From Vermamoeba vermiformis (lineage: Eukaryota): a stretch of 64,000 bases of DNA. The position numbers and the translations under genes were made by a program. The stretch is taken from NCBI GenBank assembly GCA_045837725.1, contig JBEWZL010000127.1, forward strand, positions 124,001 through 188,000, read 5' to 3'. Below the pieces are notes generated by a model, which was given only the letters and a program-made list of their open reading frames with translations, did no database searches and was not told where the DNA came from. Of this stretch, positions 1 to 64,000 are shown piece by piece; position 1 is the first letter of the stretch, and the number at the start of each line of letters is the position of its first letter.

Positions 1-1442
1 ACTACTGCTGGTACGTTAGTGCCACGCCATTCGTGTCAGAGTAAGTACAATTGCACAGCTAGATTAGTCATTATGCCTGGCCACTAATTATTGTTGCACA
101 GTCGGTTGTTCGATTCTGTGAAGATTTTTTTGGGCATTTGGCCTCCCGACTTCAAACTTCAAACAACTCTCGCTGATCTATACGAGCAGTAAGTATATAT
201 ATATACATTTACCATATTTCTCACGGTTCACTTTGTCGCTAGTTACGTGGAGATGGATTTGATCATGAAACATCTCGTTTGGCGCAACACCAAGGAGAGT
301 ATTCAAGACGAATATAACGTGCCTGATTATGAAGAGGAAGTCGTGTGGGTCGATTGTCATCCAATTGAAACCAAGTTCTATCAGCGTAACAGTACGACGA
401 CTGATCGATCGACAACATTAGTGTCTTTAACAAAGTTCTAACTAAGATTCATCAGGCATCAATTGGCGAGATGGCCCTCGTTATTTAAATATACCGTTGG
501 ATAGTTACAAAGACGATGAAATCTACCATTTGAAGGCAAGTCCGAGGTTTTCAGTTCAAAATATTTAATAATGTTTCGCAACGGCAGAGATACTACCCCC
601 ATAAAACGAAGGAATTGGAAGCATGGTACTCTGTGGTGCGTAATTAATTATAGGTTATCGCTTTGATTTTGACACCTGTCATTTTTTTTGCAGCCGTACG
701 TTCTGAGCTGCACGAACATAGCGTACAAAGAATTGAAAGTGCTAAACGAATATGGCAGTAAATATGCAAAGATATTAGCTTGGTTGGAAGAGCGAATCGA
801 AGAAGATGAATCCAACCGATTTTTGTTCTTTTCAACGGTACGAAAACTCCTCTCGACAATGACTCTAATTGAATTATTTTGACTAGGAAAACACATCGCT
901 TTGGCTATTAGGGCAAATGTTGACTGAAAATGGCATTTCTTACTCAAAATTTGACGGGTAATGTGGTGAAATTACGTAAAAATATGCTGACGCTTTCAAG
1001 CAATGTGACCCAAAAGGCTAAAGGCCTGAAGCAGTTCAAAGAAGATAACGTCAAAGTGATGCTGCTGAGTCTCGTCAAGTCAGCGTCAGGACTGAACTTG
1101 ATCGAAGCCAATTACATCGTGTTGATGGATCCCATGATAGGTTCGGTCGAAGAGTCACGTGCATATGAACTGCAAGCATTGGGCAGAGCTCATCGTCAAG
1201 GACAAGATCAGACCGTACGTTTAGTTAGATTTGTGCTGAAAAACACATTCGAAGAAGAGCTTTACAACCGCAACAAATCCAACGGCAGAGGTAAAATAAT
1301 ATCACATAGCAAACGTGTTATTAAGATGTTCGATCAAGATTCAGAGGATCAAAAGGCTACATTACAACGCAGTGGCAGTTCCCTTCAGTTGTGGGCTAGA
1401 TCGTCGAGTGCTGCGTCGTTGCGTCAAATGATGGAAAAATAA
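1..1442 (+). CDS. SNF2-family (Rad5/Rad16-like) helicase/ATPase, 3' part; 5' end lies outside the window
   Basis: Helicase C-terminal motifs VMLLSLVKSASGLNLIEANYIVLMDP and QALGRAHRQGQDQTVRLVRFVLKNTFEE; upstream exons carry LVWRNTK...VPDYEEEVVWVD and YGSKYAKILAWL; GT-AG introns between them. Confidence 0.85.
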
Positions 1443-1665
1443 TCGGATCTGTTGGTCAAGAAAAACTTACGCTAGCTTTTATTATTATTAAACGATAAAA
1501 TTTCTCATATTATACTACTTTTATATTCGAATTCAGGGGTGGCGCCAACTTCGTGAGCGGTTTTTTGCAGCTTCCGTTGCAACTTTTCTTTTTGTTTCTG
1601 GCCTTGCTCAGTTAGCAGGCTGTGCTTGTTTAAAATATTAGAAGCACAAATAATATTTATTTTGA

Positions 1666-3908
1666 ATGGCGAGCGTATTAATTGAGAAGCTTGCTCACAA
1701 GCCACAACTCCAACCAAATCCACTATGCGACAGGAAAATATCAAATGACAATAATATTAAGAATAACAATGACGGCCAAAATAATTGCGAATTATTGGAA
1801 GTGATTGCGGATTTGTTGGTTCAAAGGAAAATTACTGAAAATCGTATCTCACTCCAAATTAAAGAAAAAAAAGGCAATAGTACGCATTAAATCTCATAAC
1901 TAGACGCAATTTAATTAATGAAATTATATTTTAGGGTTGGTGATTGGAGATCTGGCGCGTAATTTGCATTATGAAGTTTGGTGGCACGATAATAGGCGAG
2001 AAGGAATAAGAGAGATGGTAATATGCGAACTAAATTATTGATTGCGCTTGGGCAATGAGCGCTAAGCTCATTGAAAGATGATGCATCGTCTTCTGAGAGA
2101 ACATCCGATCCCGAATCTACTCATTGCCGACTTTGATTTCAAATTCAATGGCCGTAACTATCTACTACGACAAAAGGACTGCAATGAAGTCAGCTTAACA
2201 GCGTACCTCAACGCTGGAGAAAAGTAAGAGCACCATCGCACCTTGTACCGGATCCAAATTACTCAAATTTGTTATTGAACAGTAGGTCTATCGAGCTTAG
2301 TTTTGACGATGTTATGAGAGGCATTCAGACCCTGTACGAAATACAACGCAGGTCAAAAGAACCAGGAATTATCAGTGAAACCAAGCCTGTTCACATTTAC
2401 ACCCACTATTCTGCCGATCGAACGATTATAATGCCAAATAAGGAAAGAGGGTTCGATTTTAAGTATGAAATTACCAATGAAATTTCTGTGCTCGCTAAAT
2501 ATTCAGGGTACGTAAGCAGGATTTGAGCTTGAATCGACCAGTTAGTAATTTATTCTCAGCGATAACATTGCCGAAGTATTCTATCCCGCTGATTTCGAAT
2601 ATGATTGTCAATATTCAGTTTATCAATCAATGGCAGCAGGTAAACGGGTACAATTTTTTTCGGAGAATTTCATGAATTAATTAATTGTCGTTTTTAGCTG
2701 CTAAGCTCGCTGGTGCTGCTCCAGAGATCGTTGAACGCATTCACAAAAAAGGCTTGAACTGTGTCACTAAACCTCTGCCTATCGATGACATTCTCACTGG
2801 CAAGTCCAAATACGACAATTACCATTACGTGTACCAGAGCTTGCCGTATTCACCAATCGACATCAAACATCCAGAGAATGCAGAACAGTATTTGGAACAC
2901 TTGGCTGATTTAATGATGCAGCACAACGTACTGCAAACGAGGCCCGTATTCAGAATTATGGAACAAGACAGCTACAGTAAAACAAAAACGGATCCGCGTT
3001 AAAAATAATTACTAAGATCCTTGTTTTAATAGGACACAGAGTCGCCGATCAAAACGACAATTGGTTTGAAATTGCCTGGCAGTACGGACAAAAAGAAGAG
3101 ATTTTGAAAGACTTGGTAAGGTCTTATTGACTAGTAATAATCGGTTGCTCGATTATTTTAAACTAACGCGCATATTTCCAGGCAATACACCGAATTTTGC
3201 GTGAAGAAAAAGTGCCACATTTGATCACAGCCGAGTTTGGTTTTGAGTACGAAAATGTGTCTTGGCTTGTATTCCGATATTATCACCGTGGTCTTAGCTC
3301 TCTATAACGCCTATCCAGCTAAAATGTAAGCTAATTACCATTTTCTGAATTTTATTAGAACTAAAGATTACTTACTATTATAGGCACATGTTGCAGTTAA
3401 AAGATGTGTTGAAAGCAGTGCGGCAATTGTACCAACTGTTCAGTCGCTATATTGTGCCGATAGATCAAATTTGTGCTGCGCGGCCATTGTCCGTGAAGAC
3501 GCGAATGTTTAGCTCACAGGATTTGTGGCTCATTCCTGATGGCAAGGGCGGCTACGATTTCAAATTCATCGTCAACTACTCATACAGCGTGATGAAATTG
3601 ACCGAGTAAGTACATCATAACGGATATAGTGTTTATATATTAATCGTATTTAGCGATGGTGCGGGCATATTAATATATGAGAACGATTCGTTCAGTGAGG
3701 CACATTTTCCTGCTTTTTCAAGGCTAGGAACAGGTACGACTGTTAAATACAAATCAATGATTAGATCTATTTATAACATATTACAATAGTGGCAGAAGAT
3801 CTTGGTTACGAAGAACTGGGTCAGCTAATATCAGATCTAGATCCGTATCAAGCCGATTTTGAAGAAATTTACAATGTTATCAACCGATGTGGTTCAATTT
3901 CAACGTAG
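1666..3908 (+). CDS. Tandem protein-kinase-fold protein, both domains predicted catalytically dead (copy 1)
   Basis: Spliced translation gives two internally similar units. Unit 2 reads EEILKDLAIHRILREEKVPHLITAEFGFEYENVSWLVFRYYHRG...KAVRQLYQL...KTRMFSSQDLWLIPD...DFKFIVNY, matching kinase subdomains III-VII in spacing but lacking VAIK-Lys, HRD-Asp and DFG. Stop TAG 3906-3908. One extra base near 3297 relative to the paralog. Confidence 0.6.
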
Positions 3909-4638
3909 AATATCCTGCACAAACGCTTAACGTAATCAAAGGGGATAGAACCACGTCAAATGTGAGATTGTACCAACTACTGTACCGGAAAATTGTCTCA
4001 CCATTCGCCTGTGTTCATTAATACAAACAGATCCGTGGAGGCATAAAGTACTATCCATAGCTCGTGTAACATAACCAATGAAATTTATTCGCAGCACACC
4101 ATTAGCAAACATCCTGTATGAAATAAGATTAGCACATCTACTTCGACTTACCCTTCCAATAGAAGCACAACCCCGTGGCCATATATATGAGCGTTATTTA
4201 TCCCGCGTTCATCATCGCCAAGGCACATTTAGCAAGTTCATCGCAAGTCTCACTCCGACATTAGTATTGTTCAGACAAGACGGATCCGAAACAAAAGCTA
4301 AGTCACGTGCGGGAGCTGTAGCATAGTGCAATAACGAGTGCCATATATCATCATATGCACCGTTAAACGCTTACAGCCAGAGTGAGACTGCTATAATGAG
4401 ACGCGACATTGTACATCGCCATTCATTAATAACGTCATTGGTTTAAGTTATTTTAGTATGATGTGATGAGTAGTATATACATCGTGCTGAATAATAAAAT
4501 ATAATACAGCGCGTTCAAAATTTGGATTTTGAGATCCAAAACCAATGACGTTATGTTAAGTGCCTTGGTGGCCACTCAGCGTGTCTAAAACAAACGCCAA
4601 GTGGCACCTCCTAATAAATAATACTATATATAAACTGC

Positions 4639-6174
4639 CTAGCATTCGACAAGACGGTTCTCGCCTACGAAAAGAAGTCAGAACAAAATTCTTATGTGGA
4701 TGTAGTTGCGTACCTAATCGAGTCAAAAAGACAGTCAAGGGCAGTTCAGGAGGTACGTAGGCTCCGCTCTTGTTCTTCTTAACAACGGTCAATCGTCCTG
4801 CAGCTGTATCGCAGCTAAGAAAAAAACTCGTTACAAATTTGACCGTCAAAATTTAAAGCTTGAATTTTTGACTGCCAAAAATTTAGTCAAGAATTCTGAC
4901 TGAGAAATAACAAGAACAGGTCAGTATTTAAGACGTACCTATAGCAAGTCAAGCAATAATATTGCGCAATTCCGTGCGCTAGCCTTCTAGCAAAGCTGTC
5001 CTTGAAATAAAAGCATTCGTAGTCTTCGCCGGTCAGATCCAAGTCAACGCCAGCAGGCACCTTGTTCATATTAGGCGAGTCTCCTATTTGCACGCCAAAC
5101 ACTTTGTCGTCGATATCTTCCAACATGGCGCTAGATCCGTATTTTCTGAGAAGTTTTCGAGTCTCAGAGTCTAATCGTTGGAAAGCCTGTTCTGGCGTCA
5201 ATTCGATTGGCTTGGACGGTCCAGCGTTAGTTTCAATTTGAAACACATCGCTGAGCTTGGGTCGTTGTTTGCCACAAAGTGCCGAGATCTTCTCTTCTTG
5301 TTCTTCTTCAGTAATGTTCAAAAACTCTTCAAATAAGGCCATTTTTTCTTTGTCCAAAAATAACTCCGAGAAAGGGGTATATTTGGGCTCGTATAAATCT
5401 TCTTCGTACAAATCCGCGAATGAAGGCATCGCATCTCCTTGAAAAGCTGCGTGATCGTGCGCCAACTCGCGGTTCATGCGCCATAGTACATATTCTAATG
5501 ATTATACTGTTAATAATCGACTTAAAACATCATAAACGACGGATCCACAAACAAGAAAAAATTGGAAACGAAGTAGGCCGACACTTGCCTTGCATTAATT
5601 GTTCATATCTTCGGCTACCAGGCTTTCCCATGCGCAATCTACGACCCATAGAGTCGCGTGGGCCATATTCTACGTGAATTTGTTAGCTTTGTTGGATGTG
5701 GTGATAGCGCGAAATAGCGCGAGAAAAGTATTTTATTTTTAAACTTGTAATTTATCGTTTTATCGAATATGGACGTTACGTTATTATAAATTCGTGATAA
5801 TTTGCTGCTATAAAATAAATCTTGTGGAGCTTGATAACGCATCTGGCATTTTTGGGAATAATTGCGTAAATTAAAATTCCAAATTGAAGATTTACTTATA
5901 TTAGTTATTTATACTATATTCATATTATTGCCCACTTACTCTTAGCTTTTTTCTTCAACGAGCGCTTGTTCGGAGTTCTGTTTCGTTGATTTGATGGTAA
6001 ATTTTGCTCGATCTTAGCAAGACTATTTTAAATAAATTAATGTTAATATTGATATTAACAATATAGATAAATAAATATTTATTTGTCATCGTGGAATTAT
6101 AATTGAAATCCGCTGGGTTGAAGGACGTACTCTGCGCTGTCAAGGTCAAATCCTTCAAAGAGTACTGACGACAT
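4639..6174 (-). CDS. R3H-domain protein (R3HDM4-like)
   Basis: Spliced: MSSVLFEGFDLDSAD...GKPGSRRYEQ (R3H-associated N-terminal motif)...AFQRLDSETRKLL...DSFARRLAHGIAQYYCL (RxxxH core). 5'UTR intron at about 6224-6325 and one GC-AG intron at 5495-5588. Confidence 0.8.
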
Positions 6175-6553
6175 GATTGTAGTCTTTGTTACACTAATTA
6201 AATGCGACTGATAGTCGTGGTCTTGTTGAATAAACAGGCACAAAAAATGAAAAACCGAAACAAATAACGGCACACAAGGTAGGAAAGTCTGAGAAAAGCA
6301 AAGGAAAGGCACTAATTTAACTCACAAACATCGCTCGATGAGACTGGTGGGAAAATATTGCGGCCCGATAGATCACCTTACTTTAAATCACACTTTGCGC
6401 GAAATAAAGCACATCTGGCGCGTTTTTTGAAAGTTTGCCACAAACCGTCTATCTTAATCTGGAACTTATATTGATAATGATATTTATTACACAGTATTAC
6501 AAAGAACATTTGCCTCGCGCAGGCACCTCAGCAGGAGGACATCCGAGATCCGT

Positions 6554-8358
6554 TTACCATTTCTTCGCAGCAGCTTTCGGCGGAGGTGGTGGAGGTCCCT
6601 TGCGGCTATAATCAGGTAACGCATTAAGTGCTGCTTTAACTTTAGGTGGAGGAGGTGTTGGTGCTCCTTTTTTGGGCGGTGGTGGCGTGGGGCCAGTCTT
6701 TTTGGCTGCGGGTACTTGAGGCGAGGACGGGCCTTTTTTGGGTGGCACGGCTTGGACTATAAATAGATCATATATTAATACTTGGTCATATAAATTGAGT
6801 TCTCAGACTTACCTGGAGCTTTTTTAGGTGCAGGAGCTACTCGGTTAAAATCAAAAGTTAATAAGGACTAGTAACATAGTTTAGTATTCAACGGTCTTAC
6901 CTTTGGGTGGTGGCAAAGTGGGCGGTGAGACGGCTTTTTTGGGTGGTAAAGGGGGTTGGGCAGCAACTTTTGGAGGTGGTACGGGCGGCGGGGTTGCACG
7001 GGGTGACAATGGAGGTGGTCCTGTATTCGACGCCTGTGGTGAGTGCGTGCGAGGACTGACGGGCACTTTTGGTGGTCCGTTCTCTCCTTTCGGTGTAGGT
7101 CGTACTGGCGGCAGTTTGCCAGCACTGTTGCTCTTTGGCACCGGTGGTGGAGGTGCTGTGTTGCGCGGTGATGTCGCGGGTCCTGTTAGTGACACTTGCG
7201 TTGAATGTGTGCGAGGACTTGTTGCGGGTTTAGGTACCGGTGGCGGTGGTGCTTTGCGCGGGCTGGGCCTGCGATTGAAATGTAAGTAAGTATACGGGAC
7301 CGTTAAAAATATGCTCGTGTCACGTTGACTTGCCAAAAAATTTCTTCGTCTCACATAATAATTCGTTACGAATCAATTTGTTAATCTTAAATAGACCTCG
7401 GCTCAGTGTTATGTTTAGCATCGAGATGTTAATCTTTGGCATAGCATCGATATTTCAGTCGTGCCAAGTAGCACACTCGCGTCGACACTTACGCAGTGTA
7501 TTCCTCTTGATATTCTTCTTGATACTCTTCCTGATACTCCTCTTGATATCCATTTGAATGATTGTAATTATTGCCGTTAGTATATGGTGTTACTTGTGGT
7601 TTTGGAGGCGGTGTAATGCCTGGTCTGGGTGATAGATATTTGGCGGTGGTGGAGGAGGTGCCCCATACGAACTTCCTGCTGCTATAAAATAATATTGGAA
7701 TATTAGTAACAAGCCATAGTGAGCTAAAACAGCGCATTTATCAAATTTTTGAAATTTCATGTAGTCGAAACGCTATCGTTTCAAAGCTATAATTTGTTAA
7801 ATTAATAGTTATTTGCCGCTTATGGATAGACTGATTATTAATTTATGCATTAATGTATTATAAAGCATAATTAATTTTCAAAACCGAATGACAGCAGTAG
7901 GTGAGTATCTTGACAAGAAAGACGATAATTTTAATATTCGTCATATTTTGAAAATATTTTGTTATTTTTTTCCCTGGACGTGCGAGCATTAAATTAAAGA
8001 AAATGGATTTAGCAAGATATTTTTGATTTCCAAATCCCAAATTAAAAACACGATCGTAATAAAGCTGCTTTATATAATTTCAAAATTGGAACGCGAAAAG
8101 CAAAATTTAAATTTAGTAAAGATTTTCAGATGTCGGCAGCGAGCCGTCCCATTTCTAATTACATACGATGCTCGATATTATTAAATTTGATGCATAATAT
8201 TAATATATTTAAATAAAATACTTACTAGGGACTACTGCAGGAAGCTGAATCTCAGTTCCCGTTGTTGCTCCGTTCGCATATTTTTTAGTGCCTCCTCTGA
8301 ACGCTGGAGGTGCTGGGAACGATGACGGATCTTTAAAGTGCCAGCTTGCTCGTTCCAT
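6554..8358 (-). CDS. Proline-rich WIP/verprolin-like protein with N-terminal WASP-binding-like motif
   Basis: Exon 1 MERASWHFKDPSSFPAPPAFRGGTKKYANG, then (YQEE)x4 and long PPPPVPK/PPLPPKK tracts ending PPPPPPKAAAKKW-stop. One apparent 1-bp indel near 7640. Confidence 0.6.
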
Positions 8359-8482
8359 TATAAAAAAGAAATAAATAATAACAGCTGTTCCGACGAGAAA
8401 AAAAGGCGACATCCAAAAATAGTAAAAAAAGATTTACTCAAACAAAACAGTTGTTTTCTATGTAGCATACAATGCGCTTTGT

Positions 8483-11400
8483 TTAAAACAACTTGGCCTT
8501 CTTCTTTGCCTCAAGTTGTTTCCATTGCGGCAGTTTGTAGAATTCATCACGCTTCATCTTGAACACGGATTCGAAGCTCTCGTCGGACAAATAGGCCTAT
8601 AGGGATTAAATAAATTAGCATATGACCTTATTATACCCGTGTACTATAATAGCATACCTCAAGTTTCTTGACGTCAGCACCTTCAGGCTTCGTCACAAGT
8701 TGTTCGTAAGTGAACGATCCAGGTGTCACATCCGTTGGTGGGCCACGAGGAGTGCTAACAGGCGTGGTCTGTTTTTGAGCAGCAGAGCTCTTGGCCTGAG
8801 CAGCCTCACGCTCTGTCTTCTCTCGCGCCAAGCGGTCTTGTTCCTCGCGTTGACGCTTTTCTGCGGCCTCACGCTCAGACTTTTCGCGAGCCAATCGTTC
8901 TTGTTCTTGTTTCTCAGCTTGCTCACGAGCCAATCTCTCTTGCTCTTCACGTGTCAGCCTGCTCACGCGCTAACCGCTCTTGCTCTTCTTTTTCTGCTTT
9001 TTCTCGTGCCAATCGTTCTTGTTCCTCACGGTCAGCTTGTTCACGGGCCAATCTTTCTTGTTCTTGCTTCTCAGCCTGCTCTCGCGCTAATCGTTCTTGC
9101 TCTTCACGTTCAGCTTGTTCACGGGCCAAACGCTCTTGTTCTTCACGCTCGGCTTGCTCGCGCGCTAATCTTTCTTGTTCCTCACGCTCGGCCTGTTCAC
9201 GAGCCAGTCTATCGCGCTCTTCTTGTTCGGCCTTCTCGCGCGCAAGACGTTCTTGTTCCTCACGCTCAGCCTGTTCACGAGCCAATCTCTCTTGCTCTTC
9301 GGCTTGTTCACGAGCCAATCGTTCTTGCTCTTGCTTCTCAGCCTGTTCTCGCGCCAACCTTTCCTGTTCCGCTTTTTCTTGTTGCTGAAGTCGAGAGAGC
9401 TCGTCAGCTTGTACGAGGTCATCTTCGCCAGACTTCTCTTCGGACACCTCATAAACATCGTAGGCCGATGTGCGCTCTTGCACTGTGTCTTTGTAAGTGT
9501 CGTAGCCAGAGGGCGCTTCTTCGATGCCTTTGAAGCGATCGTCTTGATAACGGCCAACCTTGTCATCAGCCTCATCTTCCATACCGACGTATCGGTTATC
9601 GGGAGGTGGAACAGACTGGCTTTCGTTGTTGGTGTTGGAGTTGTTGGTGTTCGGCTTAGCAGCGTCCAATCCTTTGGAGTATTCTACATACGAGTCATCT
9701 TCGTAGCCCTTAAGCTCACGAGTCTCACCGGGCTTGTGATCATCGGTCGAATTGTTCAGATTTGAATCCACACTCGCGTTCAGAGCTTCGACGTACATGC
9801 CTACAACAACTCGTGAGCAAACAATTTCTGTCATCTCCGTCACTTTGCGTCTGGTTACCTTTAGCAGGGCTCGAAGACATTGGCACTACTGCGCTGCTCA
9901 GCGTGCTGTAACCACGCAAAGGCATGTCAGTGGATCTGTTGTTCGGGTTATCTTCTTCGACGTCGTCAGTACGCTCATAAGCTTGATAACTGCCGCCATC
10001 TAACATTAAAATGTCAGCACCTGTACGCCTACAATTCATCAAGTTGACAACTTACCTTCGGGTTCTTCCTCGCTCAATTCATGTTCACTGGCAGAGTCCT
10101 CAGGATGGTTCTCCAAATACCCGTTCTAATCAATTGTTAGACATGACGATCTGAGCACGTTTAAAGATTTCCATGGCACGTACCAAGTTCGAGGCGTAAT
10201 CCTTGAGACCGAGCATGTTCTTCACGGCACTCGAATCAATTCTCAAAGGAACAAGAGCGAAGCCCTTCTCGAAGAACAACTCTTCCAAGAACGTGTCAAT
10301 GGGCACTGCGTCTTCTTTTTTGATGCTAGTGTCCTTCTTGATGATCGACAAGAACGGGTCCTTGGCCCACCAACTACACAATGGTTAGACATGCATATTA
10401 ACTAATATGTATAATGCGAGTTATATATATGGTAGCTATAATTACCTTGGATTGTTAGTAATGTGGGCAATGTAACCGTCAACGTTGTAACTGAAGGCCA
10501 TGTAGCTCGGGTTAGTTCTGCTGAATCGCATCATAATGTGCTTGGGATATTTCTTCAACAAGTCCTCGGATTGCAATCGATTAATAAGCCCGCCAAATCC
10601 TTTGCCGAGCACGTATTTTTTGAAATTAGCCATGAAACGAGGATAAGGACCGAACAACGCCGTCAATAAATGCCACCTAAAATTATATTGTTAAGCCTCA
10701 TATAGTAATATAATATTTTTAGTATTGTCGTACTTGTAAGTGGTGACAATATTGTCCTTCGGGAAGTTCAAGAAATAGCCCAAATAATAAACGAGATCTT
10801 TGTTCTTGCATTCTTTGCCATAATCTTGCTCGAAGACTTTAGCGTAGAAGCTCTGAATAAAATAAAATTAATTAAATAGATTATATTGATTTAAATAACG
10901 CACATCAAAGGTACAGCAGTACGCCTTCGGTCCGATTCTAGACTCCCAAATCTTTCTGGCCTATTAATTTAGTTAATATCGGTACATAAAATATATTCGA
11001 ATCCGTTAATGCATACTTCATGATCGGTGATGACAAGAGAAGGGTGGTCTTTGACATCCGCTTCCGAACCTTTTTTGGATTCCGTTAACGGAAACATTAT
11101 GGTGATTTGGACCAAATATCTATTATTAAAATATTAGCTTTATATTTAAATTATTTACAAGCCGCTGTAAGCGCTTAAAGTTTGAAATTCACAAGCGTTA
11201 CTTAAAATTGTAATTTACTATCGAAATTAAATCAAATAGCTTTATAGGGTTATTTACCTTCGTAATGTCTGATCGAAAATTTCGAAGTTTTCTGTCATTT
11301 GGCGCTTCTCTTCGTAGATGTCCATAGCCATCTCCAAAGTCTCTTGCAACTGATCGATCATAAGAACCATCAATAACACGTATTCCTTGCGCGCATAATT

Positions 11401-11853
11401 ATCAATAATTTGTCTTTCTTTTTGCGAGAACTTTTTGAACAAGCCCATGGTGTTAATAAGGTAATCCAAAGCCGTATCCTCTGCTTTGTACTCTGTATTC
11501 TTAAGACTAAGGTCATGCTTCGCTTTCTTCTTTTTCTTTTCAATTTCTTCTTCTTTTTTCTTTTGAATTGAGTCCTTTTCACGTTGCTTAAGCGGTTTCA
11601 AGTATTTTTCGATCTTGGTAACCAGCTGATCGAACTGACGAAATAGACGCTCTAAATATTCTGTCCATAATGCAGGTGCATTAGATTTCTTTCGTAAATC
11701 CTTGCTGACTTGCTCACAAACTGCCAAATCCCACACATCAAGCAACTTGCGGCTCAAAATCTTTAGAATTTAAACGGTTAGTCATGCAAAAATTCGGAAA
11801 TTAACGTACCTGATCGAACCAGTCGCTAGAGTTGTATTATTTTGTTCAGCCAT
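8483..11853 (-). CDS. Helical bundle + EF-hand-like + SH2 (Cbl-TKB-like) protein with charged helical repeats and C-terminal villin headpiece
   Basis: ITDHEARKIWESRIG...DNIVTTYKWHLLTALFGPYPRFMANF...GFGGLINRLQSEDLLKK...MMRFSRTNPSYMAFSY (EF-SH2). C-terminus LEAYLSDESFESVFKMKRDEFYKLPQWKQLEAKKKAKLF-stop is a canonical headpiece. Apparent 1-bp indels near 8952 and 11838. Confidence 0.8.
8800..9375 (-). repeat. Coding tandem repeat, about 39-bp unit (13 aa, AEREEQERLAREQ), about 14 copies
   Basis: Directly visible periodic DNA and protein repeat; E/R/K-rich, resembling a single alpha-helix or coiled coil. Confidence 0.9.
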
Positions 11854-12120
11854 TGTGGCGTCAATATCTGTGATGTGCAACAAATTCAGCGCATTTTTGT
11901 CCATCAGAAAAAACGTGGAATGTCTCAAAATAGATACGCACCACGTGATCACTGACACATTGGTACGTACGATAATTACACTAACACGTTACTATCCATA
12001 TAGTGGTGGCATGCTTGCAGCAATAGACCACATCTGTTAGAAATCGTTTTATTTGCTATTTACAAGCATCAAATTGTTAGGTTGCCAGTAATGTAGGTAA
12101 GATATGGAACGACTATCTCA

Positions 12121-13884
12121 TTACTGTGTATGAACAATATGCGATGCGGCTTTGCGGATGCGGTTCATAACCGCAAGACCTTCGTGCTCTTCAGTGATAC
12201 CCTCAACGAGTATTACTTCCACACCAAGCTCGTCCAACTCGCGCAGACTCTTGAATAGACCGCGAGCAACAGCTCCTACAATTATACAACATTAATAACG
12301 TGATAAAAATACCGCATATAATCGCTGAACGTACCTAAATCGTCTTCGCTGCCGATCTGTCGCACAATCAAAAGTCTGTTGGCGAGCAAGTCCTCGGGCA
12401 AGTGAACAGTCTTGGGTCGTGTGTGGATGTATCCTACACGCTTCTGCTCGCTCAATAACTCCTTCAATTGTTCGGCGAGTTTGACGGTCAAAGAGGGTGA
12501 TGGGCCCTCGAACAAAATGACCTGAGCATCGGGCGAGTAGTGCTTGTACTTGAGACCAGGAGTAGGTGGCTTTAGCGTCAAATCTTCACCTGTGACGACC
12601 TTACTGTACACTTCCATACTGGGCACAAGTTCTCTCAATTGCTCGAGTGTCACACCACCAGGTCTCAAAATCAATGGCGGGCTAATAAGAACGTTAGTAT
12701 TAATGAAAGTTATATCTCGTTACAGTTCGTTATGCCCTCAAATGATCACTTACTTTCTGTGCACGTCTACGACGGTTGATTCGACACCAACGTGCGAGTC
12801 ACCTCCGTCAATGATACAAGGGATTCTGCCCTTCAAATCACCCATGACATGAGCAGCAGTTGTCGGACTGGGCCTTCCACTCCTATTGGCAGAAGGTGCA
12901 GCAAGCGGCAAACCACTCAACGCGATCAACTTTTGAGCTACAGGATGGCTAAGAAGATGATCTGTTAAAACGAGTTGCACGATGAATTCACGCTTAATAT
13001 AGTAGTGCAATAGTAACACTGGCTGTTATAGTAAATGAGCGCATTCGATGTCAATTTGCTTACCTTGGTTGTCTGACGGCAACTGTTGGTTGACCTGCTA
13101 GGACGGAGGGGCTGACCTTGCCTGTGGCCTTGAAAAGCAATGTGAGAGGACCAGGCCAGAATTTCTTCATCAAGAGCTCGGCCTATAATAGATGTTAATA
13201 CTCATCGCAGAGTTTTAACAAAAGCAGGTAGGGAAAGTTGTGAAACAAAAGAGGATCCCTGTATTGTGAATGTATGACTTACAGTGGGTGTAATCTCATC
13301 GACAAATGTTTTGAGCATGTCAATAGAGCTGACGTGTACAATCAATGGGTTGTCTGAGGGTCTGTTCTTTGCTTCGAAGATCTGAGGCATAACAAAAAAT
13401 TAAAAGCGGCTCTAAACTTTTTTAAAAATAGCTGTATAATTTACCATGGCTTGTTTAACGAAGAAGAATTGTTTCGATAAATTTTGGAATTTGTAAATTT
13501 AATATTTACCTTTTTTACGGCATCTCCGTCGAATGCATTGGCAGCGAGTCCGTACACTGTCTCGGTGGGCATAGCAATAGCTTCGCCTTGTTGCAAGAGT
13601 TTAACAGGGACGTCGAAGTCTTTGTCTGGCATCGGACCGTTGGGATCAATTTTGACAAGTAGCGTCTCGTATTTGTTATCAGCTGGGTCAGTCATTTTCG
13701 TTCGCTTGAATATTATACAATGAAAAGGGGTAAATAAATAAGTTCGCTTGGAGGATAGTCTTAGTGACGGGATTGGCTTGTATTGTTCGGCTTGGTGAAA
13801 TAAGTTTGGCCGTTTAGTTACAAGAGGTGGTACATTATTGTGTCGGAGAGTTTGAAATAATGTTTTTGTTACCCTCCGTAACAT
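12121..13884 (-). CDS. SUA5: Threonylcarbamoyl-AMP synthase Sua5 (YrdC + SUA5 domains)
   Basis: [89 protein letters not shown]. In-frame ATGs at 13884 and 13695. Confidence 0.95.
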
Positions 13885-14078
13885 TATAAATAAAAAAATT
13901 GACCGATCCCAGAAAATTAACAAAAACGAAGGCACGTCCCGACCGGCACGTGCAATATTGAAAATTCTTTTTCTTTGTACTGTCCAATAGTACATTAACG
14001 CATTTATTTACATCATCCATGCAGATGCTCGGCAAGGAGCCAGATCGTGGCGTAATTCGCAACCAATCGCTGCTGATT

Positions 14079-15225
14079 CTATAATTCGGCTTTGAACATT
14101 CCTTGTAGTTCATTATATACATCGCGATATTCGGCAGGAATTGCAGATTTATCCAACTCTTCGAGGGTCTTGAAGTCGATCAGCTTTTCGTTGTGGTACT
14201 GCGGCAAGAACTGCTCGTTCGTTTTGACTTGCAATATGAGCACCTGAACTAGTTTTTTCTTAATCTCTTTGACGCTCTTGATTTGCTTCAAATCCTCGTA
14301 GTAGGCCTTTGCCGCCAGGTACGTGTCTATTAAACACCTTCGTGCCGCAATATTCATCCAATTCATCTCAGGCAGATTACTCTGTGCTATAAAATCTTCG
14401 AATTTCTTCGTTGCTTCTTTGCAGGTCGTTGGCAAAGGCTGTTTTACGTATAAATCGTACTTCTCTTGACAGCTCTTAAACTTGAGCTCAATATCCTCTG
14501 TAGCACGATCCAGAAGCAGTCCATCATACTTAGCGCCACTACACCGAGAGCACTCGCAGTTGAATCCATAAGACTCACTGAGTTTCTGCTTACGAACGGA
14601 TGTAGGGAGCACCAAAGTTGCGGGTGCATAACATATTGTCACTTCATCACCCTGCGATTTGTTAGTGTTAATTGCATTTGAAACAATTCATTTATACCTT
14701 CTTGATATCAGCGATAGCATAGACTACACTGGATGTAAATGATTTCGACCGTAGATTGGACGCGTTCGGATTACAGCTATGGTTGAAATACGAGACCTTT
14801 GGCAATAGCATAAATAATTTAGATGCATCGGGTAATGTACTTTCAAAAGCATTTAAGGACACTTGGCTCATTGCCTTGCTCCACGCAGCATCTGAATAAT
14901 TTCAACGGTCAACAAAAAAATATGTGGCGAATTTATACCTCACACTGCATGATGATTACTATTGTAAATGAATAAAAATAATTTTACCTGAAATCTTTGG
15001 TAAAGGAGACCGAATATGCTTGATTTCGGACTCGTGACAAATCTCGCCTAAAGATGGGTCTTCAGCGGCTTTAAGAATGAATTTAAACGTAAGTTCTACG
15101 AGGGACTTGTTACTGCTAATAGCTTCTTCGCGTAATATCACTTCCCCACGCTTAATATCACGAGATGCAACATAGCCTCGTCCTCTATTTGGTAGAGAGG
15201 TTATTTGGATTGGCAATTCTGCCAT
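14079..15225 (-). CDS. SET-domain lysine methyltransferase (SMYD-like, no clear MYND finger)
   Basis: RGRGYVASRDIKRGEVILRE, YFNHSCNPNA, IKKGDEVTICY and post-SET YGFNCECSRC. Confidence 0.9.
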
Positions 15226-15406
15226 TTGCAATATGTACGCTCAGTTATGTTACACGCATTTGTGCACGTTGCTTCAAGTGTCAAACAAACAGCAAGTGAG
15301 TCGTTTTTGGTTTGGTCAAAATCCGTCAAACCTCGCTTCGTCACAAAAAACTTTCGTGTTTGACTTGCATTTGTATTTTCATTGATTGAACGTATCACTA
15401 TATAGA

Positions 15407-16829
15407 ATGGTAGGTTATTTGTAGCCAATGACGATGTTGTTTTGTGCACCAAAGCATTGCATTTGACCTCAAGCGGATTTATTTAGTCCACGAAGCCTTG
15501 TCCTTTATTCATTGCTTAATTTCGTTATCAATAATTTAATATGCACAACTAATATCACGAATAATGCTGGCGGAAATCAAGGAATGCAAACTATTCAGAT
15601 TAAAAAAATTTCAAAAAAATATCTAAATTAGAAACGCTCTAAATTATTGCTCGAATAACATTGACTGATCTTAATTTATTATATAGCAATTCAAGAGCCT
15701 TTTATTCGTCGCCGTAGCTGTCGCTTTGTGCGCCCTCGTTGCTGCTGATGCTCAACATCACCTTTTGGTCAAGAAGGACATTACCACCCGCCCTGTTGCT
15801 GCTGGTAGATTGATGACCATCGAAATTCAACTTTTCAACCTCGACGAAGGGTAAGTTCAATTTATCTATTGAATTTTTCCACCGATATTTTTTCTCGTTC
15901 CATCTCACTGGAAGATCTTCAACTAACTCGTGCTCGATTGTAATAATAGAAGCGTCTATGATATCTCTGTTAACGACAACGCCTGGAGCCCTGAAGAGTT
16001 TGAACTCCAAGAAGGCAACACTACTAGCGCTACTTTTGAAAAGTTGGCTGGGTAAGTCGAGATCAAGCACTAATTTTGCAAATTGTAATTTTAGCTTTAT
16101 TGTGCTTCTAAGCACATCTTAGCATATTTTTCTAATTTATTCGAATTATTTCCGATTTTTTTGATGGCACGCACTAATTTTATGACTTATTTTCATTTGG
16201 AATGGTTTTTACTGACAATACCACTTCGATTTCAAGTACTAATATTGCTTTATATTAGTGGTGCTAACGTTACTCACTCCTACACCTTGAAGCCCCTCAA
16301 GACTGGCTACATTGAGACCACTTCCGCTGTTGTCACTTACAAGACTTCTCCCAACGGTGACGCTAAGGTAATTAGTGCAAATAATATTAAGAGCAGGTTA
16401 CAGTTCTTCGTAGCCAATAGTATTCATATTTATTGCAATTAACAAGTTAATTGGATTGCGCTATTTGAACGACGTCATCAATGACTAGATCTAACTTGTA
16501 TATGCTTACTTATAGGTTGGCTACTCATCCACTGCTGGTATTTTGAGAATCTTCCACGAGTACGAAATCCCCAAGAAGCTCGGTGCTCACTTGGTAAGTC
16601 TTCAGTCCGTTACAAATAACAAACCCGATCCGACCTCTATCATTCTCTAAGCAATTTACCATTGCTAATACTGGTGATATAATGCTAATATATTTTATTG
16701 TAGACTGAATGGACCACCTTCTTGGCTTTGGCTGCTGGATCTCTTGTTATTCCTGGCGCTATCTATGCCAACATTAACCTCAACTACCACAACGGTTTGC
16801 CCAAGAACACCAAGACCAAGGCTCAATAA
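15407..16829 (+). CDS. SSR2: Translocon-associated protein beta subunit (TRAP-beta)
   Basis: Signal peptide QFKSLLFVAVAVALCALVAA, then LLVKK, IQLFNL, VYDISVND, GANVTHSYTLKP, SAVVTY, VGYSS, HLTEWTTFLALAAGSLVIP (TM). First coding exon appears to be ATG only (15407-15409). Confidence 0.85.
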
Positions 16830-16996
16830 GCATTATATTACTAATACTTACTGATCTGAATCATCTCACTAAAGAGAATCAGAACTTGATCCAAAAAATG
16901 CAATTTTAAAATAAATTATATTTAATAGTAACTATGCGATAACCTTATGCTACATGTTATTATATTTATTATTGGCATTTTTTACAATTTAAGGCG

Positions 16997-18022
16997 TTAT
17001 TCGTTATGAAGATGATTCTTTGGAACGGATGGCCAAACTCTCGTCTTCATAAATGCGAAGAATAAGCCGAGCAAGTAGCCACCAATAGCACCATATGTAC
17101 ATGATATAGGCCACACTTGCCACGGTCTGTCCCAATCGAGAGGAATCGGAATTGCCCCGATCCAGGCTCCGAGTACAGTTGCCAACGCTGGAATGGCACT
17201 TAAATCTTCAGCTGAGCTTTGGTATCTAAATAAAAACATATTAATAACTGCCTTATAGGTACAATAAGCATAGAAGACGTACTCGAAGAAAAATAAAACT
17301 CGTCTCCAATTTTCTTGGTCAAATCCGAGCGTGCAAGTCAACGGAACAGCAGACAATGAGGACATTAGGGCGGACCAATATAAAGTGCGATCAAATACAC
17401 TACAACAAACGGTGAATTAGTTAGTGGGTCCAGTACACGTAGAATTAGATCTTACTCTAGCAATGGAGCGCCGTACAGCACGGCAATAATATGAAAGAAT
17501 ATTGTGCCGATAAAAAATCCAGCCAGACCTCGTCCTACAGCCTCGAAATATTCCTATATAATAGCAAGTAAGCCTCAAACTGAGAACGGTGATTAAAAAA
17601 AGTCAAATTTTTAGCTAAAAAAATCAGTCTAATATTAAAGATTATTCTAATTGATATTCGAAAGCATATTGCGCTAGAAAGTGCTTGAAGATCTATCAGC
17701 CAAGTCACAATTTATTCAAAAAAATATCTAGTAAATTCTGCAGCCCATAGACCATATTGTTTAGTGACTATTTTACGATGTATATTACTTACCAAATTCG
17801 AATTAAATTTCTTGGCGAGAATGGTGAACAAAGCCAATTCGATCGCCAAACTCGAAAAGATCAGCGTAATTAACGACTGTTCCGTGTTCTCCTCCAAATT
17901 CATATAAATATACAATATATACGGCTATTAATTACAATATTAATACGATGGAGTGACGTCGTCTCCTCGTTGAATAAAAATGATATTTATTTTCATGAAT
18001 AGAGGTTTACCTGTTCATTCAT
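16997..18022 (-). CDS. PIGF: GPI-anchor biosynthesis protein PIG-F/Gpi11
   Basis: FHIIAVLYGAPL and the signature LGAWIGAIPIPLDWDRPWQVWPISCTYGAIGGY. The start at 18022 is tentative. Confidence 0.9.
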
Positions 18023-18075
18023 CTTTTTTGTTTTTAACGTTCAATAGCGCAACACATATAAGTAAATTATAATCA

Positions 18076-19694
18076 ATGTCTGCACCAAAGATTTGCGTCG
18101 TTGGCTCGTCCAACATGGATTTGATCTCTTACGTGCCAACTCTGCCAAAGCGAGGAGAGACTTTGCGTGGCTATAAATTCAAAACGGTAATTATATGAAT
18201 ATTTCAGACGCGAATAATGCCTCTAAACGGTCGTAAAATTGCTACTAATTAACAGTTAATTAATTTAAAAAAATCCAATGCGTCATATCGTTGTAATGAC
18301 TGCACAATACGCAAATTATATGGTCGATGTAATTATATTAAATTAACAAAAATGTAGGGCTGCGGTGGCAAGGGAGCTAATCAAGCAGTAATGGCCGGTC
18401 TCTTGGGCGCCGACATCGTACGGATTTAATATGAATTTACGACACGATATTAATATAGGCATACTATTATATAGACTATGGTTTGCAAATTAGGCACTGA
18501 TTCGTTTGGAGCTGACATGAAGAAAAATTTTGAAGCGCATGGTGTGAGCACTGATTATATTTACATTTCAAACGAAGCTTCATCGGGAGTCGCTCCGATT
18601 ACAGTGTCCGACGACGGGTACGTAAAAATATTATCGATATATTTGTAATAGATAGTGGTGTTGCGAATCGATCGTGCCAAGTGGTGGATCCGCACGAATT
18701 TTTTTTTGCCAATATTGTTTAATTTTTGCTAATATTTTCATTATAGAGCTAACAGCATCGTCATTGTGAGTGGCACGAATGATTTGTTGAATAAAGAGGA
18801 AGTACACAAGGCTAGCAAACCCATCACTGAGGCCAAGTACGTGCTAGTCATTTACTTTAAAGCAGTTGATACTAAATTAGGAAATAATGTCTATATTAGG
18901 GTGTTGCTGACACAATTGGAGATTCGTCTCGAGACTACTTGGGAGGCATTGAAGTTGGCGAAACAAGCTGGCGTGACTACCATTCTCAACCCTGGTACGA
19001 TACAATTATAGCAATATTACCATATATAGTAATTTCATTAGGCACATTAGCTTTTATAGTTACTTAGATATTTTATTTGTGCAGCTCCCGCGCAAGACTT
19101 GCCTTCCGAGATCTTCCAAGTTGTTGATATTTTGTGCCCGAACGAGACTGAACTGGAGATTTTGTCGAAGAAGCCTGTTAATAACATTGATGAGGCGAAA
19201 GAGGCTGCTAAAGTCTTGTTAGAAAAGTGAGTTATCGGTAGAAAAAGTTGACACGTGTCATCGATGGATCTCGACACTTCAATTTTCACATGCGACACTC
19301 TTTCGATAATAATATTAACATTAATTTATTGACAGAGGCGTGAAGAAAGTGTTGGTGACATTGGGCGAGAACGGCAGTTTGTTAGTGACTGAAAATGAAG
19401 TCTATCACTCACCCAGCGAAAAAGTTAAAGCGATTGACACTACTGGCGCAGGTACGAAATTATATAATATATTATTAGTATTATTTAAATGTCGTTTGAG
19501 CTCTGGTATACTTATTATTTCCTTTTTTAGGTGATTGTTTCTTGGGCAGTTTTGCGTACTTTTATGCGGTGGGGCAAGACATCAAAGAGTGCATGAAGAA
19601 AGCCAATCACATTGCGTCAGTCAGTGTGCAGGCTGAAGGCACGCAAACGAGTTTCCCTCATCGTAGCAAATTGCCTGCTGAATACTTCCAATAA
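18076..19694 (+). CDS. RBKS: Ribokinase (PfkB family)
   Basis: [73 protein letters not shown]. Confidence 0.95.
19249..19260. other. Intronic palindrome TGACACGTGTCA (copy 1 of 6)
   Basis: Inside ribokinase intron 19227-19336. Confidence 0.9.
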
Positions 19695-19797
19695 ATCTGG
19701 CGGTGGTTTTGACGAAGCGAAAGGTCAGAATATTAGAATTACATTTTATTATCATATTTCAAGGCTAATCATTACAATCGGAAAATTCGATCAACCT

Positions 19798-21750
19798 TCA
19801 AACATACATTACCAACAATAACACTATCGATACAAGGTAAACGTTAGCGTATGTGGTTGAACTATAAGAGGTCTTGACAGGTGTCTTAGATTGACCACTA
19901 GGAGTATTCCCAGAACTTGGAGTATTTGAACCCGAACTGGGATTCGTTCCCATTTTGCGACTGAAAACTCCACCGAAGTGATCAACGACTTGACTCGTAC
20001 TATATAACCATACATTAGACTTAGCTAAGAGCATAACGCAAAAAACCTATTCGGGCAAAAAAATCGTCCCAGATCCGTTAATTTTCCTTTTTAGTACTTA
20101 CGCGTAATCAGCCGAATCAGCATTTGCCACAATGTGCGAAGAACTCATCGTGGTATCGCTGGTGAACGCCACTTCAGTATCAGACCACGAGACAATAGCG
20201 CCAGGCACTTGAGTGTACGGCAACGACGAATCATCAAACACCATTGAAAAGCCGTTCTGATTGGTGCCAAAGCCTCGGCCGCGGAGATAAATCGTGTTGC
20301 CTTGTTGCGTCGTGGATTCGATCACTGGAATCACCGCTGAATTGTTGCGCGGATCGTACGTACGGAACCAATTATGCATCACACCTGAACCAATAATATT
20401 ATACACCATCTTAAAATTAAATCTTCTCAAAAAAATTGTCATTTCAGTTTTTGAATTTTTCTGTTTTCGTACTTTCGTCGCTAATCTATAATACTAAGAT
20501 AATACTGTATCGTCTTAATATTGTTAATATTTGTACTAGTAAGCAAGACGTAACCCCCGCAGGAAATTTGATTATGTTGGTTTTTTGAGAAGGTACTTTA
20601 CCTCCGACAGTGGAGATCGTCCAAACGTGTCCCTGATTGTTCAACACGAGCAAAAAGTTCTCAACGCCGCCTTTTCTGAGAATTGTTGTCTCATCTGCTT
20701 CTTGCGCCACTGGCACCAACGAGTCATTTACGCCATGTAAGCGTAACAACGGCATACTTTTTCATCGTTAGTATCATGATTAATACTTTGTTCTTTGATA
20801 TTCTTACGAAGTATTGGCATAATATTCATCGGTGTATTGGGTTCCGTAGTATTTTTTGCCACCAGACATTATGACGGCGGATGTGAATCGAGGTTCAATG
20901 GGAGTTAACGCCTAATCATGTAGAACTATTATTCATACATTGAAATAGAAATTATACTTTAAAATTGAGCTTACAGTCATTAAATAAGAGCCATAAGAGT
21001 GACCGAAACCAACCAAAGAGTCGTACTCGATCAGATCTCCAAACTTGTCCATAAACGCCGAAGAAAACAATATATCAATCGTTCTGACCGATCTCTTTAA
21101 GTTTTCAGGACTATCAGAGCAGTCACCTTGAAACGAATCCAGATGCGTTAATGAGCCAAAATCAGAAAGTAAAATTCGAGTAGCTTACTTAACGATAGAC
21201 CTTCTCCTAAGTTAGGACAGAGAATGACATGGGTCAAAGTAGGTCCAAAGCACATATATCCACGGCTATAAAAGTACGGCGAGCAATATTGATTCAAGTA
21301 CAGATCCACATCGTAAGCGTTGCCGTGGCCAATGAAAATTGGTACAACTTTCTCAGTCATTGCTACATATAATTAGTCGATATAGTAATGGATATCTCTT
21401 ACTAGTTGGATCGTCGGGGAATTCAATCCATCCAACGAGAGTTGTCGCCCATCCGTTTTCGGTGTAATTAAATTTGAATGTATTTTTGTCGATTTGAAAC
21501 CAATTTACGGTTCCAGAAAGAGCGACGGGAGTATAGGCGATGGCGTTTGCCACCAATCTGGATTAAAAATAATATAAGCAATGAGCAATAAGATAGAATG
21601 GATTTTTTATAAGGATAAATTTAATTCTTGTGCCAATATTTCAAATATAATTATATTGTAATTATTCGTTAGCTGCACATTTGAAATTTTTAAAAAGTTA
21701 GATTAGTGTACTTACAAAGTGCAGCAGCAAAGCAACAAAAATCCTTTCAT
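19798..21750 (-). CDS. Secreted, probably GPI-anchored alpha/beta-hydrolase (esterase/lipase-like) with C-terminal IPT/TIG-like domain
   Basis: Hydrophobic N-terminus; GHSYG nucleophile elbow; LHGVNDSLVP (Asp) and QGHVW (His); IYLRGRGFG...IVSWSDTEVAFT; S/T/P stalk and hydrophobic tail VYLVSIVLLLVMYV-stop. Confidence 0.75.
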
Positions 21751-22006
21751 TATGCTTTCCTAGCTTCCAAATCAAATTAGTGAGAGCCAATTGCAAGCGG
21801 TGGTTTTGTTCTTACGTTCGGAAAATTTCAGACCGAAAGAGATTATCGGGTCGAGTGGAGCTTGTTTGGATCCTATTTTCAATTTACATTGTATTTACAG
21901 TGATGAGACATAATATTCTTTAGAAGCAGCATGGCTCTATATAGATGCCTCTTAAGCCACACTCAGCTTGCTCTGCTTCGTTCAATGGCACGACTAGGTC
22001 ATTCGA

Positions 22007-22636
22007 TCACGGATGCTTGCCTTTGTAACAGAGAAGTGACAAAGCGACCATACAACAGATGAATGTGGTAGTATGAACGTAAAATACCGTTTGGTCCATT
22101 ATTTCAATAGCTTTTGGCGTCAGCATCAGAAAAGATAACGCGATCACTGCAGAGTGGATTTAGAATTTTTTTCAAATCCCGCAGGTGTTGCTAATAAGCA
22201 TATTTTAATAATATTTACTTACGAGGTTGATATATGATTGCATCGATCCAAAATTCCGCAGTTGCGTAACGGCGTAGATGTGGATGGATTTCTGACACTC
22301 TGAATCCAGAGCATAAATGGACTATTGGCAGCGCTGATATTGCTAAAAATGCAGTCGATAATATATTCCATATAGAATCAATAAATTCTCCTGGAAACAC
22401 TGCTCGAGTGACAGATCCGATCACCAAAATAACTGCTGCAGGAACGAATGCCAAGCCAAATATTGATTTTTTGCCTCGATGACATTATAAAATAAATAAA
22501 TATGAGGTATTGTGGTCAGTTTGAAAAGCTTTAAATCATCTGTCACCCGTTCACTGAAACTACCACGTGTGCGTAACAAAAATTCACCTCGGGAAGGTTC
22601 GCCCGTTTGAAACTTGAAATTTAAATAATAACTCAT
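22007..22636 (-). CDS. Hypothetical multi-pass membrane protein
   Basis: Several hydrophobic segments across two exons; continuity requires correcting indels, so the model is uncertain. Confidence 0.35.
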
Positions 22637-22711
22637 CGTAATAACTATATAACTGCAATAGATCTATTTACAAAGTTTATGAGACTTACACTCGGGCTTT
22701 AAAATGAATTC

Positions 22712-24476
22712 TTACTGCTTATTCTCTTGGATCTGCTTCTTTTCTTCGATCTTTTGCAGCACCCAATCTTTAACCTAAATATCAAAGAAGTGTTTAATAC
22801 CATATAAAATCGTGTCTTAAAGTTAGGTTCACGCAAATTGAAGCAAAGTAATTTTGAGTGATTTCAGCGACTTACTTTGTCTTCCATTTCCTGTGCAAAT
22901 TGATTCGCTTCTTCACCGGATAATACGGGGTTATTGTAATACGCAATGTTGCCGAAACTTTTCAAGAATTTTGGCTGCAACATGAGTTGAAGCGGGTTGT
23001 TCATATAAAAGTCAATTTCTTCTTGTGTCACCTAATCACCCAATTAATTTAACCGTATAAAATAATTATAATAAATATTTCATATCGGTAATTTGTAAAA
23101 TAAGCACAAATTAGAAAAAAAATTTTGTACGGCAAATTTGGACTTACGTCAGTGGGCTTTTTCTTGTTCAAATAATATTGAATGACAGTGCGCATTTTTT
23201 CGGGCGTTACAATCATGTCCGCAACAGCGAGTAAATACTGCTCAGTGTGGCCCCAATGTTTCGTCAATTTAAGCTTTTCAGATCCCAAGTGCTGGAACCA
23301 AAAATTGACAGCAATGGCGGGCTCCGTGGTAGTCACGTGATGCCACCACAATTTGGGAATAAATAGCATTTCTCCGGGGTTCACCTCGATCTCCAAGTAC
23401 TTTGCGTTTTTGAACTCGGGATATTTTTCCAAATCGGGGTTATCAATGTCGATAATTGATTGGTGGAATTTTCCCCAATGTCTTTTCCTTTTAAAGCACT
23501 TTTCGTTCGTGTACGGATCGAACAATTTGAATATTTTCTTGCCCAAGATCATCGCGTGAAGTCCGTCCATGCCGTGATCACCTGATGACCAGTCGTGGTG
23601 CAGTGGTGTCACTTGGCCTATTGGTCGCAATTGCGTTAAAATTTCGTGGAATTAACGATCAACATGAAAAAGATCTAAAACGACAGATCTAGCTCCAAAT
23701 TATAATATTATTGCTCTTAACTTATAACATTATAGATAAGAATAATACGTATAATAAAGTACCTCTGTTTCCTATCCACAAGTTGCCAGGTTTGTTCTGT
23801 TCAGCGGCGTGTGGCGGTGGAATAACGTCGTTAATGAGCGCGGGAAAATTAGGACTGACTGGAATGCTTGCGAGGTAATAGAAGGGAGAGTCTGCCGTTT
23901 GGACCTTATCTGGGTCTGTATAGGATTATATGAGCTTACTATTGAAATCATACGAAGTGGAATAATGAACAGATCCGCGCGTCACGTACTGTTTTTGAGT
24001 TCGAGCCAATGGCCCATGAACTGCTTGAATGGAATCTTTATAGACTTCCCAAGCCACTCAGTATTGTCGTCGTTATAGTCGCGTTTGAAGTCTGTTCGAA
24101 GATTGACTAGCGTTTCTGGACCGATCTAAAAGCAGATCCGAGAAAATTAGCAAAAATTAAATTACGTTATTTTTATGACGACCCATATATTACAATTTGT
24201 TATTTAATAATATTTTGATAACGTTTAACGTGAAAAATTATTGATTCAGGTTGAAATTTACCTTTTCGATTAAATAATTCGGATCCAGCCATTTTTTCAT
24301 CGCTGGCCAATCATCAACAAGACCTGTAACGATGACAGGGCGACTATAATGAAATTAGAAATTATTTTCGTATTTTTAGAATAATTTTGGCGTTACCTCT
24401 CGCTGATGTACTTGTCGAGCTGATCCCGCGTTGGTTTATGAATTCGTTCAACGATAGTTTCAGTATCTAGCGACAT
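22712..24476 (-). CDS. JmjC/cupin-like 2-oxoglutarate Fe(II) oxygenase (KDM8/HSPBAP1/TYW5-like small JmjC)
   Basis: RPVIVTGLVDDWPAMKKW, PPYYLAS, NLWIG, TPLHHD (HxD), GKKIFKLF, VNPGEMLFIPKLWWHHV, IAVNFWF. Confidence 0.92.
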
Positions 24477-24836
24477 ATGAACGCGTATATGATATTTTGG
24501 TACTAGAAAATCAGTATTGTGAGCGTTGTGCTTGTGTGTTAGATCTGTCAGAAAAATAGATCAAATTTCATGAATGATGGCAAAACAATGATATTGAGGC
24601 CTCTTGGACTTGTTGAACCGATACTGTATGAAATAGCCGCGTAACATAATCTGACTAAACCTAGCAACGATTCTTTAAGATAAGGTAGTTCTAATTTTAG
24701 AAGGAGAAACGAAAAATAAAATAAATACAAAAAATTGCTAAAATTGATTTATTATGTACATTAAATTACTAGTAACAATTGGCTGTTAGTCCGTCAAAAG
24801 GATCCTTAGCCAATTAAAAAATTTTGCAAATTGAAA

Positions 24837-25303
24837 TTATGCTTTCAGCTTGTTAATGTCTTTAAAATATACGTATAATTCTTCTGTAGTTTGATAGCTA
24901 TGCTTATCGAGGATATAGCCGTGAGCATACATCAGATTTGTCATTCTGCACGAGACCAAATTGGTGTAGTCGCCAGTAACGTGGTGAGTCAAGGCCCATA
25001 TTTCAGGCTTGGTTAATTTAAATTGGCAGGGCTCTTTGGCGTTCGGATCCAAGCTGCAGTCCGAGAGCATTTTGTTGATATGCGGTAATAGCTCTTCGAT
25101 CGCGTTTTCAGGACCGTGGAGCGTGAATCGAGCAGTATTTCTATTTTTAAATAAGAATATGTAGGCCATGTTGACGAATACGCTGTTGTGGTATTGATTA
25201 AGTGCGGGTTTAAAAAAATAAAATTGAAGAAATTCGATAGAAAAGTCACGACCTTAACTGGAACGGATCTGTTTCTTTTTTAGAGCAGAATATCATACGA
25301 CAT
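24837..25303 (-). CDS. Hypothetical small protein
   Basis: 110-aa ORF preceded by an intron and a short ATG exon that needs one indel correction; no family recognised. Confidence 0.45.
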
Positions 25304-25316
25304 AAGAGTGTTTATA

Positions 25317-25916
25317 TCCGGGAAACGTAGATTTGCAAAGCCTTCCATCTTTGGATTAAAAATACAATTTCACCGCCAAACAGCAAGGCATCCAAGCCAA
25401 ATAACGAGATAGCCAGTCTACCTTCAAGAGTGCGCAAGCTAGCTGGGAACAAGTAAGCCAGAACGAAGGCCTCTCCGATGTCTCGAAGGATCGGCGCTAG
25501 GCAAACTAAATTAAAGTCCGTTAAACTACAAATTTATCCAAGTCATGGTTAAAGTTTGCCAATATCAACATTAAAGAGTTGGTCGGGTTAGCTTACGGAT
25601 CGCGGCAATGGCAGGTACAAATTTTCGGACGTCTGCATAAGTGCTAAACCAGCCAAGTATCGCTCCTGCAATGGCCACGGCTTCTACCGGATAGTACATA
25701 ATATTTTCTGTGTCTTGATTAGCGAAGCATATTATGGCAAGGTAAACCAATAAGATGATAGTATAATATTTCAAGTCCTTTGGATTTGGGAGCGTCAGAA
25801 TAGCTTTCAAGAGTATTATTTTGCTTCATTATGCTGGTTATTGGTGTTGCAGTTGATACTGCGAATGCTATTCGAAGTACAAACAAAGGAAGTTCTTCGG
25901 CAGTTTCGGATCCATA
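25317..25916 (-). CDS. Hypothetical multi-pass membrane protein
   Basis: Hydrophobic segments YYTIILLVYLAIICF, AVAIAGAILGWF and LAISLFGLDALLFGGEIVFLI over two exons; 5' part needs indel correction. Confidence 0.4.
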
Positions 25917-26098
25917 AAATTTGGCTATAACATAAAATTATTGTCTTCGCTGAGAATCCCACAGATGCCCGTAAATATGATAAGAGCTAGTAACCGAAAT
26001 CTATTTAATTGTGAATCAAAAGGCCCAAAAGGTTTTTGTCTGATCGAAATTCGGTCAAGTATACAGTTGAAGCTTTGCGAACGCAATAGATCGTCAAT

Positions 26099-29000
26099 AT
26101 GGAGCAAATAGATCTTATCGATGATATTTGGTTGCAAGTTTTCAATTATTTTGGACTTGATCGAGCTCGTCTTGCCATTGTAAGCAGAGAATATTCCTCT
26201 AGAAGCTGCATTCGCTAATTACGTAATTTATATTTATACGTCATACGTCATTATATATCTACTTTTATCAATCTACTTTTTCAATAATATTTATTAGAAA
26301 AATATTATTTTATTTTTTCTGGATGCATGACACTTCCTTCAGCTTATAAATAATGGGTTTCGGCTTTATTGCAATTTAATTGGTAAAAATTTTTAGGTAT
26401 GCAAGCGATGGGCAGCAGTGATTCTACATCCGCGTCATTGGCGCACTTTTGAAGCTGATTTCTCTGAGCAGAAAAAGAGGATTTGGCGATCGACGCATTC
26501 CAACTGACGGAATAGAGCCTTTCATTGCCAAGTATTGCACGAATCTGGTCGATTGTCATTTGACCAGCTGAGGGCTTTCGTAGCGTTCCTTCTTTGTTCA
26601 ACATGCTGCTTCAAATCAAAACTTTGCGACGGCTGGCAATATGCACGGAATCTTCAGGCTTTGGCAGATCGCAAATAGCTATTGAAGCCTCTCAACTCGT
26701 GGAGCCACAGTGCAAAGACTTAGTATTGCTCCACTTGAAGTCCGTGATCCTAAAACCTGATGCCTTACAAGCATTGTTACTTGTACGTACTAGTATTCTC
26801 GTAATATATTATCCGTATATACTAACGAATCGCAGGACTTGCCCAATCTCGAGGAGCTGTACCTCAGTCAGCCTATTGTGTCTGCCGAAGTTTTCGAACC
26901 AGCACAAAAGTTGCGACAATTGTCGTTTAACAATGACATTTTGGCAAGTATTGCAGAAGTGCAGCGGTTATCAGAAATGTTACTGAGCTTGCGGTATGTG
27001 GTCTACCCACCACAAAGAGTGTTTGGCAGTCCTACCCCAGACAATATTACAACGGTGGGCAACGTTACTTTGATCCCAATCACAGCATTGCAAAGCAGCG
27101 ATATGTCAAAGCTGCAACAACTCGGCACTTTCATATCACCAGCAAATCAACCACAGTTTTTGCTCAGAGCGCTTGAGAGTAGACGAAGCAAAGAGTATAT
27201 TCGTTACTTGGTCACCGAGCGGAAATACGATGTCAATTATACGTAAGTTACGCGTGCATCACTCTGCCTTAAGAGCTAACGTTGTTGTGTAGGAAAAAAG
27301 GCAAATTTTTTTACACGGTGGAGGCACCAGTCTATCAGGTTCGAATAGTTATAGAGGCAAGTGCGTTGTCTAACTCTTTGTAGATATACCCGCTGCAAGC
27401 AGCAGTGGGTGGTTTGCAAAACCTGCTCAAGTCAAACCAACCAACGGTCAACGATTACCTCGATGTTGTTGAAGAGCTGTTGAAGCTCGGTGCTGATCCG
27501 AACTCTCCTTTCTCGTACGATTCGCCTTTAGCTTCCTGCACTGACGCAGATACGTTCTTGATGCTACTGAAGTACGGCGCAGATCCAAACAAGTTGGTCG
27601 CCGGACAACCTGCTGCATGGTCCATTTTCAACAACAAATTTTTGGGTACGTTAGAGCTGCGTTACTGGTCGAATTGTAAACTAAACGTGTTTTGTAGAGC
27701 CCGAACGCGTTCTGCAAGAGCTCATTGGCGTGATGGATGTCAACGCGAAGTACGGTCCGGAGGAATATACAATGCTGATGGTATGCTAGTATCTATATAT
27801 TGAACAAAAACTGTTATATTAATTAATTTGTTTGATAGAACGCGGTAAATGAGCGTCATGGCCGATCTTCGCTGGTAAATATGCTGCTCGAGGCGGGAGC
27901 ACAATGGACACCTCGTGCATTGAATACTTTACATCACAGTATGCCCGAGTTAGTAAGTTGTTAGTATACTGTGTTTGAATTGCATTGTGTAATGAACTTC
28001 ATTTCAGTTTGAAGACTTCGTTCACAAGGGGAAGGCGGATTTATCATTGCTCAAGACGCCAAATGTATTCAAATCGTTGGAGCGAGGCATGTTGGCAGCA
28101 TTGTAAGTCCATTACAAGTTTTGATGAGCTACAATGACATCTAACCGATTATTTATTTTAGCCGCGATCATTTGAAGACACTAACGAGCGACGAAGAAGA
28201 GCCAAAGTTATCTCCGATGCATTATGCTGCATTAACGTTGATTCAAGAAACTGAATGTGGACAAGATTTGCATCCACGTGAACGCGAGAAGTTTGCAAAG
28301 CGATGGAGTGTCGCCGAAGAAGCAGCTTTACTCTTCGAGCCCTCTTTAACTAGGAAGGCAGAAAAAGATAAAAAACGGCGTCACATCGGAAAGCATTTGG
28401 CATCCCAGAAACAAGATGATGCACCGATCCAAGCGAACACAAATACTGGTGGCTTTGGTAGTACTCAGGCGCCAACACCGCTAGGTACGCCATCGACCTT
28501 TGGTGCATCAACGACATCGGGATTTGGTACGCCATCGACTTTTGGTGCATCAACAACATCGGGATTTGGTACACCATCTACCTTTGGTACATCAACGACA
28601 TCGGGATTTGGTTCAACTACAACGAAGTCAAGCCTTGAACCAAAGCCATTCTTTGGTTCTTCGGCGACAAGCAGTTCAATGGGTGGTCCTGCACCGACCC
28701 AAGCGAATACAAATACAGGTGGTTTTGGTACTAGTCAGGCGTCGACACCAGTTGGTACGTCATCGACCTTTGGTGCATCAACGACATCAGGATTTGGTAC
28801 ACCATCGACCTTTGGTACATCATCGACCTTTGGCACATCAACGACATCGGGATTTGGTTCTACAACGACGGGCTCAAGCCTTGAACCAAAGCCATTCTTT
28901 GGTTCTTCGACAACAAACAGTTCAATGGGTGCAAATAACTCACCTTCACCAAACGTTGGTACTACTACCACGTCCTTACGCTTTGGTTGGCGCCAACTTG

Positions 29001-31542
29001 GTCCTGCACCGACCCAAGCGAATACAAATACAGGTGGTTTTGGTACTAGTCAGGCGCCGACACCAGTTGGTACGTCATCGACCTTTGGTGCGCCAACAAC
29101 ATCAGGATTTGGTACACCATCGACCTTTGGCACATCAACGACATCGGGATTTGGTTCAACGACGACCTTTGGTGCATCAACAACATCGGGATTAGGTATA
29201 CCATCAACCTTTGTTCGTCCTCGTTACGTAACTTCAAAGCTTGAGTCTATTGACGAAGTTATTCCGCTGTTGAACTGCAGCATCAACGAAAAGACAAGCG
29301 ACGGTGCCACACCATTGTTGTTGTTGTGCATGTCAGTGTCGCACAGCAGTGAGGCTAAAGTCAAGAACACAACATCACTGATCAAGCACGGTGCAAACGT
29401 CAACCTCGCGGTAAGGAGGGATAATGTTTATTTGTTACAATGCTGATTCGAGTCATACAGGACAAACACGGGTGGACACCTCTTCATGCAGCACTGTACG
29501 TTGGAGACTGGTCTTTGGCTTCACTGCTGCTCGAACACGGAGCTGACATCAATGCACAAGACATGAAAGGCATCACACCACTGATGGCACTGATTTACGG
29601 CTTCAGACACATCGAGCAACTTGGTTTTGACGACTTCGAATCAGAGTGGTCCAAACTGATCACTTCGTTCAATGTTGACTTGTCATTGGTCGATCGATCG
29701 TTCAATCGTTCTTTGGTGCATTTGATGGCTGCTGTTGGATCGCCAGCAATGTTCGAGTGTGTTGAAGAAAAACTTCAAGGACTGGATTTGGTGAATGCAA
29801 AGTACGTGCTCTCATAAACCAACACGCACTAACATATTTGAAAGGGATATTGAAGGCTTCACACCACTTCACTACGCAGTGATGTTCGACAACATCGAAA
29901 CAGTGCATTATCTTCTGGATCATGGCGCTGATGCGAATGCACAAACAACTTCGCTGAAACTAACGCGTACGTTCTACTGTCCCTATTGACCTTCTACTTT
30001 ACTGATTTAAATGCTGATAGCCGCGATGGTGTTGTGCAACATTGTACCAACAGAAATTAACGCTTATCTCGCTCATTACAACACGTTGCTTTTGGGTCAA
30101 TTCTCGACGCATCTTCTGGCTGCAGACTATGACAGAAAACAAATTCAGCCACCATGGGTCCGTTCAGCGCCAAGGGACTTTATGTAGGTATCTTTTGCGG
30201 CCGTCACAACTTTAACAATTGGCGCAGGGAAAAAGAGAAAATGCTCAACTTTGACACAATGATGAAGGCACTTGTACTGCAGTCAAATCCAGCAGTACTT
30301 GATGATGACGGCAATACAATCTTGCACCACTTAGTAGGCTTGATAGAACATCTGATGGCGTGTTCAGTCTCCAATCCAAGTTCTGTTGCAACGAATGTAC
30401 TCGAAGTAATTCGAACGACCAATGCATTTAAATCATACTGGACCAAACCAAACTTCAAGAATCGAACCCCAGCCAATAGGTATGTCCCACAATAGTCAAA
30501 CTCAACTAACGGTATTTTTTCAAAGATTTATTTGTGGCATTTGTTCGCTTGGAGGCAATGCTCTTAAGTGGCGAATGGAGTAAGTGGTGATTTGATATTG
30601 CAAGCATTGCCTAAATTGTGGTTGTTAGGATACTTCAGATAATCAAAGAACAAGAGATCGATTTGAATCACGAAGGAACACACGCTTCAGCCCAATTGCT
30701 TCTTTCTAGTTTGCCACCCAGCTTGAAACTTGAGTTGCTGGCTCTAATAGGTAAAGCCATTAGTATTGAAGAAACTGATGTTATGGCACTAACCTTGATT
30801 AAGATCATTCACAAACCAATTATGTAAGCCAAGTGCTTGAGCCACGCAAGGGCAATCCGCTCTTCGATTTGCTTCAAAATGCAGCTTATGATGTTGCATT
30901 GGTCAAGACAGTACTCCTTGCATACCCAAATGCTATTAATGGCACTGATCAAACTGGAGCCACACCGTTAATCTTTTATGTTGTTGGTGTAAGTTGTTAT
31001 AGTTGGGTTTAATATATATATTAACTTCTATCATATCAGCTACTGCAAAGAGGATCGTTTATTGCTAGCGTAAGTGCTCTTAATATTGAATATTGCTTCA
31101 ACTCATGGCTTGTTTTTAGTTACATGAAATTCTTCCTGTGATTGATGTTTTGTTGGCAACTCAAGGTATGATTTCAAGTGTTTGTAATGGCATGCTAGTG
31201 TGCTAATGTTTTGTTTTGTTAGGTGTCGATCTGGATGCACAAGATCAAGATGGAAACACAGCACTTCATTACGCCTGCAAGTACTTCCACACTGGATTTA
31301 TTGATGCCATTGATGCCAACTTGAACATTGTGGGCTTAGCAGTAACATATTGCTTGTTTGCTTTCAAGTTGGTTGAAGCAGGAGCACGAACAGATCTCAA
31401 AAACAAGCGAGGTCAAACACCTCTTGATTATGCACCCAAGCTGATGGAGCACTATGAAAAGGTGTATCCTATTGTTAAGGCTGTGAAGCTTAAGGAAGAG
31501 CAAAAGCCACTTTACAAGAAAGAAGGAAAACATGGTTGGTGA
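26099..31542 (+). CDS. F-box / LRR-like / ankyrin-repeat protein, paralog A, with FG-repeat insertion
   Basis: MEQIDLIDDIWLQVFNYF...VCKRW (F-box); PNLEELYL and LRQLSF (LRR-like); ankyrin repeats LLKLGADPN, GWTPLHAA...LLEHGADINAQD, GFTPLHYA, GNTALHYA, GQTPLDYA. Confidence 0.85.
28421..29210 (+). repeat. Hierarchical coding repeat of FG motifs (STFG/SGFG, 42-bp core unit; three higher-order units starting APxQANTNTGGFG)
   Basis: 22 FG dipeptides counted in an S/T/G-rich spacer; higher-order units start near 28421, 28691 and 29006. Confidence 0.9.
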
Positions 31543-31999
31543 ACCAAAAGGCGAAATTTGCAGATTTCAGATCTGAACTCACTGCAGTACCACAAACAAC
31601 GATATTATGAATTGTTTACTACATAGGCTTGGAGAGTGTAATAAAATATGCAAGAAAACAGCTTTATTTGTTGAAGGAGCTTTCAGATCCAAAGTACAGA
31701 CTGGATTCAATTCACTGACAACTAAAAAAATTCCTGCCCTCTCAATTAATAAGTATGTATTTTCAGTGTCACATAATGCACAAAAGCAACATATTTAATA
31801 AATTTCAGAACATATCAACTGCAATCTCTACACACATCACCACTCAGGTGTGCCAAAAAAAGCCTGGATGCAATGTCCTTAAAGCAGGTGCTTGCAGAGT
31901 TAGAATGGAATCGAGCTGAAGTGCGCAGATTAACTGCAAGCAGCGCACTGGAATCAAGAATGAAGAAAAAATAAAGAAACCATCAAGGAGCTGTTGCCC

Positions 32000-32840
32000 A
32001 ATCAGCCAAAAAATGGAACCATTGCTACGGCCACCTTCCCACCGACAGCTTTTTCCATGCGGGGTACGCGCGCACCATCAGAGTCGATGACAGCACTGCC
32101 GAGTCCGAGCTGTTCAGTGAGCCGTGCGATGCGTTCCACTCATATTGCGCAGTTTGAGGTTATTGGTACTGTGAAGAAATTGACAGGTGAGCAAATATCG
32201 CGTTGAGTAATATCACGCGACTAACCTTTTGGTTTCTTGTAGGCGAGCGTTTGATCATAAAGCGGTTCTGTCCCGCTTCCTCGTTGACTGGGGTCAACGC
32301 GATATCAATAGGCACTATCACCGCTGACCAGGAGGACACCTCGCTCAGCGACGATATCTGCAATCATGTTTTAGCGTACGAAAGAATACTATTGTGACTT
32401 ACGCAGCGAGGTTGTTCGCAAGGACTCGTGCAGATAGTGTTGGAGTCATCGGACTGTTCCGGGGATCCGGTGCCACTGCTGAATCGATTGAAGTACACGT
32501 GGCTAATTACAAGTATGAGCACTAATATAATATCTTATTTACTTACATCTCCTTAACGTTGACTAAGCTGTGCAAAAGCGGCACTTGACCCGTGAACGCG
32601 ATGTTGACGAGGGTCCTACACGGGTTAGAAATCATCATTAAGGGTGCCTTCTATATACTTACAAGTACTCGAGAGGACGCATTAAACACAATGCTGATGG
32701 TAATGTTCTGACTAAATAGTTGTCCGAAAGATCACTGCCAAGCACGAGGTCAGAGACGGATCTTTAATGAATTCCTAACGTTGAACCCGCATTCCCTTCG
32801 CACGCTGCAACTGAATAACGTTCTTGGACTCTCGTTCATG
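32000..32840 (-). pseudogene. Degenerate intron-containing gene fragment between the two F-box/ankyrin paralogs
   Basis: GC-richer exon-like blocks bounded by GTAAGT/GTTAGT donors and AG acceptors, but no continuous frame and no recognisable family. Confidence 0.3.
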
Positions 32841-33503
32841 GTATTCCACCGAGATAAATACTACGTAATACGAAAGTGAGCGGGTGGCATCAAAACATGC
32901 ATTGCACGCGAAAGAAAATTCAATGCAAAGGTCCGTTTTTATCATTAATAAATATTATATTAATGTAATATAATTTTGTTACACGTTGAATTTCAAGCAT
33001 TAATCAAATTCTGATCAGATGTCAGATCGGGCGTTTGCTTCAATAAACGATATTTAATTAAACTAACGTACCTAATAATATTTGTTGATTAATGCTGCAA
33101 CCGTTGTAGAGCTGATGCAAGTCCCATCCGTAAGAGAAACGAATTTTACTAATCACCGTGGATTCAAGTTGATAAATGGCCTAAAATATAAATAAATGAG
33201 TCTTAATAATCCCCTGCCGCATAATCACGGCAAAACACGACTTCAAATCAAGGCAGATCTGCCACTTATTTCGTCGATCTCGCCAATAAGCGATAACATA
33301 AACTCACCATATTCCGTGCACTCTTACCACTAACTGATACGGATGCATTTAAAATACAAGCAATGCCCGAAATCTTACTTTTTTCTAAGGCACGTGCTTC
33401 TGCCTAGGCAGGCGAATTTGCTTCTCCGGTTGCGCGCCATTTTTACGGGTTGTGTCGTTAATGCACTGTGCAATACGTGGTCATAATGCAATAGATCGTC
33501 AAT

Positions 33504-36500
33504 ATGGAGGAAATAGATCTTATTGATGATATTTGGTTGCAAGTTTTCAATTATTTTGGAGTTGATCGCGCTCGTCTTGCCATCGTAAGCAGAGAAGCAA
33601 AAAGATTTATTATCTTCGTTAATTGCCTTGATTTTATTTATTGAACAACTGACATCTCCTTTCGGCAAGGATGATTGATTGAGTCAAATTTTAGATCGAA
33701 ACTGAATTCTTATTTACTGCTCTGTTGTTTTAATTAAATATTGACGGATTTGTAATTTAATATAAATTTATCAGGTGTGCAAGCGTTGGGCCGACGTTAT
33801 TTTGCATCCACTGAATTGGCGAACTTTTGAAGCGGATTTCCAGCTTAGAAAAAGGACTTTTGCGTTCAAAAATTCAAAAGAGAAGAACTATAATATCGAG
33901 CCTTTCATTGCTAAGTACTGCACAAATTTGGTCGATTGCTATTTGACGATCGAGAGCAGATCTCGTAACGTTAACTCGTTGCTCAATGTGTTATTTCAAA
34001 TCAAGACTTTGCGACGACTGGTGCTGCGCGTATCGTTCGTGGAGCCAGTAAAGGTCATTGATGTCACCGTACTAAAGACAACACCAAACCAAGCCTCGCC
34101 GGTGCGTGAGGATCCACTGCTCGTGCCACAGTGCAAAGACATGGTATTGCTCAATTTGAGTGTACATCAACTCGAGACGGAAGGTTTACAAACCTTATTG
34201 AGCGTAAGTCGCTGCATTAGCTTGCCTTTCGAACATTAATTAACGAACATAATGCTTACGTAGGGCTTGCCTAATCTTGAAGACCTTTACTTGGACTTGA
34301 AGGCCACGCTCAACTCCGTCGAATTGTTCGCTCCAGTACAAAAGTTGAAGTTGTTGACCTTAAGTAACGGTGCTTTGTCCAATTTGGCTGAACTGCGGAG
34401 GTTATCGGAGTTACTACCAAACCTTCGGTACGTGGTTTACGAAGGCACTAAAAACTTTTGGGCACCGAACTCGCAAGACGCGCTTGAGCCTTTGACGGTG
34501 GGAAATCTTACTATTGTTCCGACTGCGGTCTTGGAAAAAGGCGATCTGGCTTCGCTCAAACGACTAGGCAAATTCGTTTCACCAGCGAACCAACCCTTGT
34601 TGTTGCTCAGAGCACTTAATTACAGACACAACAAAGAGGTTATACGTTACTTGATTACCGAATGCCACTTTGACGTCAACTTTGTGTATGTTTTCAGTTC
34701 GTTTGTTTGCTAACGGTGCATCAGGAAACACGAGTTCTCGTACAATACTTCCGAATTAAGCTTTCGTGGCTTAGAAGAAAAATATCCACTGCACGCGGCA
34801 TTGGCTTCAAAAGCATTCATGATGGGTCGATCCGTGGCGGTCACCGATTACCTCGATGTCGTCGAAGAACTGTTGAAGCTTGGTGCTGATCCGAACTCTC
34901 CGTTAGCGAGCAGTTCTCCTCTAGTACATTGTGGGGAAGCAGCTTCGTTCTTGCTGTTGCTGAAGTACGGCGCAAATCCGAACAAGATAGTCAACGGATA
35001 TCCTGCTGCGTGGTCCATCTTCCTTCTTTCCTCAGGTACTGCATTATTTATGCTATTGTATTAGCAGCTTACATTTTACAGGCACTGAGGAAGCACTGAA
35101 AGGTTTAATTGGCGTGTGCGATGTAAACGCCGTACACGGAGCTGAAAGCGCGACGATGCTTCTGGTAAGATTAATCTTCTCGTGTAACGTTATTTATGCT
35201 AATTAATGAAAAAAGAGGGCAATATTTAATCGAAGCAGAGATAGACAGGCAGTGGTGGATTTATTGCTCGAGGCGGGAGCACAATGGACGCCACTTGCCT
35301 TGAATTCTTTACGTCAATCTATGCCTCAATTGGTAAGTTGTTAGTGACGAAAGTTCTGTCACAGTAGCTAATACAATTTATTCCCAGTTTGAGGACGTTG
35401 TTCGCAACCGGAAGGCAGACTTGTCGATGCTTGAGACTACGGTCATCTTTGAATCGATAGAACAAGGCTCGTTAGAGTTGTTGTAAGTCGAGTTCAATCA
35501 CTGTTTGTTACAACAGTCATGCTCAATCATTTTTAATAGCCGCGATCATTTGAAGACACTAACGGCGGACGAAAAGGAGCCAAAGCTGTCCCCGATGCAC
35601 TACGCTGCGTTAATAATGACTAATGGGGCTGAAAGTGGACAAGATTTACAGCCTAACAGGAAAGGCACGTCTGACATTTTTCGGTGGAGATTAACCACGC
35701 TACTATCTGGCGACACTCAAGTGCCTCGTCGCATTGGAAAAAAGCTGGACAATAATAATAAGCAGGGTTCTACGCAGAGGTCAAGCTCGAATGCTCTTTC
35801 GTTTCCTTCATCAATGTTTGGCGCGACAACCACAACACCAATGTTTAATTTTGGTTCCACTGCAACAAATTCTGGCGCATTATTTGGCGGTGCGATGAAC
35901 AACTTTTCGGCAGGAAACAAGGGATCAACGTCAAAGCTTGAGTCTATTGACGAAGTTATTCCGCTGTTGAACTGCAGCATCAACGAAAAGACAAGCGACG
36001 GTGCCACACCATTGCTGTTGTTGTGCATGTCTTTGTCACACAGCAGCGAGGCCAAAGTCAAGAACGCAACATCACTGATCAAGCACGGTGCAAATGTCAA
36101 TCTTGCGGTAAGAGTTGATGAAGTTATTGTTATTGCAATACTGATTCGAGTCATACAGGACAAATACGGGTGGACACCTCTTCATGCAGCACTGTACGCT
36201 GGAGACTGGTCTTTGGCTTCACTGCTGCTCGAACACGGAGCTGACATCAATGCACAAGACATGAAAGGCATCACACCACTGATGGCACTGATTTACGGCT
36301 TCAGACACATCGAGCAACTTGGTTTTGACAACTTCGAATCAGAGTGGTCCAAACTGATCACTTCGTTCAACGTTGACTTGTCATTGGTCGATCGATCGTT
36401 CAATCGCTCTTTGGTTCATTTGATGGCTGCTGTTGGATCGCCAGCAATGTTCGAGTGCGCCGAGCAAACGTTTTTGAAAGCAGAGTTAATTAATGCGAGG

Positions 36501-38154
36501 TAAGCAGGCTCAGTTAGTGAGTTGTTGAGCTAACGTATTTGAAAGGGATATTGAAGGCTTCACACCACTTCACTACGCAGTGATGTTCGACAACATCGAA
36601 ACAGTGCAATATCTTCTGGATCATGGTGCTAATGCCAACGCACAAACAATTTCGCTGAAGATAACACGTACGTTGCCATATAATTATAAGCAGTAGTTAG
36701 TTTTGCTAACAAACTCTAATATATTAGCTGCAATGATGTTGTGCAATATGGTTGAACCAACGACAACGAGCAACAACTCTTATCTCACTCGTTACAACAC
36801 ATTACTTATGGCGAAATTCTTACGAAGTAGCATCGGCCAGATAGGATCGTTCAACAAATCTTTTATTTCACCGCCTTGGAATCGACCGAACATATTTTTT
36901 GGTGACCACATGTACGCGCTATTTTTGAGCTCTGTTGTGAACCGTTAGTTATTAACGTTAAATTAGTACCGAAGAGAGGATTTTAAACTTTAACACAATG
37001 CTGAAAGTTCTCGTCATGCCCTCAAATCCTGCGATAATTGATGACGATGGCAACACTATCGTGCATCACTTGGTAGACTTGCTTCAACCATACAGTGAGT
37101 TGGTGCCACGTTGTTCGGTTATTTTTGACTTGCTGCAAACAGTCAAATCATTTAAACCTCACTGGAATGCAAAGAACTTCAAGAATGAAACGCCAGCGAA
37201 CAAGTAAGTCCAAAAGTTAAACATTTATTAACTTAATGCCAATAATTCTAACTATCGTTTAGATTAATTCACTATGTTTGCAGCGCAGATTCACTCAGCC
37301 TCCTTCCATACTGCGAACGGTATGAAATTTCCTTTTTATTCAATAAGTTACATTACGCTAAACCGTACTTAAAGCGCGATTGAGTTGATAAGAGAACAAA
37401 GCATTGATATTGCACACGAAGGAGTCCTTGACGCATTTGAGCAACTGTTGTGTCATAAAGTCATACCAGCGGAACTAAAACTAAAGTTCATGAGCCTCAT
37501 TGGTAAGCTCTCGTACTGCATTAAATGACCGAAGCCTAATTGCCATGAAAAGATTTGTCGCGCTTGCGATAATGTGAGGCACACTCGCACTGTGATAAAG
37601 AAGAGCAATCCACTCTTCGCGGCACTGCAAGGCCAACATTCCGGTGCACTAATTAAGGCAATAATAGAGGCTTATCCGAGCATTATAAACGATACTAATG
37701 AAGATGGAGCAACGCCGTTAGTGGCTTATGTGAAACAAGGTGTAAGTTTAATTGAGTCTTTTGTACGAATTTAGATCTGACAAAAACTTTTAGGTGCAAT
37801 TTACCGCTGCGTTGGATGCATTATTCGAAGCTTCAGGTATGCGAGAATACAATACTTTGAAATATTAAAGAGTCCCTCTAATGTTCGTTTTTAGGTGTCG
37901 ATCTGAACGCACAAGATCAAGACGGAAACACAGCACTTCATTATGCATGCAAGTACTTCCACATTGGATTTATTGACGCCGTTGATGCCATTGAATGCCT
38001 ACGGTCCAGCTTGTTTGCTTTCAAGTTGGTTGAAGCAGGAGCACGAACAGATCTCAAAAACAAGCGAGGTCAAACACCTCTCGATTACTCACCCAAGCTG
38101 TTGGAACACTATGAAAAGGTGTATCCTATAGTCAAGCAGTTTGGAATCAAATGA
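33504..38154 (+). CDS. F-box / LRR-like / ankyrin-repeat protein, paralog B
   Basis: MEEIDLIDDIWLQVFNYF...VCKRW; same exon order as paralog A; near-identical central ankyrin exons; short insert with 3 FG motifs. Confidence 0.85.
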
Positions 38155-38259
38155 GGTCGTAGAACGGCGGCCAACTTTTTGCGCGCATTTTTAAAAATTT
38201 GCTATTTTAGTTTATTACGCTGATTGATGCATCACAATACCATAAACAAATTTAAAGAC

Positions 38260-41102
38260 ATGTCCAAAAGAAAATTAGACCCAAAGAACTCGTTTGAAGA
38301 TGCAGAGATAAAGCGTAGAAGAATTGACTACGATCTTGACGATCTACCAGATGAGGTGCTGGTATGCATTCTAAATTTATTGGTGACGTCTATTGAAGGT
38401 AAAGCATATTTAAAAGGATATATTGCTATTTATTAAGTATTTTGGTGAATTATGATTTCAATTCTTTAGATCGAGATCTAATTCTTATTGCGACCAGCGA
38501 AATTGACTTGCCGAAAATGGTCCGAAATTATACGGTCTTACCATCGTACAACATGCTTCCAGCGCTGGCAAGGCGATATCGAATATGACATTTCTCACTT
38601 TGACACAACAAGCGCAGAAAGAAAAGAAGAGCTGCTCGAGAGGTATTTTATTCCTGTTTCGCTCTGTTGTGAAGGTAGGTCACTTAATATTATTTTAATT
38701 CTTTATTTATTCTCATGTCATTCCAGTTCCGTGCGTCGATTGGAGGCGGTACTATTTGATGCGGTAATTGTAACGTTTTAATTTAAAATGAAATTAAGTT
38801 ATAATTATTTGCCTAAATAGGTCAAACTACGAGCAATTACTGAAATTTCTCGGTTTGTCGATAACTTCGGAGTTGATATCTGACCGAATTGCAGAGGCCA
38901 TGCACAGCCTTAAAAAACCGTTGGACACCCCAGAAAAGTCATTATGTGCTGCATATTTCTTCTGCGATGCCGGAAGCATCGATTTGGAGCGAAAAAAGTC
39001 ACCGTTTTTGGACTCGTGGAACTACTGTGCAAAATTGTGGCACGTTAAAGACCGAAAAGGCAACACAAAGTAATTGCGTAACAAATTTGATATGAAAAAT
39101 ACTTACTGTTATATGACCTAGGATATGCCGGCTACTACTGAAATTGTATCACCTGGCCAAATTGAGACATGCCAAACAAGAAATACAACAAGCGGTGCTA
39201 TCAACATTAACGGAATGCTTCATAAAATCTTCTTTTGACGTTGAAATCTGTCGCGAGCTATTGAAAGCAGACGGGTTCATTTCACGTTGCTCCGTAAGTG
39301 ACCGCCACGCTTTTAGACTTTCTAACAAATCTCACGCCTCTCAGATCAAGGGTTGGAAAAACATTTTTTGGTATCCCTTGCAAGACGTTTTATGGGGCTC
39401 AGACCTGTTCAATACAATCTGCCGTGCCACAAAAGATCTTTTCGAAGAATTTGATCTTCAGAAAAAGCTTTCTCTGTTGGACATCCGTGTTCCCGACGAT
39501 TACAAAGAACGGTACAACGATGCCATGCAAAGGTAAGGACCACAATTCGAATCATATTTCCGTTCTAAAATTATCTTTGCAGCTTGGTCATCGATTACTT
39601 AGAACACAATGGCAACCACGAGATTTTGTTCGTTGATTGGCTGACTGACATTTTGAATCTTGAAGAAAGTCGAGACGAGGCTTATTCGACCTACTTGAAT
39701 ATAGTACTCAAAGAAAGTAACTTGGACTATTTCTATGACGCCACAAAGTACGGTACTCTTACCGATGGCATAATAAGTACTAACCAGATTCGGCAGGCAG
39801 AAACTATTAGCAAATTTGGTAATGAATTTAACGGAATCGAGAGTCAGTTTGCTCTCCGACTATCATCTAAAAGCTCTGCCAAGTCTGTTAAAATGCTCAA
39901 AGATTGCCGATCCGAAACGATTCTGCAAGAATTTGACGCTGCTACGCACTCGCCTTGATCCAGTACGTTGACGGTAGTAGTTTTTATGGACTTTCAATCT
40001 AACACTTTGTTGCAGTATTTGCCTTTGTACACCGATTTTTTCATGAACGACAGCTACTTGATGGCGAAACCTTTTTTCGAGTCAACTCTTTCGAGTTATC
40101 CTGCTGAAGCTATTAAGGTCATTCTGAACTTGACACCGTGCAATGCAAACATCACCAAGATGATAGCAGATGAATTTGAGTTGATTCAACGGAGTTTTGG
40201 TGATCGTTGGGAAGAGTTAAAAAACGAATTTGTGCAAAAAGTCCTTGGATTATTCCCGGAACAACTCCGCGACATCAAATTGGCATTGCCGACGAATGAA
40301 AACCTATCGAAAGAAGCAACGACAGTGCTCGCATTGCCTGCCATGGTATTCAACCAGACGCAATTAGGCGTGTTGAATCGTTTATTGCTTGTGGCTTGCG
40401 AACACACATTATCGGAGGACAATCAACGGCAATTGCTCAATTTGACCCTGGCACACGTCAAAGCGTTCCCCCACTTGACATTCACCGTTTGGTTGCCATT
40501 TTTGGAAAATTTTACTGCAGAGACGCTGCCGTATCACGTAGCGTTAATGATATTATTACCTGATGCAATGATGGCAGACCAATTCGCTCCGTGGATTGAA
40601 AATTTTGTCATCTCGTTGATAGTTACGTATCCTGAAACTGCACTCGAATGTATCCAACAGTTTGCACGAGGACGATTATCAATAGTCACGTGCGCACATA
40701 TTGTGTGCTTCTATGGCATTAGAGCCTTCAAAGAGACGTGTCTTCACGGCACCAATTATGCAACTGAAGTTAAAAGTAAGGCCTTAACCCGGGTTTTTTT
40801 ATTGCATGTATCGTTCTAATTATATTCATACAGCATTATTAGACGAAGCCCTATTGTACTTGGTTAATTCAGCACCCCGCACCTCCTATGACGTTGTGAA
40901 CTTGATGTGTATTTTGTTAGCGTGCTCGATGGTACATCCGCGCATTGAAGAGTTCACATGTCACAAACACGATTGGATAGTCGTTAGAGGCGCCCTGGCC
41001 CATACTCTAGTCCAGGATATACTGGGTGTTGATTTTGTAAATAATATTTTGAACAGCGGAATCGGGTTTATCGACATGATCCCTTATTTCAAGAATAAAT
41101 AA
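38260..41102 (+). CDS. F-box protein with basic N-terminal NLS-like segment and helical C-terminal region
   Basis: MSKRK...IKRRRIDYDLDDLPDEVL...LTCRKWSEII; long helical exons stay in frame after splicing. Confidence 0.7.
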
Positions 41103-41138
41103 ATGGATTATACTTGTTGGGCGTTTGCACAGGATATT

Positions 41139-42665
41139 CTACGTTGAAATTGAACCACATCGGTTGATAACATTGTAAATTTCTTCGAAATCAGGTTGAT
41201 ATGGATCTAGATCCAATATGAGCTGACCCAGTTCTTCGTAACCAAGATCTTCTGCCACTATTGTACTATGTTATAAATATCTATCATTGGTATTTTCTAA
41301 CCATACCTAATCCTAGTGTTGTAAAAACAGGAAAATGTGCCTCACTGAATGAATCGTTCTCATATATTAATATGCCCGCACTATCACTGAATACGATTAA
41401 TATATAAACACTATATCTATTACGATATACTTACTGGGTCAATTTCATCACGCTGTATGAATAATTGACAATGAATTTGAAATCGTAACCGCCCTTGCCG
41501 TCAGGAATGAGCCACAAATCCTGCGAGTCAAACATTCGTGTCTTCACAGACAATGACCGCGCAGCACAAATTTGATCTATCGGCACAATATAGCGACTGA
41601 ACAGTTGGTACAATTGCCGCACTGCTTTCAACACATCTTTTAACTACAACATATGCCTAACATTAGTAACATGATTAATATTTAGTTAATAATATTCTGA
41701 ATGGTAATTGGCTTACATTTTAGCTGGATAGGCGTTAAAGAGAGTGAGGCCACGGTGATAATATCGGAATACAAGCCAAGACACATTTTCGTACTCAAAT
41801 CCAAACTCAGCTGTGATCAAATGCGGCACTTTTTCTTTGCGTAAAATTCGATGTATTGCCTGGAAATATGCGCATTAGTTTAAAATAATCGAGTAAACGA
41901 TTATTACTAGTCAATAAGACCTTACCAAATCTTTCAAAATCTCTTCTTTTTGTCCGTACTGCCAGGCAATTTCGAACCAATTGTCGTTTTGATCGGCGAC
42001 TCTATGTCCTATTAAAACAAAGTCTTAGCAATGATTAAACACGGAACTGCGTTTTTTTACGGTGACTGTCTTGTTCCATAATTCTGAATACGGGCCTCGT
42101 TTGCAGTACGTTGTACTGCATCATTAAATTAGCCAAGTGTTCCAAATACTGTTCTGCATTCTCTGGATGTTTGATGTCGATTGGTGAATACGGCAAGCTC
42201 TGGTACACGTAATGGTAATTGTCGTATTTGGACTTGCCAGTGAGAATGTCATCGATAGACATAGGGCTATTGAGGCAGTTTAAGCTTTTCTCATGAATGC
42301 GTTCAACGATCTCTGGAGCAGCACCAGCGAGCTTAGCAGCTAAAAACGACAATTAATTAATTCATGAAATTCTCCGAAAAAAATTGTACCCGTTTACCTG
42401 CTGCCATTGATTGATAAACTGAATATGAAATATATTCGAAACAGCCGGAGAATAGGCATTTATCGCAGCGAAACAAAATATATACTGGAATCAGCTCGAA
42501 CTGCACGTACCGATATTACCGAGCACAGACTCATTTAATTTCATACTTAAAATCGAATCCTTTTTCCTTATTTGGCAGTATAATGAGGAGGTGTAGAGAT
42601 ATTTGGAAGCGTATTTGTATAAGGCGAATACCTCTCACCGTCAAAAAACTCGATAGACCTACTGC
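41139..42665 (-). pseudogene. Inverted paralog of the tandem pseudokinase at 1666-3908; second domain intact, first domain eroded
   Basis: 41125-42425 is the reverse complement of about 2610-3925 with high identity including introns. 42430-42665 keeps only fragments (PNKEKGFDFKYEI) with deletions. Could be a truncated but expressed gene. Confidence 0.65.
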
Positions 42666-43688
42666 AAAAGTATAAAATTTCTCCAGCATTGTTAGAAAAA
42701 AGCGGAAGAAAACAGCTCTCTTTGTTCTCTCGCTATTCTCGTGCGACCCCCACACCACTAAATCATTTATTACGCTATGAATACGCGCACTTCATTCGCA
42801 TTATTTTGCTTTTACTTCACTATTATTGATATTTCCCTTCCTGTGCGGGAAAGAAGCGCAGACTTCGAAAGCGGAGAGGGTATTACTGAGAAGGATCAGA
42901 GAGAAGCAAGCGCTCGGGACATTTTAGGGTGTTAGGGAGATAAATTAGATTTGAGACCATTGCCGTGGAAGTATTAGGTTAATATATTGAAGTACTCTAC
43001 TGTCGTCCGTAACTGTCAGGGGTTAGTTTTTACGGATTCGAAATTGAGTCACGAGTGTCGTGAGAATTTTACTTACCCATTCATGCTCAAGCATAGCGTC
43101 CCAATAGGCGATAAATAGAAGTACAACTTGTGGAACTGGAAAAAGAATAAAATTAATGACACGATCTTAAATTGTTGATTAGGCGTTATTTATAGAGAAG
43201 TTCAGATGATCTATTAATTAAATCAATAATATTCAAACTACCAACGAGTGAATTTATAAAATATTGGCAAATTTATGTCGATTAATGCAATTTTATTGTA
43301 AAATTGAAAAATCTTCTCACCATAACTCGTTAAATATAGCCTCCGCGTTGTTGACGAGCTCTTAATCTATGATTAAATAAGAGTTAATAACGTTATCAAT
43401 AATCATAAATTGCTTACGTATTTCCACAAGCAATAAACATTTCGGATGGCAAGTCCCAAAGCTATCAGGCGGATTACAGGTGAGGAATCGTTGTCGAATT
43501 TTGTGTTCATTAGTGAATTTACTTGCGCATAATAATAATATTCCGCCGCATTGACTTATGGTGCCAAGCTTAGAAACATTAATTAAACTTGGAATCTAGA
43601 TCTCGTTGCAAAAATGATACACGCCTTTTTTTGGTTTATGTGAATTTACACTAAGCACGTTATCCTTATTGATTACAATTTACATCGT

Positions 43689-45717
43689 TTAAGGCGCCAC
43701 AACAAAGTCTTTGTTCGGTTCTATCATTTCAGGATTCGCATCCCAGTTGTTGTGATGACACAGATTGTCTAATCCAGCGTTGCAATCTTCTTGATTAAAC
43801 ACGGGATGTAAACATTCAGCTAATTTGTCTTGCTTTTGTTCCGTAGAAAACCCTTGGAAGTTGAAGTCGCTCTTGCACACGAAAACTCGCTTGCGATCTG
43901 TGTGGACATTCAACGCGTCACAGATCTTAGCGTTGGCTTCACGGGCATGAATGATACGCACAGGTCCAGTTAAGATCATCGTTTGTTGGTGACGTCTCAT
44001 GCCTCCCCAATCTGATCAGATCCAAAAAGTCAAAACGAGAATATTTAAATATTTAATACTCGAATACTGCTATAGTAATCATTCCTTAATCTTAGAAAAT
44101 AAAATTGAAGGAAATTTCGAGCTAAGGTTTTCTTTTAAAGGTTGGATCTTACCTTCGTTTTCACCAGGAGAAAATCTGCATGAATGAGTTGAGCTTAACA
44201 ATCCAATATTGACCTTGCCTTTAAGTGTTCTCATCGCACGCAATAATCTTGCTTGATCGTCGCCCCAATAATCTTCGACGAATTGATTGAACCACGCGAG
44301 CAGCAACTTTCGCGTCCTTTCGTTCCATTTATAGGCATAAACTCCGCAATCGGGCAAGTGGAATCTATCAGGCACGTGACCGTTGATAGCAAAATCATAG
44401 CTATGGTCTTCCAAAAAGTCAAAGAACGACGCCAACTCGCCGCAATTCCACGTGTCCGAATCGACGAACAATGACAGCTCGAAGGGTGCGAATGATGTGT
44501 AAATGACACGTGTGCTCCATTGACGGTCCTTGTTGAACATGAGCTCGTGCTTGATGCCTATGATACGGTCGAACAGTCCCTCTTTGTTGTCGAAGTCTTT
44601 GTCGTTCGTGAACAGGGACAAAAGTACCGTGCCCTTGGGGTTGTTCTTTCTGTACAGTCGCGCTGATTCAACTGCAGCATTGATACCCGATTGCATGGTG
44701 TGTTTGTTGGGATTGTACGCGAAGAAATTGATGCTCCTGCCTTTTTTGGGAATGTACTTGGCGTACTCGAGTTGCAGTGCGAGATCCTGTCTTCTCGCAA
44801 AGTTTGTATCAACAGGCTTGACCTCGCCAGTGCAAAAATCGCTGACACATTGTGGATTGACGAACGCGTTCTCGCGGCTGTAGGCGTGATTTTTGCTCCA
44901 TACAACCAAGTTTTTTAGTTTCACGAACATTCTGCTCGCGAGCCACGCAGCCTCCCAATGGTCCTTGTTTTTAAATGCGCCATAATGCACGATGTCGCAT
45001 TCCACTTGCTTTTGTTGCAATGTGAAGTCAGCCAATGCATTTAGAAATTCACCTGGAATCACTTCGATGCCCTGTTCGGATCACACCCGTTAGTAAAATT
45101 CATACGAAATTGTATGACGCATACTTGCTAATAAAGATTTTTTAATAAAATGAGTAATTTCATAATTCTTAATAATTAGCAGCATTGAATAAGTTGGTCA
45201 AGTCTAACGGAATTATCGGATAAATATTTTAAGTATTTAGCCCTTTAAATTCACTTCAACATTACTATTAATTTGCAAATGCACAACGCAATATTCATAT
45301 TAATATTAAAATTAATTTATTAGGCCATAGAAAAGTAATTTTAATAAATTCGGTTAGGAACTTTGTGCAGTTTGAACTTACGTTATTTGATAGCTTTTTC
45401 GAATCTTTACGATGTATAGCAAATAATTTAAATGAGTTGTCCTTGTTAAACTCAATCCACTCTCCGATCTGGGCTGAAGGCAACGAAACGAGGCAAATAT
45501 TTCCGCTCTTAGCCTTAATATTATCAAAAATTTCTTGCAATACTTTCGGCGCCTTTATTTCGACATTGTCTTCCTCGTCGTTTGGATCGTCACGCAAATC
45601 TTGCTCAACATCCTCGGAAACAATTGTTGTAGCTCGCCGTGATGCGATAATATTGGCACTAAATACAAAAAAAGCGCATAATATTAAAAATACGATTATA
45701 CGCTGTTTCCGTGACAT
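43689..45717 (-). CDS. Type II membrane GT-A fold glycosyltransferase-like protein
   Basis: Short basic tail plus TM (MSRKQRIIVFLILCAFFVFSANII), stem, SPFELSLFVDSDT-like DxD motif (APFELSLFVDSDTW), DCGVYAYK and WGDDQARL. Confidence 0.7.
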
Positions 45718-45968
45718 GTTTGGTCTTCAGGGTCCGACCAGAAAAATAACTGCTTTCAGTTGATCGAAAAAAATGTTCGTTTGGCCGCGTTTAAAAACAT
45801 TGCAATTGAAGGAATACTGCGAATATAGCAAAATAACACCGTATCTATCACTAAACGCTGATCCGATCTCACCCAAAGATCCAATTCTTTTTTGACTCGG
45901 ATCTTCTTGGAGACAAACAAACCAAATGCTTAATGTGCACTAGCAAAGCTTACTGCTTAAATGTTTAT

Positions 45969-48900
45969 TTACAATTTCTCGTGTCGTAAACCGAGATCAT
46001 GCACCAGGTGCAGGTACCACTTGATGCAAGTTTCTTTTCGCGTGTAATCAAAGTTATTCGAAATTATCTTGAATAATAACTTGCATAATAAAAGTTGGAA
46101 TTTTTTCGGCGACGAGTGGATAATTTCTTCGATGAGTCGCAGCAAGAAATTCAAAAAGTATAAGTTGACGATGGTGACCATTTGGAACAATATGATAGTG
46201 ATGTACGTCGCTGATTTGGTCAATTGAATCGATTTGATCTTCTCGGCAATGCTCTTGAGCCAATGAGCAATCAGCGGGCTCGTGGGAGGAAATTTCGTTA
46301 CAACGGTTGTAGTGTTTTCTGCCAACGATTCCACACTTGTTAACTCAGGATAGTGCTGTGGTAATAATAATAAGGTCAATAATCTCAAAGCTACTGCAGC
46401 GAATTGTATTTTTTTGGGGATCTAGATCCGTCTTTCCGGCGCAACGAGGAACGGTTGGTTTCCGATATATTCGTAAACTAGTATATTATACTTACGTGCA
46501 GTGACAGCTTCAAGTAATAAGGCGCTATTTCCTCGCGAAGAGATAGATTGGGATTGGCAAAAATTCGTCTAAAGACACCGTGGGACTTTCGGTTGATATT
46601 TTTGTTGGAATGCTCGATGAAACTGCATAAACGACAACAATTAGCGTTACATGCTGTCTATACGTATATACTTGATATGCTTACATGAACAACAGAGGCA
46701 GGATCGTATGGCGCAATTGGTTCGGCTGATTGAGTGCACCAGGTCGGTTGATTAGACTCAAATTGAGCGACTGTTGCTCGCCAATTGGACCAGCAGGATT
46801 GTAGCCACTGCTGTCTTCTTCATTAATATTAGCCTGATTTGGATGTTGTGCAGCGAGCTTTTGCTTGACATCATCTTCATCTTGGTGCAACTCATCTTGC
46901 GTGACTTCAACTGGCGAGTTCTCGATGAAATATCGATTGACAAATGTTTCTTGCTCCAACAGGATGTCAAAAATGTTCAAAAAGTGCGAGAACTTCGAGA
47001 TTGTCATTTTGTCCTTCGGCGCAATACTATCCTTCGTGAACTTATCTTTGTCTAATAATAACATTAATAAAATACACGTTTAACGCCATCTATATATGAT
47101 CTTACCGTTGATTAAAGGAATGAAGCTAATGAGTCGTGGCAAGAAGTTGACTGGATCTTGATTCGACACAAACACCACGAGGTCCAACAACAGTTCACGT
47201 TGCAAATTAAGTCCTTTGAAGCTGCAGAACTCAATGTAACCCAAGAAATCTAAGGCCAGATATGTTTGTTCGACTACAAAAGTTGTTAATTATCGAGAAG
47301 CTAATTGGTTGATACAACGGGTCCTTACTATTAAGTCGTTCTTCGATGATCTTCAAGCAGACAATGTACGACAAAAAGATCGTCGTAAAGATTGGTTTCA
47401 TAACTACAACCCGTGTGTTAAAAAATCGATTCTATCATAAAGTACAAGTAGCAGTACGTACTTTTGCCGGCGCCGTTTAGACCCATCGGTGTATTGGACT
47501 TATTTTGCGCGATGCTGTTGCCAAGATATCTCCTCCAAAGCTCGTGAATGTGTCGTGCAAACGAAGCCAGTCTGATACGAGAATGACATTAGAATTAGTT
47601 TATCCTTGAAAAGTTTGACACGTGTCACATACCTCAACACGATTTGATTGCACAAGTATGGGTTTTCAATCTGCAAAAATAACTCCGCAACAGCGTGCGT
47701 GAAATAATTCGACAATTTGAACAACGGACTTCCAGACCGACGATCCACCTATAAGAATTATCACATAAGTTCGTGTCACTAAGAAATTATTAGTCAGTAT
47801 TTACGTGTTGAACTAGCTCCGTTGTACTGCCGCTGCTAATGAGAATCTGTTCAAAATCGAGTACGTCTTCTAGTAACACATCCAAGATGATTTGAATGAT
47901 GGTCTCATCGCTAATGTTCGGGAACTTCTTTTCGATTAACACGCACAACACTGCGAGACCTTGACGCCAGTGTCGCCAAACATCGGGAGATTTCATCTTG
48001 TAAGCTAAATCAAAGTGTTAATCACGGAAAGTAATATTAAATATATTATTATTAGATATTTAATATTTGATAATGAATGTACGTACCATTAAGCTCGAAA
48101 ATGCCCGAAGTGACCAGATCGTCAAAAGAATTGATTACTTGTGCCGGTTCTGATTCTTCTCGCGACAGCATTCCTTTCCTAATATAGCCATAAGTATGAT
48201 TATATAACTACCTCTCATATTTTCTTCGCTCAATACTTACATTACTCCTGCTGCTGCAAATAGACACATAAACTTTGCGACTGTTCGAATGGAGTTAGTG
48301 ACACGTGTCAAACGATAATATTGACAGAATAAGAACGTACCGGGATTCTCCGTCTTGCCAAATGAATGTTGACAAACGTTCATGAGCTGAATCAACCAAT
48401 CAGTTTCGTCTTCAATATCCACCACTGGATGTTGCAGTGCCATTTCCAAATTTGGATTTTCTGGTGGCAAAACTTTCTCGTTGGCGTTGTTATTCATCAC
48501 GACAGCAGTCTTCGCGTTGTCAGATTTATTCTCCGCGTCTTTCTTTTCCTTCTTTTTCTTGTTCTTGTACAGATATTTTCTGTACTTTCTCTTGCGCAGC
48601 GGCAAAGACTCGTACCTCGCCATGCGCGTACGATACACGTGCCGAAATATTTTGTTCAATTGCAGCGCTACTGTCAAGTTGAATAAATTGTCGTAAGGAT
48701 TGACGGGCAGTGGTTTGTTTTTGTTCAATGTTTGTGCCATGCGATTGTAGTCCACAGCTTGTTGTGATTTTTCACTGCCTTGACCCATTTGCGCATTCAT
48801 CGAAGAAATTTCCTAATATATACATTAGAACGTACCATATTAAACTCCAAATGCTATAATTTAATTTAATTTACCTGTAATACGGCTGTTTCGCTCGAAT

Positions 48901-51176
48901 TGCTCGTGGCTGAGCGTTTTATTTGTGACTTCTGCTGATTGGCTGGTACGCGAGGAACATTAATCGGTTTTCTTTCCGGCTTTTGCGGGGGCGGTGGCAC
49001 TTCTATTTTTGGCGGATTCTTGATTGGATCTTCAATGTAAGTCCACAAATTCAGCAACAATTGTGCGGTCTCGAGTAACTGTCCTTCCGTAATATTCGTC
49101 ATCAAATGACCCACGCCGTTAAGTAACGATGATAAGTACGGGCTCGTGCTGCAAAAAATCATTAATAAATGCACCACTCTCGCATGAAATAATAAATTAA
49201 TTAAACTTACACGAATTCTTTTGGTTGATCGCGCAAATAAGAAATGATAATATCGTACGCGCCTTTAGCGTCTAGTGTTGGCAACACACCAACAGCAGCG
49301 CCTAAAAATACGACGCAAAGCGGAAAAATTCTGTCCGAGGTCTTGATGCCCGTCATCATCTTCTTCACGAGTTCAATACTGTCTAATATTCTATTGACAT
49401 CCGGCAACTTATCATCGTCCATTAACGGCGGCACTATCCAACACTGTTAATATTTCCTAATATGGAAGTGAAAATATTCTTCACTTACAGTTTGGCGTTG
49501 AGAAGCTAACGGCAGGCTCGACAATTGGTTTTTTGAAATGATCGATCAAACAGAACTTCGTTAACAATCGCAAACAGTGTTCGGGAATCTCCTGCAGCGT
49601 GATTTGTTTGTCAAGGTACGCGGCCATGATCGAATTTATCAGCGCTAAATTCTTGTCTGAAAATATTGCTGCATCTAACTCTTGCAATCTCTCGCTCAAA
49701 AACCGGAGATTAAATAACACCTAATAATAAATTATGTTAATAATGGTAATAAATAAATATGGTATACAGAATACGCTATAATTAGTAACAAAAATAGAAA
49801 GTCTGAAGTACTTACAATTTTTTCACTCTTGCCAAAATATTCTCTAATTCGTGTAAAACAATCTTCTTGCAAGAAATAATCTCGTTTTTTCTCTGAAAAT
49901 TATTATTTGTTAGCATGAATTATGCGTCAATACAAAAAGTCCGTACCAAAAGCAGGTTTCTGATTATCAACATCATTCGGGTTCGATGTCTCGTCTGCAT
50001 TAGCATATAATTCATTTTTTAAGATCGCTTCAGCCTTCTTTTGCATATTAATGAACTCTAGCGTGCCTGTCTCGAATAACTCGTTGTAGTGCAAACTCGC
50101 CTTGTGAACATAACTACAAGATTCATAAAATTAATTAATATGATATTACTATAATAGCCAATGTGGCCTATTATACGTACATATTGTTTTCATCGTCGAA
50201 ATAATTGTTGTAGAATCGAATTCTTCGCTCCACAAGGCCATTGATAAAATTATCAAATTTTAGTTTTGTCTTGAAGAACGGCAAATCGATTTTCTAACGT
50301 AATATTAGCACCATATATATGACAGTATTAATGTACGTACTCGTTGTTTGAGTTTAAATAATATAGAATACAGACGCAGGGACTCTTCGGGTGTGGACTT
50401 GATAAGTTTGACGTATAATAGCATGAGTAAGAATGGAATGAACGGGCCTTTGTGCACTGCTGGCAAATGCCTAGAAAAAATTGCGTTAATTAATTTAGCA
50501 GCAAATTTAATATGGAGATCCAAGATCCGGCAAAATATTTATCCGTTTTGGCTTATGTAAATTACAACTAATTATTATGGATATTTTCCACTTACTCTTT
50601 TTCTACTATTTTACTATAATCTTGGTACTCTAATGCCGCAAATATCGTGTCAAAATTAAATTCACCACGAAGGGATCCAATCATTTTGAACACGTCAAAC
50701 ACCGTTGCAGGGTTGAATAAATTTTGTACAAAAATTAAATTCGACGAAGAGAAGCCATTAACTTGCTCTTTACGCTTAGCACGCTGATCTGTATTAAACA
50801 AAAAAATTAAAATTATTATTACCAGTTAAATTGGCAATTATATTGGATGTGGCTTTAACAAATGATATGTTATATTATTGAGATATTTACATAATTTAAA
50901 ATTATGCTGTAAGCGAATTTTTACTGGCTTTTGAAATAAACCATAAACTGATTACTTACGAGACGAAGACGTTGGTTCTAAATGCCCAATTGTAGAAGCG
51001 ATGCGCGGTAAATATTTTAATCGGCCATTGATTATATAAGACATAAACATCCGACACCAATACTCGATGTCGTTTGCCTGGCTCTTTTTAGGCTCTTTTG
51101 GAGCAGGCACATGCTTCTTCACCGTATGTTCCTTCCTTTTAATGAGCAATTCATCCTGTTGTGCTAGCTTGGACAT
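45969..51176 (-). CDS. Large multi-exon alpha-helical (ARM/HEAT-like) hypothetical protein
   Basis: Chain of same-strand exons joined by GT-AG introns from MSKLAQQDE to FDYTRKETCIKWYLHLVHDLGLRHEKL-stop; Leu/Ile-rich amphipathic helices; family not identified. Confidence 0.65.
47616..47627. other. Intronic palindrome TGACACGTGTCA (copy 2)
   Basis: Immediately after the GTATG donor of a minus-strand intron. Confidence 0.9.
48299..48310. other. Intronic palindrome TGACACGTGTCA (copy 3)
   Basis: Directly abuts the CTAAC branch point of a minus-strand intron. Confidence 0.9.
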
Positions 51177-51454
51177 TGTTTAAAGAGCTTTGAAACCGGA
51201 TCGTCGGGAACAACAAAAATTCCACAGCGAAATTAATTTGCAATATTAGAATGATATAACCAAAAAATCTGCTCCTCAAAGAGTCTTCTACGATAATAAA
51301 TTGTATAGCAAGTATTAACGCATCAAGTTAGCGAGATCAGGCCCTTCATTGATCTCAATCTGACTTTGAAAATGCCAGCCACGAGTGTTATTAAAACAAT
51401 TTATTTATACACGGCACCAGAGCACGTGTATGAGTGTACATTAACAGTAGATGT

Positions 51455-53605
<2,151 letters not shown>

Positions 53606-53969
53606 TTATAACAAGTGTTGTATTCGTGTTACAAGCAAAAGATGAATAGCCACACAATGTTTGAGCTTTTTTTGTGGACCGAACTTGCCCGTCGGAATTT
53701 TATCGAAGATTCTAAACCTAAGAAATGTCTTATTTGACGAAGAGGTATGGAAAGAAGCGGAACGTAATATGAGTATCATCAAATACACGATATTGACTGA
53801 AAGCCACTTAATCCGCAACAATAAGATCAAGATCTCCGTTGTCCCTCGTGCAATCTCTGACTGCTTTTGCCGGCTTACTCTTTGCGCATGCTGAAAGAGA
53901 TTTGAATTTGTCGGAGGTTATAAGTAGTGGTCGCAGACGCTGGAACATTATTTTTTCTTGTCAAGCAGG

Positions 53970-55735
53970 ATGGAGAACAACACGAAGCCAAAAAAATCAT
54001 TTTTTAAAGACAAGTTGTTCCTTGTTACTGGTGGCACTGGATTTTTGGGCCACCATCTTATTCCACTGGTATGATTGAAAGATCTAGATCCGATGGATTT
54101 TTATCAACATCTTACCATCGATATATTTTAATAATTACAAATTTTTGCGCGAATTTAATTTTATCGCTTTGTAATCGTTTTCCATATTTTTTGAATTAGA
54201 TCGGTTCAATATACAACGAACTATACAACCGCTTTTGACTTCCATGAATCATTGTTATTAACATTATTAATATTATTATAGCTTCTAAAAGATGGCGCAC
54301 GAGTGCGAGTTATTGCTCGTAGTGCTGACACAACTGGCGAGTTAGCTCAAGAAGGCGTTGAATTTGTTGCGGGATCTATCGCTGATAAACGTTCTATTTA
54401 CAAGGTACCTTAAATATATAGCATTATTTTCTATAAATATATATTTATTTCTATTTTATAAATTCGAAAAAAAGAAAACCGTCTGATCCAGGGCTAATTA
54501 AACTTTCGACTAAGCAGCTTTGATTATTTCTGCAATTTATTAAATTAATCTAATTATTATATATGTATATGCCAGGCATGTAAGGGAGTCGATGGCATCT
54601 TTCATTTGGCTGGTTCAGTCATTCACAGCAGATATTTTGAAAAAGAAGTTATCGAGACTAACGTAGTTGGCACGATGAATGTTATGGAGGCAGCAGCTAG
54701 TCTCAAGTAAGACCTATTAAAATTGAATATAGCCGACACCTTCATACTAATGAGTAATATTATTAAGGTTACGAGTTGTTTACGCATCCACGTCAGGTGT
54801 CGTTGGATGTCAACCTTACACGACCCCTTGGATCATTGCCACAGACGATCTAACGAAGAGCCCTTATTGCATTGATATTGTGAAGGGCTGGCCTTATTAT
54901 AAATCGAAGATGGGTATGCATTGCTAGCTTTTGAAAGTTACATCCGATCCAGTGACAGGTGACATCCACGAATTTCTCACACGTTTTCTTATACAGATGC
55001 GGAGATAAGAGCACTATCATATGCTAAAGAGCACCACTTTGATTTAATCGTCATGCGTCCTTCCATGATGTTAGGTCCCGGCGACATCCGTTTGAGATCC
55101 ACCTCAACGGTTTTGTCGTTCTTGCACAGAAAGCTTCCATTTACACCATGCGGAGGAGTTAGCTTTGTTGACATTCGTGACGCAGCTGAAGCATTTAAAA
55201 CAGCCATGGAGAAAGGTCCGTGTTTTCACCGTAGCAAAAAGTGCGCACGTGTCATTTGAGACAACAGCCTCACAGTTGTATAATATTTGACACGTGTCAT
55301 ACTCATTGCTCACTACGAGAGTGATGCCTAGCACAGTTTATTAACATTTCCTAATTAGGCAAGCCTTATGGCACGTACCTGTTGGCCTCCAAAAACTGCA
55401 GTCTCGATGAATGGTTCCGAATGTTAGAACATATTTCAGGAGTGCGAAGACCGATGTTAAAGTTACCCAGACAAGTCAGTATATGGGGCGCTAGACTATT
55501 AGACCTTTATCATCGCAAAATGAAAGACGAGTGGAATCCGTCGGTGGATCCGGTCAAGGCCGAGATGGCATGTCATTATTGGAACGCCGATAGTAACGCT
55601 GCTATTAGCGATTTAGGATTCAAGCCGAGATCTCCTACAGTCACTTTGAAAGACACAGTTGATTGGTTGAAAGCAAATGAAAAAAACTTGTTGCATCATC
55701 GCCCTCAAACCAAAAAATTGAACTCGAAATTGTAA
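53970..55735 (+). CDS. NAD-dependent epimerase/dehydratase (extended SDR, DFR/HpnA-like) with C-terminal PTS1
   Basis: LVTGGTGFLG, GVDGIFHLAG, TNVVGTMNV, VVYASTS, YYKSK (YxxxK), RPSMMLGPGD, SFVDIRDAAEA; ends NSKL-stop. Confidence 0.9.
55288..55299. other. Intronic palindrome TGACACGTGTCA (copy 4)
   Basis: In the last intron of the SDR gene; partial copy GCACGTGTCA at 55245-55254. Confidence 0.9.
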
Positions 55736-55756
55736 AATAAAAAACTTTTGTTTATC

Positions 55757-57865
55757 TTATAAATTGCAAGCGTGCGCCATTTTCTTGTATAAGACATAAT
55801 TATCGGCGGCTAATACAAGTATTTGGTCAAGTGCTAGTTGCAGCCTTGTCACTCGTTGAAGTTCCAGATCGATGGATCCGAGAACGATTCCTGCTCTCCA
55901 ATAGGTCATCTAAACAACATTAATAAACGGTGAAATAGAAGTCAATGAAGCATACGTACGTATATCTTGTAGTCATCAGCAACGAAAAGGATATTTCCGG
56001 TCGAGTTGAATGTGAGTGCTTTGATCTCCTTCTCAAATGACATTTTCACGGACCATGATTTGCGATCGAGATCATAAACAACGAGTCTAGAGTGTGACAC
56101 GAGAACTATCTTATCTATTGCAAGAACAAATGAGTAAATTTTGACATTTCAGATCCATGAAAAATATTTTGTTGACACGTGTCAAAGTGATGACACGTAA
56201 GTTTGACTTACTTTCTTTCGGTACCCATTGAAAATTATCAATCTTCGGTACGACTATTCTATTGTCAGTGTCGTTCAGATCCATTATAGCCGTATCCATG
56301 GATTCCATAGTGAACTGTATCCAATGTCTATTGACACCATTGACGCTTGTCACATGTTCCGTTACCAATTTTTGCACGGGGTCTTTCGTCGTAATGTTCA
56401 GGGCTGCTTGAAAGACCTTATTTTTATCGCTATTTGCATACGGTATCTCTTTGACGCTCTTTCCTGACTTCCAAACATCAATCTAAATTTAAGATTAGAA
56501 ATGCGTATCGTACGTAATAATAGTTCTTATTACCTTGTCGTCAAGGAAAAACAGTACCAAAGACGGATCTACGTGCGACGTGAATGCTCGATTGCAATGC
56601 CCATCTTTGCCTATCATTGCACACACCCTAATATTGTCTTAACATTTGCAATAATGTTATAATGATAGTTGAACTTACTCAGGGCGACATGGTGTTCGTA
56701 GATCCGTTATTTCATACTCCCATTTTGTCGTCTTATTAATGAGCTTTTGATGGTGCGCACATTTTTTGTTCAAATCAATCACGCCGTATTTTTTATCGTT
56801 GTTTTGTGCGCCTTCAAATGAATACTGAAAATCTTTTGCAGGGCTGATCCAGCTCACATATCTCGAGTTTAAGTCTTCGTAACTATAAGAACTAACTTGT
56901 GGTAATGCTGTTACACTAAATGGCAGCTTATTGATTGCATTATGCGAGGAATAATCCCATATAATCGTTCTATTAGGCTCTCGTACTAACATCCGTCCAT
57001 TTTCTTGGCAATAAAATAAGTCAAAAAATAATTATATAATAAAAATATTATTTTTTTATACCGTCTTGTGCGCCGAATAGAGCTGGAATGCGTTCATTCA
57101 GTTCAGCAAGACCTTTCACGATCTTGTACGAATCATCCTTGTTGGCTTTTTGATCGTAACAATCCATGTAGTATTTGAACCCTAGATCGTTGTCAAATGT
57201 ATATGGGCCATGATATTCGCCTGCATATCTTTCTTTGTACTGCAAAGGGCTGAATATTTTGACCGGATTCGCTTTGACTGGCGCGAGTTTTCCCGCCATC
57301 CTTCAAGTTAAAATTAGCGTTGAAAATCGACAATATAGATGACTTACTTAATGTCTACAGCTGATATAAATGCCTTGTATACAAAAAAGTGGTTCTTTTG
57401 GTTCAAAAAGCTCGCTTGACTTGAGAATTTCATATAGTAGGGCGAAGAATATTGATAGTAACAAGTCGTAATAGTTTTTTCGAAGTTCCTTTAAAAAGAA
57501 ATTAATATAATCACGATTATTTCGTCATTTAACCTTACCTCGACCATTTTTTAGCGTTGATTGAATTGATGCACTAAAATAACAATTGTTATTTATTTTA
57601 TTAATCTTCAAAAATTCTTAAAAAATAGTTTACGTACTAATTTGCGCCATTTTACTATCTGTGTGAGATTTAAACGCTTCTTATCGATGTAATCGAAATG
57701 TTGGACGAAGATCCGTTTCCAAATCTCCTTTGTGTCGAAGTAAACGTTCCAGTTCTTGCACACAAGTGATACATAAACAGTATCTTCCAACGAGAAATAC
57801 GAGAATATCTCAGTTGTGACTTCTGGTGGAAGTAAATCGTCAAAAAAGTTCCAAGGTATTTCCAT
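55757..57865 (-). CDS. F-box protein with beta-rich (propeller-like) C-terminal region
   Basis: FDDLLPPEVTTEIFSYFSLEDTVYVSLVCKNWNVYFDTKEIWKRIF; downstream exons rich in short beta-strand-like segments. Confidence 0.75.
56173..56184. other. Intronic palindrome TGACACGTGTCA (copy 5)
   Basis: In an F-box gene intron; extends to 14-bp TTGACACGTGTCAA; partial copy TGACACGT at 56191. Confidence 0.9.
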
Positions 57866-57895
57866 CAAAACACGTTTATATCAAAACACGTTTAT
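57864..57895. repeat. Perfect 16-bp tandem duplication ATCAAAACACGTTTAT x2
   Basis: Directly visible; abuts the start codon of the F-box gene at 57865. Confidence 0.85.
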
Positions 57896-58211
57896 GAGGG
57901 CTGGTTGATTCGATTCCAGCAGTAAACAAATAACTTCAAAAACATGTTCGAAATTGAACATTTGGGGACTCTGTGTGATTCAAAAATCTCAAATTATTCT
58001 GCAAGAGCATCCACGTTGTTTCACCATAATTGATCTCACTGGTTGATCGCTGGTTGATTCGGGTAAGCAATTATTTTTTACTTTAGTTAACTCGTACCTT
58101 AGTCCAACACTACGACGAACAAAGAAACAACTACGTTCCTTCCTCTGACGGCGTTTATGACAGCAATTCAATCCAACTAGATCCACTTTATTCCTTCGTA
58201 TACACCATTAT

Positions 58212-60743
58212 TTATGTAAGTCTTAATTTGTTCTTGAAGAATTTCCAATAATCGAGTGGTGCACCTCGTTGCCACGCTCCAGCGATTTTTGTTTCGTAAA
58301 TGACCCAAGCTGTCCCAAGTGCTACTGGACTCATCGAGCGCGGATCTATTAATCTGTTTTGAGTGGAATTGAAGTGTACTAACTGAAATATGGCTGTTTT
58401 GTGGTACTCTGGCTTCTCGATCCATTTCTTCGCAGTTTCCACGAACTGATTGGCCGGCAGTTCTGAATGCTCATAATCCTTATACGAATATATTATGCAA
58501 TATCTGTCAGTGTGCGTTAGAAATGAATTTAAATATGGCTTTGATATTTTTTTACCTCTGATTTTGGTCTTCGAACACGATCTGCGATAAAATTGACATC
58601 GTTTGACTTTTTTCTGCGATTGTCTTATTCAAATCTCCATGTTCCATATCCAGAATCTAAGAAGAAGAGTAATTAATAAAAGTTACTATTGTCCGAACTT
58701 TGTTTTCGTACCTCGTTTTTGCCTGTTGTCTCGATCTGCAAGACTTGAATGGGCGCCTCGAGGTCTTCATCTCTGAAGCTCAAAATATGTGCGTATGAAG
58801 TGCCCAAGCAGGCATAAGTACCGTTTGATAGCTATCAGAAAATAATGAATTAGAAATCCGATTCAATTTAAATTTCACCAAATAAGGAAGTGGTTACGTT
58901 TTCCGGTAATTCAAAGGCGCTAAATACGCTGCAGTATGTTATTATTGCTTACTTGAGATATTTCGGGAGTATTCCAGCCAGGCATTGTTATGTGCCCTAA
59001 AATTTGGCACTCGGGTTTGGACGAAGAAACGTCAACTAGCAATAATCTTGTTCCATTAAGATGGAGCCAAAGCAATCCATCGAATACTTTCATGCCAGTT
59101 ACCGCCTAAAAATTGTAACGGTTGAGTTTTCGAAAGTTAGATCATGCGAATTTGTCTCGACTTACAAGCATATTTTCGCTAATTTTATACTCCGTTCGCT
59201 CTTTAGTTAGAATATCGTATTTAATAAGGCCTCTATGCGTTGCTGCCCATAACTAAACAATGGATGCGGTTAATTATTGAATGCGCTGGGATTAGGCCGA
59301 AAGAATGTTTTGTACTAACCTTGGTTCCAGCAATTGTTGCGTATGAGGCTTGTTCTTCGAGTAATACTTCCTTTCCTTGAAGCACATCCACAACACGAAC
59401 ACTGCCTCCTTGCTAAAAATAGGTTAGCCAGATCCGCTGTTAAAATATACTTATGGTGTTCTTACGACAGAGCGCATGACCAACTTATCTCCATGAAATT
59501 TCAAAATTATAATGTTAGTCCTGTCATCGTACTTTTTCTCGAATATTTTTGAGCCAGTACGCAGATCGAAGACGTGAATGATTTTCTCTCTAAAAACAAT
59601 AGCAAACATCAATATAATTTAACCAGATAAATGAATTTAAATACTGACTCCCCAGCCCAGTTGCACAGCGCAATAAGTGAGCTGTTTGGATCTTCATTTC
59701 GAGTGACCGAAACCACTATTCTAAGTGTTATTGATGTTTGATTTATCATCAAAAGACATTAAACACTTACTTCCATAATTAAGGGTTGATATCGAAATCT
59801 GTTTATCAAGCTCTACATCTGAGGCGTACGGATCGAACGTCGTGTAAGGCGTTACATGTTCACCGGAAAATTCTAGATCATTCTAATAATTGTTCGTTAT
59901 ATTAGCTGCAGCATACTTGCAAATGAAGACTTACTGTCTGAATAATAAACTCGTTGAAAAGTTCTAGTTTTGCGAGCGAATACTTCTGGATTCGACCTAA
60001 TTAATTGACAATTCTCATCCAATAATTAATAGCATTACATTGACTATTGTGCGCGTTTCAGCGTCCCATAATTCAGTGCCAAGGTGAGTCGTGTTTTGGT
60101 ATGAATACCTTTTTTTCATTGTTAGATCGGGTTTTTCGTGACTTAATACTCTTGTCTTACCCTTGCATTTCAACCATATCCCATGTAATTAAGCAGTACT
60201 TGTCATTGGATGTCTTATTGCGCAATGTTATAGTTGTATATTGCTTAGATGTTGCACACCGAGTGCCCAAAGTGTATTGCACGCAGCTGTTTCAAAAAAA
60301 ATTAAAGACCACAAATCAAGCAAAAGAAACAATTCAAATTCTGATGCTGCTCGATAATTACCGGTTTTTAATGATATTTCTCTTTGTTTCTAAGTGCTTT
60401 TTTGCAAACTGACGCCAACGAACATCTTTTTGAGAGGAAGAAAAATGGTGCGGGAGTGAATTAAAAATTGCTTCCTGTTGGGCGATGAATAAATATTAGA
60501 TTTAATTATTGGTAATAAAATATTAAACAAAAATAATCTGAATAAATTTTATTTCACCCTGATCGAACGCACAAAATCGAAAATAAAGAAAGATAATTGA
60601 ATAGAACGTACCTTCCAAACACTATCATAATTTGCGAAAGTGTTCCACGTTGAATTGACGCAAACAACACTTGTCAGATCGGTGCAGCTCAGCAACGAGA
60701 ATATAGACGTTAAAAGTTCTGTTGGTAGCGTTGCCCAATCCAT
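58212..60743 (-). CDS. F-box protein with beta-rich C-terminal region
   Basis: MDWATLPTELLTSIFSLLSCTDLTSVVCVNSTWNTFANYDSVWK followed by many short exons; 3' end tentative. Confidence 0.7.
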
Positions 60744-61022
60744 TTGAATTCAAAGTAACGTGACGTATGGTCTTGCACTCAACTCGTTTGAACGTAAAAG
60801 GCCAGAAAAAATGGACAAAAGTTTTCTCAACTTTCAAAAGGCCATTCAAAAATAGAACAGGCACAAGGATAGGATAGTATTATATGCTCAAGGGAGTATT
60901 GTATACCACGAATAGGCAACTGTTAAATGAGCACTTACATCGTTTGTAAAAAAGAAATTGCGATTTTCAAGTTTTAATTTCTTGCTGTAAAATACATAGA
61001 ATTCAAAATTGTTTCTAATTGC

Positions 61023-63057
61023 TTACAAGAGCAATATTAGAGTCATTGAAGCACTGAACAAAACGCCAGTTTCGCCGAGAATCTGTCGCTGGCGGTACTC
61101 AGCGTCAGTGCGGTCGGAGTTGGTGTATTGATCCCAGTATTCGTTGATTGACCACGCACTTCAACACCTGTGGGACGAGTGCTGATCTGTTTGATATATG
61201 GATCAATGTCTTCGAGGCCTTTTGTCAGACTATCTTTCGTCTCGTCTTCGTTCTGTTTCAGATCGTTGAACAGATCACTATTGAGGCACACTAGTTAGCG
61301 ATGCTAATTACCAATTATCTCAAATATTAGTACCTAATAACTTGCACGGCATCCTTTTCCGTCATATCTGATAGTTGTAAATGTTAGCGGTAAGTTGTGA
61401 GCATTCAACTAATGTGTTTAGGTAACTTACTCGTAGGATTATTGATCGTGATGATTAGTATGTAAGTTGGAGGTTGAGTTGTCGAGTTAATTGTGACTGT
61501 CACATTGATGCGCGACGGATCGATGTCGTATCTAATGAGAAATTAGTAAAAACATTACCACGATGCAAATGACATACTTTTCAGCGATATTATTGATTAT
61601 GATTTGCACGTCGCTATTGGTCAAATTAGCAGATGTTGACAGCTCAATCTCAAGTGAAGGTGCTTTGGGACATTGCAATCGAGTGGCATTTAGCAAGTCT
61701 ACTGTCAAGTTGAACGAACCAAGGAGCCAGGAGAACGAGCTGAGTGATGTCAAGGGTGATGTTTGTGATGTACGGAGAGAGTGGATATGTCAAGCTCTTG
61801 CCAGCAGAGAACAGTGTTGGTCTCGTAGTCTGAACGGCACGAAAGATGTCAGTTTCAATATGACACGTGTCAAAGGCGTCACAATAAAACTTACACCAAA
61901 GTTAGAAGGAATGAACGAATTGTATTTGCCATATGGTATCGTTTGTTGAAAGCCATCGAGGTTGTCGTAGCTAAGATACAGCTTCACGGTACTACTGTCA
62001 AGCACATCCAAGCAGTCCAGTGAAGGATTGACACGCGGAACAAACTCGCTTGGTATCGCTTCACACGACACACTCACAGGTGATGTTGGTTTGTATCCAT
62101 CAGCACACTTGCATTTGTCACTGCAGAATGATCCACCGTCACATTGTTCTGTGCCTGTCACGATGCCATCGCCACATACTGCACAAAATTTAGTCCGACG
62201 AAACACAAACAAAGGATTAATTCACGAGCCTTACCATCGATGCATTTTCCGTTGACAGACTTTCGTTCCCAATTTGCACCTGCATTCTGCGGTACAGCCA
62301 TAAGTTCGTTCACATTGCTCGCTCCCAGTGATTATGCCATTGCCGCACACTAACAAGAGATTAGAACGGTAAGCTTGGGAAATTTCAAATTCTCGAATGC
62401 GCGTACCATCCACGCAAAGGCCATTCTGACTCAGGGTTCCTGGAGCACACGTGCAATTGTTCAAACAAGACGTCGTGCTGTCACATTGTTCCGCTCCAGA
62501 GACAAGTTGATCGCCACAAACTGCGAAAAAATTAGTAAAAAAATCACGGGAGAATTTTTTTTGAGATCTGTTGCACACTTACTTGCAGGACAAGGATCAC
62601 AGTTAGTATCGCCCTTTGCAGCGTACCAATCACCAACTCTTGACGCACAGTAGTCGTAGCAGAGCTCGCAGCATTCAAAGCATTTCTTGGTATCGGATGG
62701 ACCGAATGGAGGATCAACGGAGTTACAATCAGTGTCGCTATTGCACGCTTGCAGTACCCAGCACGGTGATGTGTAGTTGATTCGTTCAAAGCCTCCTCCT
62801 CCTCGGCAAAAGCTGGCCAGATCTTTGTTTCGTTTCGGACAAACTAACTGCCAGGTATTGAATACTTGATCCACGCATGCGGTATTTGATACATCTACTG
62901 GAGCATATGCACAGACTTTAGCGGGAATTGTGCTCGCGTAATTGCTACAGAGCGAGCCAGAAATTCCGGATGTAGGTTGGCAAGTCTTTTGCGCGCTAGC
63001 TACTGTCACTAAAACAACTAAATACAATATAAATGAGCACATTGTTGCATTCGGCAT
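61023..63057 (-). CDS. Secreted cysteine-rich surface protein with three CGDG...EQCD repeats (DUF4215/Myxococcus Cys-rich type), probable GPI anchor
   Basis: Signal peptide FILYLVVLVTVASA; Cys-rich domain; VCGDQLVSGAEQCD, VCGNGIITGSEQCE, VCGDGIVTGTEQCDG; T/P stalk; hydrophobic tail VLFSASMTLILLL-stop in a shifted frame (indel). Confidence 0.75.
61861..61872. other. Intronic palindrome TGACACGTGTCA (copy 6)
   Basis: In intron 61830-61894 of the Cys-rich surface protein gene. Confidence 0.9.
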
Positions 63058-63811
63058 CAAAAAAATGAGTTAACTAGCTTACCAAAAAATTAAAACTGAT
63101 TTCGTTTCGTCCACTCGTCACTTGTTCTCTCGGTCAAATTGTGACAGTTCTCGTCCAGTGTTCGAATGCTTTTAAATTTCGATGCTATCGTTCAATTAAA
63201 CAGCTCAGTACCAATTGAAACAAGCCTGTTGCGTTCTTAAGACCTTCGGTTGCGATCCGATTGTCGAGAAACTAGGCAACAATAATATGTTAGCGACAAG
63301 ATAAAGCTATATTGAGCCTCGTAATTATATAGGTAAATGAATATATGATGTCGTTAGCGCGTTAAATACTAGACATTGTTATCACACTCAATGTGACGCG
63401 AGGTTTTTGAATCACAATTAAAACGGTTCTTTTTGCGTACCTTTTTCTCTTTATCTGTTGAACATATTGAAGACAAAGGCTAGTATGGCGCTTTAAACGA
63501 TTGTACACTTAGCTAGTTTCGCAAAGTACGAGATGTCGGAGAGGGTAAGTAGATCTTCGCTCAAAAGCCTGGTAATAGTCAGCTGCACAATTCACTCTAA
63601 ATAATTAACAAGTAATTAATATAATTTTTTAGTAATTTTACTACACGAATTAGCTCACCAAATCTAAAGATCCAAATTTTTTGGATTTAGGAGGGAAAGC
63701 CAACTTGATTGCTCGAGCTTCTATTTATTTTTTAAATATACTTCATTCTTCAATGCTTGCTAAAAATTGTCGCGTCGCCGAATTTGTGGTTGGTTACGTA
63801 AAATACAATTT

Positions 63812-64000
63812 TTAATGCTTCTCTTTGTCTTTTTGATTCTTGCTCCGACTATCGACGAGCATATAGGCACCAGCCAATGCAGCAATGACGAGAGCCACTT
63901 TTCCTAAGTGCTTAAACGAATTATCTTCTTGAAGTAATTGCTGCCTTGGTTGCGCGTTGTAGCCATCTAATATTGCCTTAATTGTAGTAGCTACTTTCTT
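63812..64000 (-). CDS. 3' end of a gene encoding a tail-anchored membrane protein (partial)
   Basis: Open frame from the window edge: ...LGKVALVIAALAGAYMLVDSRSKNQKDKEKH-stop. Confidence 0.55.
   Translation of the reverse strand, partial: KKVATTIKAILDGYNAQPRQQLLQEDNSFKHLGKVALVIAALAGAYMLVDSRSKNQKDKEKH

Follow-up and report, generated by a model that had tools for sequence, protein, structure and literature searches.

A length-variable FG-repeat loop in an F-box/LRR-like/ankyrin gene of Vermamoeba vermiformis and its relatives

Introduction

What might an array of FG motifs as dense as those of nucleoporins be doing inside a gene that otherwise resembles those of F-box/ankyrin proteins? The question is raised by a locus of Vermamoeba vermiformis located in a 64,000-nucleotide stretch of contig JBEWZL010000127.1, hereafter called the window. 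FG domains have been studied mainly as parts of the nuclear pore, and the amoebae of this host group are best known for hosting giant viruses and Legionella. Positions given below are those of the window, and all features described are on its forward (+) strand.

Results

The FG tract of the gene, hereafter called gene A, spans positions 28421 to 29209 and encodes an FG-repeat loop. The preliminary description of the locus had reported 22 FG motifs in a nearly uncharged context, in frame between ankyrin segments, and the single-frame translation of 263 residues bears this out: FG occurs 22 times in it, and 7 of its residues are charged. The composition of the tract (T66, S50, G46, F24, P23, A16) is reflected in the flavours of its motifs, namely 8 STFG, 7 SGFG, 3 GGFG, 2 PFFG, 1 LRFG and 1 TTFG, and the spacers are rich in S/T/G/P/N/Q. 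There is one FG per 12.0 residues, with 2.7% DEKR and 14.1% FILVM residues, while the flanking exons of gene A have one FG in 422 residues and none in 359 residues. In the complete linker (337 residues), 22 of the 27 F precede a G, and none of 2,000 composition-preserving shuffles matched its 22 FG (shuffle mean, 3.9). Because the repeats share ancestry, however, the motifs should not be counted as 22 independent pieces of evidence.

The tract is enclosed in a 433-codon stop-to-stop ORF (28145-29446) together with the LSPMHYAAL motif (28208-28234) and SKLESIDEVIPLL (from 29234). It belongs to exon 9 (28162-29410; 1,249 nt, 416 codons) of a multi-exon F-box/LRR-like/ankyrin gene. The concern that it might be spliced out was not borne out, as no candidate intron having a donor, a branch and an acceptor was found inside the tract, and the FG-bearing exon is kept in the spliced transcripts of the relatives P0165, P0168 and P0155, the last of which is a Trinity transcript. 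A YTRAY branch-like motif is present in 11 of the 14 modelled introns. The FG loop is transcribed in these relatives. In three RNA runs, no read mapped to any part of the window, and these runs are therefore uninformative about the expression of gene A.

The tract consists of three units of approximately 90 residues, themselves made of 14-residue sub-repeats, and Tandem Repeats Finder detected 42-nt units in 3.1 copies at 91% matches and in 3.5 copies at 79%. Higher-order unit 1 (28421-28690; 270 nt, 90 residues), unit 2 (28691-29005; 315 nt, 105 residues) and the truncated unit 3 (29006-29215; 210 nt, 70 residues) are all in phase, with every length a multiple of 3, and the first 112 nt of unit 3 have 4 mismatched positions relative to unit 2. 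Between units, pN/pS in the FG frame is 0.31, 0.41 and 0.48, whereas the two remaining frames give 1.03-4.87; the synonymous bias is thus seen only in the FG frame. The tract is coding and under constraint. In gene A it has grown both through slippage of the 14-residue sub-repeats and through triplication of the ~90-residue unit.

The copy of gene A found in a second assembly, P0151, harbours 19 FG, with the same flanks and the same array in a single ORF. It differs from gene A by four in-frame indels of 6, 6, 4 and 23 residues, and no substitution was found in the 19 aligned FG. The length of the loop is still variable between assemblies through in-frame indels. P0151 also makes a chimeric assembly, which had been raised as a concern, unlikely. 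The proposal of a recent expansion, made from the near identity of the DNA units, needs amending. Gene A represents the expanded end of a family that already had an FG linker, and the sharing of the three-unit array with the second assembly indicates that the expansion is not very recent.

The FG loop is probably intrinsically disordered. An AF2 model gives it block pLDDT values of 32-46 over the tract and no secondary structure there, but as the model is poor overall (mean pLDDT of 43, from an 8-row alignment), this low confidence represents weak evidence for disorder.

Gene A was modelled exon by exon, with the help of its tandem paralog B and of P0165, a 1283-residue spliced full-length homologue. 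Exon 1 (26099-26179), assigned by sequence reading, contains the ATG and opens the F-box, whose first half it encodes (MEQIDLIDDIWLQVFNYFGLDRARLAI). Its identity to exon 1 of paralog B is 92.6%, and it aligns to residues 1-34 of P0165, inside the Pfam F-box match of the latter (residues 4-43). Exon 2 (26397-26782), delineated using tblastn of B and P0165, DNA alignment and the stops in each frame, encodes the second F-box half (VCKRW...) and the beginning of the LRR-like region, which continues in exon 3 (26836-27242), for which we selected the GT-AG junctions that keep the frame open and match B and P0165. Exons 4-8 (27293-27338, 27384-27645, 27698-27780, 27839-27952 and 28008-28102), colinear with P0165, encode the first ankyrin region. 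Exon 9 contributes an ankyrin helix 1, a charged segment, the FG tract and an ankyrin helix 2 followed by one more repeat, and its junction with exon 10 (...GANVNLA|DKHGW...) is identical in the spliced homologues P0155 and P0165. The second ankyrin region is encoded by exons 10 to last (29461-29801, 29845-29966, 30021-30183, 30228-30479, 30526-30579 and 30629 onward); the junctions beyond 30629 are approximate, and the TGA stop is at 31540-31542. Exons 3-9 joined give 752 stop-free codons, and exons 10-13 are open too.

The description of the host as an F-box/LRR/ankyrin protein stands, at the level of the family, for the F-box and the ankyrin repeats, which pass the Pfam cutoffs, and the LRR region is a candidate. 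In P0165, residues 4-43 match F-box-like with 25.3 bits (cutoff 24.3) and F-box with 21.2 bits (cutoff 20.5), and exons 1 and 2 of gene A are 65% and 68% identical, respectively, to the P0165 F-box residues. The Ank profile (cutoff 21.1) matches exon 5 with 25.4 bits and exon 10 with 42.6 bits, as well as the last exon, and Ank_2 scores 118.3 bits in P0165 and 60.9 bits in paralog B. By contrast, LRR_4 in exon 3 of gene A is a weak match (17 bits vs a cutoff of 27), no LRR family was found in P0165 at E <= 0.01, and exon 3 of paralog B has no LRR hit in Pfam.

The linker of gene A is bipartite: a charged stretch, which includes a conserved basic patch, is followed by an uncharged, S/T/G/P-rich, FG-studded stretch. 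It starts after LSPMHYAAL (28208-28234), the first helix of the interrupted ankyrin repeat, a region modelled by AF2 as helical at residues 18-28 and in which M19 is invariant in alignment A2. The FG tract had been placed after LSPMHYAAL, and it is indeed in the same ORF, but the charged part of 62 residues (28235-28420; exon 9 residues 25-86) precedes the first FG. This charged part contains the conserved basic patch KDKKRRHIGKH (28364-28396), which could serve as an NLS, and R55 and G58 (first-sequence numbering) are invariant in alignment A1. After the tract, SKLESIDEVIPLLNCSINEKTSDGATPLLLLC...GANVNLA (29234-29410) corresponds to the second helix of the interrupted repeat and the next ankyrin repeat, and it is here that the family is strongly conserved. 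On P0165, the match to Ank_2 profile positions 11-90 begins at residue 665 and SIDEV at residue 666. The FG loop is thereby predicted to sit within one ankyrin repeat, between helix 1 (SPMHYAAL) and helix 2 (IDEVIPLL), a placement derived from the Pfam profile coordinates and from the general ankyrin consensus.

The homology of exon 2 to B and P0165 passes through three frames, with shifts near 26463-26476 and at ~26566, and none of the frames is open end to end. Because of these two frameshifts, the F-box is out of frame with the FG/ankyrin body as assembled. No GT is present between 26435 and 26531 to splice round the first stop (26505). A DNA contig of run X1 has one base fewer at 26566, which by codon positions would join the two frames; this frameshift, at least, must therefore be either allelic or due to misassembly. 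Exon 2 of paralog B is uninterrupted, without frame disruption over the same length.

Paralog B (33504-38154) has the same architecture as gene A. Its linker (35613-35930; 106 residues) occupies the same site in the same exon, and the claim that it is shorter, dissimilar and endowed with three FG motifs is upheld, as it harbours exactly three (MFG, FNFG and ALFG, in a core at 35808-35888) and no DNA similarity was detected between this linker and the FG tract of gene A.

A homologue search yielded 8 related protein clusters among 5.8 billion. FG motifs are present at the same linker site in all eight (3-19 each), in addition to A and B. The host family is a small, lineage-restricted group of F-box/LRR-like/ankyrin proteins of about 1280-1470 residues, with one of the 8 clusters corresponding to a transcript of the amoeba Vermamoeba vermiformis. 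P0165 and P0168, of 1283 residues and encoded on contigs of 6473 nt and 5117 nt, align colinearly with A and B over every modelled intron. In comparisons of FG counts with 2,000 shuffles for 11 sequence rows, nine were matched by at most 4 shuffles, B by 54 and P0153 by 122. Similarly, 5 of the 9 F precede a G in the P0165 linker vs 5 of 47 elsewhere in the protein, and 5 of 8 vs 0 of 25 in P0155. Since all members found carry FG at this site (3 to 22), the FG part of the loop is ancestral to the family; copy A, with the most FG motifs, represents the expanded end of an ancestral, length-variable loop. The maximum number of FG per 200 residues is 17 in A, 18 in P0151, 4 in P0176 and 3 in B, P0153 and P0175. 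Family members can thus do without high valency, given that no more than 3 FG are present in paralog B and in P0175.

Discussion

The tract is most akin to the cohesive FG domains of Nup98-type nucleoporins and to the S/T-rich FG regions of Nup62-type proteins. Its motifs, flavoured STFG/SGFG, are neither GLFG nor FxFG. It matches the bulk properties of the cohesive Nup98-type domains. In PMC4283134, Nup98 FG domains are reported to have 2.5 +/- 0.4% charged and 13-17% FILVM residues, with 36-58 FG in 494-737 residues, and FG density, charge (2.7%) and FILVM content (14%) of the gene A tract agree with these figures. It is also predicted to be unstructured, according to the low-confidence AF2 model. 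It differs by its length (263 residues vs about 500-740) and by its location as an internal ankyrin-repeat loop of an F-box protein. Pfam searches, including with the nucleoporin FG profile (Nucleoporin_FG), gave no family on the tract at E <= 10 and none on exon 9 at E <= 0.1. No pore-scaffold anchor domain was found by Pfam on the exons of A and on P0165, which gave only F-box, F-box-like, Ank and weak LRR_4 matches. A language-model look-alike search (Atlas) pointed to a Nucleoporin_FG cluster with a score of 0.79, under the level that counts, and we treat it as a lead only.

FG repeats also occur outside nucleoporins, and PMC8311347 lists GLH-1/-2/-4, DDX-19 and RDE-12 of C. elegans, the GLH helicases, GLH-1 among them, requiring their FG repeats for perinuclear P-granule localisation. 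The same source gives a maximum of 19 FG per 200 residues for human NUP98 and NUP214 and proposes a threshold of 5. By that measure (at least 5 FG per 200 residues), gene A, with 17, resembles the GLH-type proteins in having an FG region of nucleoporin density fused to a different core activity; B, P0153, P0175 and P0176 are below it. Gene A differs in that its FG tract is joined to F-box/LRR-like/ankyrin domains instead of a DEAD-box helicase, in that it belongs to an amoeba-type lineage rather than an animal, and in that its tract is internal to a repeat domain.

RanBP2/Nup358, a bona fide pore component and SUMO E3, brings FG repeats and an E3-type ligase function together in one polypeptide. 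Such a combination is also predicted for the present family, but its members would be substrate receptors of a cullin-RING ubiquitin ligase, without a known pore anchor. Amoebal F-box + ankyrin proteins and their mimics, such as Legionella AnkB, have an N-terminal F-box followed by ankyrin repeats as the presumed substrate binder. The proteins described here share this order, but they are far longer and have an LRR-like region behind the F-box. To our knowledge, no FG-repeat loop has been described in amoebal F-box + ankyrin proteins or AnkB-type mimics.

We tentatively propose, with slightly more doubt than conviction, that the FG loop of the F-box/LRR-like/ankyrin host acts like a cohesive nucleoporin FG domain coupled to SCF. 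The FG part would be a multivalent hydrophobic tether that binds nuclear transport receptors or partitions into an FG phase, in pores or condensates, and a greater number of FG would strengthen partitioning. In this scheme, the ankyrin array would be the part that holds substrates, with the N-terminal F-box linking the protein to an SCF ubiquitin ligase. The loop may bind pores or transport receptors; pore or condensate localisation and an FG bait, both suggested in the preliminary description, are likewise conjectural.

The most serious competing explanation, which we nevertheless find doubtful, is that the loop is merely a low-complexity spacer, translated and tolerated, that gives flexibility between two parts of the ankyrin array or carries a short linear motif for another partner, with no nucleoporin-like role. 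The FG-rich sequence would then persist through composition and slippage, and the expansion in A would be near-neutral drift. The variation from 3 to 22 FG among relatives and between two assemblies of the same gene, the poor conservation of non-FG spacer sequence, the lack of a match to the nucleoporin FG profile and the presence of only 3 FG in B, the copy with an intact frame, would all fit such a spacer. However, the excess of F followed by G in the linkers, relative both to the rest of the same proteins and to shuffles, holds over seven distinct linker types, and the pN/pS values are below 0.5 in the FG frame only. Moreover, the charge depletion and hydrophobic fraction are within the narrow range of cohesive FG domains, unlike typical disordered regions, for which PMC4283134 gives ~28% charged residues.

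The frame changes in exon 2 suggest another scenario, in which copy A has recently been disabled and is now a pseudogene, or yields an F-box-less product, its FG array is unconstrained slippage and the family function is carried by B. Two frame changes within ~100 nt, with no frame open across the exon and no GT to splice past the stop at 26505, speak for it. We nonetheless judge it improbable, given the open modelled downstream exons, the low pN/pS values between FG units (0.31-0.48), the preservation of the exon 9 ORF in the second assembly with in-frame indels only, and the absence of the extra base at 26566 from the X1 DNA contig. In addition, B has no frame disruption, and two indels clustered in a single exon are what either a local error or an event of very recent date would leave. 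That the FG segment might itself be an artefact, whether through an intron that went unrecognised or through a false join to a nucleoporin locus, is very improbable. GTACG-type donor-like strings can be read within the repeat, and the contigs of run X1 are short, with none shown to span the tract among those listed (8 of 405 pieces). Yet both junctions are within one ORF that runs on into conserved ankyrin sequence, no complete intron candidate was found, P0151 has the same flanks and array, the spliced transcripts of relatives bear FG at the same site, and X1 covers all 30 bins with no joint reported within 28421-29209.

Taking the proposal of a cohesive, SCF-coupled FG loop further, amoebal SCF receptors with a true cohesive FG loop might enter the pore barrier or FG condensates in the manner of a partner of a transport receptor and ubiquitinate passing or lodged targets. 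Such targets might be stalled cargo, transport receptors or the FG-binding particles of giant viruses and bacteria infecting these amoebae, with a repeat number rapidly tuned by slippage under host-parasite conflict. We regard this extension as quite a long shot.

At present, the FG loop is a well-documented sequence feature whose role we infer. The GLH helicases, which are among the few known non-pore cases, showed that an FG tract can be a pore-surface address label. If the proposed role is true, SCF-dependent degradation would be linked to FG phases. Its small size would allow the loop to be expressed and assayed directly, which makes it a cheap test case. Being Nup98-like in density and charge depletion, conserved in the family and fast-changing in length, the FG tract would provide a natural experiment on how FG valency sets partitioning, and it hints that protein degradation may be tied to pore-type interactions in this family.

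FG tract and gene A model

Translation of 28421-29209 (+) in a single frame yields 263 residues with 22 FG dipeptides, a composition dominated by T (66), S (50), G (46), F (24) and P (23), and only 7 charged residues. The tract lies inside a 433-codon stop-to-stop ORF with LSPMHYAAL upstream and SKLESIDEVIPLLNCSINEKTSDGATPLL downstream, so that the FG-rich segment is in frame with both sides, in agreement with the preliminary description. The order given there, with the FG motifs after LSPMHYAAL, is also right, but the two are not adjacent: a charged segment of 62 residues, with the basic patch KDKKRRHIGKH (28364-28396), precedes the first FG. The charged segment and the FG tract both belong to what we call the linker.

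We modelled gene A by hand from GT-AG sites and open frames, with its tandem paralog B as a guide. Exons 1, 2 and 3 (26099-26179, 26397-26782 and 26836-27242) are followed by exons 4-8, up to 28102, by exon 9 (28162-29410), which contains the whole linker, and by exon 10 onward, from 29461 to the stop codon at 31540-31542. Joining exons 3-9 yields 752 stop-free codons. Pfam Ank matches above threshold were found in exons 5 and 10 and in the last exon, the LRR_4 match in exon 3 falls below its cutoff, and no family matches exon 9. The window is eukaryotic, with 40% G+C and 0 N. Thirteen of the 14 modelled gene A introns (26180-30628) are 43-59 nt long, and the first is 217 nt; a YTRAY motif (mostly CTAAC) is found 7-35 nt upstream of the acceptor in 11 of the 14, and two have AAG as acceptor. 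Three RNA read runs with the same species label (X21-X23) place 0 reads on 25901-38500, a result that speaks neither for nor against transcription of A and B.

Repeat structure and length variation

The FG tract is built from 42-nt (14-residue) units (91% and 79% matches in Tandem Repeats Finder), above which three higher-order units of 270, 315 and 210 nt were recognized, all in phase and each opening with APxQANTNTGGFG. Units 2 and 3 have 4 differences in their first 112 nt, and unit 1 is further diverged.

We compared gene A with P0151, an A-type exon 9 from another assembly that is 87% identical to it (361/413 aligned positions) and harbours 19 FG in its linker. The 39 gap positions correspond to four in-frame indels of 6, 6, 4 and 23 residues, all within the FG tract; there are no substitutions at the 19 aligned FG, and the flanks show 3 differences. 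The repeat-length polymorphism suggested as a check is thus present between the two assemblies (22 versus 19 FG). As the three-unit plan is common to both proteins, the triplication is older than their split. The proposed recent expansion therefore stands in part only: the triplication predates the split, but sub-repeat number in the A-type tract is, judging from these indels, still changing.

Relatives and family architecture

Exon 9 was used for a word-index search and the alignment of its matches for a profile search; scoring in each was limited to the 8000 candidates with the most words in common. Together they identified only 8 clusters among 5.8 billion. In such searches the F-box/ankyrin/FG-loop family is rare. 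In addition to P0151, it includes the B-type P0153 (3 FG in the linker), the genomic ORFs P0152 and P0154 (cluster member P0172) from a further organism (5 FG), P0156 (cluster member P0174; 9 FG), P0175 (3 FG), P0176 (4 FG) and P0155 (5 FG), a Trinity transcript labelled Vermamoeba vermiformis. P0155 is not full length, because its 5' end begins inside the FG linker. At its ORF end, residues 674-704 match a histone fold (Pfam Histone, E = 2.8e-9), and the assembled transcript is probably chimeric or a read-through.

P0165 and P0168, cluster mates of P0152, are proteins of 1283 residues whose contigs measure 6473 and 5117 nt. Both are colinear with genes A and B over all modelled introns, FG linker included, and were thus most likely assembled from RNA. 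Their F-boxes clear both Pfam cutoffs (25.3 versus 24.3 bits and 21.2 versus 20.5 bits), so that the search for other proteins combining F-box and FG, called for in the preliminary description, did yield some. The data from the relatives indicate that the architecture F-box, putative LRR-like region, ankyrin repeats and FG loop is real, that the FG-bearing exon is retained in their mature mRNA, and that FG at the linker site is ancestral to the family; they also confirm the exon 9/10 junction of our gene A model (…GANVNLA|D…GWTPLH). The preference for G after F is concentrated in the linker, with 5/9 versus 5/47 in the rest of P0165, and 5/8 versus 0/25 in P0155. We rejected capture of the tract from a nucleoporin gene, since all relatives identified have FG at this site.

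The linker comes after the xSPMHYAAL helix, predicted at residues 18-28 in an AF2 structure prediction of exon 9 that used an 8-row alignment and has low confidence throughout, and IDEVIPLLNCSINEKTSDGATPL is found on its downstream side. In P0165, position 11 of the Ank_2 profile aligns at residue 665, and SIDEV begins at 666. Ankyrin repeats consist of two helices each; with this consensus, the alignment would put the loop inside a single repeat, after its first helix and before its second. Basic patches are also present in the linkers of B (35724-35744, PRRIGKK) and of relatives (PRRRLVG, HRRVGKQK), with R and G invariant in the alignment. The patch could be a putative nuclear localisation signal.

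Paralog B and exchange between the tandem copies

Paralog B (33504-38154) is organised like A. Its linker at the corresponding site, described earlier as a shorter, dissimilar insert with three FG, is indeed 106 residues long with three FG and no DNA similarity to the A tract. A 29230-29973 and B 35927-36674, which cover the 3' part of exon 9, intron 9 and exon 10, have 89.5% DNA identity, against 70-79% for the remaining aligned exons. In the other assembly, P0153 joins a B-type linker to an A-type tail (…EEKLQGLDLLNAK), and P0017 has a B-type tail; the longest contig of P0017, 6266 nt, equals that of the A-type P0151. The exon-10 tail types of that assembly look swapped, which, together with the identity peak, suggests that A and B have exchanged sequence by gene conversion or recombination.

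Other searches and surroundings

With the 320-residue ORF of B, HMMER returned 105353 matches among 1.84 billion representatives, dominated by generic ankyrin proteins, and P0017 was the only close relative among the best 150 of these 105353. Among longer proteins (729-2080 residues), none of the 7999 candidates in a word-index search with exon 9 reached E <= 0.001. Two loci from a metagenome scan show similarity restricted to the ankyrin part, with 50% identity for L001 and 27% for L002; in a scan of viral contigs none of the 230 matching pattern stretches was confirmed, a PDB search with exon 2 of B gave 0 matches, and the Atlas language-model search with the whole of exon 9 returned ankyrin clusters only.

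Directly 3' of B, an ORF at 38224-38433 (+) (…LDDLPDEVLVCILNLL…) resembles by eye another F-box start; it matches no Pfam family at E <= 0.001, and the long ORFs at 39117-40819 gave no family where examined. A 312-residue ORF at 8947-9885 (-) harbours a long tandem charged repeat (…EQERLAREQAE…) and matches no Pfam family; the other strand and frames are open there too. Housekeeping-type exons code for enolase (51571-52242, -; best PDB E-value 1e-79), a Cupin_8/JmjC-type hydroxylase (23049-23651, -) and a helicase C-terminal domain (924-1442, +).

Comparison with nucleoporin FG domains

According to PMC4283134, Nup98 FG domains have 2.5 +/- 0.4% charged residues and 13-17% FILVM, compared with 2.7% and 14.1% for the A tract, typical disordered regions being ~28% charged. 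FG density is 1 per 12.0 residues in the A tract (22 in 263), and Nup98 domains have 36-58 FG in 494-737 residues (PMC4283134). The maximum per 200 residues is 17 FG, versus 19 in human NUP98 and NUP214 according to PMC8311347, where 5 is proposed as a working threshold. The tract matches no Pfam family even at E <= 10, a PDB sequence search with it found nothing meaningful, and the Nucleoporin_FG cluster scored only 0.79 in a language-model search. Its STFG/SGFG flavour was counted against likeness to pore FG, and the FG-loop protein has no pore-anchor domain. With FG-like bulk values and neither profile match nor anchor, the tract therefore behaves like an FG domain on paper, in a protein outside the nucleoporin families.

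Possible role of the FG loop

The FG count of the 337-residue linker of gene A is far above the expectation from composition: 0/2000 shuffles reached 22 FG (shuffle mean 3.9), and other exons have 1 FG in 422 residues and 0 in 359. Between the higher-order units, pN/pS in the FG frame is 0.31, 0.41 and 0.48, against 1.03-4.87 in the other two frames, from small counts and non-independent pairs; as the low values are confined to the FG frame, the units diverged while the protein read in this frame was constrained. That the tract is a low-complexity spacer which is simply tolerated, or a segment with another short-motif function, is possible but somewhat doubtful. That the tract is an artefact is very improbable, as P0151, an independent ORF, holds both junctions and argues against a mis-join; the chimeric assembly with a nucleoporin locus that was to refute the preliminary description is thus not borne out.

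We consider it unlikely that copy A is a duplicate that was disabled recently and whose repeats are drifting. Aligned with B and the full-length homologue, its exon 2 passes through three frames, which change near 26463-26476 and at ~26566, and no single frame stays open from one end of the exon to the other; as assembled, the F-box of A is therefore out of frame with the FG/ankyrin body. The association of an F-box with the FG/ankyrin protein thus holds in the family but not in A as assembled. We rejected an extra intron skipping these changes, because upstream of the first stop (26505) GT donors occur solely at 26418 and 26434, and their use would remove conserved F-box codons. A contig from DNA read run X1, ~1-2% diverged from the window, has one base fewer at 26566, which by codon positions restores the frame there, and gene A is intact everywhere downstream of the frame changes. 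Either the exon-2 indels reflect the assembly or an allelic difference, or they disabled the gene very recently.

The most likely reading, which we hold tentatively, is that the loop is a putative functional multivalent FG tether. FG proteins outside the pore are already known, the closest tested precedent being the C. elegans GLH helicases, whose FG region is required for perinuclear P-granule localisation (PMC8311347). Our literature search for F-box and FG-repeat proteins, with the full FG-protein list of PMC8311347 outside its scope, found the terms together only incidentally and no report on F-box or ankyrin proteins that contain a loop of this type. Acting as a multivalent tether, the FG loop would let an SCF substrate receptor reach transport receptors or enter an FG phase.
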